The position numbers were made by a program, and so were the translations under genes. This document shows positions 1 to 64,000 of a stretch of DNA of 64,000 bases, piece by piece. Origin of the DNA: Penicillus capitatus (Eukaryota; Plantae; Chlorophyta). A model generated the notes under the pieces. The model was not told the DNA's origin. It did not search any database and was given only the letters and a program-made list of their open reading frames with translations. The stretch is taken from positions 51,101 to 115,100 of the forward strand of contig OZ287701.1 in the NCBI GenBank assembly GCA_965649825.1, written 5' to 3'. Position 1 is the stretch's first letter, and the number at the start of each line of letters is the position of its first letter.

Positions 1-939
1 ACACTCTCCCCTCTCTATCAAATGCACCGGTCGATCGCTCACCTGCTGCTCAAGAAATGAAGAAATTGGTGGATTCTGGCGACGAAGTTCTCTGGATTGT
101 TCGATTCTTGATTGTACAAGAGGTCTTCTTCCGAGGCGATCTGAGCAAGCCATACAGAACAGTGGTATTAGCGAACGAAACTCGACAAGATAAGTGCTGA
201 CATGACTGAAATCGACGGCAGGGAACTGTTTTTGGTAGTATGAGCGTGCCCGTCGGCGATCGCATGGATGACTACTACAACGCTCGCGGCACAACTGCAG
301 CACACACGGATGCAAACATCCCTCGCTAAGAAAAATATCTCCACGCACTTCGACAGCCATTAATGGTGGACATTCCGCTATGGCTGATATGGCAGCATGC
401 TCACTCCTTAGATCCTATTTGCGTGTACATTGCAGGAGTGGATGCGTCAACAGTCAACGCACGTGGGCTGCTGAGAGCTCTCGCATTAGGACGGCACTGC
501 CATTGTCCCTTACGGGATCCATATCTCCAAAGAGACCACACGCCGTTTCGAGGGTACGTGTCATCGGCGAAACGATGACGAGATCCACTTTGAAATGCGG
601 TTTCAGTTTCCTCACGTGATTCCTGAGCCGATCCACCTGACATTCTCCTTTCTCACGATTGGCCTGTCATGCATCACCCACCTGTTTCCAGCCGGTCTCC
701 GTCAGATGGGCATCTAGATATCTCGGATTCTTGTATGCATTCTGATGCTTCTCCCCTGCCACATTATGAAATCCTTGGGCGTGTCGGATGAAGTGAACGG
801 TCTAGGAAAGAACAATAGCTGAGGAGTTCAGAATTTAGCAAATGTCATCGAACAGCACTTTTGTGTGTCGCAGAGGAATGAACGAAATGCGTTGCGTCAC
901 GTTCATGTCGTTCGAATCTTCACGCGAATCGGACGACAT
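1..939 (-). CDS. Phosphoglycerate mutase-like histidine phosphatase (multi-exon; 3' end runs off the window)
   Basis: Spliced N-terminus MSSDSRED...PLRHTK|TVHFIRHAQGFHNVAGE...DAHLTETGWKQ|VDRL...VIVSPMTRTLETA carries the RH(A/G) and SPxxRxxET motifs of histidine phosphatases; GT-AG introns. Confidence 0.85.
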
Positions 940-981
940 TCGAGAGAAATCGAAGAATCGACGTTGAATATACGCACGTCG

Positions 982-2963
982 TCAAATAATGTTTTCTTGC
1001 GACCATTTCCAAATGATTGTTTTCAATTGATCGCATTCGACGTGATCGTCTTCGTTCAGAATCTGCAGCAGTTCATCAATGCAGTCGGCAGATTCCGCAT
1101 GTGTCAGGACACTTCGAAAAGCGCCGAGAATAGCTCCTCTCTTTCCCTTCCAGTAATCTGGCTGCGGATCCATTCGATAGAGAACATCGAAAGCGCGCGC
1201 CGCTATTCGATAGGAACACGTCAGATAACAGTCATCAGCGATCTGCTGCAGCAACAGGAGACGATCATCTGCATCGTCGACTCGCAGAAAAAGATCCCAA
1301 GCAAAATCAGCGAGGCCATTCGCTACATAGCACCGAGCCAGCATCAGCACGTAACTCATCTCCGCCCTACTCAACACGATACAGGTGACGCAGATCGGCC
1401 AGCGTCTTGGAGGGGAACTTGGCGGCGGCGTCTTGTATGGATTCGAGTTGTGCCTGCGCTTCTTCGTATCTGCCTATGCTGAAAAAGCAGACGGCGGCGT
1501 TCCATTTGAAAATCTCTTCCGCATCGCCGGCAACGTAGTCCTGTATGGATTCCAGGAAGACGATGGCCTCTTCGTACTGGCCGTTTGTCATATAGTTGAA
1601 GGCCATGCATTGGCGGCCGAGAATGGTGTCCCGTTCTGTCTCTGAAGAGCCGACGAGCTGCAGACACTGTCGCCCTTCTTCGAGGAGAGCACCCGACTGT
1701 GTCTCCCGTCCGAGCAAGGCACATGACAGTCCCTGTCGAACGCATGACCTGCATTTCAAGCGACAAAGAGTACGTCCACCACCTTCGTGATGTAGTCGAG
1801 GGCAGATTTCGGTTCGCGTTCTCGCGTCTGGCGCTCAGCTTCTGCGTAGCTTCCTTTACTGAGGTCATACAATGCAAGATTGGTCGTCGCTTCTGGAACG
1901 GTCGAAGCAACGGACTGCCAGGCCTTTCAAAAAAGGCGGCGTCATGCTGGACAAAGTGAATGTACTCGATAGGTACTCGGTGGCCGTCGCGTCCTCGTTC
2001 AAAGACGGCTCTGTTGTGTCGCGCGAGTGGATTGAGATCTGCCCAAGTCGACGATTCGCAGACGGAACTCAGCAACGAGCACGCCACGTCGTGTCCATGC
2101 ATCTTGTAAGCATTGCATGCCTTGAGCACGCCGGCGCCGATGCTATCGGGGTGTCCGTTCAAATAGCTCTCGGTCAATTCCAAAGAAGCATCGTATAATT
2201 CCAGACGACTGTAACAAACGGCAGCGTAGAATCTCAAGGCGTTCATCTCTGGACGATCGGCAAGAATATCTGCATAGCCCTGGGCCGCCGCTTCGAAATC
2301 GCCTCGACGCACTTTTAGCGACAGGTAAGACAACCGATCTTCCATGCCGTTCGTCAACCGAGCCGCACAAGCATCGGCCTCTTCACTTCTTCCTTGCGCG
2401 AAAGCAAGATGCATAGCCAGTCGCCGCGTCAATGGACTCTCCGTTGCCTGTGCCATAAGAATGATCCAACAGCTAACAGCCAGTGTTTCTGCACTTGGCC
2501 GAGCACCGTCTCAGCCTCTTCATGCTGCGCTAGACGGTACAGGCACACAGCGATGTAGATCTGCACGTCGGACGGATCCTCTCCATCTCGAAGGTGTCTA
2601 TCCAGCTGGGCTCTATACGTCTCCAGTGCCTACCATGACTCAGGAAGTGAAACGGCGTGCGGGAAGCGTGTGCATAGCGGCATCAGGTACGTCTTCGTAT
2701 TGGCCGTTGTGGTATTGACAGTAGGCTTGCCATTGCGCAGCTGAGGAGGTTGGCTCTTCTGCCAATTCTCGACGATTCCGGCACCGCAACAACGTCAGAG
2801 CGCCTTCCCAGTCTCGACAACGGATATACTGGTCAAAGTCTAACAGCACCTCTTCGCGCTCGTCCGACTTCTCTCTCTACGACCGACGACGTTGAGAATA
2901 AACGTCAAGCGTTGTGCGTGCCTGTGTGGTGCGTCTTTGATTTCTTGGCTTTGCCAATAACAT
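982..2963 (-). CDS. IFT56: Intraflagellar transport protein 56 (TTC26/DYF-13), multi-exon
   Basis: TPR-like exons. The N-terminal ...FDQYIRCRDWEGALTLL and C-terminal CYLTCSYRIAARAFDVLYRMDPQPDYWKGKRGA resemble remembered TTC26 motifs. First intron is GC-AG (2877-2921). Confidence 0.85.
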
Positions 2964-3026
2964 GGGTCAACGCATAAATAATCGATCGTCTGAGGATCGC
3001 GCGTCTAGTGGACAGATCTTCTTTCA
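2964..3026. promoter_or_regulatory. Putative bidirectional promoter (63 bp) between IFT56 and DNALI1
   Basis: Divergent ATGs at 2963 (-) and 3027 (+); contains ATCGATCGT at 2981-2989. Confidence 0.55.
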
Positions 3027-4029
3027 ATGGCGAGCGGCATTTCTTCATTGGTCAAGTATAGCACGCCGGTCGCCATTCGTTGCAAAGTGCGTTCGAATCC
3101 GAACACCGGTCCCTCCATCTGGTTCCTTTCTTGTTGATAAAGGGCGAGGAATCTTCGTCCGACAATCGAGCTGACGGTGCACGCGATGAGGAAGACATCC
3201 TCGACACGATTTTGCCACCGAGGTCACACGCCACGTTAGATGCATCTGTCGCATCGTTTCGCAGAACCTACGAAGAAGCGGACGGCAATCTGTGGATCCA
3301 ATCCATTTCCAAGCAGCCAGCAACGCGCCATGACGTTCAGCAATTGCGTCTCCGGCTTGACCAAGAACTCGAACGGCGACGGGTCTAGCATCGCGACGCC
3401 GACCGTTCATGCTTCGACACTGTACGTCGGTCAATAGGCACGTGAAACAGGAATCTGTCCGATACGGGAAGAGCTCTATGGTCAATGCTTCGACGAGATC
3501 ATCCGTCAGGTGACAATCAACTGTGCGGAACGAGGACTTCTCTTACGCGACGTGCGCAACGAGATGAAGATGACGATCAAGGCTTACGAAGTCGAATATC
3601 TGGATACTCTGTAATCGATGGTCCGATCCCATCTGCCGTAGACACTCTTTGAGAGCGGCGTCGCCTTTGGACTGCGCAAAGCGCTGTATGGCGAAGAGAG
3701 TAAAGCAAGCAATGCCCAACGGGTCGCAGATCTTGAAGCCGATACTGCCGAACTACAGAAGCAGGTCCATAAACCGCACCAGTCTATAGGAGCGATGGAT
3801 GGCAGTCATCGAGGCCTAGGTGGTGGAATGGAAGACGAAATGCGCGGCCATTGAGAAACGCGAAGCAGAGAGGAGAGAACAGGAGATAGAGAAACACCAT
3901 GAGGAAGTGGATTATTTAGAAAACTACGGTACGTACAACTCTCTGAAACGCATCGATCGATCCAGGAGCGTCTGTTCACCAGCACAACAGCTCAAACAGC
4001 AACTGGAAGCATTGACGGCGCACGTCTGA
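3027..4029 (+). CDS. DNALI1: Axonemal inner-arm dynein light intermediate chain p28
   Basis: Spliced MASGISSLVKYSTPV...ILPPR|...ARETGICPIREELYGQCFDEIIRQVTINCAERGLLL...AYE|TLFESGVAFGLRKAL is the p28 family signature. Confidence 0.92.
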
Positions 4030-4086
4030 AATTAGCCAAAGGAGTGAGAATGTGCGATTGTCTGCGAGAGATTATGGAGGGCCCTT

Positions 4087-5953
4087 CTACATAAAAATCT
4101 TCAAGGGCAGGTTTTTGAGCCTTAGCGTTTCGCAAAGACCACCAAAATGAAAGATCCCCATTGTGCTCAGACGCATTTCGTTGCAGAGCGATTCAATCAG
4201 AACGGGATTTCCATCTGGAAACACTTCGATGCCGCGCCCCGGTCCCAACACGAGTTTTCGCAATCTTGGCATCGTTGGAATAAAATCCAAGCTCTCGGAA
4301 AACTGAAAAACGTTCCGCGACAGACTGAGTTCCTCCAATCGCGACCAGAGTTTCAGCGCCTCCGGTAGTTCATCGAAGCAGTTGGTATCCAAGAAGAGTC
4401 GACGAATACTCGACACGAAAGTCGGCTGTTCCCATGGAATCTCTTTCAGGTTATTCCCAGCAAGAGAGAGCTCTTGGATGAGGGGCAGAGAGAGCACTTC
4501 CAAAGGCACTTTTCTGAAACCAAAGTTCATAAGGTGCAGTTGCGTCAATGCCGTCAAAACGGAGAGGCCATCTCCGATGACTGAAGGAGAGAGACTGGCG
4601 ATTTCTTCAGGACAAATGCGGAGACGTGTCAGGCTCGAAAGCAGAGAGATAGCCGAGAGATCCTTGCCAAGGCGCTCTGTAAAATCTCCATACTGGGCGT
4701 TATTCAATTCCAGCCATTCTAGATTCGACAGCTTGCGCATGTCTGGCAGGGAAAACTGTCACACAAGAGCACATGCGTGAGATGGCATACCTGTCCAGTA
4801 CTTTCTTTCCTCTTTTACCAGAGCCTGAATGCTCTCCCTGTCATTGTCTTCGTCTTCGATGGCACGATCACAGTCTTGGACAATCAAATACTTAAGTGTT
4901 CGTATGGCCGTCACACATTTGACAAAGTTCCCATACCTGTCGGGCACGAGTGGACATTCTATTGAGAGGGGACGTCCTGTCCTACCACTCAATGAAAACC
5001 AAATGCAGCGTGGTGAGGTGAGGGAATTGAGCGGCATCAGCAGGTGCCAAGATTTTGATGTTTGACAGCGACAGCACTTCGATCTTTCTGGGTAACGAGA
5101 TTTCGGAGAGCACAAGCATTGGCCCTGAATGATCCCAATAGTCCTCGCATCCCTGAATCTGTACCTTCTTCAAATTCTCCAAACGGTGGAGACAGCTCAT
5201 CTAAACAGGACAGATTTCTAGACACATCTACAGCGAAGTGCGCCGGGTGACTTTGCTAATGAAGTCATGGTTCACATTCGTCACTTGGAGCTGTTCTATT
5301 GAGTAGATTCCGGCAAGCATGCTGACCAGCTGCCCACCCATGGATGGATGAAAGCAGCGATCCAGATGGAGGGCCCTATCACGAATATCCTCAGTGACAG
5401 CTGCCATACCAAAGGGCAGAAGCACTCTTGCCTGAGGTGATGGCCCAAACAACAGAGGGCGCCGAGTTTCATCTGATCGCACGTCACATCACGCACTGCC
5501 TCTTCTTCATGAATGGAGAGGGTGTCCACCAAAGGCATCTTAGGTGCCAACCATTGGAAGAATCTCAGCCATGATCTCGGATCTTGACCGATGTTTAATC
5601 TCTTTGGTCGCACATTTACCAGTCTCCACAGCTCAGGCGAATGATTGACCAATCTCCGCCATCTTTTATTGACCTGTGCCACCGAGATGGCGTGCAAGAG
5701 TGAGAAAGTGTGAGAGAACTTGAGACAAGGTAATGATACTCTCAAAGTGCTGCAAATGCGTCGGCTCCAAATGCTCGTACTTGAGTTTAATGCCGACCGG
5801 GATGGCAGCATTGTTTACACAGTACTGTCCCTGTTCCAGGGGACCGAGCACAAATCCAAATATCTTAATAAGTAAATCATCGCCGAATTCTGCTAATGGT
5901 ATAACATAGGGTTCGGGCGCGACCGACCGCGGACTCGTGACACTGCACTCCAT
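4087..5953 (-). CDS. F-box / leucine-rich repeat protein
   Basis: N-terminal F-box-like LAEFGDDLLIKIFGF...SQV|NKRWRRL...PELWR, followed by LRR exons (LPLIQELSLAGNNLKEIP, WSRLEELSLSRNVF). Confidence 0.8.
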
Positions 5954-6105
5954 GTCCTTATCCTGGAAGCCGCCACAGCTGTGCCTCGTTTGATAAGGCG
6001 TTGGTGGATCGATCGTACGTGTTCGGACGGTGCGTGGTCGGCGTCCATTGCATTCGAGATTCTCTAATTGTCGCAGCGGATCGCGTTTGCGATTCATTTG
6101 GCAAA

Positions 6106-8164
6106 ATGGACGTGCGCAATTTGGATGGCGTCGTCGCTTCGGAGCGCTGTGGCGGAAAGCCGGTTGCGTGGGTCACGTTGGTGTTAGGTTACGATCTCGC
6201 ATATGTAGCGGCAGCTTCTGTGTTGGCCACTGCGCTGAAACGACTTGAAACAAAGGCAGAATGCGTCTGCATGGTGACACCCGACGTGCCTGACTCAGCA
6301 AGAGACGACCTGGATAAAGTGTTCGACCACGTCGTCGAAGTTCCTTACTTGGAGACGCTTGCTCTTCAAAAATACTCTGAGCGCTTTGACGCCATGTACA
6401 ACTATTGGCTGGACAAAAGCTTTACGAAGTGTGGCATGTTTGCCTTGGTGGAGTACAAGAAAGTGATCTTCTTAGACGCAGATATGCTGCCACTGGAAAA
6501 CCCAGATGTGCTGTTCGACTGTCCAGCGCCAGCCGGTATCTGCTCTTCTGTCAAAGACGCCTCGGAGAATCGCCGTCTCCATGGGGTACCATTGCCACGG
6601 CTGCTCATCGATGAGTCGCTCAAGAACGGACAAGGAAACTATGGCGTCCGTGGATGTTTACTAATTATGAAGCCGGATTTGAATGTGTACCATCAAATTC
6701 GTAGCAAAGTGGACAAGATGACCTACTGTGGTTCACTGGAGTCCATGGTGGGTCCTGATGAGTACCTGATTACGCAACATTTCCAAGACGAATGGCACCA
6801 CGTCCATGCGAAATATGGATGGGTGTCTTGGGCAGATCGGCAAGATCTGGGAGAGGAGCCTTGTTTCCTGCATTATGTCAGTCAAAAGCCGTGGGATGAA
6901 GGAGAAGCGTGGGCGGATTTTGACTACTGGAAGGAAGAGGCGGGACATTTGCTGAGAGACGTCCCCGATGCAATCGTGTAAGCAAACAAGCCATCACACA
7001 TCCTCTGTTCTGAGAGCGTGTGTGATGCCTTTTTTCTTTCTCTAGGTACTTTAGTCACATCACCGAAGCGATGGCAGAGATGGCAGGAGTGGCTCTAACG
7101 TCTGACATAAGAGCGGAATCCAAGTGCGTCCGTCACATCAATGATCCCTGATTGTGAGATGATGTGTGCGTGTGTGGACAGGCGGCTAATGGAGGAAGCA
7201 CGGAGGAAGAAGTCAGAGGAGAAATTGCACAGAGAAGAACGTGCCAAGGAGTTAGGAATCGACTTGACCTCAAGTACATTTATGAATGGAAGAGCCAGTT
7301 CAAAGAACCGAGGAGGAAAACAAGAAGGATACTCGCACTCTGCAGCACACCCTGCTGGACCACTAACCTCCGCTAGGGGCACAGGAGAGAGACCATCAGA
7401 GACGGTGGCTGTGAAAGTGAGTCCGAATGTGTTATTGGTTTCCAATTTTAAACGTCCTAATGGAGCCAACAACAAACAGAAAGAAAAAGAGACGCGAGTT
7501 CAGAGACCGGGAAAACCAAAGACCTCGCCACGCAACAATCCGAACAAGAAAGAGCAGCAGCCACGTAAGAAAGCCGAGATCTGACGGCGATTGGTGATGT
7601 GACGGATGGTGTGTGTGAACAGTGGTGCCCCGGTTGAAACTCGATAACGTTGTCAAGAACAGAGAGTCTGGTGGTCCCAAGTCGGCATCTGGATTCAGTG
7701 GCAGTCATTGGAAGAAGAAACAAGGAGACAGTAAAGCAGATATCGATGATTGGAGAGCGCCTTCTGCGCGCTTGGCAACTCCGGATCGCTTGACGGAGGA
7801 GTTGCGACCATTTAGTGCTAGAATTCCACCAATGACGCCAACCAGTTCCCGACGAGGTGCTCCGTACACACAGCAGCAGCACTCTGCAAAGAGGGTGCAG
7901 ACGCCAAAGTCCTCGAGAGCAGATTTGGCAACAAGCTGGAGGTCGACGCCAAGGACCGAAGCTCGTGAAAGCGTGAACAATGTGGCAGCCCAGGGCGATA
8001 TAAGAACGTCGCATCGAGGGGCCGCCTTTCATAGCTTTCATGAAAAAGGTTTGGGAGAGACCTATGCACCGAGAGCAGCATTTCGTTCCACTGCCAATGG
8101 GGAAGGCGTTCATTCGAACAGTGATCCACAACAGTACAAAGAAATGACAGCCAGTCTCGAATGA
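6106..8164 (+). CDS. Glycosyltransferase family 8 (glycogenin/P13-like) with a long basic disordered C-terminal tail
   Basis: AWVTLV...CMVTPDV...FTK...YKKVIFLDAD (DxD) and HYVSQKPW motifs. Inferred introns near 6979-7046, 7124-7180 and 7565-7622 join the domain to the ORFs ending at 8164. Confidence 0.8.
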
Positions 8165-8727
8165 CCGGCTGAGATTTGATAGAAGCACTATTTTTTCTGC
8201 AGAGCTCTCTCTATTAGCTGAAATCACCGATTAGTGGGGAGGAGGGAATAAATGGAAGGCGTCATTGCACGATGATTACCAAGTCTCACTTCATGTGGAT
8301 CCCCGTCATGTCTGAACTCACGTACCTGTCATGCGCTGTTGTGGATTTTGGCAGTATTGTTTGATGGGGAGATACGTTGTTGTTGTTGTTTGATGATCGA
8401 CAAAGTCGACAACTGACAGACAAACAGATTCATGATGCTTTGCTCCTGTGATATTTTGCGGCATCTGTCGAATGGTTTGATGATGAATGGGGATGTAGTC
8501 AAGAGGGAAGAGTCCTTTGCCAAATCGACGTCATTTATCAACAGACAAATTGTTCTCAAGGACAACGATGATGTGTGTCCCTTGCAAAATTGAGCCTGCA
8601 GATATCGATCCGTTCCCAGTCACAATTTACAATGGAGCGAGCACACAGTCCACACCATTCTGTCCTCTGCTTTCCATATCTGTTCGTTCATTCAAAGAGG
8701 AAGAAGAGGAGAAACAAACCGCTTCAG

Positions 8728-10094
<1,367 letters not shown>

Positions 10095-10781
10095 TTCCTG
10101 TCCAAGTGGCGGAAACGAACCGCGGACGTACTAATAATGAAGCGTTGAAGCACAGATGAAGCTAAAAGTTCAACAGCATTGCGTCGGGGCCGTGAAACGC
10201 TCACGATGTGACGTCTCAATGCATGAGAACAGCGCGCGCGGTGTTAAAAATTCCACGCGGGTCGCACCTCTCGCGGCCAGACGCAGACAACATGATGTCT
10301 TCTATCATCCCCACCCCGTTTTGGTCTCAGAATCCACCTCGGGCCCTTTTGGCGACCCCGTGAATTTATGATGAACGAAATGTCGATGGTCATGTATCAC
10401 GGGATGGTGCTGTCGGAGGAGGGGTGGTGGGAAGCATGAGCGAAGTGTATGTTTGTTTGTGCATGTAAAGAATATGAATACGTTCCCCTAAAACATACGC
10501 TAGACGACGGTTGGTCGGCGCTAATGCCTAAACGGCACAATATTTCACGTGCGGTACTAAGAGTCAACACAACTAACTGACACGCGCCTATAAGCTCAGA
10601 GTGGTTCTTCGCTCCACCCGCAGGTTTTTGCCGAAGAGCGTGTGCTTAAAACAAGAACCGTGCCGTTCCATTTTCGCTAGGGCTTTTTTCTTAAGGTAAG
10701 CGAAACAGACACCTTGACAACGGCGTGCGTGGTTGGCCGTCGACGTATCCATCCGTCGAGAGGTCTGTGCGCGTGAGCCCC

Positions 10782-13320
10782 ATGGCATCAAAAATGAATT
10801 CTTTTGCGCCGTCCGTATCCGGGCCACAAAACGACGATTCAGTCGTGGCAGCTACGTATCGGAAAGGGATGCAAGCGTTTGCAGTCAAAGCCATTGACTT
10901 TCTCCATCTGACTCGGTTCAAGTTTCTAGGCCACTGTACAGGAGGAGGATTATTTGGTGACCGTGACTCACGTGTGCTCCGTCGGCTACAACTGCAAGAG
11001 AGTGTACCTCCATCTGTGTCAGGGGCGTCGGTGGCCAAGACGTTGAGAATGGTTCTTGGCGACAATTCAGAAACAGCGGTAGATAAAAAACCTGTAACAC
11101 CTCGAGAAAACGAAGATTTACTGACAATGCTGCAATCACGATGGGCTGATGGAGCTTTCTCTGACATCAAAGTACTGGCCGCCGCCCTTATGACGGTGTC
11201 GTGGAAGACGGTGTTGTGTAGGTAATAATCTTCGACCGGGAGTATCGCCTCCATCGCATGGTCCTATGCAGAAGCCCTTTCTTCGATAGACTCCTCCAAG
11301 GAGAATGGAATGAAACGAATGAGAGGGTGCGTTCCCTGTCTGTCATCTCTGCAGCGAATGCCTAAACGGCCTGTCGGTGCAGATTCTGAGATTGGAAGTG
11401 CCTGCAGTGACCATTACCTGCGAAGCATTTGAGTTGTCTTTGTCGCACATGTATGCCAATCCGGTAGAGTTGAATCGAAACAATGTCTTTCAAGTCATGG
11501 CTGCCGCAAGCTACCTGGATCTCCAGGTCAAGCACCCTCCCCTTCTGACGGCCGTGTCTGACATGTCGTCTGGATGCTGCCTGCTGCTGTAGGATCTGTG
11601 CGCTCAGTGTTCAGACCATATAATTGAATCGATGCATGATCCGGACGCCTTTCTGGATTTTTATTGTGGGGGGACTGAATTCGAGTACGGACCACACTCC
11701 GAACGCATTAAGAAATCAGGATGGCATCACCTTTGTATGATGGGTGTGGACCATCTTCGGAAGACCTTGCCCAGTTTGGACATACAGACTATCAAGAGAC
11801 TCCTTGTCAGCGACGAGTTATGGATTCGGACAGAGCTCGATAGGCAAGAAACGTCTTCGAGAGAGGACGACAGCTAACGAATGGCGTGATGTGGGATGCA
11901 GATACAAACTGGTGAAGGAGGTTTTGTTTCCGAAAGTCTTTGCTGCTCGTGAGCAATGCCGAGAGCACGGTGGCGTTGGCGGCATGCCGTTATGGTCGAA
12001 TCCATCGTTGGGATCTCCTCGTGATCCATGGGTCGTCTCCGATGCGTTTGGTCGTGTACGAGACAAGTCGGATGCTTCCAGCAATAACCAAGCGTCTTCG
12101 TCGGCGCAGCACAACCATCTTCTGGATTCGGCCGAAATCAAGGAAGACGCGTCCGGTGGAGGTGAAGGACAGTCAATCAGTCACGATCCAATGGCAAAGC
12201 CCGAGAGCGCAGAGGCGGCGGAAGCGATGGAGTGTGGAAAGAATGTGTTTGTCCGAGGAAAACCTGGTCCGCTCTCTTCACAGGGAGTCGACGACTTTTC
12301 GATCCAAGGAGATAACAGTCAAGAAAACCGCGTTGAAGAAGAGGCAGCTGAGAGACTCTCAATAACGGCAGTCGATGGAAGGGATTTGCCTGAGAGCAGC
12401 ACGAGAGAGAATCAGGAAGGCCATCCGAGTGGATCCTTCGGACTGCTTGTCGCGAGAGAAGATATTTCTGAACATCTTCACTTAAAAGAAACTGTCATGG
12501 AAGTGCGAGATGTCTTGAACGTAATACTCGTCGCACTCGTAAGCTCTTCGTTCGATCGTCTGTTGTCTGTAGGCGGCATCAGACGTTCTTGGACTCGAAG
12601 GAATAAAGTACTCTCACATTCAACATGCTGATTTGTCAAAGATCGAGATCGAACTCCATGAGATGGGTCTGAACCGTGCACACCACGCTTTACTTCAAGG
12701 AATGCGTACTCAAGATATTCTCTATAAGAGAATCGAAGCATGTTCGCCGGTCGAAGATCAAGCGGTCCAGGTTCGTATCGAGTCTCTAGAGTGATACGTG
12801 TGTCTGATGGGTGGCGGTTTAGGGAGGTCGGACAGGATCATATCCCAAGAACTTGCACCCTTACAGCCAAAAAGATCTACAAGATTTGTATAGTCGTTGG
12901 TGGCTTCCATCTTTTCGATTTGGGGTAGAATTTGCGGATGTTAGAAAGATTACTCCCCAGACAGAACAAATATCTGAAGCGCATTACTATGCTGGTTCCG
13001 TCTGGAAAGTGAGATTGCTGATCGATGATAGCAAAAACGAAGTGCGCTTGCATCTGTTCCGCAACCAAAGAAAGATCGGGAGAATTGGAGGCATGCAAGT
13101 TCCGTATGATTCTCGTGACGTCGTTTGCACACGATTCAAGTTTCTGGTTCCAAGTCGCGATGGCATGGCGGCTCGTTCAAGCAGACCAGGAAGATTTCAG
13201 CAGAAAAAAGGCAGAGGCTGGAATGATTTTCTACGTTTGGACAACATAGAGAACTTCTTGACACCGTGGGGCAGTCTCAGAGTTATTGTGATAGTTTATC
13301 CCCCATTCGAGACAGATTAA
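10782..13320 (+). CDS. BTB/POZ-BACK protein with C-terminal MATH-like domain (germ cell-less-like)
   Basis: FSDIKVLAA...HRMVLCRSPFFDRLLQGEWNE (BTB); VFQVMAAASYLDLQ|DLCAQC (BACK); C-terminal FRFGVEF...HYYAGSVWKV. Confidence 0.8.
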
Positions 13321-14062
13321 GAACAACAACAGCAACAGCAACAATGCACCACCCGCCTTCGTCATTTTTGCTTTCTTCTATCCGATTTCACGAGCGTCTG
13401 TGTACATGATCGCGCTACTTACTTTGATAATGTTCGTACAATACCTTTCATTTTGTGACATGCACGAGTTCCTCCACGAAACGGGTCGTTTTATTTCGTG
13501 CTCAAGAATAACCATTGCCTAAGAGTGAGATGTGTGTCTCTGCATGCATGTCTTCAATTTCAACTACCACCGCTCCATCACAGATTAATGCATTAAGGGT
13601 GTCGAATGCTCTCCGTTCACCGTCGCTCGTTCGTTCGTTCTTTGATGCAGTCCTTTCACGAATACAGCAGCAGCACATGTGCAACGGACATTCCAATTTC
13701 ATTGTTGACCAATATCCTCTATTTTCCGAAATTTTTCAAACTGGATTATGCAAAACGCCAGTTGACACACTATCGCTTGCCGTTTTGAGTACATTAATCT
13801 CGTATCGTTGCACGTCTGTGGTTGTTTAAGCGACAAAAATATTGACTGACTGACAAACGACTGCTCATGATTGAACTGAACGGACTTGATGACGGGCGAA
13901 CGGGGGGTGCTTGGATGATAGATGGCTGGCTGGTTGGATTGGCTGACGGACTGGCTGGAAACCCCCTCACTCAACATCCAAGATTAACCTACTGACCGTA
14001 ATTCTCATAAAAACACTGCCACGATCATTGCATTGCACTCAACTGCCACGTGGATCGCGATC

Positions 14063-15105
14063 ATGCACGCAACACTCTTCAGAGCACCTCTCTCGCGGAC
14101 GCCATGCATAGCCATGCTCAATGAAAGTGAACGCCGTTTCGTCCCAACGCGTCGCGTCCTGATCGGCATCGTCGGAAGCGTCTTTCTGCGTCCTCTTGCG
14201 TCACCCGCTGCAGCCACGTCGCCGATGGAAGCTGTACTTGAAAATCCTGACTGGCCACCCACATTTCCTTTTCGCCCAGACGATTTCCAACGCTACGATG
14301 AACGTCAAGATGCCGAATTCTACAGCGCGCCGCGATTTGTTACCCACATCGACGATCCTGCCATCGCTGCCCTCACCAAGCACCCACCCTTCTAGAATCT
14401 CTCTCCGTCATGCGTTTGTGAAGCTAGGTACTATGCCAGTGTCTTCCCTCAAGATCCCGATACCTCTTACCTCGATCTCTGCAGCAGTTGGATCAGTCAT
14501 TACCCCAAAGGCATCAAAGCGAAACGCATTTCGGGGCTCGGCATGAATGAGCAGGTGCCTCGTGTCCTTTATCGCTCATGATTTGTCAAATGGGATGCAA
14601 ACAGGAACTGGCCAGAAACGCCGTTTTAACGGACTACGTTGTTCACGATCTCAATTCCGATCCAACTTTCCCGTACGAGAACGAAACGTTCGATGTCATC
14701 ACCAACGCCGTTTCGGTGGACTACTTGGCCAAACCTCTCGATGTCGATGAAACCGCATGCCTAGGCATTTTCCTTCACGTCCGACTGCACCATAGGTATT
14801 CAGGGAGATGCATCGTGTGCTGAAGCCTGGTGGATTGGCACTCATGAGTTTCTCCAATCGATGTTTTCCGACGAAAGGTCACACTTTTATGGCAGATCGT
14901 CTGCGCTTATGTTCTGTTGCTGATCTCAGTGATTCAGATCTGGACGACAACGGGAGATGCGGATCACATCTACATCGTGGGATCTTACTTCCGCTATTCC
15001 ATCGAAGGTGGATTCGATCCTCCCCGATGCGCCGATATCTCACCGAAGGCTGGATTCTTTGGCGCCAGCGATCCGTTGTATGTTGTCTATTCTCGCAAAG
15101 TGTGA
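14063..15105 (+). CDS. Plastid-targeted class I SAM-dependent methyltransferase (type 11)
   Basis: Transit-like N-terminus; FQRYDERQDAEFYSAPRFVTHIDDPAIAALT; LDLCSSWISH; FDVITNAVSVDYLAKP; SFSNRCFPTK. Confidence 0.88.
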
Positions 15106-15193
15106 GATGTGAAAACGCTTTTTATTCGCATCAATGCCTTCTTTTGATGGGTCAACAAAAAAGCAAAACTGTCTGTCCCATGCCGGGTCCGTC

Positions 15194-16032
15194 TCATCTA
15201 CGGCATCCAATTTGCGCACGGCTGTCGCCTTGGAGTGTTGGATTTTCACACATACGCTTAACATCTTCACCTCCTAGCAATAGTGACCGTTCAGAAGAGT
15301 GAGATATACGGGCAGGGCAAGGAGGGAATACCGATGAGCGCATCTTCGAAGTTTGTGTTCTCTAAGTTGGCCTCATTGAAGTTTGCCCCTGTGATGACGC
15401 TGTTCGTTAGATTGGCGTTCTTCAGATTTGCCTTGCTGAAATCTGCACGGTCTAGAATCGCATTGGCCAGATTTGCCCCTTCAAAATTGGCACCCATGGC
15501 AAATGCCTGCATTGCAGTCTGAATGCTTAAATAAGGCATATGAGTGAGATCACACTTTCGAAAAGACGACTTCTTCTAAATTAGCTCCAGAAAAGTCGGC
15601 ATCTTGCAACAGCCCTCCTGACAAGACGCGTCCTTTCAAATCTTTGGTACGGTAGATGCACTGACGCAGGTCTAATAGCGAATTGGACACAGCGTTGGCC
15701 TGACGGGCAGAAGTGTGAGATTGATCTGCCACAAAAGAGTGAGAACCTGTCCAATCGTATTCCCCACAAATCCACGATCGCAGCGATCAGGAGTATCGCT
15801 GATCGGCGGGAATCTTGATGGCGGTGCTGCCTCTGTGATAGGAGCAAAGATCAGACATCCAGACAAGGCACCACTCAAGGCGATATTCCTCAATCTTTTA
15901 CACCATCCTAAAAACGGCTCTCCGTTTCCAACCAGAGAGTTAGAAGTGTGAGAAACGTGAGGAAGGTGCGAGATGTGCTCCCCCGTCGATACGGCTCGGC
16001 GTCGATGAAGCGCAAATGCGATAAGACGACAT
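15194..16032 (-). CDS. TL17: Thylakoid lumenal 17.4 kDa pentapeptide-repeat protein
   Basis: [21 protein letters not shown]|ANAV...LDLRQC followed by A(N/D)F/L pentapeptide repeats and a C-terminal CENPTL...IGC; start codon uncertain. Confidence 0.85.
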
Positions 16033-16096
16033 CGTACGATGCAGAGAACGCGATAGATACCCCGCCTCATTAGCCAGACGTTCGATCAATCGATCG
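16033..16096. promoter_or_regulatory. Putative bidirectional promoter (64 bp) between TL17 and MBD4
   Basis: Divergent ATGs; CGATCG at 16091-16096. TL17 start is uncertain. Confidence 0.45.
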
Positions 16097-16829
16097 ATGA
16101 CGCGCGTATCGAAACGCAAACGCGATAGCCAGTCCATCAATCGACATTCCCAAACCGAGAGATTTCGGCGACTGCCAGGGCAGCAGAGGGCAGATCCGTA
16201 CCGCGTTGAGTGGAAACCTCCCGCGTCGCCTTTTGGCTTGTTAGAAGAGGAGCTCTATGACGATCCATGGAAGCTCCTTGTTGGATGTCTTCTGCTCAAC
16301 AGAACATCGATTGCCCAAGTCCCATCAAACACAGCAGCATAGATGGTCATCCCATTGTGTGTCCGATCGCAGGTTCGTCAGGTGATTTGGGAGTTCTTTG
16401 CAAAATGGCCGGATGCGCATTCGGCAACATCTGCTCGTCTTAGTGACCTATACGCTGTTTTACATCCATTAGGCTTCGGTACGAAACGCGCTCAGTATAT
16501 TAAGAGCTTCTCGTACGAGTACCTTAACAAAGAGGTCATCGACAGCAGTCGGTTCGCAATGATGTGACGTTTGTATTAGTGGAAGGATCCGAAAGAACTG
16601 AAAGGCATGGGCGACTACGCCTCTGACGCCTACTTCATCTTCTGCAAAGTATTGCATCCCATGGCCGCCGCCATCCTTCCCTCCAAACAGTCGCTGTCTT
16701 TTCTAGGGTGCCTGGCGTGACGTTCAGCCGACCGACAAGGAACTAAGGCGCTATGTTGGGTGGCTGCAGACGTGTCATTCTCTAGGATTCTTCAATGTTG
16801 TATTTAATGGATCCGATATACAAAGATGA
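16097..16829 (+). CDS. MBD4: MBD4-like HhH-GPD DNA glycosylase
   Basis: [74 protein letters not shown]. Confidence 0.9.
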
Positions 16830-16850
16830 CTAGATGCCACCCGAAGGAAG

Positions 16851-17708
16851 ATGTTGTGCACGTGGTCATCGATCGGATCGACGCGGCGATTCGTTTCTAA
16901 TCGACGAGTTCCACAAAACGTCGTTTTGCGTTTGGCGCATCGACGCCATCGTCGTCGCACTTTCCTTCTCACTGCCCGGACGGTCCTGGAACCGTCTCTC
17001 ATCGAATCGGACGTCGACGATGGGGACAGAGAGAAGGAACTGGACTTCGAATACGATCCCTTGACGACAAAGCAGGTCAAAGCTCTCGTGCGCACCCTCT
17101 GCGAGGAAACGACCATCGCGCAACTGCACCTGCGATTGGGATCTTACGCCATCAAGATTCAACGCAGCGGTAATGGTGGCATACAGGATCCGCAGATCAG
17201 ACAGCCGTCTATGGATGTAGTGAACAGTCATCGTAGCAGCAGTTACAATGGGGCATTACCTGTCGTACATGAGCACCCTGAGAGCATTGTGGAGAAGGTG
17301 TCTGAGGAATCGATGGAGGGCAGCGTGGAAGATTCGTTTGCTGAAGAGGATTCCATGGCATCGATCGACGAGAGTCTGATGCTGATCGATTCGCCGAAGG
17401 TAGGATTCTTTCGACACGGTGTCTTCAACAAAAACGGCAAGAAAGTGGGCAAAGGTCCCATGCCAGGAGACGAAGTACATCACCGTTATGTGTGATAAAG
17501 TGTGAGAATGATGTGACAGGTGAAAGCTGGACAGTCGCTCTGTGCGATTGAACAACTGGGCATCTTTACGCCGATCTTAGCTCCGCAGCAAGGAGAAGTG
17601 TTGGCCTTTCCCTTTACCGACGGCGAACCGGTGGCCTACAAGGATGCCGTTGTGGAATTCTCTCCCTATTTTGGTGGGCACATCATTGGAGACAAGAAAT
17701 ATGCTTAA
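16851..17708 (+). CDS. BADC: Biotin attachment domain-containing protein (non-biotinylated BCCP-like, plastid ACCase regulator)
   Basis: Transit peptide, IDSPKVGFFR, VKAGQSLCAIEQLG. It lacks the EAMKL biotinyl-lysine motif, which is typical of BADC/BLP proteins. Confidence 0.8.
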
Positions 17709-17819
17709 CGTCCCTTTTCTCATCCGATGTCCTTTCTTTCATACAAGTGGATTTTGTCTGTCGTCTGCATCTGCCTTCAGCAGACATGTGTGTGCAATCG
17801 TGCCTTGTCTTGTCACCTG

Positions 17820-19906
17820 TTAAGCAAGCATCGCCTGGGCGTGACCTGCAAAACTTGGACTGAAGATCGACTGTTCGCACAGAGATGCCAAATCCTGTAC
17901 GATATGTGCCAATGCCTACGCATCACACATGAGATGCACGCGGCAAAAGTGTGAGAAGAACATCGGGTCGTCCGAGGGACTTTGCTTTGAGGGACATCTC
18001 TCTGAGCTCGTCCTGCTTCGACACAAACCAATCGCGCAGAATCTCGGCGATCTTTTCCGGTCGCTGTTCGTAGGTTCCCACCCGGTTCTCCGTGACAAAC
18101 GGAATGTTCCCGGTCTCCTACACATGGTCACACTTTCTCACTCTTGAGCAGCGACAAGGAAACGGTTACTTGTCCTGGAATGTGACCGTTCAATAGAATG
18201 GGCGTTCCACAGATGAGAGCTTCGGCAATTGTTCCTGGCCCAGCTTTCGTCACGACGGCATCGCAGGCGCACATCCATTCGTTCATATTATGCACAAAGC
18301 CATGCACCAAGACCTGTGCCGAAGGTATTTCACTCAAGAGTGCGTTCGTGTGAGAAAGGCATTTCCTACGTGCATTCCGGGAGAATAGGATCGTTCGCTG
18401 AGTCGTCGAGCGAGTGCTTGATTTCGACCACAGATGACAACGATCTGTACCAGTGCACCGAGCGATTTCTCGATGGCCATCACTGTCTTCTCGAGACTTC
18501 CCATTCCTTCACCCCCTCCCACGAGCAACACGGCTGGCACGTCGTCCAACATGTTCTGCACAAACACACAGATCCGTTATCATCATGGTCCATCCCAACC
18601 AACTGCCCTGGCACCAGTTTTTTCCTTAACGTTGACTTGGAAGGCAGCGGCTTGCCGAATTCTGGACGAATCGGCAGTCCTGTTGCGAAATGTGTGAGAC
18701 AAGAGTGAGATTGACAGTGGCTCAAATGTCACACCATGCAGTGTGAGTTGATCGGGCTGCAGACCCAGTCTTCGTCCAAGCTTGTAACAGTACTCTGTCG
18801 GTACAAAGCATTGCGTCACTCCTGTGTGAAACCTGACATCCCATGCTACGGTCACACAAAACTGACGTCATTGTGATTGTCATTACCATGAATTGTGACA
18901 AGTGGTGTAATCTGTAATGACTGTGGCAAAGGCAATCGGTCGTTGTATGCCGGACCTGCACACCACCTCCATCCTCCAATAAACAGCGCATCTCTGGAAG
19001 ACCTACCGGATTCTGTCGCGCAAGACTCTGATAGGAATGTGTTGAAGCAGAGGATGAACCGAAACCTGAAGCCCAGTAAAAAGAGTGAGACAAAAGAGTG
19101 AGAGGAGGAGAAAAGGCACAATGAGATCAGGTTTGTAGAATTCGTAGGCTTCGTTGATGCGTTGATAACAGAAGAGTTGTATAAAAGCAAAGTAAGGCCG
19201 ATGGACCCATCGTGGGTTGAGAACGTGATAGAGGAGCCAATAGAGCCACGGATGTCGCACCTGTCACATCACAGATGGCCCACCATCACAGTCATATCAA
19301 TCGCTTGCAGGAAGCTACAAGGAAGCTGTAGGTATCTGGCATCCGATTCACAGGATATGGAGCGTGTTCCGTCCACAGATCCACCACATTCACCTATCTT
19401 TCCACACCATAATCGAACACCATTCATTTTTCCATGATGTGACAGCCGACATCGTATTTGTCCTTATAGGCTTGCAGGAATCCTGATCGCAATGCCTCTG
19501 CCGATGCCCGATGTCCACCTCCTGTCTTTGAATAAATAATCAGAATGCGTTTTCTTCGCGGTATCTTCCGTTTGTATCCCACAAAGTTCAGCAGAGATGA
19601 TGGCCATCCAGCATATGCCACTAACCCCAAAGGATCAAACTGCAAAACACAGAACGCTACATACCAAGACACTGACCATCTATCTGCGTTCATTACAGGT
19701 AAGGCGCCTGAACCGCAGCCGAATCCAAATCCACTGCCGATAGCTTTTCTCAGCCAATGAGGTCTTCGCCGTACCTATCATCCGTCGACAAATCTCCCCG
19801 TCTCCGTCTCGCCAAAGCGCCATGCCTTGGATCGGACAATCGGACGTGGGACCGACGATACGGCAGATGTCGTTGCTGGGTGACGCATCCCAGACGACCG
19901 GATCAT
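17820..19906 (-). CDS. MGD1: Monogalactosyldiacylglycerol synthase
   Basis: [70 protein letters not shown]. First intron is GC-AG (19775-19825). Confidence 0.93.
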
Positions 19907-19965
19907 CACGACACCGTCCATACGACCTTCGATCGTAGCTGAAGTGACGTCGCTTTCTTGCAGCG
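19907..19965. promoter_or_regulatory. Putative bidirectional promoter (59 bp) between MGD1 and ALG5
   Basis: Divergent ATGs at 19906 (-) and 19966 (+); TCGATCGT at 19929-19936. Confidence 0.5.
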
Positions 19966-20973
19966 ATGTGGTTTTGGTTCCTGTGCCTTGTCATCATCAT
20001 CGGCTTTGCTTCACTCGTCGCCGGTTGCGTACGCAACGCCGTCATCTTGGAAAGGCAATCCAGAACACCGGCATCGGTTCTGTCCTATACCCTTGACGAC
20101 CCAAACCCTGCAGCGGTCTCTCAGCCCACCTTTCGTCAACAAGACATCTCCGTCGATTTCTCACTCGTGATTCCGTGCTACAATGAGGCGAAGCGCATTA
20201 CACGGACACTGGAGACAACGAAGCAGTACTTCGATTCCTTAAGGGACGGTCAGGGGCATCCATTGACGTATGAAGTGGTCGTTATCGATGACGGCTCACA
20301 GGACGACACCATCGAAACGGTGCAGCACTTTGCAAAGTACTTCGAATCGGAAAAGATCTTCCGCCTGTTTAAACTGGAACGCAATTGCGGCAAAGGAGTC
20401 GCCGTCAAGGAAGGATTGCTGCGGACACGTGGAGCACTCTGTCTCTTTCTCGATGCCGACGGCGCAACAGAAATCTCCGAATGCCAATCACTCATGGAAA
20501 AGCTCCTGCATCTGCTGAACCTGACCAGAGGAGAGAAGTTCGATCGAGACCATCTCAGGCAACTGGCAGACAGTCCCGCTATTGTGGTCGGATCCCGTGC
20601 GCATCTTCAGGCCAAGGCGATCGCCCATCGCTCGCCTATTCGCAATTTCTTGATGCATGGATTCCATCTGCTTGTCTGGGTGGCCACACGGACGCCCATT
20701 CGCGATACCCAATGCGGTTTCAAGCTGTTGACACGTGCAGCAGTGAATCGCATCTTCCCTCACGTGAAGATCCGTCGCTGGTGCTTCGATGTTGAGGTTC
20801 TCTTTCTGGCAAAGCGCCATCGCATTCCTGTCGGCGAAGTGCCCGTTCGATGGCACGAGATTCCGGGATCTAAGGTCCGCATGCATCACATCTTCCACAT
20901 GGCATGGGAACTCGGCACCATCTTTTTCGGTTATATCCTCCTTCCATCATGGAAAAAGGGCAAGGGAGAGTAA
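19966..20973 (+). CDS. ALG5: Dolichyl-phosphate beta-glucosyltransferase
   Basis: Intronless. N-terminal TM helix, SLVIPCYNE, VIDDGSQD, NCGKGVAV, LFLDADGAT, GSRAHL, DTQCGFKL, WCFDVE. Confidence 0.93.
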   Translation: MWFWFLCLVIIIGFASLVAGCVRNAVILERQSRTPASVLSYTLDDPNPAAVSQPTFRQQDISVDFSLVIPCYNEAKRITRTLETTKQYFDSLRDGQGHPLTYEVVVIDDGSQDDTIETVQHFAKYFESEKIFRLFKLERNCGKGVAVKEGLLRTRGALCLFLDADGATEISECQSLMEKLLHLLNLTRGEKFDRDHLRQLADSPAIVVGSRAHLQAKAIAHRSPIRNFLMHGFHLLVWVATRTPIRDTQCGFKLLTRAAVNRIFPHVKIRRWCFDVEVLFLAKRHRIPVGEVPVRWHEIPGSKVRMHHIFHMAWELGTIFFGYILLPSWKKGKGE

Positions 20974-21291
20974 CAGACAGAGAGAGACAGATATGTCATG
21001 TCATGTGTAAACGGCAACCTCGACGTGAGAGATGCCATTGCGTCCGTCGGTTGCGGGTAGACGGACGGATAAGTGATTCCAAGGGGGCTTGATTTTGTGA
21101 GGGCACGTTGCCGGATGATCGGCGTACGTCGCATGGCGTTCTTTCAACCGTCATCTTCGGCGATGCCGATTTAAAGGTCGCTGCTGCGGTCTGTCGTGTC
21201 TAGTCGATTGATTCGTTCGTCTCTTCTGCTTTATCGTCTGTCTGTGACGCGGTGCATTCGACCTTTGTCGCTGTCGCTGAGCGAAGCAAAG

Positions 21292-21597
21292 ATGTCTCCT
21301 TTTAAATACGCCATGCTCTTCATCGCTCTCATGGCTCTGTTTGCACGACACGGAGAGTGCCGAATGGTGGAGGCAAACGACGAGGCATTGTCTATGGACA
21401 ATGCGCAACTCTCACAAAAAAACAGTACGTACTCCTTGCTCTTCCATTCCGGGACCATCGGGTGCATTGCTGCCGCAGTGGCTGTGCGTCGTCTGCTGGC
21501 ATCGCCGCCCGAGCTCGAAGTGGAAGCATCGGCATCCGCACCAGACGAGGACGACTTTGAAATAGAGGAAGATTTCGATGCGTCTTCTGATAACTAG
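21292..21597 (+). CDS. Small secreted protein / propeptide precursor with RRLL motif
   Basis: Hydrophobic signal peptide MSPFKYAMLFIALMALFARHGEC; in-frame 54-nt GT-AG intron at 21425-21478; RRLL followed by an acidic tail. Confidence 0.65.
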   Translation: MSPFKYAMLFIALMALFARHGECRMVEANDEALSMDNAQLSQKNSTYSLLFHSGTIGCIAAAVAVRRLLASPPELEVEASASAPDEDDFEIEEDFDASSDN

Positions 21598-22341
21598 CCT
21601 GCCTGCTCAGCTGAAGCTATCCTAATGGAATTTTAGCAGCAGCAGCAGCAGCAAAAACAATTTCAGCGACTCATCATCTGATTTATCATTTCGCTAGGGT
21701 GACCGACTCTGGGTTCTCGTGAAATCTCTGGTACAGTAGAATAGGGGAAAGGATGATAGTCAATTTCAAGAGCGTTTGCCGCGCTGTGCCATGCGCTTGT
21801 TGGACATTTAAACATTTCTGAACTTGTATGGACGTGCTCGACCGTAATGAGAGCAGATTTCACTGGCCTCAAAGCGCAAGCATGTACAGACCAGGACCAG
21901 ACACTCGGTATTCCCACACGGACGGACAGGCAGGAGGAACATCGACAAGAAGTTCACACAGATCTTCACAGTGATCGATCGAGACAGGCAGTTATCAGCC
22001 ACGTCATCTTGTGCCAGAAAAGGCAGGACGCAACACATGGGCTCAAGATCTGCATCGCTCTTCGCTGCTCAGAAGCTATACTCAACGTCGAATGAGTCTT
22101 TGCACGATCATGTTGACCGTCCTGAGACAGATACTCCAAATGGTCGCGTCACAGAGCATTCCAGCCTTCTTTGTTCACGTCTTTGTTTCTTTTTCGTTTG
22201 CGTCGTCTCGCGTCCCGCTTTAGCGGCAGGAGTTTGTCTCGTCCTTTGTGTCTCCCTTTGCGTCATACGCCACGAGATGGAAGTACGTCGACGTTATGAC
22301 GATGGGCATCAAAGAGCGCGATCCCGGTGTCTGTCCAGACG

Positions 22342-23676
22342 ATGGTTCCACAAAAGAGCCTCGCCGAGGGAGAGACGGACAACGAAAGCGGAATCTACAA
22401 GACCGTCGAGTTTCGCATGTTCTGTTTTAAGGTAAGGCGACGCGCGACGACGATTTCGTTTTGTCCGTTCTTGTACATCTTGACGTCACCGTTGACGGCG
22501 GCGAACTGCGCGCGAGCAGAAATGCGTCTGACCGGGTCAAACATGCACAGACCCTCGATGTCCTTCCCCGACGACGACGACAAGCGTCAGCGTCTGTTTA
22601 GGTACTGCCATGCAGCAAGCGTTTCTGTCACGACTGGACCAACTGCCCCTTTGCCCATCCCGGCGAAAAAGCGCGAAGACGTGATCCCCGTGTCTTCCAC
22701 TACAAGGGTATCGCCTGTCCCGAAATGAAAATGGTAAGACGTGTCGTCGCCGTACAAAACCGCGCCTCTATACCCAACGCACGCAGGGCCTCGTCTGTCC
22801 ACGTGGATCCGCCTGTCCCTTTGCTCACAACGTCTTTGAGTACTGGCTCCATCCCAACAGGTCCATTCCCTCAACCGATCCTACCATTGACCACATCGGT
22901 GGAGATTGACGCCCTGCATTCATGGATTTAGATATCGTACGCAGCCATGCAACGATGGACCGGCATGCAGTCGACGCGTATGCTTCTTTGCGCATACCCT
23001 TGACGAGCTCCGTGTTCCGTCGGAGGATACCGAGAACTATGCACCGGTGTCGGCGCTCGAAGATTCGAGTGAGTCCGATGTGGCCGATCCTTTGGCATCA
23101 GTGAACGATATCGAGCAACTGATCCACGATGCGAGCTGCGATCTGCCTGTGCATCTCCCTCGACCGCATGCCCTTCTGGGGCATATGGCTTCAAGAGAGG
23201 GACGTGCATCGTCCGTCTTGCCTGCGCTGCGTGTGGATACTGCCGCCGCCGGCATCTCGGCCTCTTCGCAGCACGCATATACCGTGAGCTCTCTGACGTC
23301 TTCGTTGCTGTCACATCTGCCAGAACCGGACGTCTTTGAGCATGGGGACTTGGCTGAGAAGCCACACTATATAGAAAAATCGCTGACGGATCTGCTGAAC
23401 TATGAAAATGAAGCTCCGCTGCAACGCTCGCCTCTATCGACCTTTAATCTGCAGAATTACGATACGAGTGCTTTAGAGAGTGGCCTCCACTGGAATGGCG
23501 GTCCGCCCAGGTTGTTCGTAGACAGAACTCGATCTTTGTCCAATTCATTCCGAAGATCACTCGTGGGCAGTTACTCTTCGGATATCGAGAATTTGTCTCA
23601 CGAGTTTTTGGAATCTGCTGTGATCTCTAAGTCTTCCAAACCATTCTTACTTGCCAGTCAGGCATGCAATTTCTAG
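22342..23676 (+). CDS. Tandem CCCH zinc-finger protein (plant RR-TZF type)
   Basis: EFRMFCFK|[29 protein letters not shown]...[36 protein letters not shown]. Confidence 0.92.
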
Positions 23677-24375
23677 AGATAACCAAACAACAACACCTTA
23701 GGGTTTTCGTGGTCGGGGTGCCTCTGTTTATTAAACTCATACTAGCTCCATGGAACGGACATCGGATCGATGGACGGATGGATCCACACCTGAACGACAA
23801 GGATGCTCAGTGAACCATGGATCATGCTTTTTTTTCTTGGCATTTTGGTTTCTGTCGGTACGTCGCCCTTAACCAACAGGGCATGATGGATGGTGTTTGT
23901 TTGACTTCTTTATTAGCCCAGATGATGTTTACGACACCGCACGAATGTTTTTAATTTGAGATGTACAAACAATCAATCAATCAATCGAATGGATGGATGG
24001 ACAGACGGAGAGAGGGAAAGATACTTACGCATAAATGCTGTTATCATCCATCTGGGCACTTAACATGGTTAGGAGAACGAGAAGAAAAGGACTGTCTTTT
24101 CACAATGAATGCATATTTGAAGTAAAGAAAGATGTGGAGATGGTGGTGATGGTGGCGGCGCAGTCTCTGTTGTTGTTTTGTGTAATAGTCAACCACCTGA
24201 ACCCATATCACCATTCTAGATACCTCATTCTTATCGTCCCTGTGTCATTTGTTGTAAGCAAAGCCGATGAGGATGAGAAGAGATCGCTGCCCTAAACATG
24301 CTGTTAAACAATAATACAGAATCGTCATGCACATCAAGACAGGCGAGCGAGCGTAACCGTCCATCATTCAGGCGG

Positions 24376-24991
24376 CTAGACATGCTCGACCTTGTCTCGC
24401 AGAACGACGGGGTTCTCTTCTTTGAGCTTCATTCTTTCGGCAGCTTTTCGATCGAATGGACATTCGTGCTCTTGTGGATAACGATGCGCTTGACAGAATT
24501 GGCCTCCGCAACGACAGGAGAAGGCCATTAATCCCACACGTTTCGTACACTTGGAACAGCGTGTTGGGCGTGGTCGCTTCGCCGGACTTGCCACAACCGC
24601 ATCTGTATCTGTTATGGCAGGAACAGCAACAGACACACGTCACATCATTTTCATGACTCCACTCCCAAATGGCATGCATGTCTTACTGGTTTGAGGTGGC
24701 GGTGGTGGTTCTGTTGACGAGGTCGTCGGAAGGGGATGGACAGGAATGGGTGGCGAGAACTCTTGCGCCGGCTTGACCTCTTCAGCTTCTGTCGATGGCG
24801 CCGTCTGTCTCGAGAGAAAGTGCTTAAAACAGATGGAACACATACCATTGCACTCAGGATTTCTGCCACGTGACCGTCCAACAGAGCCATGATACAAATG
24901 CAGCTTACGCGAAGAAACCACAGTTGTTGGAACAGAGCGTCGGCGCCGGAGGCGATTCGCAACGGTCTTGTGTTTCGCTTGGATGACTCAT
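24376..24991 (-). CDS. A20/AN1 zinc-finger stress-associated protein
   Basis: A20 finger LCSNNCGFFA|NPECNGMCSICFK and AN1 finger RCSKCTKRVGLMAFSCRCGGQFCQAHRYPQEHECPFD. Confidence 0.92.
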
Positions 24992-25158
24992 CCCTTCAAA
25001 CGACGACGATGTGCGCTACTGGGAGGATAGGGATGGAATAGCAGCTGGTAGAGGTCGACTATAAACAGCCGCGGCGAAATCGGAGCGCTTTACGGCAATG
25101 CGAAAATGACGTCATACCATACGCGTTGTTTCATCCATCTGCCTTCGCTGTCATCGCC

Positions 25159-26783
25159 ATGCAATCCTCCGACAAAGCGCGGCCCAAAATCCTCCTGGGC
25201 CTGACGGGCAGTGTTGCCACAATCCGAGCGTCGATGCTCGTGCGTCACCTCTCCGACTTCGCCGACGTCCAAGTAACACGCGTGCACGTCTGAGGGGCGG
25301 CGACATGGCCATCGATATCTAGGTTGTTGCCACGCAGCCTGCTTTTCATTTCTTCGACAAGGACGAGATTCCACAGGACGTTCAGATCTGGAACGATGCC
25401 GATGAGTATGGGAAATGGAAGCGCAAGGGTGATGACGTCCTTCACATTGTTCTGCGTCGCTGGGCGGATCTGTTGCTCATTGCACCGCTTTCTGCCAATA
25501 CCCTGGCCAAAATGGCCAACGGTTTCTGCGATAACCTGCTCACGTGTATCGTGCGTGCATGGAATCCAGATAGGCCCCTCTGTGTGGCACCCTCCATGAA
25601 TACCCTCATGTGGAACCATCCGCTCACCCAAGACCACCTCAACACCCTGCGCCGCCGTTCCATGCACGTGATCGATCCCATACCCAAGCTCCTGGCGTGT
25701 GGGGATCAAGGAATGGGTGCTATGGCTGAGGTACCAGATATCGTTCGCATCGTCCAAAACGTCTTGTCACACAGTGACGCAGTGCCGCGCGTGATGGGGA
25801 GTTCGCAGACGAGTGCAGACTACTATGCAGACTCCTACGCGCATTTCGGCATTCACGAGGAGATGCTGAAGGACCGCATTCGAACGAATGCCTACCGTCA
25901 AGCCATTCTCAACAACCGTCACCTCTTTGAAGGAAAAGTCATCCTGGACGTCGGATGCGGCACCGGTATCCTCTCGCTTTTTGCTGCCAAAGCAGGAGCA
26001 GCACATGTCTATGGTGTCGACTTCTCCGAAATCGCCCACCAGGCGCAACGCATCGTCGAGGAGAATGGTATGGGGGATAGAGTGACAATCATTAAGGGTA
26101 AAGTGGAAGAGGTGACGTTGCCAGTAGACGCCGTCGACGTTATCGTGTCGGAATGGATGGGATACTTCCTCTTCTACGAGAGCATGCTGGATACGGTCAT
26201 CTACGCTCGGGATAAATGGCTCCGTCCAGATGGCATCTTGTTGCCCGATAAGGCCGCCCTTTATGTCTGCGCCCTAGAGGACGGCGATTACAAGCACGAG
26301 AAGATCGATTTCTGGACAAATGTGTATGGGTTTGATATGTCTTGTATCAGAGAGATGGCTATTATGGAGCCTCTCGTGGAGTATGTGGATGCCAAGCAGA
26401 TCAACACCGATGCATGTAAGTTGATCGAAGTGGATTTGAAGACGGTGAACGTGAAGGATGTGGATTTCAATGCGCCTTTTGAGGTCAAGGCTTATCGCAA
26501 TGATTATATTCATGGTTTGGTGGCATACTTCGAGGTGTTTTTTACCAAGTGCCATAAGCCTGTGGTGATTTCGACCTCGCCCAAGTGCACGACGACGCAC
26601 TGGAAGCAGACACTCTTTTACTTTGAAGATACGATTTTGGTGTGCACTGGAGAGAAGCTGACGGGACAGCTGTCATGTCAGCGCAATGACAAGAATAAGA
26701 GAGATCTGGATGTGACGGTTGAGTATTCCTTGAAGGGCATTCGAGGCGAATGGCAACGCCAACAGCACTATAGAATTCGTTAG
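25159..26783 (+). CDS. Fusion protein: phosphopantothenoylcysteine decarboxylase (HAL3/PPCDC flavoprotein) + type I protein arginine methyltransferase (PRMT1-like), 524 aa
   Basis: Exon 25159-25272 plus exon 25323-26783. ILLGLTGSVAT, HIVLRRWADLLLIAPLSANTLAK, APSMNTLMW and LACGDQGMGAM run in frame into SADYYADSYAHFGIHEEMLKD, VILDVGCGTGILS, SEWMGYFLFYESML and TTHWKQT. Confidence 0.9.
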
Positions 26784-26812
26784 TCGAGACGAAAGCACCA
26801 TTTTTGTAAGGC

Positions 26813-29800
26813 ATGCCGATGGCTAGGGGCATTGCGAAGAGATCCAGTGGGTCAGTCACATCATCGCGGTTCGACGCGACCGACGGCGCACGTCATGCGC
26901 TGACCAATGTCGGAAAAAAGAACAAGGCCATTCACGGCGCTCTCTGGACAACGACGTCGATCGACGGAAACGGCAACAATAGCGACGTAGGCGTGGAATG
27001 CGATCTGGCCGATGCGCAACGTCTCATGTCGCCTATACGTCGACAGAAGCCCTCCACGATGTTTGACCCTCCTTTGCGTTTCCAGCGTCGACATGTGAAG
27101 GGGTAAGGGCTTAGAGAGAGGCGTGGTTTGGATCTGGCGTGTATGACGATGCCACGGCGTTTCTGTCTGCAGCTGTTTCGAACAGCTGTGTCATGCCTCT
27201 CGGCCTCTGTCGTACAAACGGATTGCCTCTCTGTTTTCACGAACACGATGTGGCATATAACGATCCTGCCAAGACTGTGTCGAATTGTGAGAGAGATTCG
27301 GCCGATTACGGCACGTTCGACGACGAGAGACATCGCTGCGTCGGTGCGCCTAGGATCCTGGCCATACCACTGGACCTTCACGAAAAGCGATCTCCTCGCA
27401 GCGACCAGTGGAACGCGTCCATTTGCAAATCTCGCAGAGACGAAGAAAGAAAAGCCTCAGCCGCGATCGGCGAAGGAAAAGAAGGAAATGCCGCGATCGG
27501 CGAAACCCGAGCGTCGAAAACCTATCCAGACGTTTTCCGAACTGGAATCTCGATTCCGAGAGCTGCCAAGAAAGTTGTCCATTGATCAGTGGAAGGAGAT
27601 GTTTTCCCATCTCTCGCGTCTCGCGTCTCCCGAAGAGCCCGAAGCCCATCGGCTGTTGCATCAGTTGATGGTATCGCTATTGAGAGGCACAGCAGGTGAC
27701 AGAGATCTGAGGTCTCTGACGAAAGCCCTCCTGCTCATGCACTACAAGGGCTGGACGAACATGACGATCATGGAGCAGATGTGTGATCTCTTTCTTTCAT
27801 CAGTGGATTTTGGATCGATCGTGACACCCTCGCTCACCGAGTACATTGCTGCGTTGGGAGAAATCTACAAAGGTCGCGGGATTCCCTTGCACAGTCACAT
27901 CGTCGACCCCGCCGCATCATCGACCGCACGTCACATCAGATCCTCCCTCGAAATTATACTGAACCGTGTTTTGGAACTGTTGCAGAAAAAGACCCAGAGA
28001 CACCGAACCATGCTGAGACGGCATATGGTCTCTCCACTGAGGCCCTTCTCGAAAACGAAGTCGAAGGCGACACCACAGAGCAGCCTTTTTCGTCTAAATC
28101 AGAATCTGAGTTTGGAGACAGGTACAGAAAGCTCTGTGATGTGACAGCCACTTTCATGAGATGTACTGCTTCTTCCAGCAGCAGGAAAGCCAGGAGAAGG
28201 TTGAACATGTTCAAGCCTGTCCGCTTCCAAAAAGACAAATGGTACATTCGAAGAGGTCTCGATCCAAAGTAACCGCATTCCTGATCCCAGACCTTGTCCG
28301 TCGTCTTCTGATGCATGATGTGATTCAGAAATCCTGGCCGTTATATTCGCGTCCCGCATTCAGAGATGGAGCATCTCAAGAGGAAACACTATGCACCCGT
28401 TCCTTTCGATGCACCCAGTGGCGAAGATCTCTCTTCCGAATTGGAAGACTACAAGACGCACGTCGTTGTCAACAAGCTGACAGGGGCGAAACGCACACGC
28501 CTCGTTTTTGACCAAGATCTCGACGAAATGCAATTCTTCTACGATACCTATCTCGACAGAGATGCCTCTCGAGCTCAAATACCAGATCTAGGTGTGTCAC
28601 CGTATATGGATCGTATACCCAATGACGAGCTGCTGTCTCAGATGTGGACGAAGAACTGGTCGAGCTTCCATCGCCAAAGGACAGGGAGATCGCTAAAGGT
28701 CCCATCAATGCACACATCCAGCTGTGCCGAGTGCTCGGTACTCTTTGCTATGCCTCTGTATGGATGGACCATCTGTGTGGCAGGTTCAGAAATTATTTCG
28801 ACAGCTCGTCGACGTCACATCCATGTCATGAATGTTGTCTCGCTCATCTGTGGACTGTGCCACATGCGTTACCGAAGAGACCTTGTCTTCCAGACCCTAC
28901 TGACGCGGCTCAGATCCCATACCATGGCAGAGAAGCTCACGCAGAGAGATCTGACGAATATCGTCTTTGGCTTGGGTTCGGTCCGTTATAGAGACGTTGT
29001 AACGTACACACGCATCTGCACACAGTTTCTGCTTCCCCCAAGGCTGGAAAAATGCACAAGTGGTAAATAGGACGCTCGTTGTCGTCTGCCTGTACAGAGG
29101 AGGTGCTTTGGTGTAGAGGAGATGGTGAAGTTTGTCTCCGGTTTGGCATTGGCCGGCTTCTGTGATCAACAGGCCATGACAACAGCCGCAGAGAAACTGC
29201 GATCAAAGAGTGAGAGTCTCACGATCCGACAGGCAATCGCCTTGTTTGGTGCCTTTGCCCGTTGCAACATCCGCGAGACGGTTTTCATGCATCAACTGAT
29301 TGCCCACATCACCCGTATGCCCAAGTGCCATACACGCAGATTCCGATGCAGAGATCTCTACAGGAAAATGGTCGAACAGCACGGATGCCGCGTCTGTGGT
29401 GGAATTGCTGCAAGGGATTTCACAAGCGAGGCTTGCGCAGAACGCAACGATGGTTTCGTTCAGAGAACGCATGATGGAGATGTTTGCCGACGAGGCATGC
29501 GTTTCGCGTTTCTCCTCTGAAGAGATCTGTCAGATCTGGAAGCTCTTGGGAAATCTCCAATGGATTGACGAACGCGTGGCGTCGTCTCTGTTGCTCCCAC
29601 TCACCCAGGCAACAACTCTCCAACGTGAGCACACACACACTTCTCTCGTCAATACTCTCCATATGACGATTTCAGAGATAACGCTACAAGGGATAGTGGA
29701 TCTTCTCTATGGACTGGCCCGTTCTCCACACGACATCCCTGACTCTCAGCTGTCTCCTGTGTACCAAGAGGCGATCCGTATGTCGCATATGTGGGTGGCC

Positions 29801-30653
29801 GTTTTATCAGATGATGGTTTTCAGGTAGCGATCGGCTCAAGAGATATGATCATTGGCAGCTCTCATCGTTGGCGCTCAGTCTGAGTATGGGACAGTGTCA
29901 AGAAGCGTATCTCTCTATACCAAATGCCTCAGAGATGCAAGGGTGTGTGAGACAGGGATGTGCTGAAGGCATTGTGGTCTGAGGTCTGCTCTGGTGTACG
30001 CAGCAGTCGTTATAAGACAGAACATTTCGTCGATATTCTCGAAGCTGCATCGCGTACCGTTGTCCCCCCAACGGAACAGCAACTGCAGAACCTGGCCACG
30101 CCACTTGTCACACCGTTGCAGATGATCCGCACCAAGATGCCGCAGTTTGTCTCCATACTGGACAGCCTCTCCCGCATTCCACACCAAGACAAGTCCACCA
30201 AAATAATCTCCCGGATAGGTGGCTCAAACGCTTGATGATAGGATGACTGCTGCGAGATTGGTCAAAGAATTCGTTCGGCCTAAGCGGTTGACTGAGATCA
30301 ACGCCGCCGCCATTCCGAGTGTACGGTCACACTTTGCATCATCCTGTGATGATGTGACGTGGTGATGGGCAGGTGATGAAATCGCTATTGGCTCTTAACC
30401 ATCCAGAACGCAATAGAATGGAGTTCCTCGCCGACGAGCTCCAACGGGATCAGACCAAGATCACTGCGTGGACAAGAGAAGAACTCACGTTTGGCCGATC
30501 CCTCACTCCTGTCCCATCAAATGCTGTGTGTACAGATTCGTGTATCAGGTCTTGTCGCAGTTGGACTGTCAGAACGCAAAAGTGATGAAGCTGTTGAAGG
30601 CAGAGGTCGAATTTCAGTCAAGCGCTTACTCCAATGCTCTGCCAAGTCCATAA
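26813..30653 (+). CDS. Large helical-repeat protein, probably organellar RNA-binding (OPR/RAP/FASTK-like); start uncertain (26813, 27027 or 27144)
   Basis: Many small-intron-separated exons with repeats such as LTQRDLTNIVFGLGSV, LTIRQAIALFGAFAR, ITLQGIVDLLYGLAR. No diagnostic RAP motif confirmed. Confidence 0.55.
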
Positions 30654-31133
30654 GTTCATAAAGGTCACTCACATCGAGCAAATCAATCTATTCCTTCTGA
30701 TTTGCACAAACGAAAAAGCGGACTCATTGCGGTCCGGCAAGCCAATAGGCTCAGAGAATCGAAACGCGATTCCCAATTGAATGAAAACAGACCATCAAGC
30801 CGATCCTTCATGGCTAGATCGGTACACGGTGGGACGGACGACCAACTGTTGTAAAGGATACTGCACACTTGACTGACAAGAACACTGGAGATTTGGATAG
30901 CTTAGCAAAAAGTCTTAGAAGCCTTCGACTCACGAATCATCATGCTTGACTTCACTTCAAACGGTTTCTGCACACACCATACCTACTGACTAAGTGGATA
31001 GAGGGTGAACGCACACACACCTTTGGGGACTTCATATAGTAAGCACACATGTCTTTCTCAATTGGATGCAGCATATCATCTTTCTGGATCATTTTGGTGG
31101 TGTTGAAGCAGACCTAGACACATACCCTTGTCG

Positions 31134-32214
31134 TTAGGAGACGGTTATTGAGAGATCGGCTATTGCCTCCATCATTTCATCATGCCCGTTCGGTTCTCCG
31201 TGTGAGAGAGACAACTTGTAAGCGAGGTTCTTTGGATTTCCAGGCATAGCTGGCGTACACGCTTCAATGAGAGCACCATCCGATCCGCTGATGATAAAAT
31301 CTTCGGGTTTGATGTCGACGAATTCATCGAATGGATGGTTGAAAACGATCATGAGTTCTGCGCCCTTCTTGTCCGTATAAGGCATTCCTTTGTCTCCGTC
31401 GACGCCCATACCCAAAGCAATGACGTCAAGATCCCTACAGTACGTTCATCGCAAATAGATGCCTAACCGTAGCACATTCTTACAGGCAGTGTGCACGATC
31501 TTTGGGTAACAAAGCCCGGCAACCCTTCCTGTAAGGAAGATCTACATAGCCCGTTTCCTATACCGCATCCACATGTCATGCCCTCATACGTTATGCGTCT
31601 GGCATACCGCAGCAATGGCGTCACGGTCAAGCTCAACACAGGCTCCCATTGGGATACATTTGTCGTCGCAGTTCGTCTCAACAAAAAAGTCAAGGATCAT
31701 CTGGCACTTGTCATCGGAGACGGTCACTCCGAGGATGGCACCTATATACTCCCACGCATCTCACGAAGAGATCGACCACGGCATCGAGCATGACCTGGTA
31801 GGTTCGTAACTTTGAAAAAGCTGGGCTTCACATCGATGCTAATTTTGGTCGACGTATAAACGATAGCTCTGCCGTAGAGGGTGCCCAGTGGACGATTGAG
31901 CAGCTCGGGGAAGCTCGCTTTCTGCTCTTCCAAGGGCTTCTTGCTGAGATGCGTCACCTACGAAGGCCATCTCAATGCGGTCACGAGGCAGGCCAGGACA
32001 CACCTCGAACTGTAGGTCTTTCTGGAAGTGGGTTGGGCCACTGTAGTTGGGGCAGTACTCCTTTTCTTCACCCAACAGGTCTCGGCCCTAAACATCATGC
32101 GTCGTGTGCACGAACGAACATATCGCGAAGCTGTCTGCGTCGGCCGAGGACGAGCGTCGCCCGGCACATAGCGCTAAGCGTCGTCGATGCGTACCATGAT
32201 ACGGTCGGAACCAT
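31134..32214 (-). CDS. Hypothetical multi-exon, Cys-containing, possibly secreted protein
   Basis: Coding-like exons separated by GT-AG introns (GRDLLGEEKEYCPNY..., VETNCDDKCIPMGACVELD..., IVFNHPFDEFVDIKPEDF). No family recognised; boundaries approximate. Confidence 0.5.
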
Positions 32215-33034
32215 GGACCATGAGGCAATAGGCGAGAAGCAAAAAGAGCGTCTTCATTCTAAGAGTCTTCGCACGAAGCAGCGACGTGGTCACGACGGGG
32301 AAAGGGACGATGGGGCTTCGCAAAGCAACGCTTTCTTTTTAGACAATCGAATCGACAAAAAGCTAAGAACACTCGTTTTTATCGAGCAAACGGATGGCAG
32401 TGTCTTGTAAGTGGTTGAATCTTTATGTTGGGGCGCACGGACGGTTGTACTGGAATTGCTTGATTCCGCTAACGGACGGTGAACAACAAAAGATGCGACC
32501 CCAAATAGGAACGTCGGTTGACGTTGACGAGCCGAGGGCTTAAGAGATTCACAGTACACACGACATGCCGTCACCGAGCCGCGTCCTTAGAAGCCGCGTA
32601 CAACAGACTTGCATCTAAAGGGTATTGATTTTGACATCTCTGCGGACGTTGTTCATATCGACCTTATCGAAAGACACCTCCTGACGCCATTTCGATTCGC
32701 CTCCGTTGCCATGGCGGCTTCCTGATGCGACTCTCGCTCGAATCGTTGACGCCATGACGATCGAGGCATTGGATGTTATGCTTTCTAGTGCTTCGACGGT
32801 CGCACTTTTGTCCCGCAACGAAAAGTGAACGAACTTACCATACTCTCTGTTTCGCCGTCCATCGTTGTTTGCCGATTTCTCGAACGTGGTTACCGAGACG
32901 TCTCTTCTGTGAAAAGACACTCGCCGTACGTAGCTAGCAGCTATGTATACGGTCGATTTCCGACGCGGGTTATCGGTTCAATAGCTTTACCAACACGTTT
33001 TCGAGGCGCATTTATTGTTATTCGTTTTACGAGG

Positions 33035-34941
33035 ATGGCCGCAACCAGCGCAGACGCCGGAACGTTTCCCCAGACGGAGCCACTCGTATCCCGTTTCCTC
33101 ATCTGCGTGTCAGCTTCGGACTTGTGTGCGTTCGTGCAGGAAAGCGGCACGCCGAGCGTTGCCTATCCAGCGCCCACAGCGCCGCCAAAGCGTGACATGT
33201 ATCCAGAGAAGGTGGCGCCGTTTTCTGAGGTGGTGAAACCCGCGGCCCCGCAACCTGAAGTCCTGACAGCCAGTTCTCTTGAGCCGACGCCCACCATTCC
33301 CGAACGACAGCCTATGGTGTTCAACATCACCGTGACAGATCCTGTCAAGGAGACGGTGGACGGTATGCTGCCAGGTGCGAACGTACCAACAACGAGGGAG
33401 TTAATTTCTATGGACGTGTCGATGGCTGTAGGAACGAAATCGTCGTTTCACACCTACTGCGTCAACACCAACACGACGATGCCATCTTATCGGCCAGAGA
33501 GCACCGTTCGTCGTCGTTTTCGTGATTTTGTGGACTTGTCAAATCTTCTCAGCGAAAACTATCGAGGTTACTTTGTTCCGCCTCGTCCACATCGCTCATG
33601 GTATCAGGGTAAATTTCTGATGAGAGCATCCTTCATCGAAGAGAGACGCGTCCTTCTCGAACGCTATCTCAAGGCGCTCATTTCACATCCAACCATTTCA
33701 CAGAGCGAGGAGCTGAGGATCTTTTTGGAAATAAGTGGACCGCTATGTAACCGTGCAGAATGGCAGGGCTTACATGCCGTTCCTCCTTCGTTCCTGGAGG
33801 GCACGACCAAGTTCTTCAGACAGATCATCGGAAAAGTGCATAACTGCTAGGTGATAGCTCTTTGAGTGACGGATGGGTCTGTGTGGATCAGGAGCGTATC
33901 ACACCATCGGCCACAGAAGTGTCGAAACCTGCAACGATGCGAAAGGACTTCGTATGGAGCTTCCGGAGTTCGATGAAGAATCTGGACAATCGCCGACGTC
34001 CTCCGCTGTACGAAGGAGCAGAATTTGAACTGAGAGAAGAGCGCACACGCATGGAAGAATTCAAGAAAGATGTCGATGCCTCCTGGAAATGGGTAGAGAT
34101 ATCCACGCACTCTATTTGTGTGTGATCTCCTGTATCTCTTAGGCAACGTACTGGATGGATCGCACCGACGCTGCCGCACGAGCCACGGATAACATTGCTG
34201 CTGCTTTTACTGCTCTGTCTGAGTATGAAGCAAATGAACGCTATGTACGGCTGGAAGCTCTGGGTATCGTCGGCAAGGTGACGTCTTGCATCTCACGGAC
34301 GATCTCGTTGATCGATAGCCGGATATCGGTGCCGTCTTGTGTAGGGAGCTGCTCGCGTGCAGGCAATTTATCGTCGGGGACTGCAAGAGGCCTCCAGTCC
34401 GCTCTCCACTCTCTACAACTACACCGAACTGATGCGTCCTGTCTTGTCTGCCCTGAAGAGTCGTGAACAGGCCTTGAATACCGTCCAGATGCTGGAACGG
34501 GATCTGGAAGCAAAGAGGACCAAAGTGCGCCAATTGGAGATTGAACCAAAGAAACAAGCCAAAGTACAGAAGAGCGCGATAGATGGATGGATGGGCACTA
34601 ACGTATCACTTCCGCATGCGCTTAGGCAGATCAATTAAAAGAAGATATTAAGGCAGTCGAGGCATCATTAGTCGCAGCTCAGAACTATTATGAACGCGTC
34701 GCACGGAACAACCAAGAAGAAACCGAACGATTTCGGCGTTATCGTTCAGAGGATTGGATGGAAATGCTCAAAACATTGTCGAGTAAGATCCCGATCGCAT
34801 CTCTGCGCCGCCTCATCCACTTTCTCTCGGCTTACAGAGGCTGAGCATCGGCGCTGCGTCGAAATGCAAGAAGTCTGGGCGGAGCTTGCCAAGGAACTGG
34901 GAGCCGATGCTGCAACCATCAATGCGGCTGTGACACAATAA
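33035..34941 (+). CDS. Sorting nexin (PX + BAR/Vps5 domain, SNX2-like)
   Basis: ITVTDPVK...YCVNTNT...VRRRFRDFVDLSNLLSENYRGYFVPPRP...FIEERRVLLERYL (PX), followed by BAR-like helical exons. Confidence 0.9.
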
Positions 34942-35148
34942 GTGATTCGTAAGGATGATGTTCATCATTGTGGGCGGATCAGAGTCACATCCGTTGTTAT
35001 TTGTTTCGTTCAGGACTAGTTTTTCATCTGTACAGTCTTCAAATTTGGTTTGATGTCGTTTTATTGCTTTTGTGTGCGAGATTCTTCGATGCGATAAGAA
35101 AAAAAAATAAACTCTAAGATGGAACTCCGTTGTTCGATACATCTGCTG

Positions 35149-35967
35149 TTACCGTGCTATTCTGATATATGCATGAGGATAGGGTTTCAAAAGGGCCCCT
35201 CTAAACGAAGGCTCGGCCACTACATCGAACCTATAGACTCTCCCTGTTTCAAAATCTCGTGATCCATGAGTGGCTTAGACGCAATGAGTTTGAGATCGCC
35301 GGCGACGATGTGAAGAGATGGACAGGTGTCGTGAAGGATAAGGGAGGACCATGCACGAAGGGAGATACCGACGGTTAGACCTTCAGCAAAACGCTGAAAA
35401 AGCTGCTGACCTGATGGAGTATCGGACAACACACGAATGACTGCCCAGAGCTTTTTCCCATACCACTTAAGCTCGAGAATCTCGTCCATAAACTCCTCAA
35501 GAAGGCATGGACGAGTGGACGTCACATCATCACCTGATGGCTGACGGCGCTGGACGATATACAGCAGTACTTTGGATCGGTGTATGCTGGATGACCGAAT
35601 TCACCGAAAGCGCATCCCGGCTGGACACATGCACGAACATACGCCTTCGTCTTCTCGTGCAAAACGCCCTACAGTTCGGTCACGAACAGCCTGTCCATCT
35701 CGTTCGATACGATCCAAACGAGAGGATAGATACGTCCATTACGACTCGCGACATTGGCCTGGATCACCATCCCTGTCACATCACTCGCTGATCGAATCGG
35801 GCATGAGGATGGATGGACCATGGACGATGAGGTTTCCTCCATTAAGAGCCACACTCCTCGCAAAACGCCTTTTTCGTCGCCACTGCAGCAGATGCCGTCA
35901 CATCACGTTTGCATGGCGATCGCAAGACCTGTGCCACTGACGTGACGCATCTCCAAAAGCGTCGCAT
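35149..35967 (-). CDS. T4 gp21-like prohead core protein serine protease homologue (peptidase S77/U9 family), six exons, 190 aa
   Basis: Exons 35967-35929, 35882-35819, 35772-35720, 35668-35534, 35480-35281 and 35230-35149, joined by five GT-AG introns (46, 46, 51, 53, 50 nt). Motifs LIVHGMVIQAN..SRNGRIYP, AFGEFGHP, VSHQI, DTPSG, GISLR and AFDVVAEPS are collinear with T4-like gp21. Confidence 0.85.
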
Positions 35968-36000
35968 CGAGTCGCGTACGACATCTCCTGCGCTTTGGCC

Positions 36001-37083
36001 ATGTTTGCGACGTCTTCTCCATTCCGCGGCCTTTTACTGCACCGACATCCGCGGCGCGTCGTTTCGCCATCTCTTCTGAACAGTCGACGTCGTCATCGTC
36101 GACGACGATGCGCCATCCGACAACCGACCGTTTTCGCGAATCGTTACCAGACGAGTGTCGAAGTGCCGACCACCAAGACGCCCATCGCCTCCAACAACGC
36201 TCTCTTTTGGGTCGTCCTCGTCGCCCAAGTACACGCGTCAAGCATCGCCGCCCATATGGAGGAGAATCTCGCACAGAGTGTGGCGCTGGTCGGAGCGACT
36301 GTTGGCGGATTTCTTGCTCGGCGACGACGACGCGAATTGGAAACGCTCACAGAAAAACTGCGCAATGTCAATGCTGAACTCCGTCGGCAAAGAGAAGAAG
36401 ATCTGCACGTTTGTGAAGCAGATGGCGACATTGAGGCCATGCGATCGTACCGTGCGGCATTGGAAGTGGCCCTCGAAGCACCTTCTGAGCAACATCCGCT
36501 CGAAGATCACGGCACGAGTGAGAGTACACTGGCCGGGGCACGGCGCGAAGTATAACATCCACGCGCATACTTGGGGTCCCGATCGATTTCACTCATGTCT
36601 CAGTTTTCGCGTTCGCTGCAAGACAGTCGCGAGTCGCTGAGAATTGGCGATACGTCTGAGGCCTATTACCTCTGCAACAATGCCATTGCCTTGTCGAAGG
36701 AGATGAGGGATTTGCGTGCCGAGCGATCGGCGACGAAACTGAAGGCTCAGATATATAAGTAGTCACATCACACATTCCGAGGCATTAAATGTGTGAGATG
36801 ATGCATCAAGGGCAATGGATGAACCGCTGAAGGCATTGAAAAGCTTAAAAGTGTCTCTGGCCTTATCCGGCGATCTGGAGGATCATTCGGGAGACGTGGA
36901 CACTCTGGGCGACATCGGAGATATCTATACGGAGATTGGAGACTACGAACGAGCTGGCAAAGTATGCGAGGCATATATCTTCCTGCTTCTATTGTGTGTT
37001 CTGTTCAGTTCTATGACCTGTGTTGCAAAGTGATACGCGAGGAAGAGTATTCGGAAAATCTCTCGCCTTACTGGGACTGCTAG
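36001..37083 (+). CDS. FLU: FLUORESCENT IN BLUE LIGHT-like TPR protein (glutamyl-tRNA reductase regulator)
   Basis: Transit peptide; ALVGATVGGFLARRRRRELETLTEKLRNVNAELRRQ (FLU TM/coiled-coil signature); C-terminal TPRs ending GDIYTEIGDYERAGK|FYD. Confidence 0.85.
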
Positions 37084-37084
37084 A

Positions 37085-38132
37085 TCACTCGGATTTGCTC
37101 GGAACCCGAATGCATGTTAATGAATATGGCTTATGGTCACACTTCCTTCTATTCCGATGTGACCTTTGTCGCTGCGCCATAGAGATTTGACGAACTCGAT
37201 GGCATAAGGGAATGCCATGGCGCTCACTCTTCGATGTATCATCACGACAGTAGTGCACATACCGTTGCAAAGGAAGTCCTCTGTACTGGCAACCGATCTC
37301 TCTCCCTGTCATCTCTGCTCTCAGTTCAATGGGATTCCTCAGATACTTATAAAACATCGACGACGATGCTCTATTGGAGAGGATGGATGTCTTTACAGGA
37401 CACGTCAATGTTGTGATCAACATCGATGCTGACATGACGTCGTTAGATCTATTGGCTGTGCCTCAGAGGGCAGCTCCTCTTCAATGAGGTCTTCGATCCG
37501 ACAGAGACGAAGCGTCATGCCTTCCGGCAGAATCGATTCTACATAACAGCGTCACACTTTAGCCGAATGTGTGAGATATGGCGCAACGTATCGTCTGTTT
37601 GTCGGGATCTGATGTGAAGGGGCAAAGAATGAGAGGATGGCTTGACCATTTCTCACAGTGCAACATCTCAAACAGCACACACATCTGCACCATCACTTCT
37701 CTCTGTATCATTCTTGAACAAGTGACGACAGTACTTTGCCTTCGGGACCATGGAACGCACGTCGCGTCGAGTGCGTCACCCGCGAGCGCACATGACGTGA
37801 CCTGTAAGGATGTTTCCACGCCCACTCAAACCGACAGGCCTCAGCCTAACAGTCATCGCCAATTCCAGACATCTGGCTCTGCCGTGAAGATCGACACTTG
37901 ATCAGCAAAGCCATACACATACACCAGCATTTCCCATGGTCGACTGCATCGTGTCGCCGAGGCTCCGCCTTTGATCTCGCCGTTGTGTTGACGCAGACGT
38001 CGGCGAGGATCCACCGTGAAACTGCCGAGCATTTCAGATTGGCATCTCCTGCAGAAGCTGCACCGATATTCACCCGATGTAGCTGCGTCGGCTGTTCGGT
38101 TGAAGCGAACGCAAGAGATAACAGCCGTACAT
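37085..38132 (-). CDS. SLX1: Structure-specific endonuclease subunit SLX1 (GIY-YIG); 3' end approximate
   Basis: MYGCYLLRS...SYIG|FTVDPRRRLRQHNGEIKGGA...RPWEM...FEWAWKHP. Confidence 0.88.
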
Positions 38133-38155
38133 CGCCTCTAAAAGACGGAACCGAA

Positions 38156-39548
38156 ATGAACGATACGTTGTCCGATCGTTGTGCATCATCACGTCGAGGA
38201 TTCGTAAAGACCTCAGACGGCTTCCGTATTCACTACTGGCTCTGCGAGGCGCACAATAAGGAAGGTGCGAACACGGTGAGAGCGCCGGATGTCGAAACCG
38301 AGGGACAAAACGGCGTCCGAATCCCGGAGGAACATATCATCATGATTCCCGGTACTTCAGCAAGGAACATCCGCCGGTCATTCTCGTGCTGACTGTCTTC
38401 CCTTTAGGGATTGCCACAGACAGAGAGGGATGGAATTACCAGATAGAAGATTTGTTACTTCACCAGGTACGGTGCAGAAAGAGTGAGAAAAGGAGTGAGC
38501 CTGCGTTTCAGGAGACATCCATGAATGTCGTGTGCTGTGTGCTGGACAATCGAGGCATCGGATTGAGTTCGACACCGACGACCAAGACTTCTTACACCAC
38601 AGAGCGAATGGCACAGGATGTCATCGAAACAGCAGTAAGGCGCCGACGTTGTGTATCTATCCCATTGGCATCTCGTCGCTGGGTTTCTAAAAGGATGCCG
38701 TTGGCTGGGAGCGTTTTCATTGTATGGGCTTTTCGATGGGTGGGATGATTGCGTGCAAAGTGGCTGCACGGGTGCCGCATCGACTGAAATCCCTTGTCAT
38801 ACTCAGTCCGGGGCATTGCCCGCCCTGTCGATGATATTGATGAGAAAAGTGTGACATAGGTGCGACAGGTGGAGGATGGCAGACGATTCCGCGCAACTGT
38901 TTTGGCATTTGTAATGCGCTGATGACATGGTTCTGCTGTGGCAGACGCATGCGAGCGTTCTGCGACCTGCGATTTCATTTCACGCCCAGAACGCTGAACC
39001 AGAAGGTCAGCAGCTCAACGGCGGCGCACAAAGTGTGACCGTGTGATGAAGGTGGATAAATTGGGGACGACACGATTGGATCGATTGATGCAGGAATACA
39101 CGCAGCAATCGCTTCGCAAATCGCAGAGCAGCTCAGGTCTATCGGGCCAACTGAGGGCGTGTTGGTATCATGATCTATCTTCCGACGAAACCAGCCGTAT
39201 TCTCCACAGTACTGACAGCTGTCACATCATTCATCTGATCTCACACTTTCATGCAGATGTGTTTCCTGTACTGGTCCTGCATGGTCGCCACGATCGTCTC
39301 GCAGATCCTCGATTCGGCCGAACCCTCGCAAAGCGCCTCGGAGGACGTTTTATCGAAGTCGACGGCGCTCATCTGATCAAACGCGAATGTCGCTCCGATG
39401 TGTGACCATCTCCAAAAGAGTGACGTGCTTATGTTCTTTCGCTGTCTAGGTGAGCCAGCATCTCATTACTCTACTAAGCGCCCAAGACAGAAGGAGGTCA
39501 CGTCCGTCAAGTCAACGGACGCGTTTGACGGTCGACAGCGTTTCGTAG
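38156..39548 (+). CDS. Alpha/beta hydrolase fold protein
   Basis: LDNRGIGLSS, MAQDV, nucleophile elbow GFSMGG, VLVLHGRHDRLA, GAHLIKRE. Confidence 0.85.
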
Positions 39549-39749
39549 TGAAACAGTCCGATTCACAGTGTTCTTCCTATTCGCGATTTTAACAAGCAAC
39601 ATTTCTTCTGATAGATCCTTCCGCCTTTCTATTCCATATAAAGACTTCGTTCATGTCGTACCCCACCACACGGCGCCTCCGAGCGACGGTCGACGAAGTG
39701 GAGCCCCTTGTCGACAACACATCCGATAAGGATTCGAACAAAAGTGCCG

Positions 39750-41457
39750 ATGTCTCGCGGAAAGAAGGTCTCCTGTCACATCGTTTCGCTGAAACGGCCG
39801 ACGCGAGAGGGTGGTTGTCTGGCAGGACGGCGGCGTGGTTGGCAAACACAGCCATTCGATCTTCTGTCTGCTAGCATGAATCAGTCGCATTTTGTACTGA
39901 ACCTCTTCTCCATCATCTTCTTTTGTGTTGGCTGCCTGCTCCTGCTCATTTCGACCCATCAGCAAGTGAGAACTCCACGACAGGACTGCCGTTGATGACA
40001 GGCGACATTAGGGGATTAAGTTGATCATGCCGGATTGCCATTCCGAAACGACCATCACACAGAATACCAACAAGTTTGTGGCGGGCGGAAACTTCTACGA
40101 AGATGAGAAAACAGGTCAGCTGAAACGGAAGGCTGACAATGCTTTTCTGATTCCTGAGAAGAGAGAATCATTGCCAAAGTCAATTAATTTTCACAAAACC
40201 TTGCCCAAGAAAAAGACGACCGTTTTGGGAAAAGACGCCGCGGTCGAATTCGTTGTGACGGGTTCGACATCCACCCCCACGCACTCCAACTGACATGCAG
40301 CCAATGTCTTGTCGCAGGGAATATGGTCCCAGTCTCCCAAGCACTGAGATTGGATCATACCTATGCCCCAGTCGAACATATCAACTTTGACAGACTGGAG
40401 CTTGGAGAGTCGGAAGGTAGGGATCTTGCTGGACAATAGAGATGGCGGTATGGGTGATGACAGGTATGGATATGGGCGAGCCTTCGGATTTGAAGTTCTT
40501 CATTGCCATCATGAGTCGCTGCTGCTCCGAGAATAGTCGAGATGTCAGAAACGCGATTCGTGCCACATGGATGTCTCACGCGCTGACGACCTTTGACAAC
40601 GTGGACATTAAGTTCTTCCTGTCACAGCCAGACACCGCCGACTTAGACGAGAGCGTTGCCCTATTGCAAGAGGAAATTGCCGAGAACGATGACATCGTAG
40701 TGCTGAGAGGTCACGAGGCATATAATAATCTTCCCAACAAGACGTTGGGCATCTTCAAATACACGCTGTCCAATCCCAAGAGATATACACATCTGCTCAA
40801 GACAGACGACGATTGCTACGTCCGCGTGCACAAGCTCATGGAGATCCTGAATCCACCGGAAGGCCCACAGATGGAAGGCATGTATAAAGGGTGTATGGAG
40901 AACCGAGGGGGTTTCTTTCCCATACGGGATCCCAATTCTAAATGGTATCTGCGATACGATGAATTGGATGACTATACGGCACGGCCGATTCGAGGAACAA
41001 AGTATCTGGCTGGATGGGGATACATTCTCACACGTGATCTGCTGTTCCATGCCATGAAGAAAGTTTACGCCTGGGACAATAAGCTGGACAATGTTCCTAT
41101 CTGGTATAATGTCATGAAGTGGGAGGATGTGATGGTGGGGATCTTGATGGCAGACAAGGTGCCCTATCCCGACGCAGACTACCATTTCAAAGCAGCCTGG
41201 CGTGCCTGTACCAACGAAACAGCGGTATGAGCTGTCACATCACACAGCCATGTGCTATGGTGTGATATGTGTGTCTGTAGATTCGGCATCTGGATTTGGA
41301 TGCGCCTAGTCTGTTGGCAGGACTGTATGAACAGGAACTGAGTGGTCTCTGGCTGAAGAAAACAGTTCAGTGTAGTTCGGGCAACTACGTGGCCGGCGAT
41401 TACGGTGGATGGAAAAGGTGGCGGAATTCGATCACTGAAGCCTCATCTCGCATCTAG
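39750..41457 (+). CDS. GT31 beta-1,3-galactosyltransferase-like type II membrane protein
   Basis: N-terminal TM (FVLNLFSIIFFCVGCLLLLI), RNAIRATW, EAYNNLPNKT, LLKTDDDCYV, YLAGWGYILT, WEDVMVG. Confidence 0.88.
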
Positions 41458-41575
41458 GATGACGACGATGTTTATCTGTTGCATCATGAATCTTTTGTTC
41501 TGATAACGCATTCGATTAAAGACTTCGGCGTTGGTGCGTGCGTTTTCGTGTGTTTGTTCTTGTTCGTTTGTGCGG

Positions 41576-42318
41576 ATGTCGAGTGGCAGTAGCAGTCATT
41601 TATCGAAGTCGAAACAAGACGACGACCCGCGTCACAGTATCGAACACCACTCCTCCTCCGTCTCCCCTCTGCGCGACGGAGCAATAGATTCACCATTTAT
41701 ACCTTCCTCCACTCTTCCTTATGACACAGAGGAGTGGAAACAGAACTTTCCTGCCTACTACTCTGGCTGCGTCGTTCCAGCCGTCTCGCAAAATCCGAGT
41801 CTGTTGAGTCAAGTGAGCGCGCGATGGTCTCTGTCGAGACGTGCGATGCGACAGGCCTGTAGATATGTTGCGAAGACACCGATCCTCTGAGCTGGAGTCT
41901 GACGCCACAGAGCGTGAAGTATGAGCAGAATCTGGCGACAACGACGGGAGGGAAATACGAACAGAGTCTTGCACAACCCGTGACGAAATTTGAGACGACC
42001 GTCGCATCTGCACCGGAGCCGACCGTGGAAGATACGGCGACGGTGGAGATGGACGAGGTCGATGCCAAGAAAGAAGCGGAGAAAGAAAAGAACCGCGCCC
42101 GGATGCGACGACTGAGAGCCGCACGCGATCCAGAGAAGATCGAAAGCGATCGAGAGAAGGCACGTGAGCGTACACGGCGCGTTCGGGCATCATGGAACGA
42201 GGAGAGACGTGAGAAGGAGCGACATCGAGCAAGGGAGTACATGCGAAGACGGCGGGCCATGAAGGCGAAACAGAACAGCGCCGGTCAGAAACGCTCACAT
42301 TCAACGGAAGAATCCTAA
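41576..42318 (+). CDS. Hypothetical protein with C-terminal basic helical repeats (possible nucleic-acid binding)
   Basis: Two exons joined by a GT-AG intron near 41812-41861; C-terminus NRARMRRLRA...ARERTRRVRA...AREYMRRRRA. Confidence 0.6.
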
Positions 42319-42426
42319 AGAGAAAGGAACAAGAGGCTGGTCCATTGTCTGGGCATCTATGTGTGCATGCGTGCGGACGTGTGTAAAGTACTAGCCGCCA
42401 CGACAAAAATCGTGTACGGGATTGTG

Positions 42427-43314
<888 letters not shown>

Positions 43315-44594
43315 CTATACATAGATGAGATGCATTCATCTATGACGCCCGACGTGGCACATCCATCCATCTGGCACTCCTCTCGTATTCAGAAGAAAAG
43401 AGAGCCGGCTTCTGCCGATCGCGGCAGATGAATTGGAGGTGTGATCACTGGCGATGGATCTTCAGATGATGTTGGCTATTTGTTCTGAATCTTCAAGTTT
43501 GGCCTTGTGGCCAGAAGTTGACATTCCTTACGCGCATTTCTTGGAACGAGTACTTGTATGGGATTGGCGAATCGACTGAAGTGTCTCTCTTGCCCTTTAA
43601 ACCTCTGCTTTGGCTGTCATGGCATCGGCAGCAGTGCACGGGGACAGTATGCTTCTCAGACATTCCTCAGGCCTTGAGTGAAATGCGTGACGCGTTACTC
43701 GTAGTCATATCTGATCGCTGAAAGTCAGACTATGGAATGGAGTTCTGTAATGGTATTCATCTGTAAGACGAGTTTTACAGAGAGCCTGAGTGCGAATAGA
43801 GTTCAGTTTTCATAAAAAAACGTTGAAAATTCCCAGTACTGGGGATTGATGACATCCTTAAGCATTCAGAAAACACAATAGCGAACACACATAGAAACAC
43901 AAAGCGATTGGAGTTTTAAAGATTAGATTCCAGGAAACTTCGCATAAGAGCGGCGAGAAAGGAAACACCGACTGTCGCATGGCAAGCCAGACACAATTCG
44001 TTCGTTTGCTCTGTCATCGGCAATGAATAGAGCCAAAGTCTGTCAGGCATCCTTGAAAGAAGCAGCCATTCTCCACGATGATTCAAAAATTCCTCGGTAC
44101 GATGCATTCTTCCAAGAACAACGGAAACTTTGATCGACTGGCCGGCTGCTCATGGTATCAACGCTGCAGACACTGTCGTTCACATTCTGACTCCACGGCC
44201 TTGTCCATTGAGGAGACTCCAGCCGACGTAGCTTTGCAGAAAACCTTCTCAAGAGTTAAAGATAATCAATAACTGACATCTTTGAATTCTCGGTACAACA
44301 GTCATCGACTAGAAACGCAAGATAGTTTTGATAACACTTCAATCTTGCTGCAATGGCGTGCATCTGTAAAACACAAAGTGTGTTGTCCGTTCTTTTCTGA
44401 GACAGTGATGCTTACTTTTGGCAAAGCGGCTGCCATACGAACAACCTGGGACGGGGACCGGTGGCGTGACTCCATACCCACTGCGCCAATAACACACGAG
44501 GTGTCGACGAGGCGACAAGGACACATCCATCAGCAGCAGGTCAGGGCTCCATGGACCATCGTTCGACGCGCTGCGCGGACATGTAGTTAAGGGG

Positions 44595-45222
44595 TCCATT
44601 AAACAAAAAAAAGAAAAAGAAAAAAGGACCCGGCACGGAGAAGAAAACAAAATGAAAACTACAGCAAAAATGAAAATAACAAGTGAACAAGGAAACAAAA
44701 CTGGACATCACTCAGAAAACAGAAAAATTAAACAAGGAAAACAAAAACAAAACAGCAAGAAAACGAAAAACACAGACAGGAAAGAAAATGGCAGATCCTG
44801 CCACACATGCACACAAGGAGAAAGAAAAGGCAAGATCTGCCTTAAAAGCAAAATGCACCAACGGGGAAAGAAAAAAGGAAAAGAAAAGAAAAGAAACAAA
44901 AGGAATAAGACAAATAAAATAAAACAAGAACAACAAGAATAACGAAACAAAAAACAAACAGGATAAACAGGATAAAAACAAAACACACACATCAAGACAA
45001 ATAAAACAGGAATAACAAGACAGAAAACAAACAGGGTAAACAGGATAAAAACAAAACACACACATCAAGACAAATAAAACAGGAATAACAAGACAGAAAA
45101 CAAACAGGGTAAACAGGGTAAAAAACACACACAACAAGAAAACAAGAATAACAAGACAGAAAACAAACAGGGTAAACAGGGTAAAAAACACACACAACAA
45201 GAAAACAAGAAAACAAAACAAG
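44595..45222 (+). repeat. Extremely A-rich, T-poor low-complexity tract ending in a tandem array of 73/73/63/~63-nt units
   Basis: Units start at 44941, 45014, 45087 and 45150 (AACAAGACAGAAAACAAACAGGGTAAACAGG...). Confidence 0.9.
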
Positions 45223-45539
45223 ACGTCCCGTTGGTGCAGATCCAGGAGCCCGACTCCGCACACATACAATGGCAGTCAGTCTGCACTCGGACGGTACGCG
45301 GTCATGACGACGGGAGCAGGGCCTACCGGTGGTCGACCCATCCACTCCCTATCGCCCAACCAACCACCCTGGCGGCAGCACCGCTTGCCGCACCAATAGG
45401 GAGGAACAGATTGCTGATGTTGGATGCTTCTGTCGATGCCGGTCCTGTGTCTTCGATGCCCTGACTTCTGGTCTTCTCTCCTCGCCTTTCAAGAACCATC
45501 GCTGAAGCAAACTGCACAGTCAGACCTGTCAGCAAAGAC

Positions 45540-47330
45540 TCCCCGCTTCAGTCTCAATGTGCCCAGGAACTAACTGCCTGCAAGCAAACATCGGTTAATG
45601 AGATGTGCGTGGTCATGGATAAGTATGCTGTTTGTGCCTTTTACCTGTTGCCACTTCTGTTTCTGCATTTCACATGTTGGATGCATCAATCGAGTGAAGC
45701 ACCATGCTTGCTTACTCTTTTTATATAGTTCCTGCCGATTTGTCTTCGCTCTTGACATGTTCTGTTCTTTATGGCGGCTTCATAGCGATCCAAGAGCTTC
45801 TCGTCTATGCAGAACTCTTCAGATTCTTGATCAAGACATGATCCCATCTCTGATATCAAGGTCTTCTGTCTTCACTTCTTGCCTTTGGCCTGCGCTCTGT
45901 TTCAAGTCGTGCCTTATCCTTCATGTTGCCCCTCCTCAGCTTGATGGCCTGTTGAATGCCGAGAGCGAGAATGCTTGAGGGACTGCTGCTCCTTGGATCC
46001 TTGGTTTCGCTGTCTCTTTCCTCCTTTCCGCTCATGTGTCTCTGTGGAAACTCTGAAGATTTGTGACGTTATCGGAAGAGCTATGTTCCGTCTTGATCAC
46101 GGAAGTGGATGATGGCGGACTCTGCACACCTTCCGTCCATCGCTCGGAATGTTGAGGGCTCAGCCTTCTGTTATACACCTGTAGCATCTCTGCCTCCACT
46201 GAAGGAAGAAGAGTAAGTCTCTTACCTGAAGCAACGACGGTTCTGTTTATCACATTCTTCATCGCTTCCAAATTTGTCCAGAACGCTGCCGATGCACAAA
46301 AAGGACCCTTTCCTTCAATTTGAACTTCAACAGGGGCGGCAGAGATTTCGTCCGTGCTTCTTGCTGTTCATTTCTTTGTCAGGCCTCGAGAACATTTCAC
46401 TCATCGAAGCCTCTGTCTATTCCATGGTCCAGATAGGTCATTGCAGAGATCCAGTACCGTGGACCGACTGCAACTCGTGTCATGCCCAGCCGCATCCTAC
46501 TGCAGATTTCGTCTGGTATGGCACCTCTTATGCTGATCCCACAGCAAATCTTATGGCTTGGACAATAAACAGAACTCGCGCTCCAGAATGTATCGTCGAA
46601 AGGAGGGAGAGAAGGCAGTTGGTTTCCACGGTGGATCAACGAAGAACAGAGAGAAAAAGGCATACAAGCCACCACGACTTTTCCTTATTCAAAGAAGTCG
46701 ATCCACTTCTTCCTTTGGTCTTCTCATGTCCCCAAAACTGAAAGACAATCTCTTTGTTGTTCGAGAACATATACTTATAGTTTTCCAAACCTGGTCCAGA
46801 CGATGCTTCAAAAACTGCCAGATCGACAGAAATGCATTACTGAAGAAGTTCATGCCGACCATGCATGCGGATGGGTCCTTGAGATTTGCCAGAAAGACGA
46901 TGTCATTCGACCTAGGATTTCCACAGTAAGAAGAGTAGGTAGAGCTATTTAGGACGACCTTACTTCGACATGGTTGAATGTGGGATTGACAAGTGCTCTT
47001 TTCAAGGACTTAAAGTAGAAAGAGAACACTTTACTCATTCGTTGCATACGTATTGCCTCCAAGTTTCTGATTTCCAGATTGTGTTCCTTGCATTCTCTTC
47101 TCGTCCACTTCCACATAAGCAAGATCTCCCCTTCGGTCCAGTAATAATGCGAACTAGATAAGGTAAGATGATTCATCAGCTCAGAAAAAGAGTCGTTTGC
47201 AGAGAGAGACCTGATGGTTGTCTTGAATAGTAATGCCGCTGCAGTCCAGTGCAGACGTGGTAAGGAAGACAGTTCTATTAACTTGCATGGTTCCGAGACA
47301 AAAATGGGCCATGCTGGATAGTGATAGCAG
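45540..47330 (-). pseudogene. Fragmented coding-like sequence of unknown family (degenerate gene or transposon ORF)
   Basis: Short protein-like stretches (FALLLDRRGDLAYVEVDEKRMQG, SNDIVFLANLKDPSACMVG, ESEEFCIDEKLLDRYEAAIKNR) with intron-like gaps but also stops and frame changes. Confidence 0.3.
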
Positions 47331-47377
47331 CTTTTAGTTTTCCAGAGATAAGAAAGGTGTCGTGAAAGGATATTTTA

Positions 47378-47897
47378 TGCCCTTGTGGCCGGATGTCCAT
47401 GTCCTTCGCCTGGGATGAGATCAGAGTACATGGCCCTTGTGGCCGGATGTCCATGTCCTTCGCCTGGGATGACAGTGCATGGCCCTTGTGGCCGGATGTC
47501 CATGTCCTTCGCCTGGGATGACAGTGCATGGCCCTTGTGGCCGGATGTCCATGTCCTTCGCCTGGGATGACAGTGCATGGCCCTGGTGGCCGGATGTCCA
47601 TGTCCTTCGCCTGGGATGAGATCAGAGTACATGGCCCTTGTGGCCGGATGTCCATGTCCTTCGCCTGGGATGACAGTGCATGGCCCTTGTGGCCGGATGT
47701 CCATGTCCTTCGCCTGGGATGACAGTGCATGGCCCTGGTGGCCGGATGTCGATGTGCCCTCGCCTGGGATGACAGTGCATGGCCCTGGTGGCCGGATGTC
47801 GATGTGCCTTCGCCTGGGATGACAGTACATGGCCCTGGTGGCCGGATGTCGATGTGCCTTCGCCTGGGATGACAGTATATGGCCCTGGTGGCCGGAT
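47378..47897. repeat. Tandem minisatellite, ~10.4 copies of a 49-54-nt unit
   Basis: Unit GGCCCTTGTGGCCGGATGTCCATGTCCTTCGCCTGGGATGACAGTGCAT; starts at 47378, 47432, 47481, 47530, 47579, 47633, 47682, 47731, 47781, 47831 and 47881. Confidence 0.97.
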
Positions 47898-48079
47898 TCG
47901 AGAATGGTGCTCCATGAAATATGGGAGTCGACCCGATGACCCGATACTGAAATGCTCTTCGGTCAAACTCCTTGCCTTGATGCTAGAACTGAAGATACTC
48001 CGTGCTTACACTCTTTGGCCCTCGAGACCGGAATTGGATGGATGATATGCCCGAAGAAAAAGGACGTCTAATGTCCGTG

Positions 48080-48156
48080 GTTTTTTTTTTCTTTTTTATT
48101 TTTTCCTTTTTGTTTATTTTTTTTGAATTTATTTTTTCTTTCTTTTTTTATTTTAA
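48080..48156 (+). repeat. T-rich low-complexity tract
   Basis: About 75 nt of almost pure T, interrupted by single A/C/G. Confidence 0.85.
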
Positions 48157-48271
48157 TTACCTAACTGGGCAGAAGTAAGCACGGGTCTGTCATTCCAATG
48201 ACCGGAATGCCCAGATATAAAAATATTCTCTAGGATCTGTGACCTAAGAACACAATTAGACGGTCATTAAA

Positions 48272-48664
48272 TTACAGATTGAGAAAGAGGGTGTTAGTTG
48301 CGGTTACTTTGGCATCGGAGTCATGCATGTACTTTGGTATCGGGTCGACGAACCAGATGGTGTTTCCATCTTGAAACTCCATCAAAGTGGGCTGCCAATC
48401 CATGCACCCGTTATTGATGGCTTCCAACGGCACTTGAAAATCGATAGTCGGTGCCGACGACTGGGACGTGAACTCGTAGTCCATTCCCGAGTCGTCTTGC
48501 CCGTTGGAAGCATCAAATTCGTAGTCCATTCCCGAGTCGACTTGCCCGTCGGGCGTATCGAACTCGAAGTCCATGGACGCGTCCTCTTGCCCGCTAAAGG
48601 CATATGACGGATAAAACGTGGCGTGAAAACGCTCACGTTCATGCGATTCTCCTTCGGTAGCCAT
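48272..48664 (-). CDS. Orphan intronless acidic ORF (130 aa) with three 15-aa repeats
   Basis: ATG start; GQEDASMDFEFDTPD / GQVDSGMDYEFDASN / GQDDSGMDYEFT repeats with a 45-nt period; no homology recognised. Confidence 0.4.
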   Translation of the reverse strand: MATEGESHERERFHATFYPSYAFSGQEDASMDFEFDTPDGQVDSGMDYEFDASNGQDDSGMDYEFTSQSSAPTIDFQVPLEAINNGCMDWQPTLMEFQDGNTIWFVDPIPKYMHDSDAKVTATNTLFLNL

Positions 48665-50507
48665 GGTGCGTGCTTTCCTAAACGGAAACAGCAGTAGATC
48701 AAAGCAGTCCGGCCGGAACAGGCAACGGCGGATTTTGCGTATGACCCCGTAGGAAAACGCATTACGCCGTTGTTCTCGACTGGATCAACGCGCGTCCGGT
48801 GACAGAAGTTATCGCCGGGGTAGCAAGACCGCCGCGAGTCGCGGACAATGCGTTCTTACTTGCTCATCTTCTTTGGTCGCGGAAGATAGAAACGATGCGC
48901 TCGGGGCTTCAAAACGTTTGCAAAGTGCAAAACAGTCGCAGACGAATGCGAGTATCGATGGTACGGATTCGAGGTTTTATCGGTCGACGGTTATGCTGGA
49001 CGAGATCCGCGTGGTTCTGATCCGAGAGAGCCGTTTTCGAAGACTCCCGTTGACGCGAATTGGCGGGAATTGGCCGTCGCTGGCGTTCAGGCTCGCCGTT
49101 GTTTCGGTATGCAAAACGACATCGACGCAGTTTTCGTTTGTCTGGTTGCGGAAGGTCGCCCTTCGTATAGCAACGGATAAGTCCGACTTAGAGCGTTGTT
49201 TTGGGGTTTGGTGAAGGGACAGAGGTCACGAGCTGACGGATGGGCTTTGTGGAGTTCGCCGCGGTAGGATCGCCGCCAGAAGTTTGTTGCCGGGGAATCG
49301 CAGAGAACCAGTGGTCTCATTGGGGCGTGATGTGAACCAGAATCCTTTTGTTTGTGAACTGCAGCTCAATGAGGTCATCGGCAATGTCTGCATTACAACG
49401 AAGGCAGAGGCTCCTTGTGTGCACAAACCCAGTCGGCTCCTCTTTGTCTGGAGATTTTGAGGTTAGCGTCAATGCAGCAACTGTCAAAGTGACCGAACGG
49501 ATATGCTTTTCTGTGCCTTGGCAAGTTGCAGCAGCAAGATTTGTCAACCGGAAATCCAAGATTGGCGTTTCCTTCTGTCAGGATCCTTTGATGGTTACCC
49601 GGAAGACATTCACTCGCAATAGTGATGCTGCTTTGAAAGAAGGTGATCTGCAGACTTTGTATTGCTTATGAGTCGATAACTCTGCACATTCTGCCTTGAA
49701 GGCTTCACCTTATTATTCAATTTCGAATGCTTCCATCATCTCTATGCGGTATGCTGACCCTCGACAGTGTGTTTCGAGGATTTCTTTTCTCGGGGCTTCA
49801 CGATTAGACTCAGATGAGAGACTCCATAAGGGTCAGTTATCCTGTAATGCTGTGGTGAACAATCCTACATTTGTACTAATGTACGGAAAACGTCCCGTTC
49901 ATGAGCCGCGAACTAAAACCAATCGATTGCACAAAACGCAATGTCTGATGCCCAGGGATGCATTGGAGTCGCAGTGGAGAACAGACGCTATCATTCTGGT
50001 CTCGTTGTGAACTGTCGCTGTTTGTTAATCCATTCGTATCGGAGTGCAGTCGCGACCACCACAATGCGCGCTGACCCAGAAGACTGTGTCATTTCTTCCG
50101 CGCTTGAGCGTCTTTCTTCTTCTTTGTGCTTCGAATTCAATGATAACTTGCAGCGCGTGTGAGAATAGCAGACCCTGTTCTCCGTCTGTCACATCATAAG
50201 CACTGTGTGAGCAATGACTTTTTACTTGTGCATCGTGTGGTTGCGTCCTCTCTTAGAAGTTACCACACAGTTTTTCTTGTGATTGACATGACGTTGACCG
50301 GCGATGAGCACTTCTACACTCTGTTTTCCTTTCTTGTTGACATCTGCCTCGAAGAGGGAATGATTACATAAATACTGTTCTTGGGTTTCGACGAAGAAAC
50401 ACGAGCCTTTTATAAACGCCTCCTGCCTTATCTTCAAGTCTCACGCACTTCGTCTGCAAGGGCTACCTTCCGTCTTCAACGCGGATCGACAGTATCGCTA
50501 GCGTACC

Positions 50508-52265
50508 ATGGATAGCCGATTCGAATACTCCCAAATCGTCACGTCCGACAAAAACGGCGGCTCCATTGAGGTCAATCCCACCAAACACAGGAACTCGTTG
50601 GCCAAATGACGTATCTGAGCAGTTCCGGCTGAGGAAGTTTCAACGATGGAGGCACGAAGACCTCTTCCAGAGCGAAATCTTCGTTATCGGCAAGTTCAAG
50701 TGGTAAAACGCGCGAGCCGCTCTCCTCCTGAATGAAAGCATGTTCAATCAGGAGAGTGGTTTTCTGTCGCACCTTTCCTCTAGAAGGCGGTCGAGAGAAA
50801 CTCTTCATGCAGCTTCTCTACTGCAATGCGAGGTTGATCACGTTCGATATCTCCATCTCATTCCGCAATCAGTTGCGTCCCGACCAAAACCTTGCGCAGA
50901 TATGTGTGGTTCCCAATGCTGCAGCCATTCCTTGATCACCGAGTTTCTGAGTTCTAGACGGGTTTTGTCGGACCTTTCCTTTCTGCTCTGTATTTTTCGA
51001 TGATGTTGACTATCCAGACTACGAAGCCATCATCAGACCCACATCTGGCTTCTTAGTAGACAACACTCTCGTTGTGACCATCTTGCTGTCCAACATCAAG
51101 ACTGTCAGTGCAAGAGGAAGATTTCCCACCATCGGAGACGACATGGGTCTCATCTCTGTGGAAATTCTCTCCGAAGACAGCATACGTGAGAACATGAGAG
51201 AGGGATGCTCGTTCGGTCTCGCTTCTGTCAAGAGAAGGCGACATCATATTGTTAAACGAAATTCGATAGTCAGTACCTTCAAGGTGCCGTCAAAACTATA
51301 ACACCTCAAATCACGCTCTGTTCTTTGTGTATCTAGATGCCAAACAATCGCCTGTGGCTTTGCGAACGTACGGCACGAGGTGTTATCCTGCTGCAGAGGT
51401 TGGATAAACTGCCAATCTATACAAAATTTGGCGACCTTCGAACAGACATGTTCAGCGAGCAACCGTGGCTGACCTTGTACCGAGAACGTCGGCCTCCCGA
51501 CGAACCCTTTCCCGACATTTCAGAAGATGATGCCACTGTTTTCTGCAAGCTTTATGATCCGGAAGCGAGCGCGTTGACGTATGTGGGATCTCTGCAGATT
51601 TCCAAGTCAATGAGATGTCTGGATTTTATCGCCAGACTCGCAGATCTGGCAGAGGTCCCCGTCGGCACAGGATTCGATGTCTACATCGAGGAAGGCAATC
51701 TCAGTGTCAGACATCTCCCGAATCTCTATGCATCGATCCTCTTGGTGAGCAGTGCACATGGGACATCTCATCCATCTCGTCGATTGCTGTCTGCAGACAG
51801 GTGTTGTTTCTGGATCGGTGGTTGTCGTGCGTCTGAGGCTTGACGGACAGGAAGTCTCTGAAGAAACCGTCCAAAATGAACTGATGGCCATATACTTAGA
51901 AGGACTCGAGGTCTCTGACGCAGAGGAACAGGAAATGGCGACAGAAGATCCGCGGGTTCGAGAATCGCAGGTGCCAACCATTGAACCGCGACAGCTTCAA
52001 TGACCTCTGTCTTCTGCATGGCAAGGTTGACGAGAATGACGTGTGTGTTGTCTGCATGGACGCTCCACGGATTTCTGGCTTTCTGCACGGCACAACGTAA
52101 GATCCCGTCGTTTGCATGCTATCTCCCTGTCGGCACGGTTCTTGTGTTCTCAGATCCCATCGTTGCGTCTGTGAACACTGTGCTCTGAAGATCTTGCAGC
52201 AGGCACATCCGCGATGTCCCATTTGTCGTGCCGCCATTCAGCACACCATCTTCAAGATGTTCTAA
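50508..52265 (+). CDS. MATH + USP7-type UBL1/UBL2 + C2H2C4 RING protein (putative E3 ligase derived from UBP12/USP7)
   Basis: MATH: GSIE|FRLRKF..FQSEIFVIGKFKW|...PTSGFLVDNTLVV. UBL: ISVEILSED...NRLWLCER...DDATVFCKLYDPEASALTYVG. RING: CVVCMDAPRISGFLHGTT|SHRCVCEHCA...CPICR. Confidence 0.8.
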
Positions 52266-52669
52266 AAACTCGGCCTTGAATACACTCTCTTCTCTAACAC
52301 CTGGCGATGACAGTATGTGCGTACATGCACACAGAAAAAGTGGTTGCTTAACTTGTCATGAATCGTCTGTAAAGATCTACCGAGACGGCTGCGAGAATTT
52401 CATGACCGACATTCATACACGAGCAGCCTGTCACTGCATTTCCTTCGTCTTCCATTTCGCTATCCTTAGACGTACATCTGTTTTCATCGAGGCGAGAGGT
52501 TATTTCATGGGTGATCGGTTTGGGGAGACGTCATTTAATCACTTTCCGATAAGTGGCGCGATCGGTTATCGCTACATTAACGCATTGCGCTGTTTCGACA
52601 TCGAACGCCGATCAGGATCGCCTTTCCATTGCTTCACATACGAATGATCTTCGTCAACAGCCTCGCAGT

Positions 52670-53404
52670 ATGAGTAGCAGCAAACTGGAATACTCTGAAA
52701 GAGTGCTGTCGACTCCAGCCGGAGGGTCCATTCAGGTATGTTAGGCGCGAGCATCTTCAGTGAGTCTGCTCTTCTCTGTACAGTTGCGTATCAGAGATTT
52801 CGGCAACCTGCGACATGGAGACATGTTCGTGACGGAGCCGTTCGAACTGGATGGCATCCAATGGTGACTCCTGCGTCTTTCTCTGCAACTGTGGACATGT
52901 GTCTGCAGGAAACTCGTTCTGTTTCGTTTGTCAGAGCTAACAGCGGAATCGGACGCAGCGATCGAGTATCTCCTGGCGCATGTGGTTCTGTGCAGCGATG
53001 TTTCTCTTCACTACAAGTACTGGATTTCGTTCCAGAATCGCCTCGATCCATCCAGAAGTCACGTGGAAGCAGGTTCGATTGCGCCATCTGTCCAGAAACG
53101 AATTTCGCATTCTCCTTCAGACGAGTGGGACAGTCAATGTGTCCATGCCATGCAGTTGATGGCCGCGCATCGTGTCCTGGATCGCATGCCACACGAAACG
53201 ATTGTGCACATCCAGGATCCGGATTTCTCCCGGATGCCGCGCTCAATTTTTGGGCAGAGATTGAACACAGGGACAAGTCTACGCATGTACTACAACCTTC
53301 CGGAGATCCGGCATTCTGCGGCGATGATGGAGCCAGAGGGGGCTACAACAGACGTTCGTACATGCGGTCCTGACGCGACAGCACACCTGCCAGTTGTCCT
53401 CTAA
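52670..53404 (+). CDS. Divergent MATH-domain protein, tandem paralog of the 50508 gene
   Basis: LEYSERV...GGSIQ|LRIRDFGNLRHGDMFVTEPFELDGIQW|... Its first three introns fall at the same positions and phases as in the upstream gene. Confidence 0.72.
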
Positions 53405-53612
53405 ACGATTCTAGGATAATCTAGAATGGTGGGTGCCTTTCCGTTTAATATTCGCTTTAGCAGACGTTAGCCTATTGTGCATATCGAAGTCGATCTTTCG
53501 CGGGACGATCCGTGTTACATCGCATTCCGAAGTCGATCTCTTGCTTACAGCAACGAACAGAATCTGAAGTACAGTTTCTGTGTGCTTTGATTTGATGCAT
53601 CAAATCACACGC

Positions 53613-56582
53613 TCATGTTTGTCCCTGATCGATCTTGTGCAGAATGCGAGAAAGCGTTTCCTGCATTGTTCGCATTTGACCTTTCAACGCGGCGTCGTTA
53701 AACTCCGTCTGCAGTTCTCGCTCGACTGTCTTCTCGATGTCACGGATTCTTCCCTCCCGCGTATCGCTTTTCTCTCTTCCCGTCTTTTCGGCGGGGACCA
53801 AATAGTGGAAGTACTTGCCGCCGGCTCGCTGACGGATCTTGCTTTTGTAAAAGCAGGATCTGAAGAATGACGCTATCGCCGACATCAGCCCCGATATTGC
53901 TCCCCATCCAAAGCAGGCCCTGCACACAAGAAAAGGTGTGCACGGAGTGGACGCGACTGGCGGTGTTGACCGGTGCTCTTCTCTTGATGCTGCGCCGCGA
54001 TACGAGACAAAGGAGAGGACATCTCCCGCTATGGTAGCACGACGCCTGGTCAACTCGGCTTCCTCGTTGAGCTTGACTCGATCGTAGACATCGACCAGAA
54101 TCGGGACGAAAAGGTTCATCATGACGATTCCGCCGAATAAAACAAAGAAACTGATAAAGAGCAGCTTCATTAAGCCGACGATCCCTTCCGTCGAACCGAA
54201 TTCCTTCATCGCATACAGCACCTAGAACGGCGAGGATAGCACACAAGATGAGCTTACGTCGTCGTCGATGTTCCCGAAGCAAGCCTGGTACAGTGTCTCT
54301 ATCTGACGCATAAATGTATTGTCACTGAAATCGCCAGCGTTGTCGTCCGCATTGTGGAGTTCCGGCACGGTCAGGATTCGCAGTGCACAGGCGAATCCGC
54401 AGGCGAAGGTCAGACAGATAAAGGCCAGGTATGCGAACGATCGAAGCGAGTGACCGAGCATCGAAATGAAAGGGCCACGGTTCTTGAAGAGCATCAATGG
54501 TTGCATCACCTACAGAACAAACGCACAAACAGTGTGAGTACGTCGAGCGACGCTGTGTGCAATGATGCGCACTATGACAGTGCAGAGGATGCACTCAATG
54601 GACACCAGGATGCCAGAGAGCTGCGTGACGTCTTCCGATGTATGAGAATCGGGGATGAGATACGACAGGATTGCAATGCTTAGAAGGCTAAACATTCAGC
54701 AGCACAGCAATGCATCCATGCTTTCTCCTGTAATGTACTGACGTACTTGATTCTTGAATGTTGGGTGCTGCCTCCGACCACGTGAACGCCCAGCAGAGAA
54801 CACATGACGAAAACGAAAAAGGGCTTGAAGTCAGATAAGTCGCTATCGCGATCCAGGCTTTCAAAAATCTGAGAATGGAGAAAAAACAGCGCAGTGAAGA
54901 AGCCATTGACGGCGGCAAACACTCCGAAACGCCAAGCGACCGATCGAAACACCCAGGAGGTGAAGATTCGCAGAGAATCCGAATTGAAGACATCAACCGG
55001 AAGATCGGACTGCTGGGCGAGAGTGCAGAGGAAGTGGTGCCCGCCACGGCGCTCGCTCGTACGCGATGCGACGTCGACGGTCGCATCGGATGAGCTGTGG
55101 CGGACGGCGTGCTGGTGAACGCATGAGAACTTGGCCACGGCTTCGACGCGAACTCCGGATCCGGATGCGTCGACAAACTTCTCTCGATACTCCTCGCAGT
55201 TCCTCGACCAGAGCTCCCTCACCGCCTTGCCTTCCAGCGGCGTCCAGTCGGTCAATTCCTCGTCCGTCGTCATTGCGATCGGACAGTCAGGATCGCTGAA
55301 CAGCGAGGGAGACGCCCACACCCTGCCGTACTCGAAGCAGAAGGCGTCTCTCTCCAAGTAGTCTCGCATGAGACTGGGGAATCTCTGTGACAATGGGAGC
55401 AGGTAGTTTGTCAGAATGCTGCAGGAAGGATACCTGGGTCTTCCGCGCTTCTGATCAAGAATTCCCTGATCATTGAGAGATGAAGTGTTTATGGACACCG
55501 TCGCCTTGTGCTCGAAGGACGACATAATGGCGCCGTTCTTTGTTGAGTGATCAAGTGATTTGTCGGAGGCAGATAGCCCGTTCCTTATATCGAACCTCCT
55601 CATTTTGGTTTATCCGTCTCATCGTTGGTGCAAGGAAACCATGTCATCCACTTCCCTTGGTGGAGAGAGTCTCTCTTTCTGCATCTCTGATGACACCTGT
55701 TTCGAGTCCTTCTTTCGTGGTGTTGTTTGTATCTAAAGCATGCATTGTTGCCATTACCATATCCGTCTGCATCTGTGCTTTGCTGCTGTTCTATGCGTTT
55801 GTTCGTTTTCTGAGATACGGCTGCTAAGTACCTGGAGTCTGTGCTTGATCGCGTAGGAGTGAAGCACTTCAGATGTGGTTGCACTTCGCTCATCCTCAGG
55901 GTGCACGCTTTTCGTTTACCTGCCAGCCTCACATGCAGCGCTATTGCTCGCGCGTTGCGTTGCAAGGGTAACACTACCAAGGCGAATTCGGCTGAGAACT
56001 GATTTTATCTCCTGTCTTTCTGATTTTCTGCGATACTGACGAGCAAGGAGAGAAGCAAGGGATCTTCGGTTCAGACACACAGTATTTGTGCCACGCTGTC
56101 AGCTGAGTCGGTCAGTCTGTGGAATTTCGGGACAATAGTGAGAACCTTAGCAAACATGCAAGAGGAGCATCTGTGGAAATGACTGGGCCTTTGAGGTGCA
56201 GCAGTGAGAGTGAAACATTATACGACGGTTTCTGCCAACCGTTAAAGTGCGCAGGACGAAGCTCATCATTCTCGACTCCGTTCTCTCAGATGTAGCGCAT
56301 CTGTCGGCACAGACACCGCATGTTCTCGATTTACAGTCAATGGAGCTGCTGGCAGATGGACAGCACATCTGGACTCAACAGCAAGCCTTGTTGCATCATC
56401 AGAACGCCGAATGCCATCGACAGCACCACCGCCGTCAACACGTGAGACCTCTTCTGTTGTCTCTCACTTACCTGGACGATCTCCATTTTCAAACATACTT
56501 TTGGGCGATCAGGTGTCTTCCGTCCTATCTGTGCTATGTCTGTTTTTGTTCTCTGCACTACGGAGCTGCTCGTGCGCTTCAT
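53613..56582 (-). CDS. TRP-like six-transmembrane cation channel; 5' part approximate
   Basis: S5-pore RGPFISMLGHSLRSFAYLAFICLTFACGFACALRIL...TLYQACFG, and S6/TRP-box-like IVMMNLFVPILVDVYDRVKLNEEAELTRRRATI. Confidence 0.72.
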
Positions 56583-56723
56583 TGCCCAAACTTAGCCATG
56601 CTGTGAAGACAATGTGATGTAGCTGTCTTTTCAAAACAGGATCGATCGTCCGTTGATGAATCGCGTCTTGTGCAGCAGCACCTCATTCTGAAGTTTGTCT
56701 GTTCTGCATTTCTCGTCCTCAGA

Positions 56724-59700
56724 ATGCGGCGCCCTCTTTCTCGTCTACGACTCTGCTTTCTGTGTGCTTTTCTTGCACAAGGAGGTGGAATACTACGCGC
56801 AGTCCAAAGCGCCTCACTGCGCCCGTCAGATGTCGGGTCTACGAGCGGCGGTACGTTACCGTCGACATCGTCGCGACTTTATGGTCTTGCGGGTTTGGTT
56901 CTCTAGACCACACGGTCAGGAAACAGCTTCCCACCTTCGCTGCAACACGTCCAAACTTCTTGACGAAACACGTCGAAAATGTACTCCTCGAACATGCCTC
57001 GCGTCGAGGGCATTAACAACTTTTTCGCTTGTAGACGGTAAACGAAGCACGGTCCCTGCAGTCTGGCGCGTCTGTCCATGAGAACGCGGCAGGTCAGGCC
57101 TCCTTTATCTGCCGTGTACATCGCTGGAGCCGAGAGGTTTCTGCCGTGCTGTAGGTTACAATTGTGACGTGACAAGTGAAACCAGAGATCGATACATATC
57201 ACGTGACGGTCAGACATGGCTCATTACCGACGCCGTCCTTGAAGAAATCGGCAACGACTTGCAGAAAATTGTTAACTGCACCAATGAGGGCGATGTAATC
57301 CTCTTCGATGTGACCGAGGTCGTCCAACCAGTTTCGCTGGTCATTATTCCGTGGCGTCTGACGCTCTCCTCACACATTGTTGAGTCTCACTCCAACGGCG
57401 ACGACTCTTCGAGTTCAAGGGCAAGGACAAGATTCACGTGTCCTCGGACGAACGCCGGCCTCTTTCTTGTGCGGTAAGGCCGCATCAAAGGAAAACGTCA
57501 CCTCACTCTCCCACTGTAGAGCCAAAAGCGTCACGTTCACTGATCTCGTATTTGAGGGGTGCACCATCGAAGGCACAGATGAAGTCCGGTCGATCGTCGA
57601 AGTCTCGCAATGTGGAGATCAAAACAGCGCAGGGCTCGTGGCTCTGCACCGCGTTACGCTACGCAAGAATACACTGATCTCAGCTTCAGGGATTCGTATG
57701 TCCGCGTCGTCGGGTTCTGAATTGGAGATGATTGACGTTGAGATCGCGGACAACATCTGCTCGGGCGACGGGTGTGGAGTCCTCCTTGCAAACAAGAGCA
57801 GTTTAAACAACTGCACTGTGTCCCGAAACAGAGTCGCAGAATCTGACGAGCAACAGTCATCAATACTATATGCTCTGGCGTCATCCAATACCACGATGAA
57901 CGGATTCGTGGCCAACAAAAACGATCTCACTGTCCTCCGAGTTCAAGACGCCGTCATTTTTTTGTCGAATGCGGCCTTCAATCGGAATTCCCTGGAAAAG
58001 AAAACAGCCAAAAATACGAAGACCTCCTGTGTCCATTTACTCGAGTCGTTAGCCGCAATGCACAGATGGGCTTTCACTTCTAATGAAGTCGTCGACGGGT
58101 CCGTCGTTTTCGCCGAATGGTCGAACATCTCTATGCTTGATTCGGCTTTCCAGAAGAACGTCGCCGTCAGCAACGGTAGTTGTCTTTACTCGAAAAACTC
58201 CAAAGTGACGCTGGTGAACGTCACGGCGATCAAGAACAGCGCGAGGTCCCGTGGCGGATTCATGTACGTAGAGAGCTCGAACGTGACGCTGGAGAACGCC
58301 ACGGCGATCAAGAACAGGGCGTATTTTTTTGGCGGATTCATGTACGTAGAGAGCTCGAACGTGACGCTGGAGAACGCCACGGCGATCAACAACAGCGCGT
58401 ATTTCTTTGGCGAATTCATGAGAGTAGAGAGCTCGAACGTGAAGATGAAGAACGCCACGGCGATCAACAACGGTGCATGGAATGGCGGATTCATGAGAGT
58501 AGAGAGCTCGAACGTGAGGCTAGAAAATGCCATGGCGACCAATAACAGCGCGGGTTTTAGTGGCGGATTCATGCACGCACGTAGCTCGAACGTGAAGATG
58601 AAGAACGTCACGGCGATCAAGAACAACGCTTGGGACGAAGGCGGATTCATGCACGCTGCGAGCTCGAACGTGACGCTGGAGAACGCCACGGCGATCAACA
58701 ACAGCGTTAAGTACGATGGCGGATTCATGAACGTAGAGAGCTCGCACGTGACGCTGGAGAACGTCACGGCGATCAAGAACAGCGTGGATTCCACTGGCGG
58801 ATTCATGAGAGTAGAGAGCTCGAACGTGAAGATGAAGAACGCCACGGCGATCAACAACAGTGCACTGAATGGAGGATTCGTGCACGTAGAGAGCTCGAAC
58901 GTGACGCTGGAGAACGCCACGGCGATCAACAACAGCGCGAGGTCCCGTGGCGGATTCATGAGAGTAGAGAGCTCGAACATGACGCTGGAGAACGCCACGG
59001 CGATCAAGAACAGTGCATCGAATGGCGGATTCGTGCACGTAGAGAACTCCAAAGTGACGCTGGAGAACGCCACGGCGATCAACAACAGTGCATGGATTGG
59101 CGGATTCATTTACGCAGAGAGATCGAACGTGACGCTGGAGAACGCCACGGCGATCAAGAACAGCGCGGATTCCAGTGGCGGATTCATGTACGCAGAGAAA
59201 TCAGAGGTTCGGCTAAGTCATACAGTTGCAGCATCCAACGGCGCTCGAGATGTCGGCGGATTCATGTCTGCGATAGATTCCACAGTGACCATGGATCACG
59301 CGAATGCAACTAGTAACACTGCGCGCAATGGGGGATTTATGTCCGCAAAGCAGTCAAGTGCGACGTTGGAGCATACGAACGCGGTCAGCAACACCGCAGA
59401 AGACGGCGGCGGGTTCATTTACTCAGAACAATCAACAATATCCGTGGTGGACATGAAAGCGACGAACGGCAGTTCTAAATATGGCGGCTTAATCTTTGCT
59501 CGGAATTCCACCCAAAGAGTTGCACAGTCGCAGTGGTACTCGAGCATGTCGACGGCCGCTGGCGGGTTTGCAGCGGCAACGAATAGAAGCTCGATCTTCA
59601 TAAACGACTCCACTCTTGTTGAAGGAAAGTCCAAAGACGGCGGAGCGATCTGGTTGAAGAACTCTCGCTTAGCAGCTCGCAATCTGTCCATAGCTCACTG

Positions 59701-62448
59701 TGAGGCCGACGATGGTGGTGGCGTGATGGGCATCGATTTTTCAACCTTCCTTTGTGCCGACTGCGCACTTCACAACAACACGGCGAAAGAAAGAAACGGC
59801 GGTGGAGTCTTCATCGATGTCGACCGCGAGCAGACTCTGACTTTGCAGTTCATTCGAAGCACCTTCACGAACAACGTCGCCAAGCTGGGAGGTAAGCGCT
59901 TTTTTCGCGTGGATAAAACAATACTAACAATCACTTGTAGGTGGACTCGTCTTCCTGTCAACTAAGAGTAATGAAGAATACACGACAAACGGCACCGGCT
60001 ATCCCTTCATGGTCCTGGCGGATACGCAATTTTCGGGCAATGAAGCAAGAGTTGCGGGAGGAGGCGTTTTCGCTGCCTACTCGGAAGCTATCCGCTTTCG
60101 TTGCTCTGATGTTCCGCCAGATGAAGGTTTGGAGTTTTACTCAGAGAAGGAGTGGAGAGCCTTGAGTCTGCTCAAATCTGCCGATGACATCTGCCCGTCT
60201 TGGAAGCACAATCGCGGGAAAAAGAGTGGACCCGATGTCGGGACATATGCCGTAGCTGCACGAATGACCGTGGAAGACGCGAATAGATCCGTTTATGAGA
60301 GTGGCGAGGAGTGGGTGATAGAGGGATATCGCGCTGGCGAAGACCTGCCTACAATGGAGGTGGAGCTTATAGATGGTCTGAATCAGAGACCTGCAACATT
60401 CCACCGCCCAGTCAGTGCCAACTTGTCTTCGTCATCTGCTCAATTCCTTGTTGGATCGATCGTCATCCCTATTGATCCCGGGAATTGTGCTTTTCGATCC
60501 ATCAACAGCTTCGTCCCTCCAGGAGAATACAGGCTGGGTATCCATTTTGGCGAGAAGTTGATCGGGAGCATCGGGATCACTGTGAAAGTCCGAAACTGCT
60601 CAGTCGGCGAAAGCGTGTCGACTGGAGAGCTTTGCACGGACTGCAGCAGCACGACATTCAACTTCAAACTCTCAGCCAACTATTGCCTGCCGTGCCCGGA
60701 GAATGGCGACTGCACTTCTCGGGTGGTCACGCCAAATGAAGGCTACTGGCATCAGATGCCGTGCTCCGTCCACTTGCACAGATGCCTTCCAGCCTCCGCC
60801 TGCGAATCCGAAGATCGATCCAAGAAGCTGACAGATGCAGTCAGCAATGTCACGAGCTGCGATTTCGATGAAGCGTGGATCGAGGACTACACACAGGCTC
60901 AGTGTGCGGAGGTAAGCCACACAGTGGCTTGACTCTTCAGAAATCCGAATTCTCTGATTCGTTCTGCAAGGGTAACGGCGGGCCGCTCTGCGGATCGTGC
61001 TTGAATGGTTTCGGCTCTGGCCTGTCCTCGGAGTGCAGAGAGTGCCTGAAGGGGTTCTTCAATACGATCTACATTCTCATGTCGGCTCTCTTTCTCTTGG
61101 GACTGACTGCCATCACGATCCACGGCACACTCAGCGCTCTGCGAGGAAACGCGCGGCAGATTCCAAGTCAGGGCGAGCCCTCGTCTTCGTCAGTGGGAGC
61201 GAGAGACTCTCCACTCCTCGAACAAGAAGTGGGCGCAGGATGCTTATTGTTGCACCACCCAAATCGTGCGTTTTAGGGTCAGGCGGATGACGGAGTGCCT
61301 GCGTCTGAGAAAGTCCTTGCCAAGTGGAGGGCTGTCGAAATGTTCAAGGTCTAAGCCAAACCTACTGTCTTTGTCTCACTTCATCTTTTTGCAGATCACT
61401 TTGAGCTACACCCAGGTTACTGTCCTGCTAGCTTCCCTTGAAGTTGGATGGGCTTTTTCTTTGATCGTCATGGCGGGAGTAGCAGGTGAGTCTAGAGTCC
61501 TCTCCGTGTCGCCTCTTGCCGACTGCTTTGCTGTTGCCAGAGTTTCTTGGCGGTCTCGCATCGGATGGCATTCGACGCTCTGTCGTGTGTCTGAGCTCGG
61601 AGCACCTGTTCTTGCACCCAACAGCCCTGGCACTTGTCGTTAACACATGCATCGTACCGTGTGCCGTGCTTCTCTTCTGGATCGTGTTCTGGGCGATGAA
61701 ATCGAAAAAGTCAGCGGACGACGGGCTTCAACGCTACCTGGCGAAGAGATGTATGTTGTCGCTCATGGTCATCTGGTACGTCACTCTCGTACCTGTGTTG
61801 AAGACCGCGTTGAGCGTCTTCCTCTGTGTCGACGTGCACGACTCGATGGACTTGGATAAGGTCGACGCGACGCACAAGTACTGGGCCGTCGACACGGCCC
61901 TCGAATGCTATCAAGGCGACCATTCGATACTCGTCTACGCCGTTGTCGTCTCTTTCGTGGGTCCAGTTTACGGCGGACTGCTCGTTCTCTTCGGTGCCTT
62001 CCTCGGAGTTTCGGTCAACCACCTTACCGACAAGCAAAGCTGGGGATACCAGACGACGGGATTCCTTTATCGCTCGTACAAGCTGGATCGTTGTCGTTAC
62101 TGGGAAGTCGCCATCATCGCGAGGAAGGCCGCCATCGCCTTTCTCGTGTTCTGCGCTCATCTCTTCGACAGCGCAGTGCCGATCACTGGCGTCGCGTGTA
62201 TCATCACACTCGCCATTGCGGCGCAGATTCTGGTGCTGCCTTACCGACATCTCTTTCAAGATCTCAATAGAATCGAAGTGGCATCCCTGCTCGTGTCGCT
62301 GATGACGACGTTGATCGCTTCAATGCTCAAGGACGAGAACTATCCGGAAAACTACACCCGCGACCTGCTCACGGTCGCGTGTCTTTTGCTGAACATCATC
62401 ACCTTTTCTGTTTTCGTATTCTACATTCTCAAGTTCACAGCCGAGTAA
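56724..62448 (+). CDS. Large cell-surface protein: signal peptide, polymorphic-membrane-protein-like beta-helix repeats, Cys-rich region and multi-pass TM C-terminus
   Basis: Signal peptide MRRPLSRLRLCFLCAFLAQG; GG(F/A) plus N-x-A repeats; CLPCPENGDC...GYWH...C Cys-rich module; GPLCGSC; several TM helices with YWEVAIIARK. Exons joined by GT-AG introns. Confidence 0.8.
58206..59190 (+). repeat. Intragenic tandem repeat: ~13 near-identical 69-72-nt (23-24-aa) units
   Basis: Unit VTLENATAIKNSAxxxGGFMxVESSN; DNA-level near identity, e.g. GTGACGCTGGAGAACGCCACGGCGATCAA recurs many times. Confidence 0.95.
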
Positions 62449-64000
62449 TTGAAGCACAGTCTCAGAGAGAAAGGAGAGCATTGCGCACCAGATGCCGGCG
62501 TATTCCTCATTCTGGTGCAGTGGATCGTCTACGAGATCAAACATCAAATTGCCAAGTTGCGGAAGATCCCCGTAGAGTCTGAGATTCCTGAGTACTCGGC
62601 CGTCGAGGGCTGAATAGAAGAAATAACTACACAACAAAGCTTTTTTCCTTTCCAAGCTGAGCTCCAAGACCGAGCTCAATGATTGAAGCTGTGACGTGAC
62701 TTTCTTGATGTTCTCTGCTATGAAATTGACACACAGGTTTGCACATCCTTTGAAGAGTGCTACTTGTTCTGCGAAACAGTTTTTTAAGTTAACGTGACGA
62801 AAATGCTGCCCCTCGCGTCGTCGGTGGAATTGGATGGAGACTTCAATATGACGCAGCCGCATTGCACCGCAAGCGGCATCATGAGGATGAAAGTCCCCAA
62901 CAAGATTGAATGCAAGTGTGTGTCTATACTCTCTGTTAAGGCAACGGCGGCAAAGGGCAACTACATACAGCGCTGTCGCATAATCTCTATTTAGGTTAAT
63001 GAAATGCAGCGCTCTATCCACGACTCGCGCAGCTACTATGAACCGTAGGAGCTCTTTGAAGTGTTCTGTGCTTGTTCTTGCTGCCAACGGTGTCTCGCAG
63101 TTGATCAGGAGCGACTTTTGCTCCGTGGACATCGAGGTCGCGATGTCGTCGATTCCGATGAGCACAGCTTACATGCTTGTCGCGAAAGGCTCTAGAAGGC
63201 CATTGTGTACAGAATGGTTTTGAATATGAGAAACCTATGTGACGTCAGACGAGGTAGGTCAGTTCTGAGAGCGTCGTGAACAAACGTTTCTTAACAAACT
63301 ACATTTGTGGTGATCAAACAGATGTGTCAGTCTCCGTGGATGTTGTCCAGTTAAACATTGTCTACCAAGGCGATGATCAGAATCTAGTCGTTGCCCCAGT
63401 CAATTCAGCACTCTTCCCAATTCGTGAACAAATCTTTCTATTCCTCGCTGAAGCAGAGGCGATCTTTGTGATAAAACACTCTCCAAAGAGATCGCGTAAC
63501 AGACTGCGACAATACCTACCAGGCATGATCTGACAACGCTCCGAAGACGAACTGAACGCATAGAGCGAGCGCGAAGTCTGTTGATGCCGTGTTTGATACG
63601 AGAGTTAGAATTTTAGTCCACAACGATGCTGAGCATTACACAGTTCGACAGCATGATTGCAATGGAAATGTTCCAGATTGTTTCATGGCCGAGTGAACAA
63701 GAGAGACGAAATACGGTTCATGGAATCGCCCATATGTTCGTCCCGTGTCCACGCACAAAATGGCGATCATCAAACCTTGCAATGCAGTAGACCATCGTGC
63801 GACTGAACGAGCAAAACCCCTTTGGTTTCAAAAATTCATGACCGAGTGAACAGGCAAACGCAACGATCCAGGAAAACGCCGATGCGTGGCTACCGTGTCC
63901 ACAAACGAAAAAACAACAACCTCCGTGTTTGCAAATTGGTAACCCCCCGAAACAGAATTCAATTTTGAATTCAGGTCGCCCAGAACGCACCCCGAAGTGC

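What the first reader, a model, noticed from the sequence alone, without database searches (positions are those of the whole stretch)
25159..26783. In-frame fusion of the CoA-biosynthesis decarboxylase PPCDC/HAL3 with PRMT1
Seen in sequence: a complete HAL3/PPCDC flavoprotein, with the His in HIVLRRWAD, the PxMNxxMW motif and the catalytic Cys in LACGD, runs through a short linker (VLSHSDAVPRVMGSSQT) into a complete type I PRMT with motif I, double-E loop and THW loop intact. There is no stop or intron at the junction; both lie inside one 1461-nt exon. An in-frame ATG at 25794 could start PRMT alone. Established knowledge: these are normally separate proteins; PPCDC is trimeric and PRMT1 dimeric or oligomeric; Hal3 proteins moonlight, and S. 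pombe Hal3 is fused to thymidylate synthase. Inference: either a bifunctional enzyme linking CoA synthesis to arginine methylation, or a former bicistronic pair that lost its stop codon.
Basis: partly seen in the sequence, partly recalled or inferred. Interest (0 to 1): 0.78.

Follow-up and report, generated by a model that had tools for sequence, protein, structure and literature searches.

The report
Conserved PPCDC–PRMT1 gene fusion in siphonous algae
A siphonous green alga makes a coenzyme-A-pathway enzyme (PPCDC) and the main protein arginine methyltransferase (PRMT1) as one 524-residue protein, and in Caulerpa-like relatives the same two genes sit 16 bases apart in different reading frames, so fused and split forms of one locus can be compared directly.

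Summary
A two-exon gene (25159-25272 and 25323-26783, with a 50-nt GT..AG intron) encodes 524 residues. These form a complete PPCDC/HAL3 flavoprotein domain, a linker of about 20 residues, and a complete PRMT1.

The fusion is not an assembly artefact:
- The same continuous reading frame, with the same intron position, occurs in a sister species (88% nt identity, dS 0.41).
- It also occurs in a distant relative (71% aa identity, synonymous sites saturated).
- Both domains are under equally strong purifying selection (omega about 0.035), and all catalytic residues are present.

The nearest unfused PRMT1 sequences come from Caulerpa and Ostreobium, so the window is from a bryopsidalean green alga. 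In two Caulerpa-like contigs the same genes lie in the same order and synteny. There PPCDC ends in TAA, and the PRMT1 ATG follows 16 nt later in another frame. The window's internal ATG at 25794 is homologous to that true PRMT1 start codon.

The direction of change (pair to fusion, or fusion to pair) is unresolved. I found no other PPCDC-PRMT fusion in the best 150 of 1.84 billion representative proteins, in 80 metagenome PRMT1 loci, or in the literature. A functional link between CoA synthesis and arginine methylation is not supported by any evidence here. This is a new, lineage-restricted domain architecture of moderate interest.

The parts
25107..25114 (+). TGACGTCA palindrome 52 nt upstream of the start codon; candidate promoter element
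   Evidence: It is a single occurrence in about 2 kb. It is also present at -49 in L002 and -15 in L001, and absent in the Caulerpa-like loci. Its function is inferred only.
25159..25272 (+). Exon 1: residues 1-38, the start of the PPCDC Rossmann fold (GLTGSVA at 25198-25218)
   Evidence: An exon of homologous position and length is present in L001, L002, L004, L005 and L006.
25273..25322 (+). Intron, 50 nt, GT..AG, phase 0 after codon 38 (..DVQ|VV..)
   Evidence: The same position carries GT..AG in all five related loci, with lengths of 42-51 nt. An unspliced reading hits a stop.
25323..26783 (+). Exon 2, 1461 nt: the rest of PPCDC, the linker, all of PRMT1, and the TAG stop
   Evidence: It is identical in the second assembly, L003.
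25186..25757 (+). PPCDC/HAL3 flavoprotein domain, residues 10-183 (spans the intron). Key residues: His79 at 25443-25445, PSMNTLMW at 25590-25613, Cys164 at 25698-25700
   Evidence: Pfam PF02441 E 6.5e-31. Gapless alignment to AtHAL3a 1e20 and human PPCDC 1qzu. Catalytic residues checked. Omega 0.036 against L002.
25758..25817 (+). Linker, residues 184-203 (..NVLSHSDAVPRVMGSSQTS..)
   Evidence: It is variable (omega 0.42) and 5 codons shorter in L001, but always in frame. GCCGCGCGTG (25784-25793) aligns with the first 10 nt (GCCACGAGTG) of the 16-nt inter-ORF spacer of L005.
25794..25796 (+). Internal in-frame ATG (Met196), homologous to the true PRMT1 start codon of the Caulerpa-like relatives
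   Evidence: Alignments. The Met is kept in all three fused lineages although the linker is otherwise poorly conserved. Its use as a start is not tested.
25818..26780 (+). PRMT1 (type I arginine methyltransferase), residues 204-524. Motif I at 25938-25967, double-E loop at 26148-26189, THW loop at 26595-26612
   Evidence: Pfam PRMT_C E 9e-61 plus methyltransferase core families. Gapless alignment to human PRMT1 6nt2, E 7e-129. Omega 0.034 against L002.
26805..26809 (+). TGTAA, the usual green-algal polyadenylation signal, 22 nt after the stop
   Evidence: A TGTAA lies at the equivalent place in L002. There is none near the PPCDC/PRMT1 junction (25750-25830); the only TGTAA inside the gene, at 26415, lies within the PRMT1 part. 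The role of TGTAA as the poly(A) signal rests on general knowledge of green algae.
24376..24921 (-). Divergently oriented neighbour: zf-AN1 / A20-type zinc-finger gene, shown here as a synteny marker
   Evidence: Pfam zf-AN1 E 4.4e-11. The same neighbour lies upstream of PPCDC in L001, L005 and L006.

Best explanation
This is a genuine, evolutionarily maintained gene fusion in a clade of bryopsidalean (siphonous) green algae.

**Product.** One promoter and one two-exon mRNA give a 524-residue cytosolic polypeptide. Its N-terminal half is a catalytically competent FMN-dependent phosphopantothenoylcysteine decarboxylase, the third step of CoA synthesis. Its C-terminal half is a catalytically competent PRMT1. 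The two are joined by a flexible linker of 12-20 residues.

**Origin.** The fusion belongs to a locus state shared with Caulerpa. In the ancestor of both lineages, PPCDC and PRMT1 already lay head to tail next to a zf-AN1 gene. The fused and split forms differ only by a frame-changing indel just after the last PPCDC helix, plus small in-frame indels.

**Shown versus inferred.** The following are shown: the fused reading frame, its conservation, the selection on both halves, the intact motifs, and the split state in Caulerpa-like contigs. The following are inferred: that both halves are active in the fused protein; that the fusion is a tolerated, probably near-neutral consequence of tight co-expression rather than a metabolic coupling; and that a PRMT1-only product may also be made from the conserved internal Met196 via an internal transcription start (about 35-40% likely).
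For: - **Gene model and domains:**
- **Same fused ORF and intron position elsewhere:** L003 (same species, gene identical), L002/L004 (88% nt identity, dS 0.41) and L001 (71% aa identity, dS saturated).
- **Selection (Nei-Gojobori omega):** 0.036 for PPCDC, 0.034 for PRMT1, 0.42 for the linker. The linker indel is 15 nt, which keeps the frame.
- **Composition:** GC3 is the same in both halves, 0.66 and 0.62.
- **No separate PPCDC mRNA end:** there is no stop codon and no TGTAA at the junction, so any PPCDC-containing product must continue into PRMT1.
- **Split state in the Caulerpa-like loci L005 and L006:** same order, same intron position, same zf-AN1 neighbour; PPCDC ends in TAA, and the PRMT1 ATG follows 16 nt later in a different frame. 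Both ORFs are under purifying selection, omega 0.05 and 0.026.
- **Homologous junction:** the window's GCCGCGCGTG-ATG aligns with GCCACGAGTG, the first 10 nt of the L005 spacer, which ends 6 nt before the PRMT1 ATG. The Caulerpa DNA read one nucleotide later gives SNADRFKPRVFRM, against the window's SHSDAVPRVM.
- **Unfused outgroups:** the Ostreobium PRMT1 gene models carry their own N-terminal extensions, and a transcript-like contig (L009, closest to Ostreobium at 74%) has its own 5' leader and start codon with no PPCDC.
Against: - No transcript or protein data could be reached, so translation of the full 524-residue product is inferred from conservation.
- I could not check whether the genome also holds standalone PPCDC or PRMT1 copies. 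Only this 64-kb window is held, and it has no second copy.
- PPCDC is a trimer with active sites at subunit interfaces, and PRMT1 needs dimerisation. A 12-20-residue tether might strain one of these assemblies, and that was not modelled.
- The 3' part of the PPCDC region shows no dip in divergence that would mark an embedded promoter for a PRMT1-only transcript.
- There are 14 AUGs upstream of Met196, which makes leaky scanning to it unlikely.
Confidence: 0.8

Rival explanations
1. The fusion is adaptive and bifunctional. Either the PPCDC trimer acts as a scaffold that organises PRMT1 dimers into a defined higher oligomer (for example a 3x2 hexamer like yeast Hmt1), or CoA-pathway flux and arginine methylation are regulated together.
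For: The fused state has been kept across saturated synonymous divergence with both halves intact. The linker is short, 12-20 residues, which would hold the two oligomeric cores close together. Hal3-type proteins have precedents for moonlighting and for fusion to another enzyme (PMC9604783). Yeast Hmt1 crystallises as six chains (1g6q).
Against: The sister Caulerpa lineage runs the same two genes as separate proteins under equally strong constraint. No other lineage shows the fusion among the best 150 of 1.84 billion representatives or among 80 metagenome PRMT1 loci. The linker evolves fast (omega 0.42) and varies in length. No biochemical connection between the two reactions is known.
Confidence: 0.12
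2. The locus is effectively a two-product gene. The main PRMT1 protein is made on its own from Met196 (ATG 25794), from an internal transcription start. The long fused protein is only the form in which PPCDC happens to be made.
For: Met196 is homologous to the real PRMT1 start in Caulerpa-like relatives. There PRMT1 has no upstream intergenic region of its own, so it must be expressed either from a transcript starting inside or upstream of PPCDC, or from a bicistronic mRNA. The Met is one of very few linker residues conserved in all fused lineages.
Against: There is no conserved non-coding signal upstream of 25794. There are 14 upstream AUGs in the full mRNA. No expression data are available. 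This rival is compatible with the best explanation and adds to it rather than replacing it.
Confidence: 0.37
3. The fusion is an assembly or sequencing artefact: a missed stop codon or a 1-nt indel at the junction in this assembly. The organism would then really have the Caulerpa-type split pair.
For: The split and fused states differ by a single frame offset, so a 1-nt error could in principle convert one into the other.
Against: The same open frame is present in a second assembly of the same species (gene identical). It is also present in two haplotype-like contigs of a sister species at 162x and 174x coverage and in an unrelated short-read assembly of a distant relative. Each of these has its own substitutions and an in-frame 15-nt linker indel.
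Confidence: 0.02
4. One half is a decaying or repurposed domain, for example a PPCDC domain that acts only as a regulatory or moonlighting Hal3-like module, or a PRMT pseudoenzyme. The true enzyme would be encoded elsewhere.
For: Yeast Hal3 and Vhs3 are PPCDC-derived proteins that lack the catalytic Cys and act as regulators (PMC9604783). The rest of the genome could not be searched.
Against: His79, Asn131, Met134 and Cys164 are all present, as are motif I, the double-E loop and the THW loop. Omega is 0.035 on both halves. Both alignments to the solved enzymes are gapless.
Confidence: 0.04

Closest known systems
Schizosaccharomyces Hal3 (PPCDC domain fused to thymidylate synthase)
   Same: A eukaryotic PPCDC/Hal3 domain sits at the N-terminus of a longer protein whose C-terminal part is an unrelated, complete enzyme. 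The fusion is restricted to one lineage (PMC9604783).
   Different: The partner there is thymidylate synthase, not a PRMT. It is a fungal lineage. No split sister state a few nucleotides away has been described, to my knowledge.
Bacterial CoaBC (Dfp) and other PPCDC fusions within the CoA pathway
   Same: The PPCDC flavoprotein domain is at the N-terminus of a bifunctional polypeptide. 6tgv CoaBC matches residues 6-197.
   Different: CoaBC joins consecutive steps of one pathway (PPCS and PPCDC). Here the partner has no known pathway relation.
PRMTs with appended N-terminal modules (PRMT3 zinc finger, PRMT2 SH3, CARM1 N-terminal domain)
   Same: A conserved type I PRMT core tolerates, and is sometimes targeted by, an extra N-terminal domain. 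The PRMT1 N-terminus is naturally variable (the hits have lengths of 325-550 aa).
   Different: Those modules are binding domains. Here the added module is a whole oligomeric metabolic enzyme, and the catalytic core is an orthologue of PRMT1 itself (best PDB hit PRMT1 at 7e-129, against PRMT3 at 2e-97).
Nuclear polycistronic (bicistronic) loci of green algae (Gallaher et al. 2021, PMC7896298; the 2025 PNAS leaky-scanning paper, PMC11892635)
   Same: The Caulerpa-like state has two conserved ORFs on one strand, a very short inter-ORF spacer (16 nt), different frames, and no poly(A) signal between them. This looks like such a locus.
   Different: The window itself has no stop codon, so it is a fusion and not a polycistron. 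In the Caulerpa-like pair, ORF 1 is not depleted of AUGs (10 found against about 9 expected), unlike the leaky-scanning loci described. A shared transcript has not been shown.

Membership tests
PPCDC / HAL3 (HFCD flavoprotein family, EC 4.1.1.36) | Flavoprotein (PF02441) domain above the curated threshold | tested here: met
   107.6 bits against a cut-off of 22.7, residues 10-183
PPCDC / HAL3 (HFCD flavoprotein family, EC 4.1.1.36) | Catalytic His (AtHAL3a His90), the PXMNXXMW motif with Asn142 and Met145, and the redox Cys175 | tested here: met
   His79, PSMNTLMW (Asn131, Met134) and Cys164 in a gapless alignment to 1e20. Residue roles are taken from PMC9604783.
PPCDC / HAL3 (HFCD flavoprotein family, EC 4.1.1.36) | FMN binding, homotrimer with active sites at subunit interfaces, and decarboxylase activity | not testable with these tools
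   Needs recombinant protein.
Type I protein arginine methyltransferase, PRMT1 orthologue | SAM-binding motif I (VLDVGxGxG), double-E loop and THW loop | tested here: met
   VILDVGCGTG at 244-253, SEWMGYFLFYESML at 314-327, THWKQT at 463-468
Type I protein arginine methyltransferase, PRMT1 orthologue | C-terminal beta-barrel / oligomerisation subdomain (PRMT_C), full length | tested here: met
   PF22528 E 9e-61, profile positions 1-162 of 164. Gapless to the last residue of human PRMT1.
Type I protein arginine methyltransferase, PRMT1 orthologue | Closer to PRMT1 than to the other PRMT paralogues | tested here: met
   PRMT1 7e-129, PRMT8 1e-125, PRMT3 2e-97, PRMT2 1e-68, PRMT6 4e-64, CARM1 1e-54. 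It groups with green-algal PRMT1 in the tree.
Type I protein arginine methyltransferase, PRMT1 orthologue | Formation of asymmetric dimethylarginine on GAR/histone H4 substrates | not testable with these tools
   Needs an enzyme assay.
Rosetta-stone type gene fusion | The two parts are encoded as separate proteins in other genomes, and both are complete in the fusion | tested here: met
   They are separate in the Caulerpa-like loci, in the Ostreobium models and in all other hits.
Rosetta-stone type gene fusion | The fused mRNA and protein actually exist | not testable with these tools
   No transcript or proteome data were reachable.
Green-algal nuclear polycistronic locus | Two or more ORFs separated by stop codons on one transcript | tested here: not met
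   The window has one continuous ORF with no stop between the domains. Only the Caulerpa-like relatives have the stop plus a 16-nt spacer, and a shared transcript is untested there.
Green-algal nuclear polycistronic locus | Few AUGs in ORF 1 and the spacer (leaky-scanning signature), tested on the Caulerpa-like pair | tested here: not met
   10 AUGs in 589 nt against about 9 expected from shuffles. The criterion comes from PMC11892635.

The most novel reading that the evidence does not exclude
The locus may capture, in living sister lineages, the interconversion between a eukaryotic bicistronic gene pair and a fused bifunctional gene through a single frame-changing indel. On this reading, Caulerpa expresses PPCDC and PRMT1 from one mRNA with a 16-nt spacer, while the window's lineage expresses them as one protein and keeps the old PRMT1 start codon (Met196) as a functional second initiation site. 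That would give a natural test system for how polycistrons, internal initiation and domain fusions evolve into each other in green algae.
Probability: 0.3. Interest if true: 0.65.

Novelty: new variant of a known kind. Interest (0 to 1): 0.5.

Why it matters
Both parts are ordinary housekeeping enzymes, and lineage-specific enzyme fusions are common. The architecture itself is therefore a modest novelty, although I found no report of it.

The comparative setting adds value. One order of giant single-celled algae holds three states of the same locus:
- unfused PRMT1 with its own 5' leader (Ostreobium-like);
- PPCDC and PRMT1 16 nt apart in different frames (Caulerpa-like);
- an in-frame fusion (the window and two further lineages).

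All of these are under strong purifying selection. This makes three questions directly testable with Iso-Seq, 5'-end mapping and proteomics. How is an essential downstream gene expressed with no intergenic region? Do green-algal polycistrons extend to Ulvophyceae, and to long AUG-rich first ORFs? Does a trimeric and a dimeric enzyme tethered by 12-20 residues form new assemblies?

For annotation, it warns that prokaryote-style or naive gene calls split or truncate this gene. The database entries are 486, 477 and 353 aa instead of 524 or 516 aa.

Tried and rejected
- **Structure prediction.** The mixed alignment for AlphaFold (A2) placed all PPCDC-only rows on the PRMT region. I discarded it and ran no model. 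The domain boundaries rest on gapless alignments to solved structures instead.
- **Rfam.** The scan of the window found nothing, so no rRNA or other RNA is available to name the organism.
- **Sample accessions.** A full-text search for the five sample accessions found no paper.
- **PPCDC searches.** A PPCDC-only search and a bryopsidalean PPCDC profile search did not return the Ostreobium PPCDC. Adjacency in that outgroup could therefore not be read from EukProt coordinates. They also failed to re-list the fused proteins, which is a limit of the word index.
- **P0200.** This PPCDC on a long ENA contig came from a different sample (ERZ25073829). It says nothing about a second copy in this genome.
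- **Polarity of the change.** The PRMT1 NJ tree gives 78% bootstrap support for a fused clade. The PPCDC tree gives 4% and nests Caulerpa inside it. Quartet site patterns are about equal for two topologies. I therefore do not claim a direction.
  - The amino-acid resemblance between the Caulerpa +1 frame and the fused linker (S-x-x-D...P-R-V) is only robust for the PRV codons.
  - The rest is at chance level of nucleotide identity (my count from the sequences).
- **Embedded promoter.** Sliding-window divergence between the window and L002 shows no conserved patch upstream of ATG 25794. Codons 136-180 are in fact the most divergent.
- **Programmed +1 frameshifting in Caulerpa.** I considered this as a way to make a fusion there. 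The site (GCA UUA AAG CAA) is not a known slippery or shifty-stop motif (own knowledge), so I rejected it as unsupported.
- **A tiny intron removing the Caulerpa stop.** The only GT..AG pair in the spacer is 8 nt apart, against 42-51 nt for the real intron. I rejected this too.
Full report
**1. The observation**

The region 25159-26783 holds a two-exon gene on the + strand. Exon 1 is 25159-25272 (38 codons). The intron is 25273-25322, 50 nt with GT..AG ends; reading through it meets a stop. Exon 2 is 25323-26783, 1461 nt ending in TAG. The spliced product is 524 residues.

Pfam places a Flavoprotein domain at residues 10-183 (E 6.5e-31), SAM-methyltransferase core families at residues 241-345, and the PRMT oligomerisation subdomain at 347-509 (E 9e-61). 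Against PDB sequences, residues 196-524 align without a gap to residues 43-371 of human PRMT1, that is to its last residue (6nt2, E 7e-129). Residues 7-178 align without a gap to residues 18-189 of Arabidopsis HAL3a (1e20, E 1e-60).

With that alignment, His79, Asn131, Met134 and Cys164 correspond to AtHAL3a His90, Asn142, Met145 and Cys175. A review of Hal3 proteins names these as the residues needed for the two catalytic steps (PMC9604783). PRMT motif I, the double-E loop and the THW loop are intact. The in-frame ATG at 25794 is Met196, inside the linker.

**2. The fusion is real and not an artefact**

The protein search found two database proteins that carry both Pfam domains. Their contigs, and two more, were fetched.

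- L003 (ENA ERZ25074695) is the same species as the window. It is 99.985% identical over 13 kb, the two differences lie at 30991 and 31012, and the gene itself is identical.
- L002 and L004 are two near-identical contigs of another assembly (ERZ26696514, 162x and 174x coverage). They are 88% identical to the window in DNA, including intergenic DNA.
- L001 (Logan SRR33785045) is much more distant: 69% nt and 71% aa identity.

All of them have the same structure: an exon 1 of 35-38 codons, an intron of 42-51 nt at the same codon boundary (..VQ|VV..), and one long exon that runs from PPCDC into PRMT1 without a stop.

Selection was measured with Nei-Gojobori estimates.

- Window against L002: dS is 0.41. 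Omega is 0.036 for the PPCDC part, 0.034 for the PRMT1 part, and 0.42 for the 20-residue linker.
- Window against L001: synonymous sites are saturated, yet the frame is kept. The linker is 5 codons shorter, an in-frame change.

GC3 is alike in the two halves. A missed stop or a 1-nt assembly error cannot explain the same open frame in independent assemblies of three diverged lineages.

**3. The organism**

Apart from those fused proteins, the best PRMT1 matches are a Logan cluster (P0004/P0121) and EukProt proteins of Caulerpa lentillifera (72%) and Ostreobium quekettii (68%). Other green algae follow at about 63%. A neighbour-joining tree puts the window, L002 and L001 with the Caulerpa group (100% bootstrap). 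Ostreobium falls next to them (56%). The window is therefore nuclear DNA of a bryopsidalean (siphonous) green alga. I could not name the species.

**4. The key comparison**

P0004 and P0121 are 90% identical to the C. lentillifera PRMT1. Their contigs, L005 and L006, come from different samples and differ at dS 0.28. They show the same neighbourhood:

- a zf-AN1 gene on the minus strand;
- a two-exon PPCDC with the intron at the same place;
- PRMT1 immediately downstream on the same strand.

There, however, PPCDC ends ..IVYDALKQRGSI-TAA. A 16-nt spacer follows (GCCACGAGTGTTTAGA in L005), and PRMT1 then starts at its own ATG (MADKDSSTSADYY..) in a different reading frame. A stop codon lies 13 codons upstream of that ATG in the PRMT1 frame. 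Both ORFs are under strong purifying selection (omega 0.05 and 0.026).

The window's GCCGCGCGTG-ATG aligns with GCCACGAGTG, the first 10 nt of that spacer, which ends 6 nt before the PRMT1 ATG. Met196 of the window, and the corresponding Met of L001, align with the Caulerpa PRMT1 start. If the Caulerpa DNA is read one nucleotide later after the Leu codon of ..DAL, it gives SNADRFKPRVFRM-ADKD. The window has SHSDAVPRVM-GSSQ after ..NVL. The split and fused states thus differ by a single frame offset plus small in-frame indels. There is no TGTAA poly(A) signal between the two ORFs in any lineage, while the window has one 22 nt after the final stop.

**5. Direction of change**

Outside this group the two genes are separate.

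- The Ostreobium PRMT1 models have their own low-complexity N-termini.
- A transcript-like contig closest to Ostreobium (L009) has a 5' leader of at least 66 nt and its own start, with no PPCDC.
- None of the best 150 of 1.84 billion representative proteins combines the two domains. The two multi-stretch hits are tandem PPCDC repeats.
- None of 80 PRMT1 loci from JGI metagenomes has a PPCDC domain.

Adjacency therefore arose within Bryopsidales. Whether the common ancestor of the Caulerpa group and the fused group had the pair or the fusion is not resolved.

- The PRMT1 tree supports a fused clade (78%).
- The PPCDC tree does not (4%).
- Quartet site patterns are about equal for window+L001 and for L001+Caulerpa.

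In two of the three possible topologies the fusion would be ancestral and the Caulerpa state a secondary split. In the third the question is open.

**6. How it most likely works**

*Shown.* One continuous, conserved coding sequence carries two complete catalytic domains. Any product that contains PPCDC must also contain PRMT1, because there is no stop codon and no poly(A) signal in between.

*Inferred.* The protein is cytosolic, because there is no N-terminal extension before the first beta-strand. It binds FMN and trimerises through the PPCDC half, and it dimerises through the PRMT1 arm. The short linker holds the two oligomeric cores together. Both termini involved are naturally variable and tolerant of additions. 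Examples are PPCDC with a C-terminal thymidylate synthase in Schizosaccharomyces (PMC9604783) and the varied N-terminal extensions of PRMT1 seen.

I consider a tolerated, near-neutral fusion of two tightly co-expressed housekeeping genes the most likely reading. An adaptive coupling of CoA synthesis with arginine methylation has no evidence beyond the fusion itself, and it is weakened by the split state in the sister group.

*Open question: a PRMT1-only product from Met196.*

- For: the Met is homologous to a working start codon, and it is one of the few conserved linker residues. In Caulerpa, PRMT1 has no intergenic region of its own. It must therefore be expressed either from a transcript that starts inside or upstream of PPCDC, or from a bicistronic mRNA.
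- Against: 14 AUGs precede Met196 on the full mRNA, and no conserved patch marks an internal promoter.

**7. Relation to green-algal polycistrons**

The Caulerpa-like pair looks like the nuclear bicistronic loci described in Chlamydomonas, Chromochloris and Auxenochlorella. Those have short inter-ORF distances and frames unrelated to each other (PMC7896298). Those loci are thought to use leaky scanning and show few AUGs upstream of ORF 2 (PMC11892635). Here ORF 1 is 190 codons long and has 10 AUGs against about 9 expected. If the pair is truly bicistronic, it would be an atypical case. If not, PRMT1 is transcribed from within the PPCDC gene. The window itself is not a polycistron.

**8. Novelty and score**

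I found no paper that mentions a PPCDC-PRMT fusion. It is a new domain architecture built from two well-known families, restricted so far to one algal clade. Its fused and split states lie one frame shift apart. I rate it as a new variant of a known kind, of moderate interest (0.5). The evolutionary and gene-expression questions it opens are directly testable.

Noticed in passing
window 25107-25114: There is a TGACGTCA palindrome (CRE-like) 52 nt upstream of the gene's ATG. It is the only copy in about 2 kb. It is also present at -49 in L002 and -15 in L001, but is absent from the Caulerpa-like loci. It is possibly a shared promoter element of the fused lineages.
   Followed up: partly
window 27083-32616 compared with L002/L004, and L001 7434-13434: Synteny breaks just downstream of the gene. 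L001 and the Caulerpa-like loci have a class II aminoacyl-tRNA synthetase, TMEM230 and an aminotransferase IV gene after PRMT1. The window has an unannotated 338-aa ORF (27128-28144) instead. Window/L002 identity drops from 88% to 78% at 27083, with an indel of about 200 nt.
   Followed up: partly
window 24376-24921 (minus strand): A zf-AN1 zinc-finger ORF, plus an adjacent ORF that corresponds to an A20-type finger in L001, is arranged head to head with the fused gene. Only about 170-240 nt lie between them, so the two genes probably share a bidirectional promoter region.
   Followed up: no
database proteins P0001, P0002, P0123, P0124: The public gene calls for this locus are all truncated (486, 477, 486 and 353 aa), because prokaryote-style callers miss exon 1 or start at an internal Met. 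P0124 is the window's own gene called from Met172.
   Followed up: yes
representative-library proteins P0245 (739 aa) and P0281 (385 aa): These proteins consist of four and two tandem PPCDC domains respectively. They are either real tandem-domain proteins or merged gene models of tandem duplicates, apparently from plants.
   Followed up: no
window 57377-59965 (+) and 58186-59109 (-): A long 862-aa ORF has only a weak match to the SV2 luminal (pentapeptide-repeat-like) domain. A 307-aa ORF lies on the opposite strand inside it. Further 307-aa ORFs lie at 54680-55603 and 60009-60932, which suggests a repeated unit.
   Followed up: no
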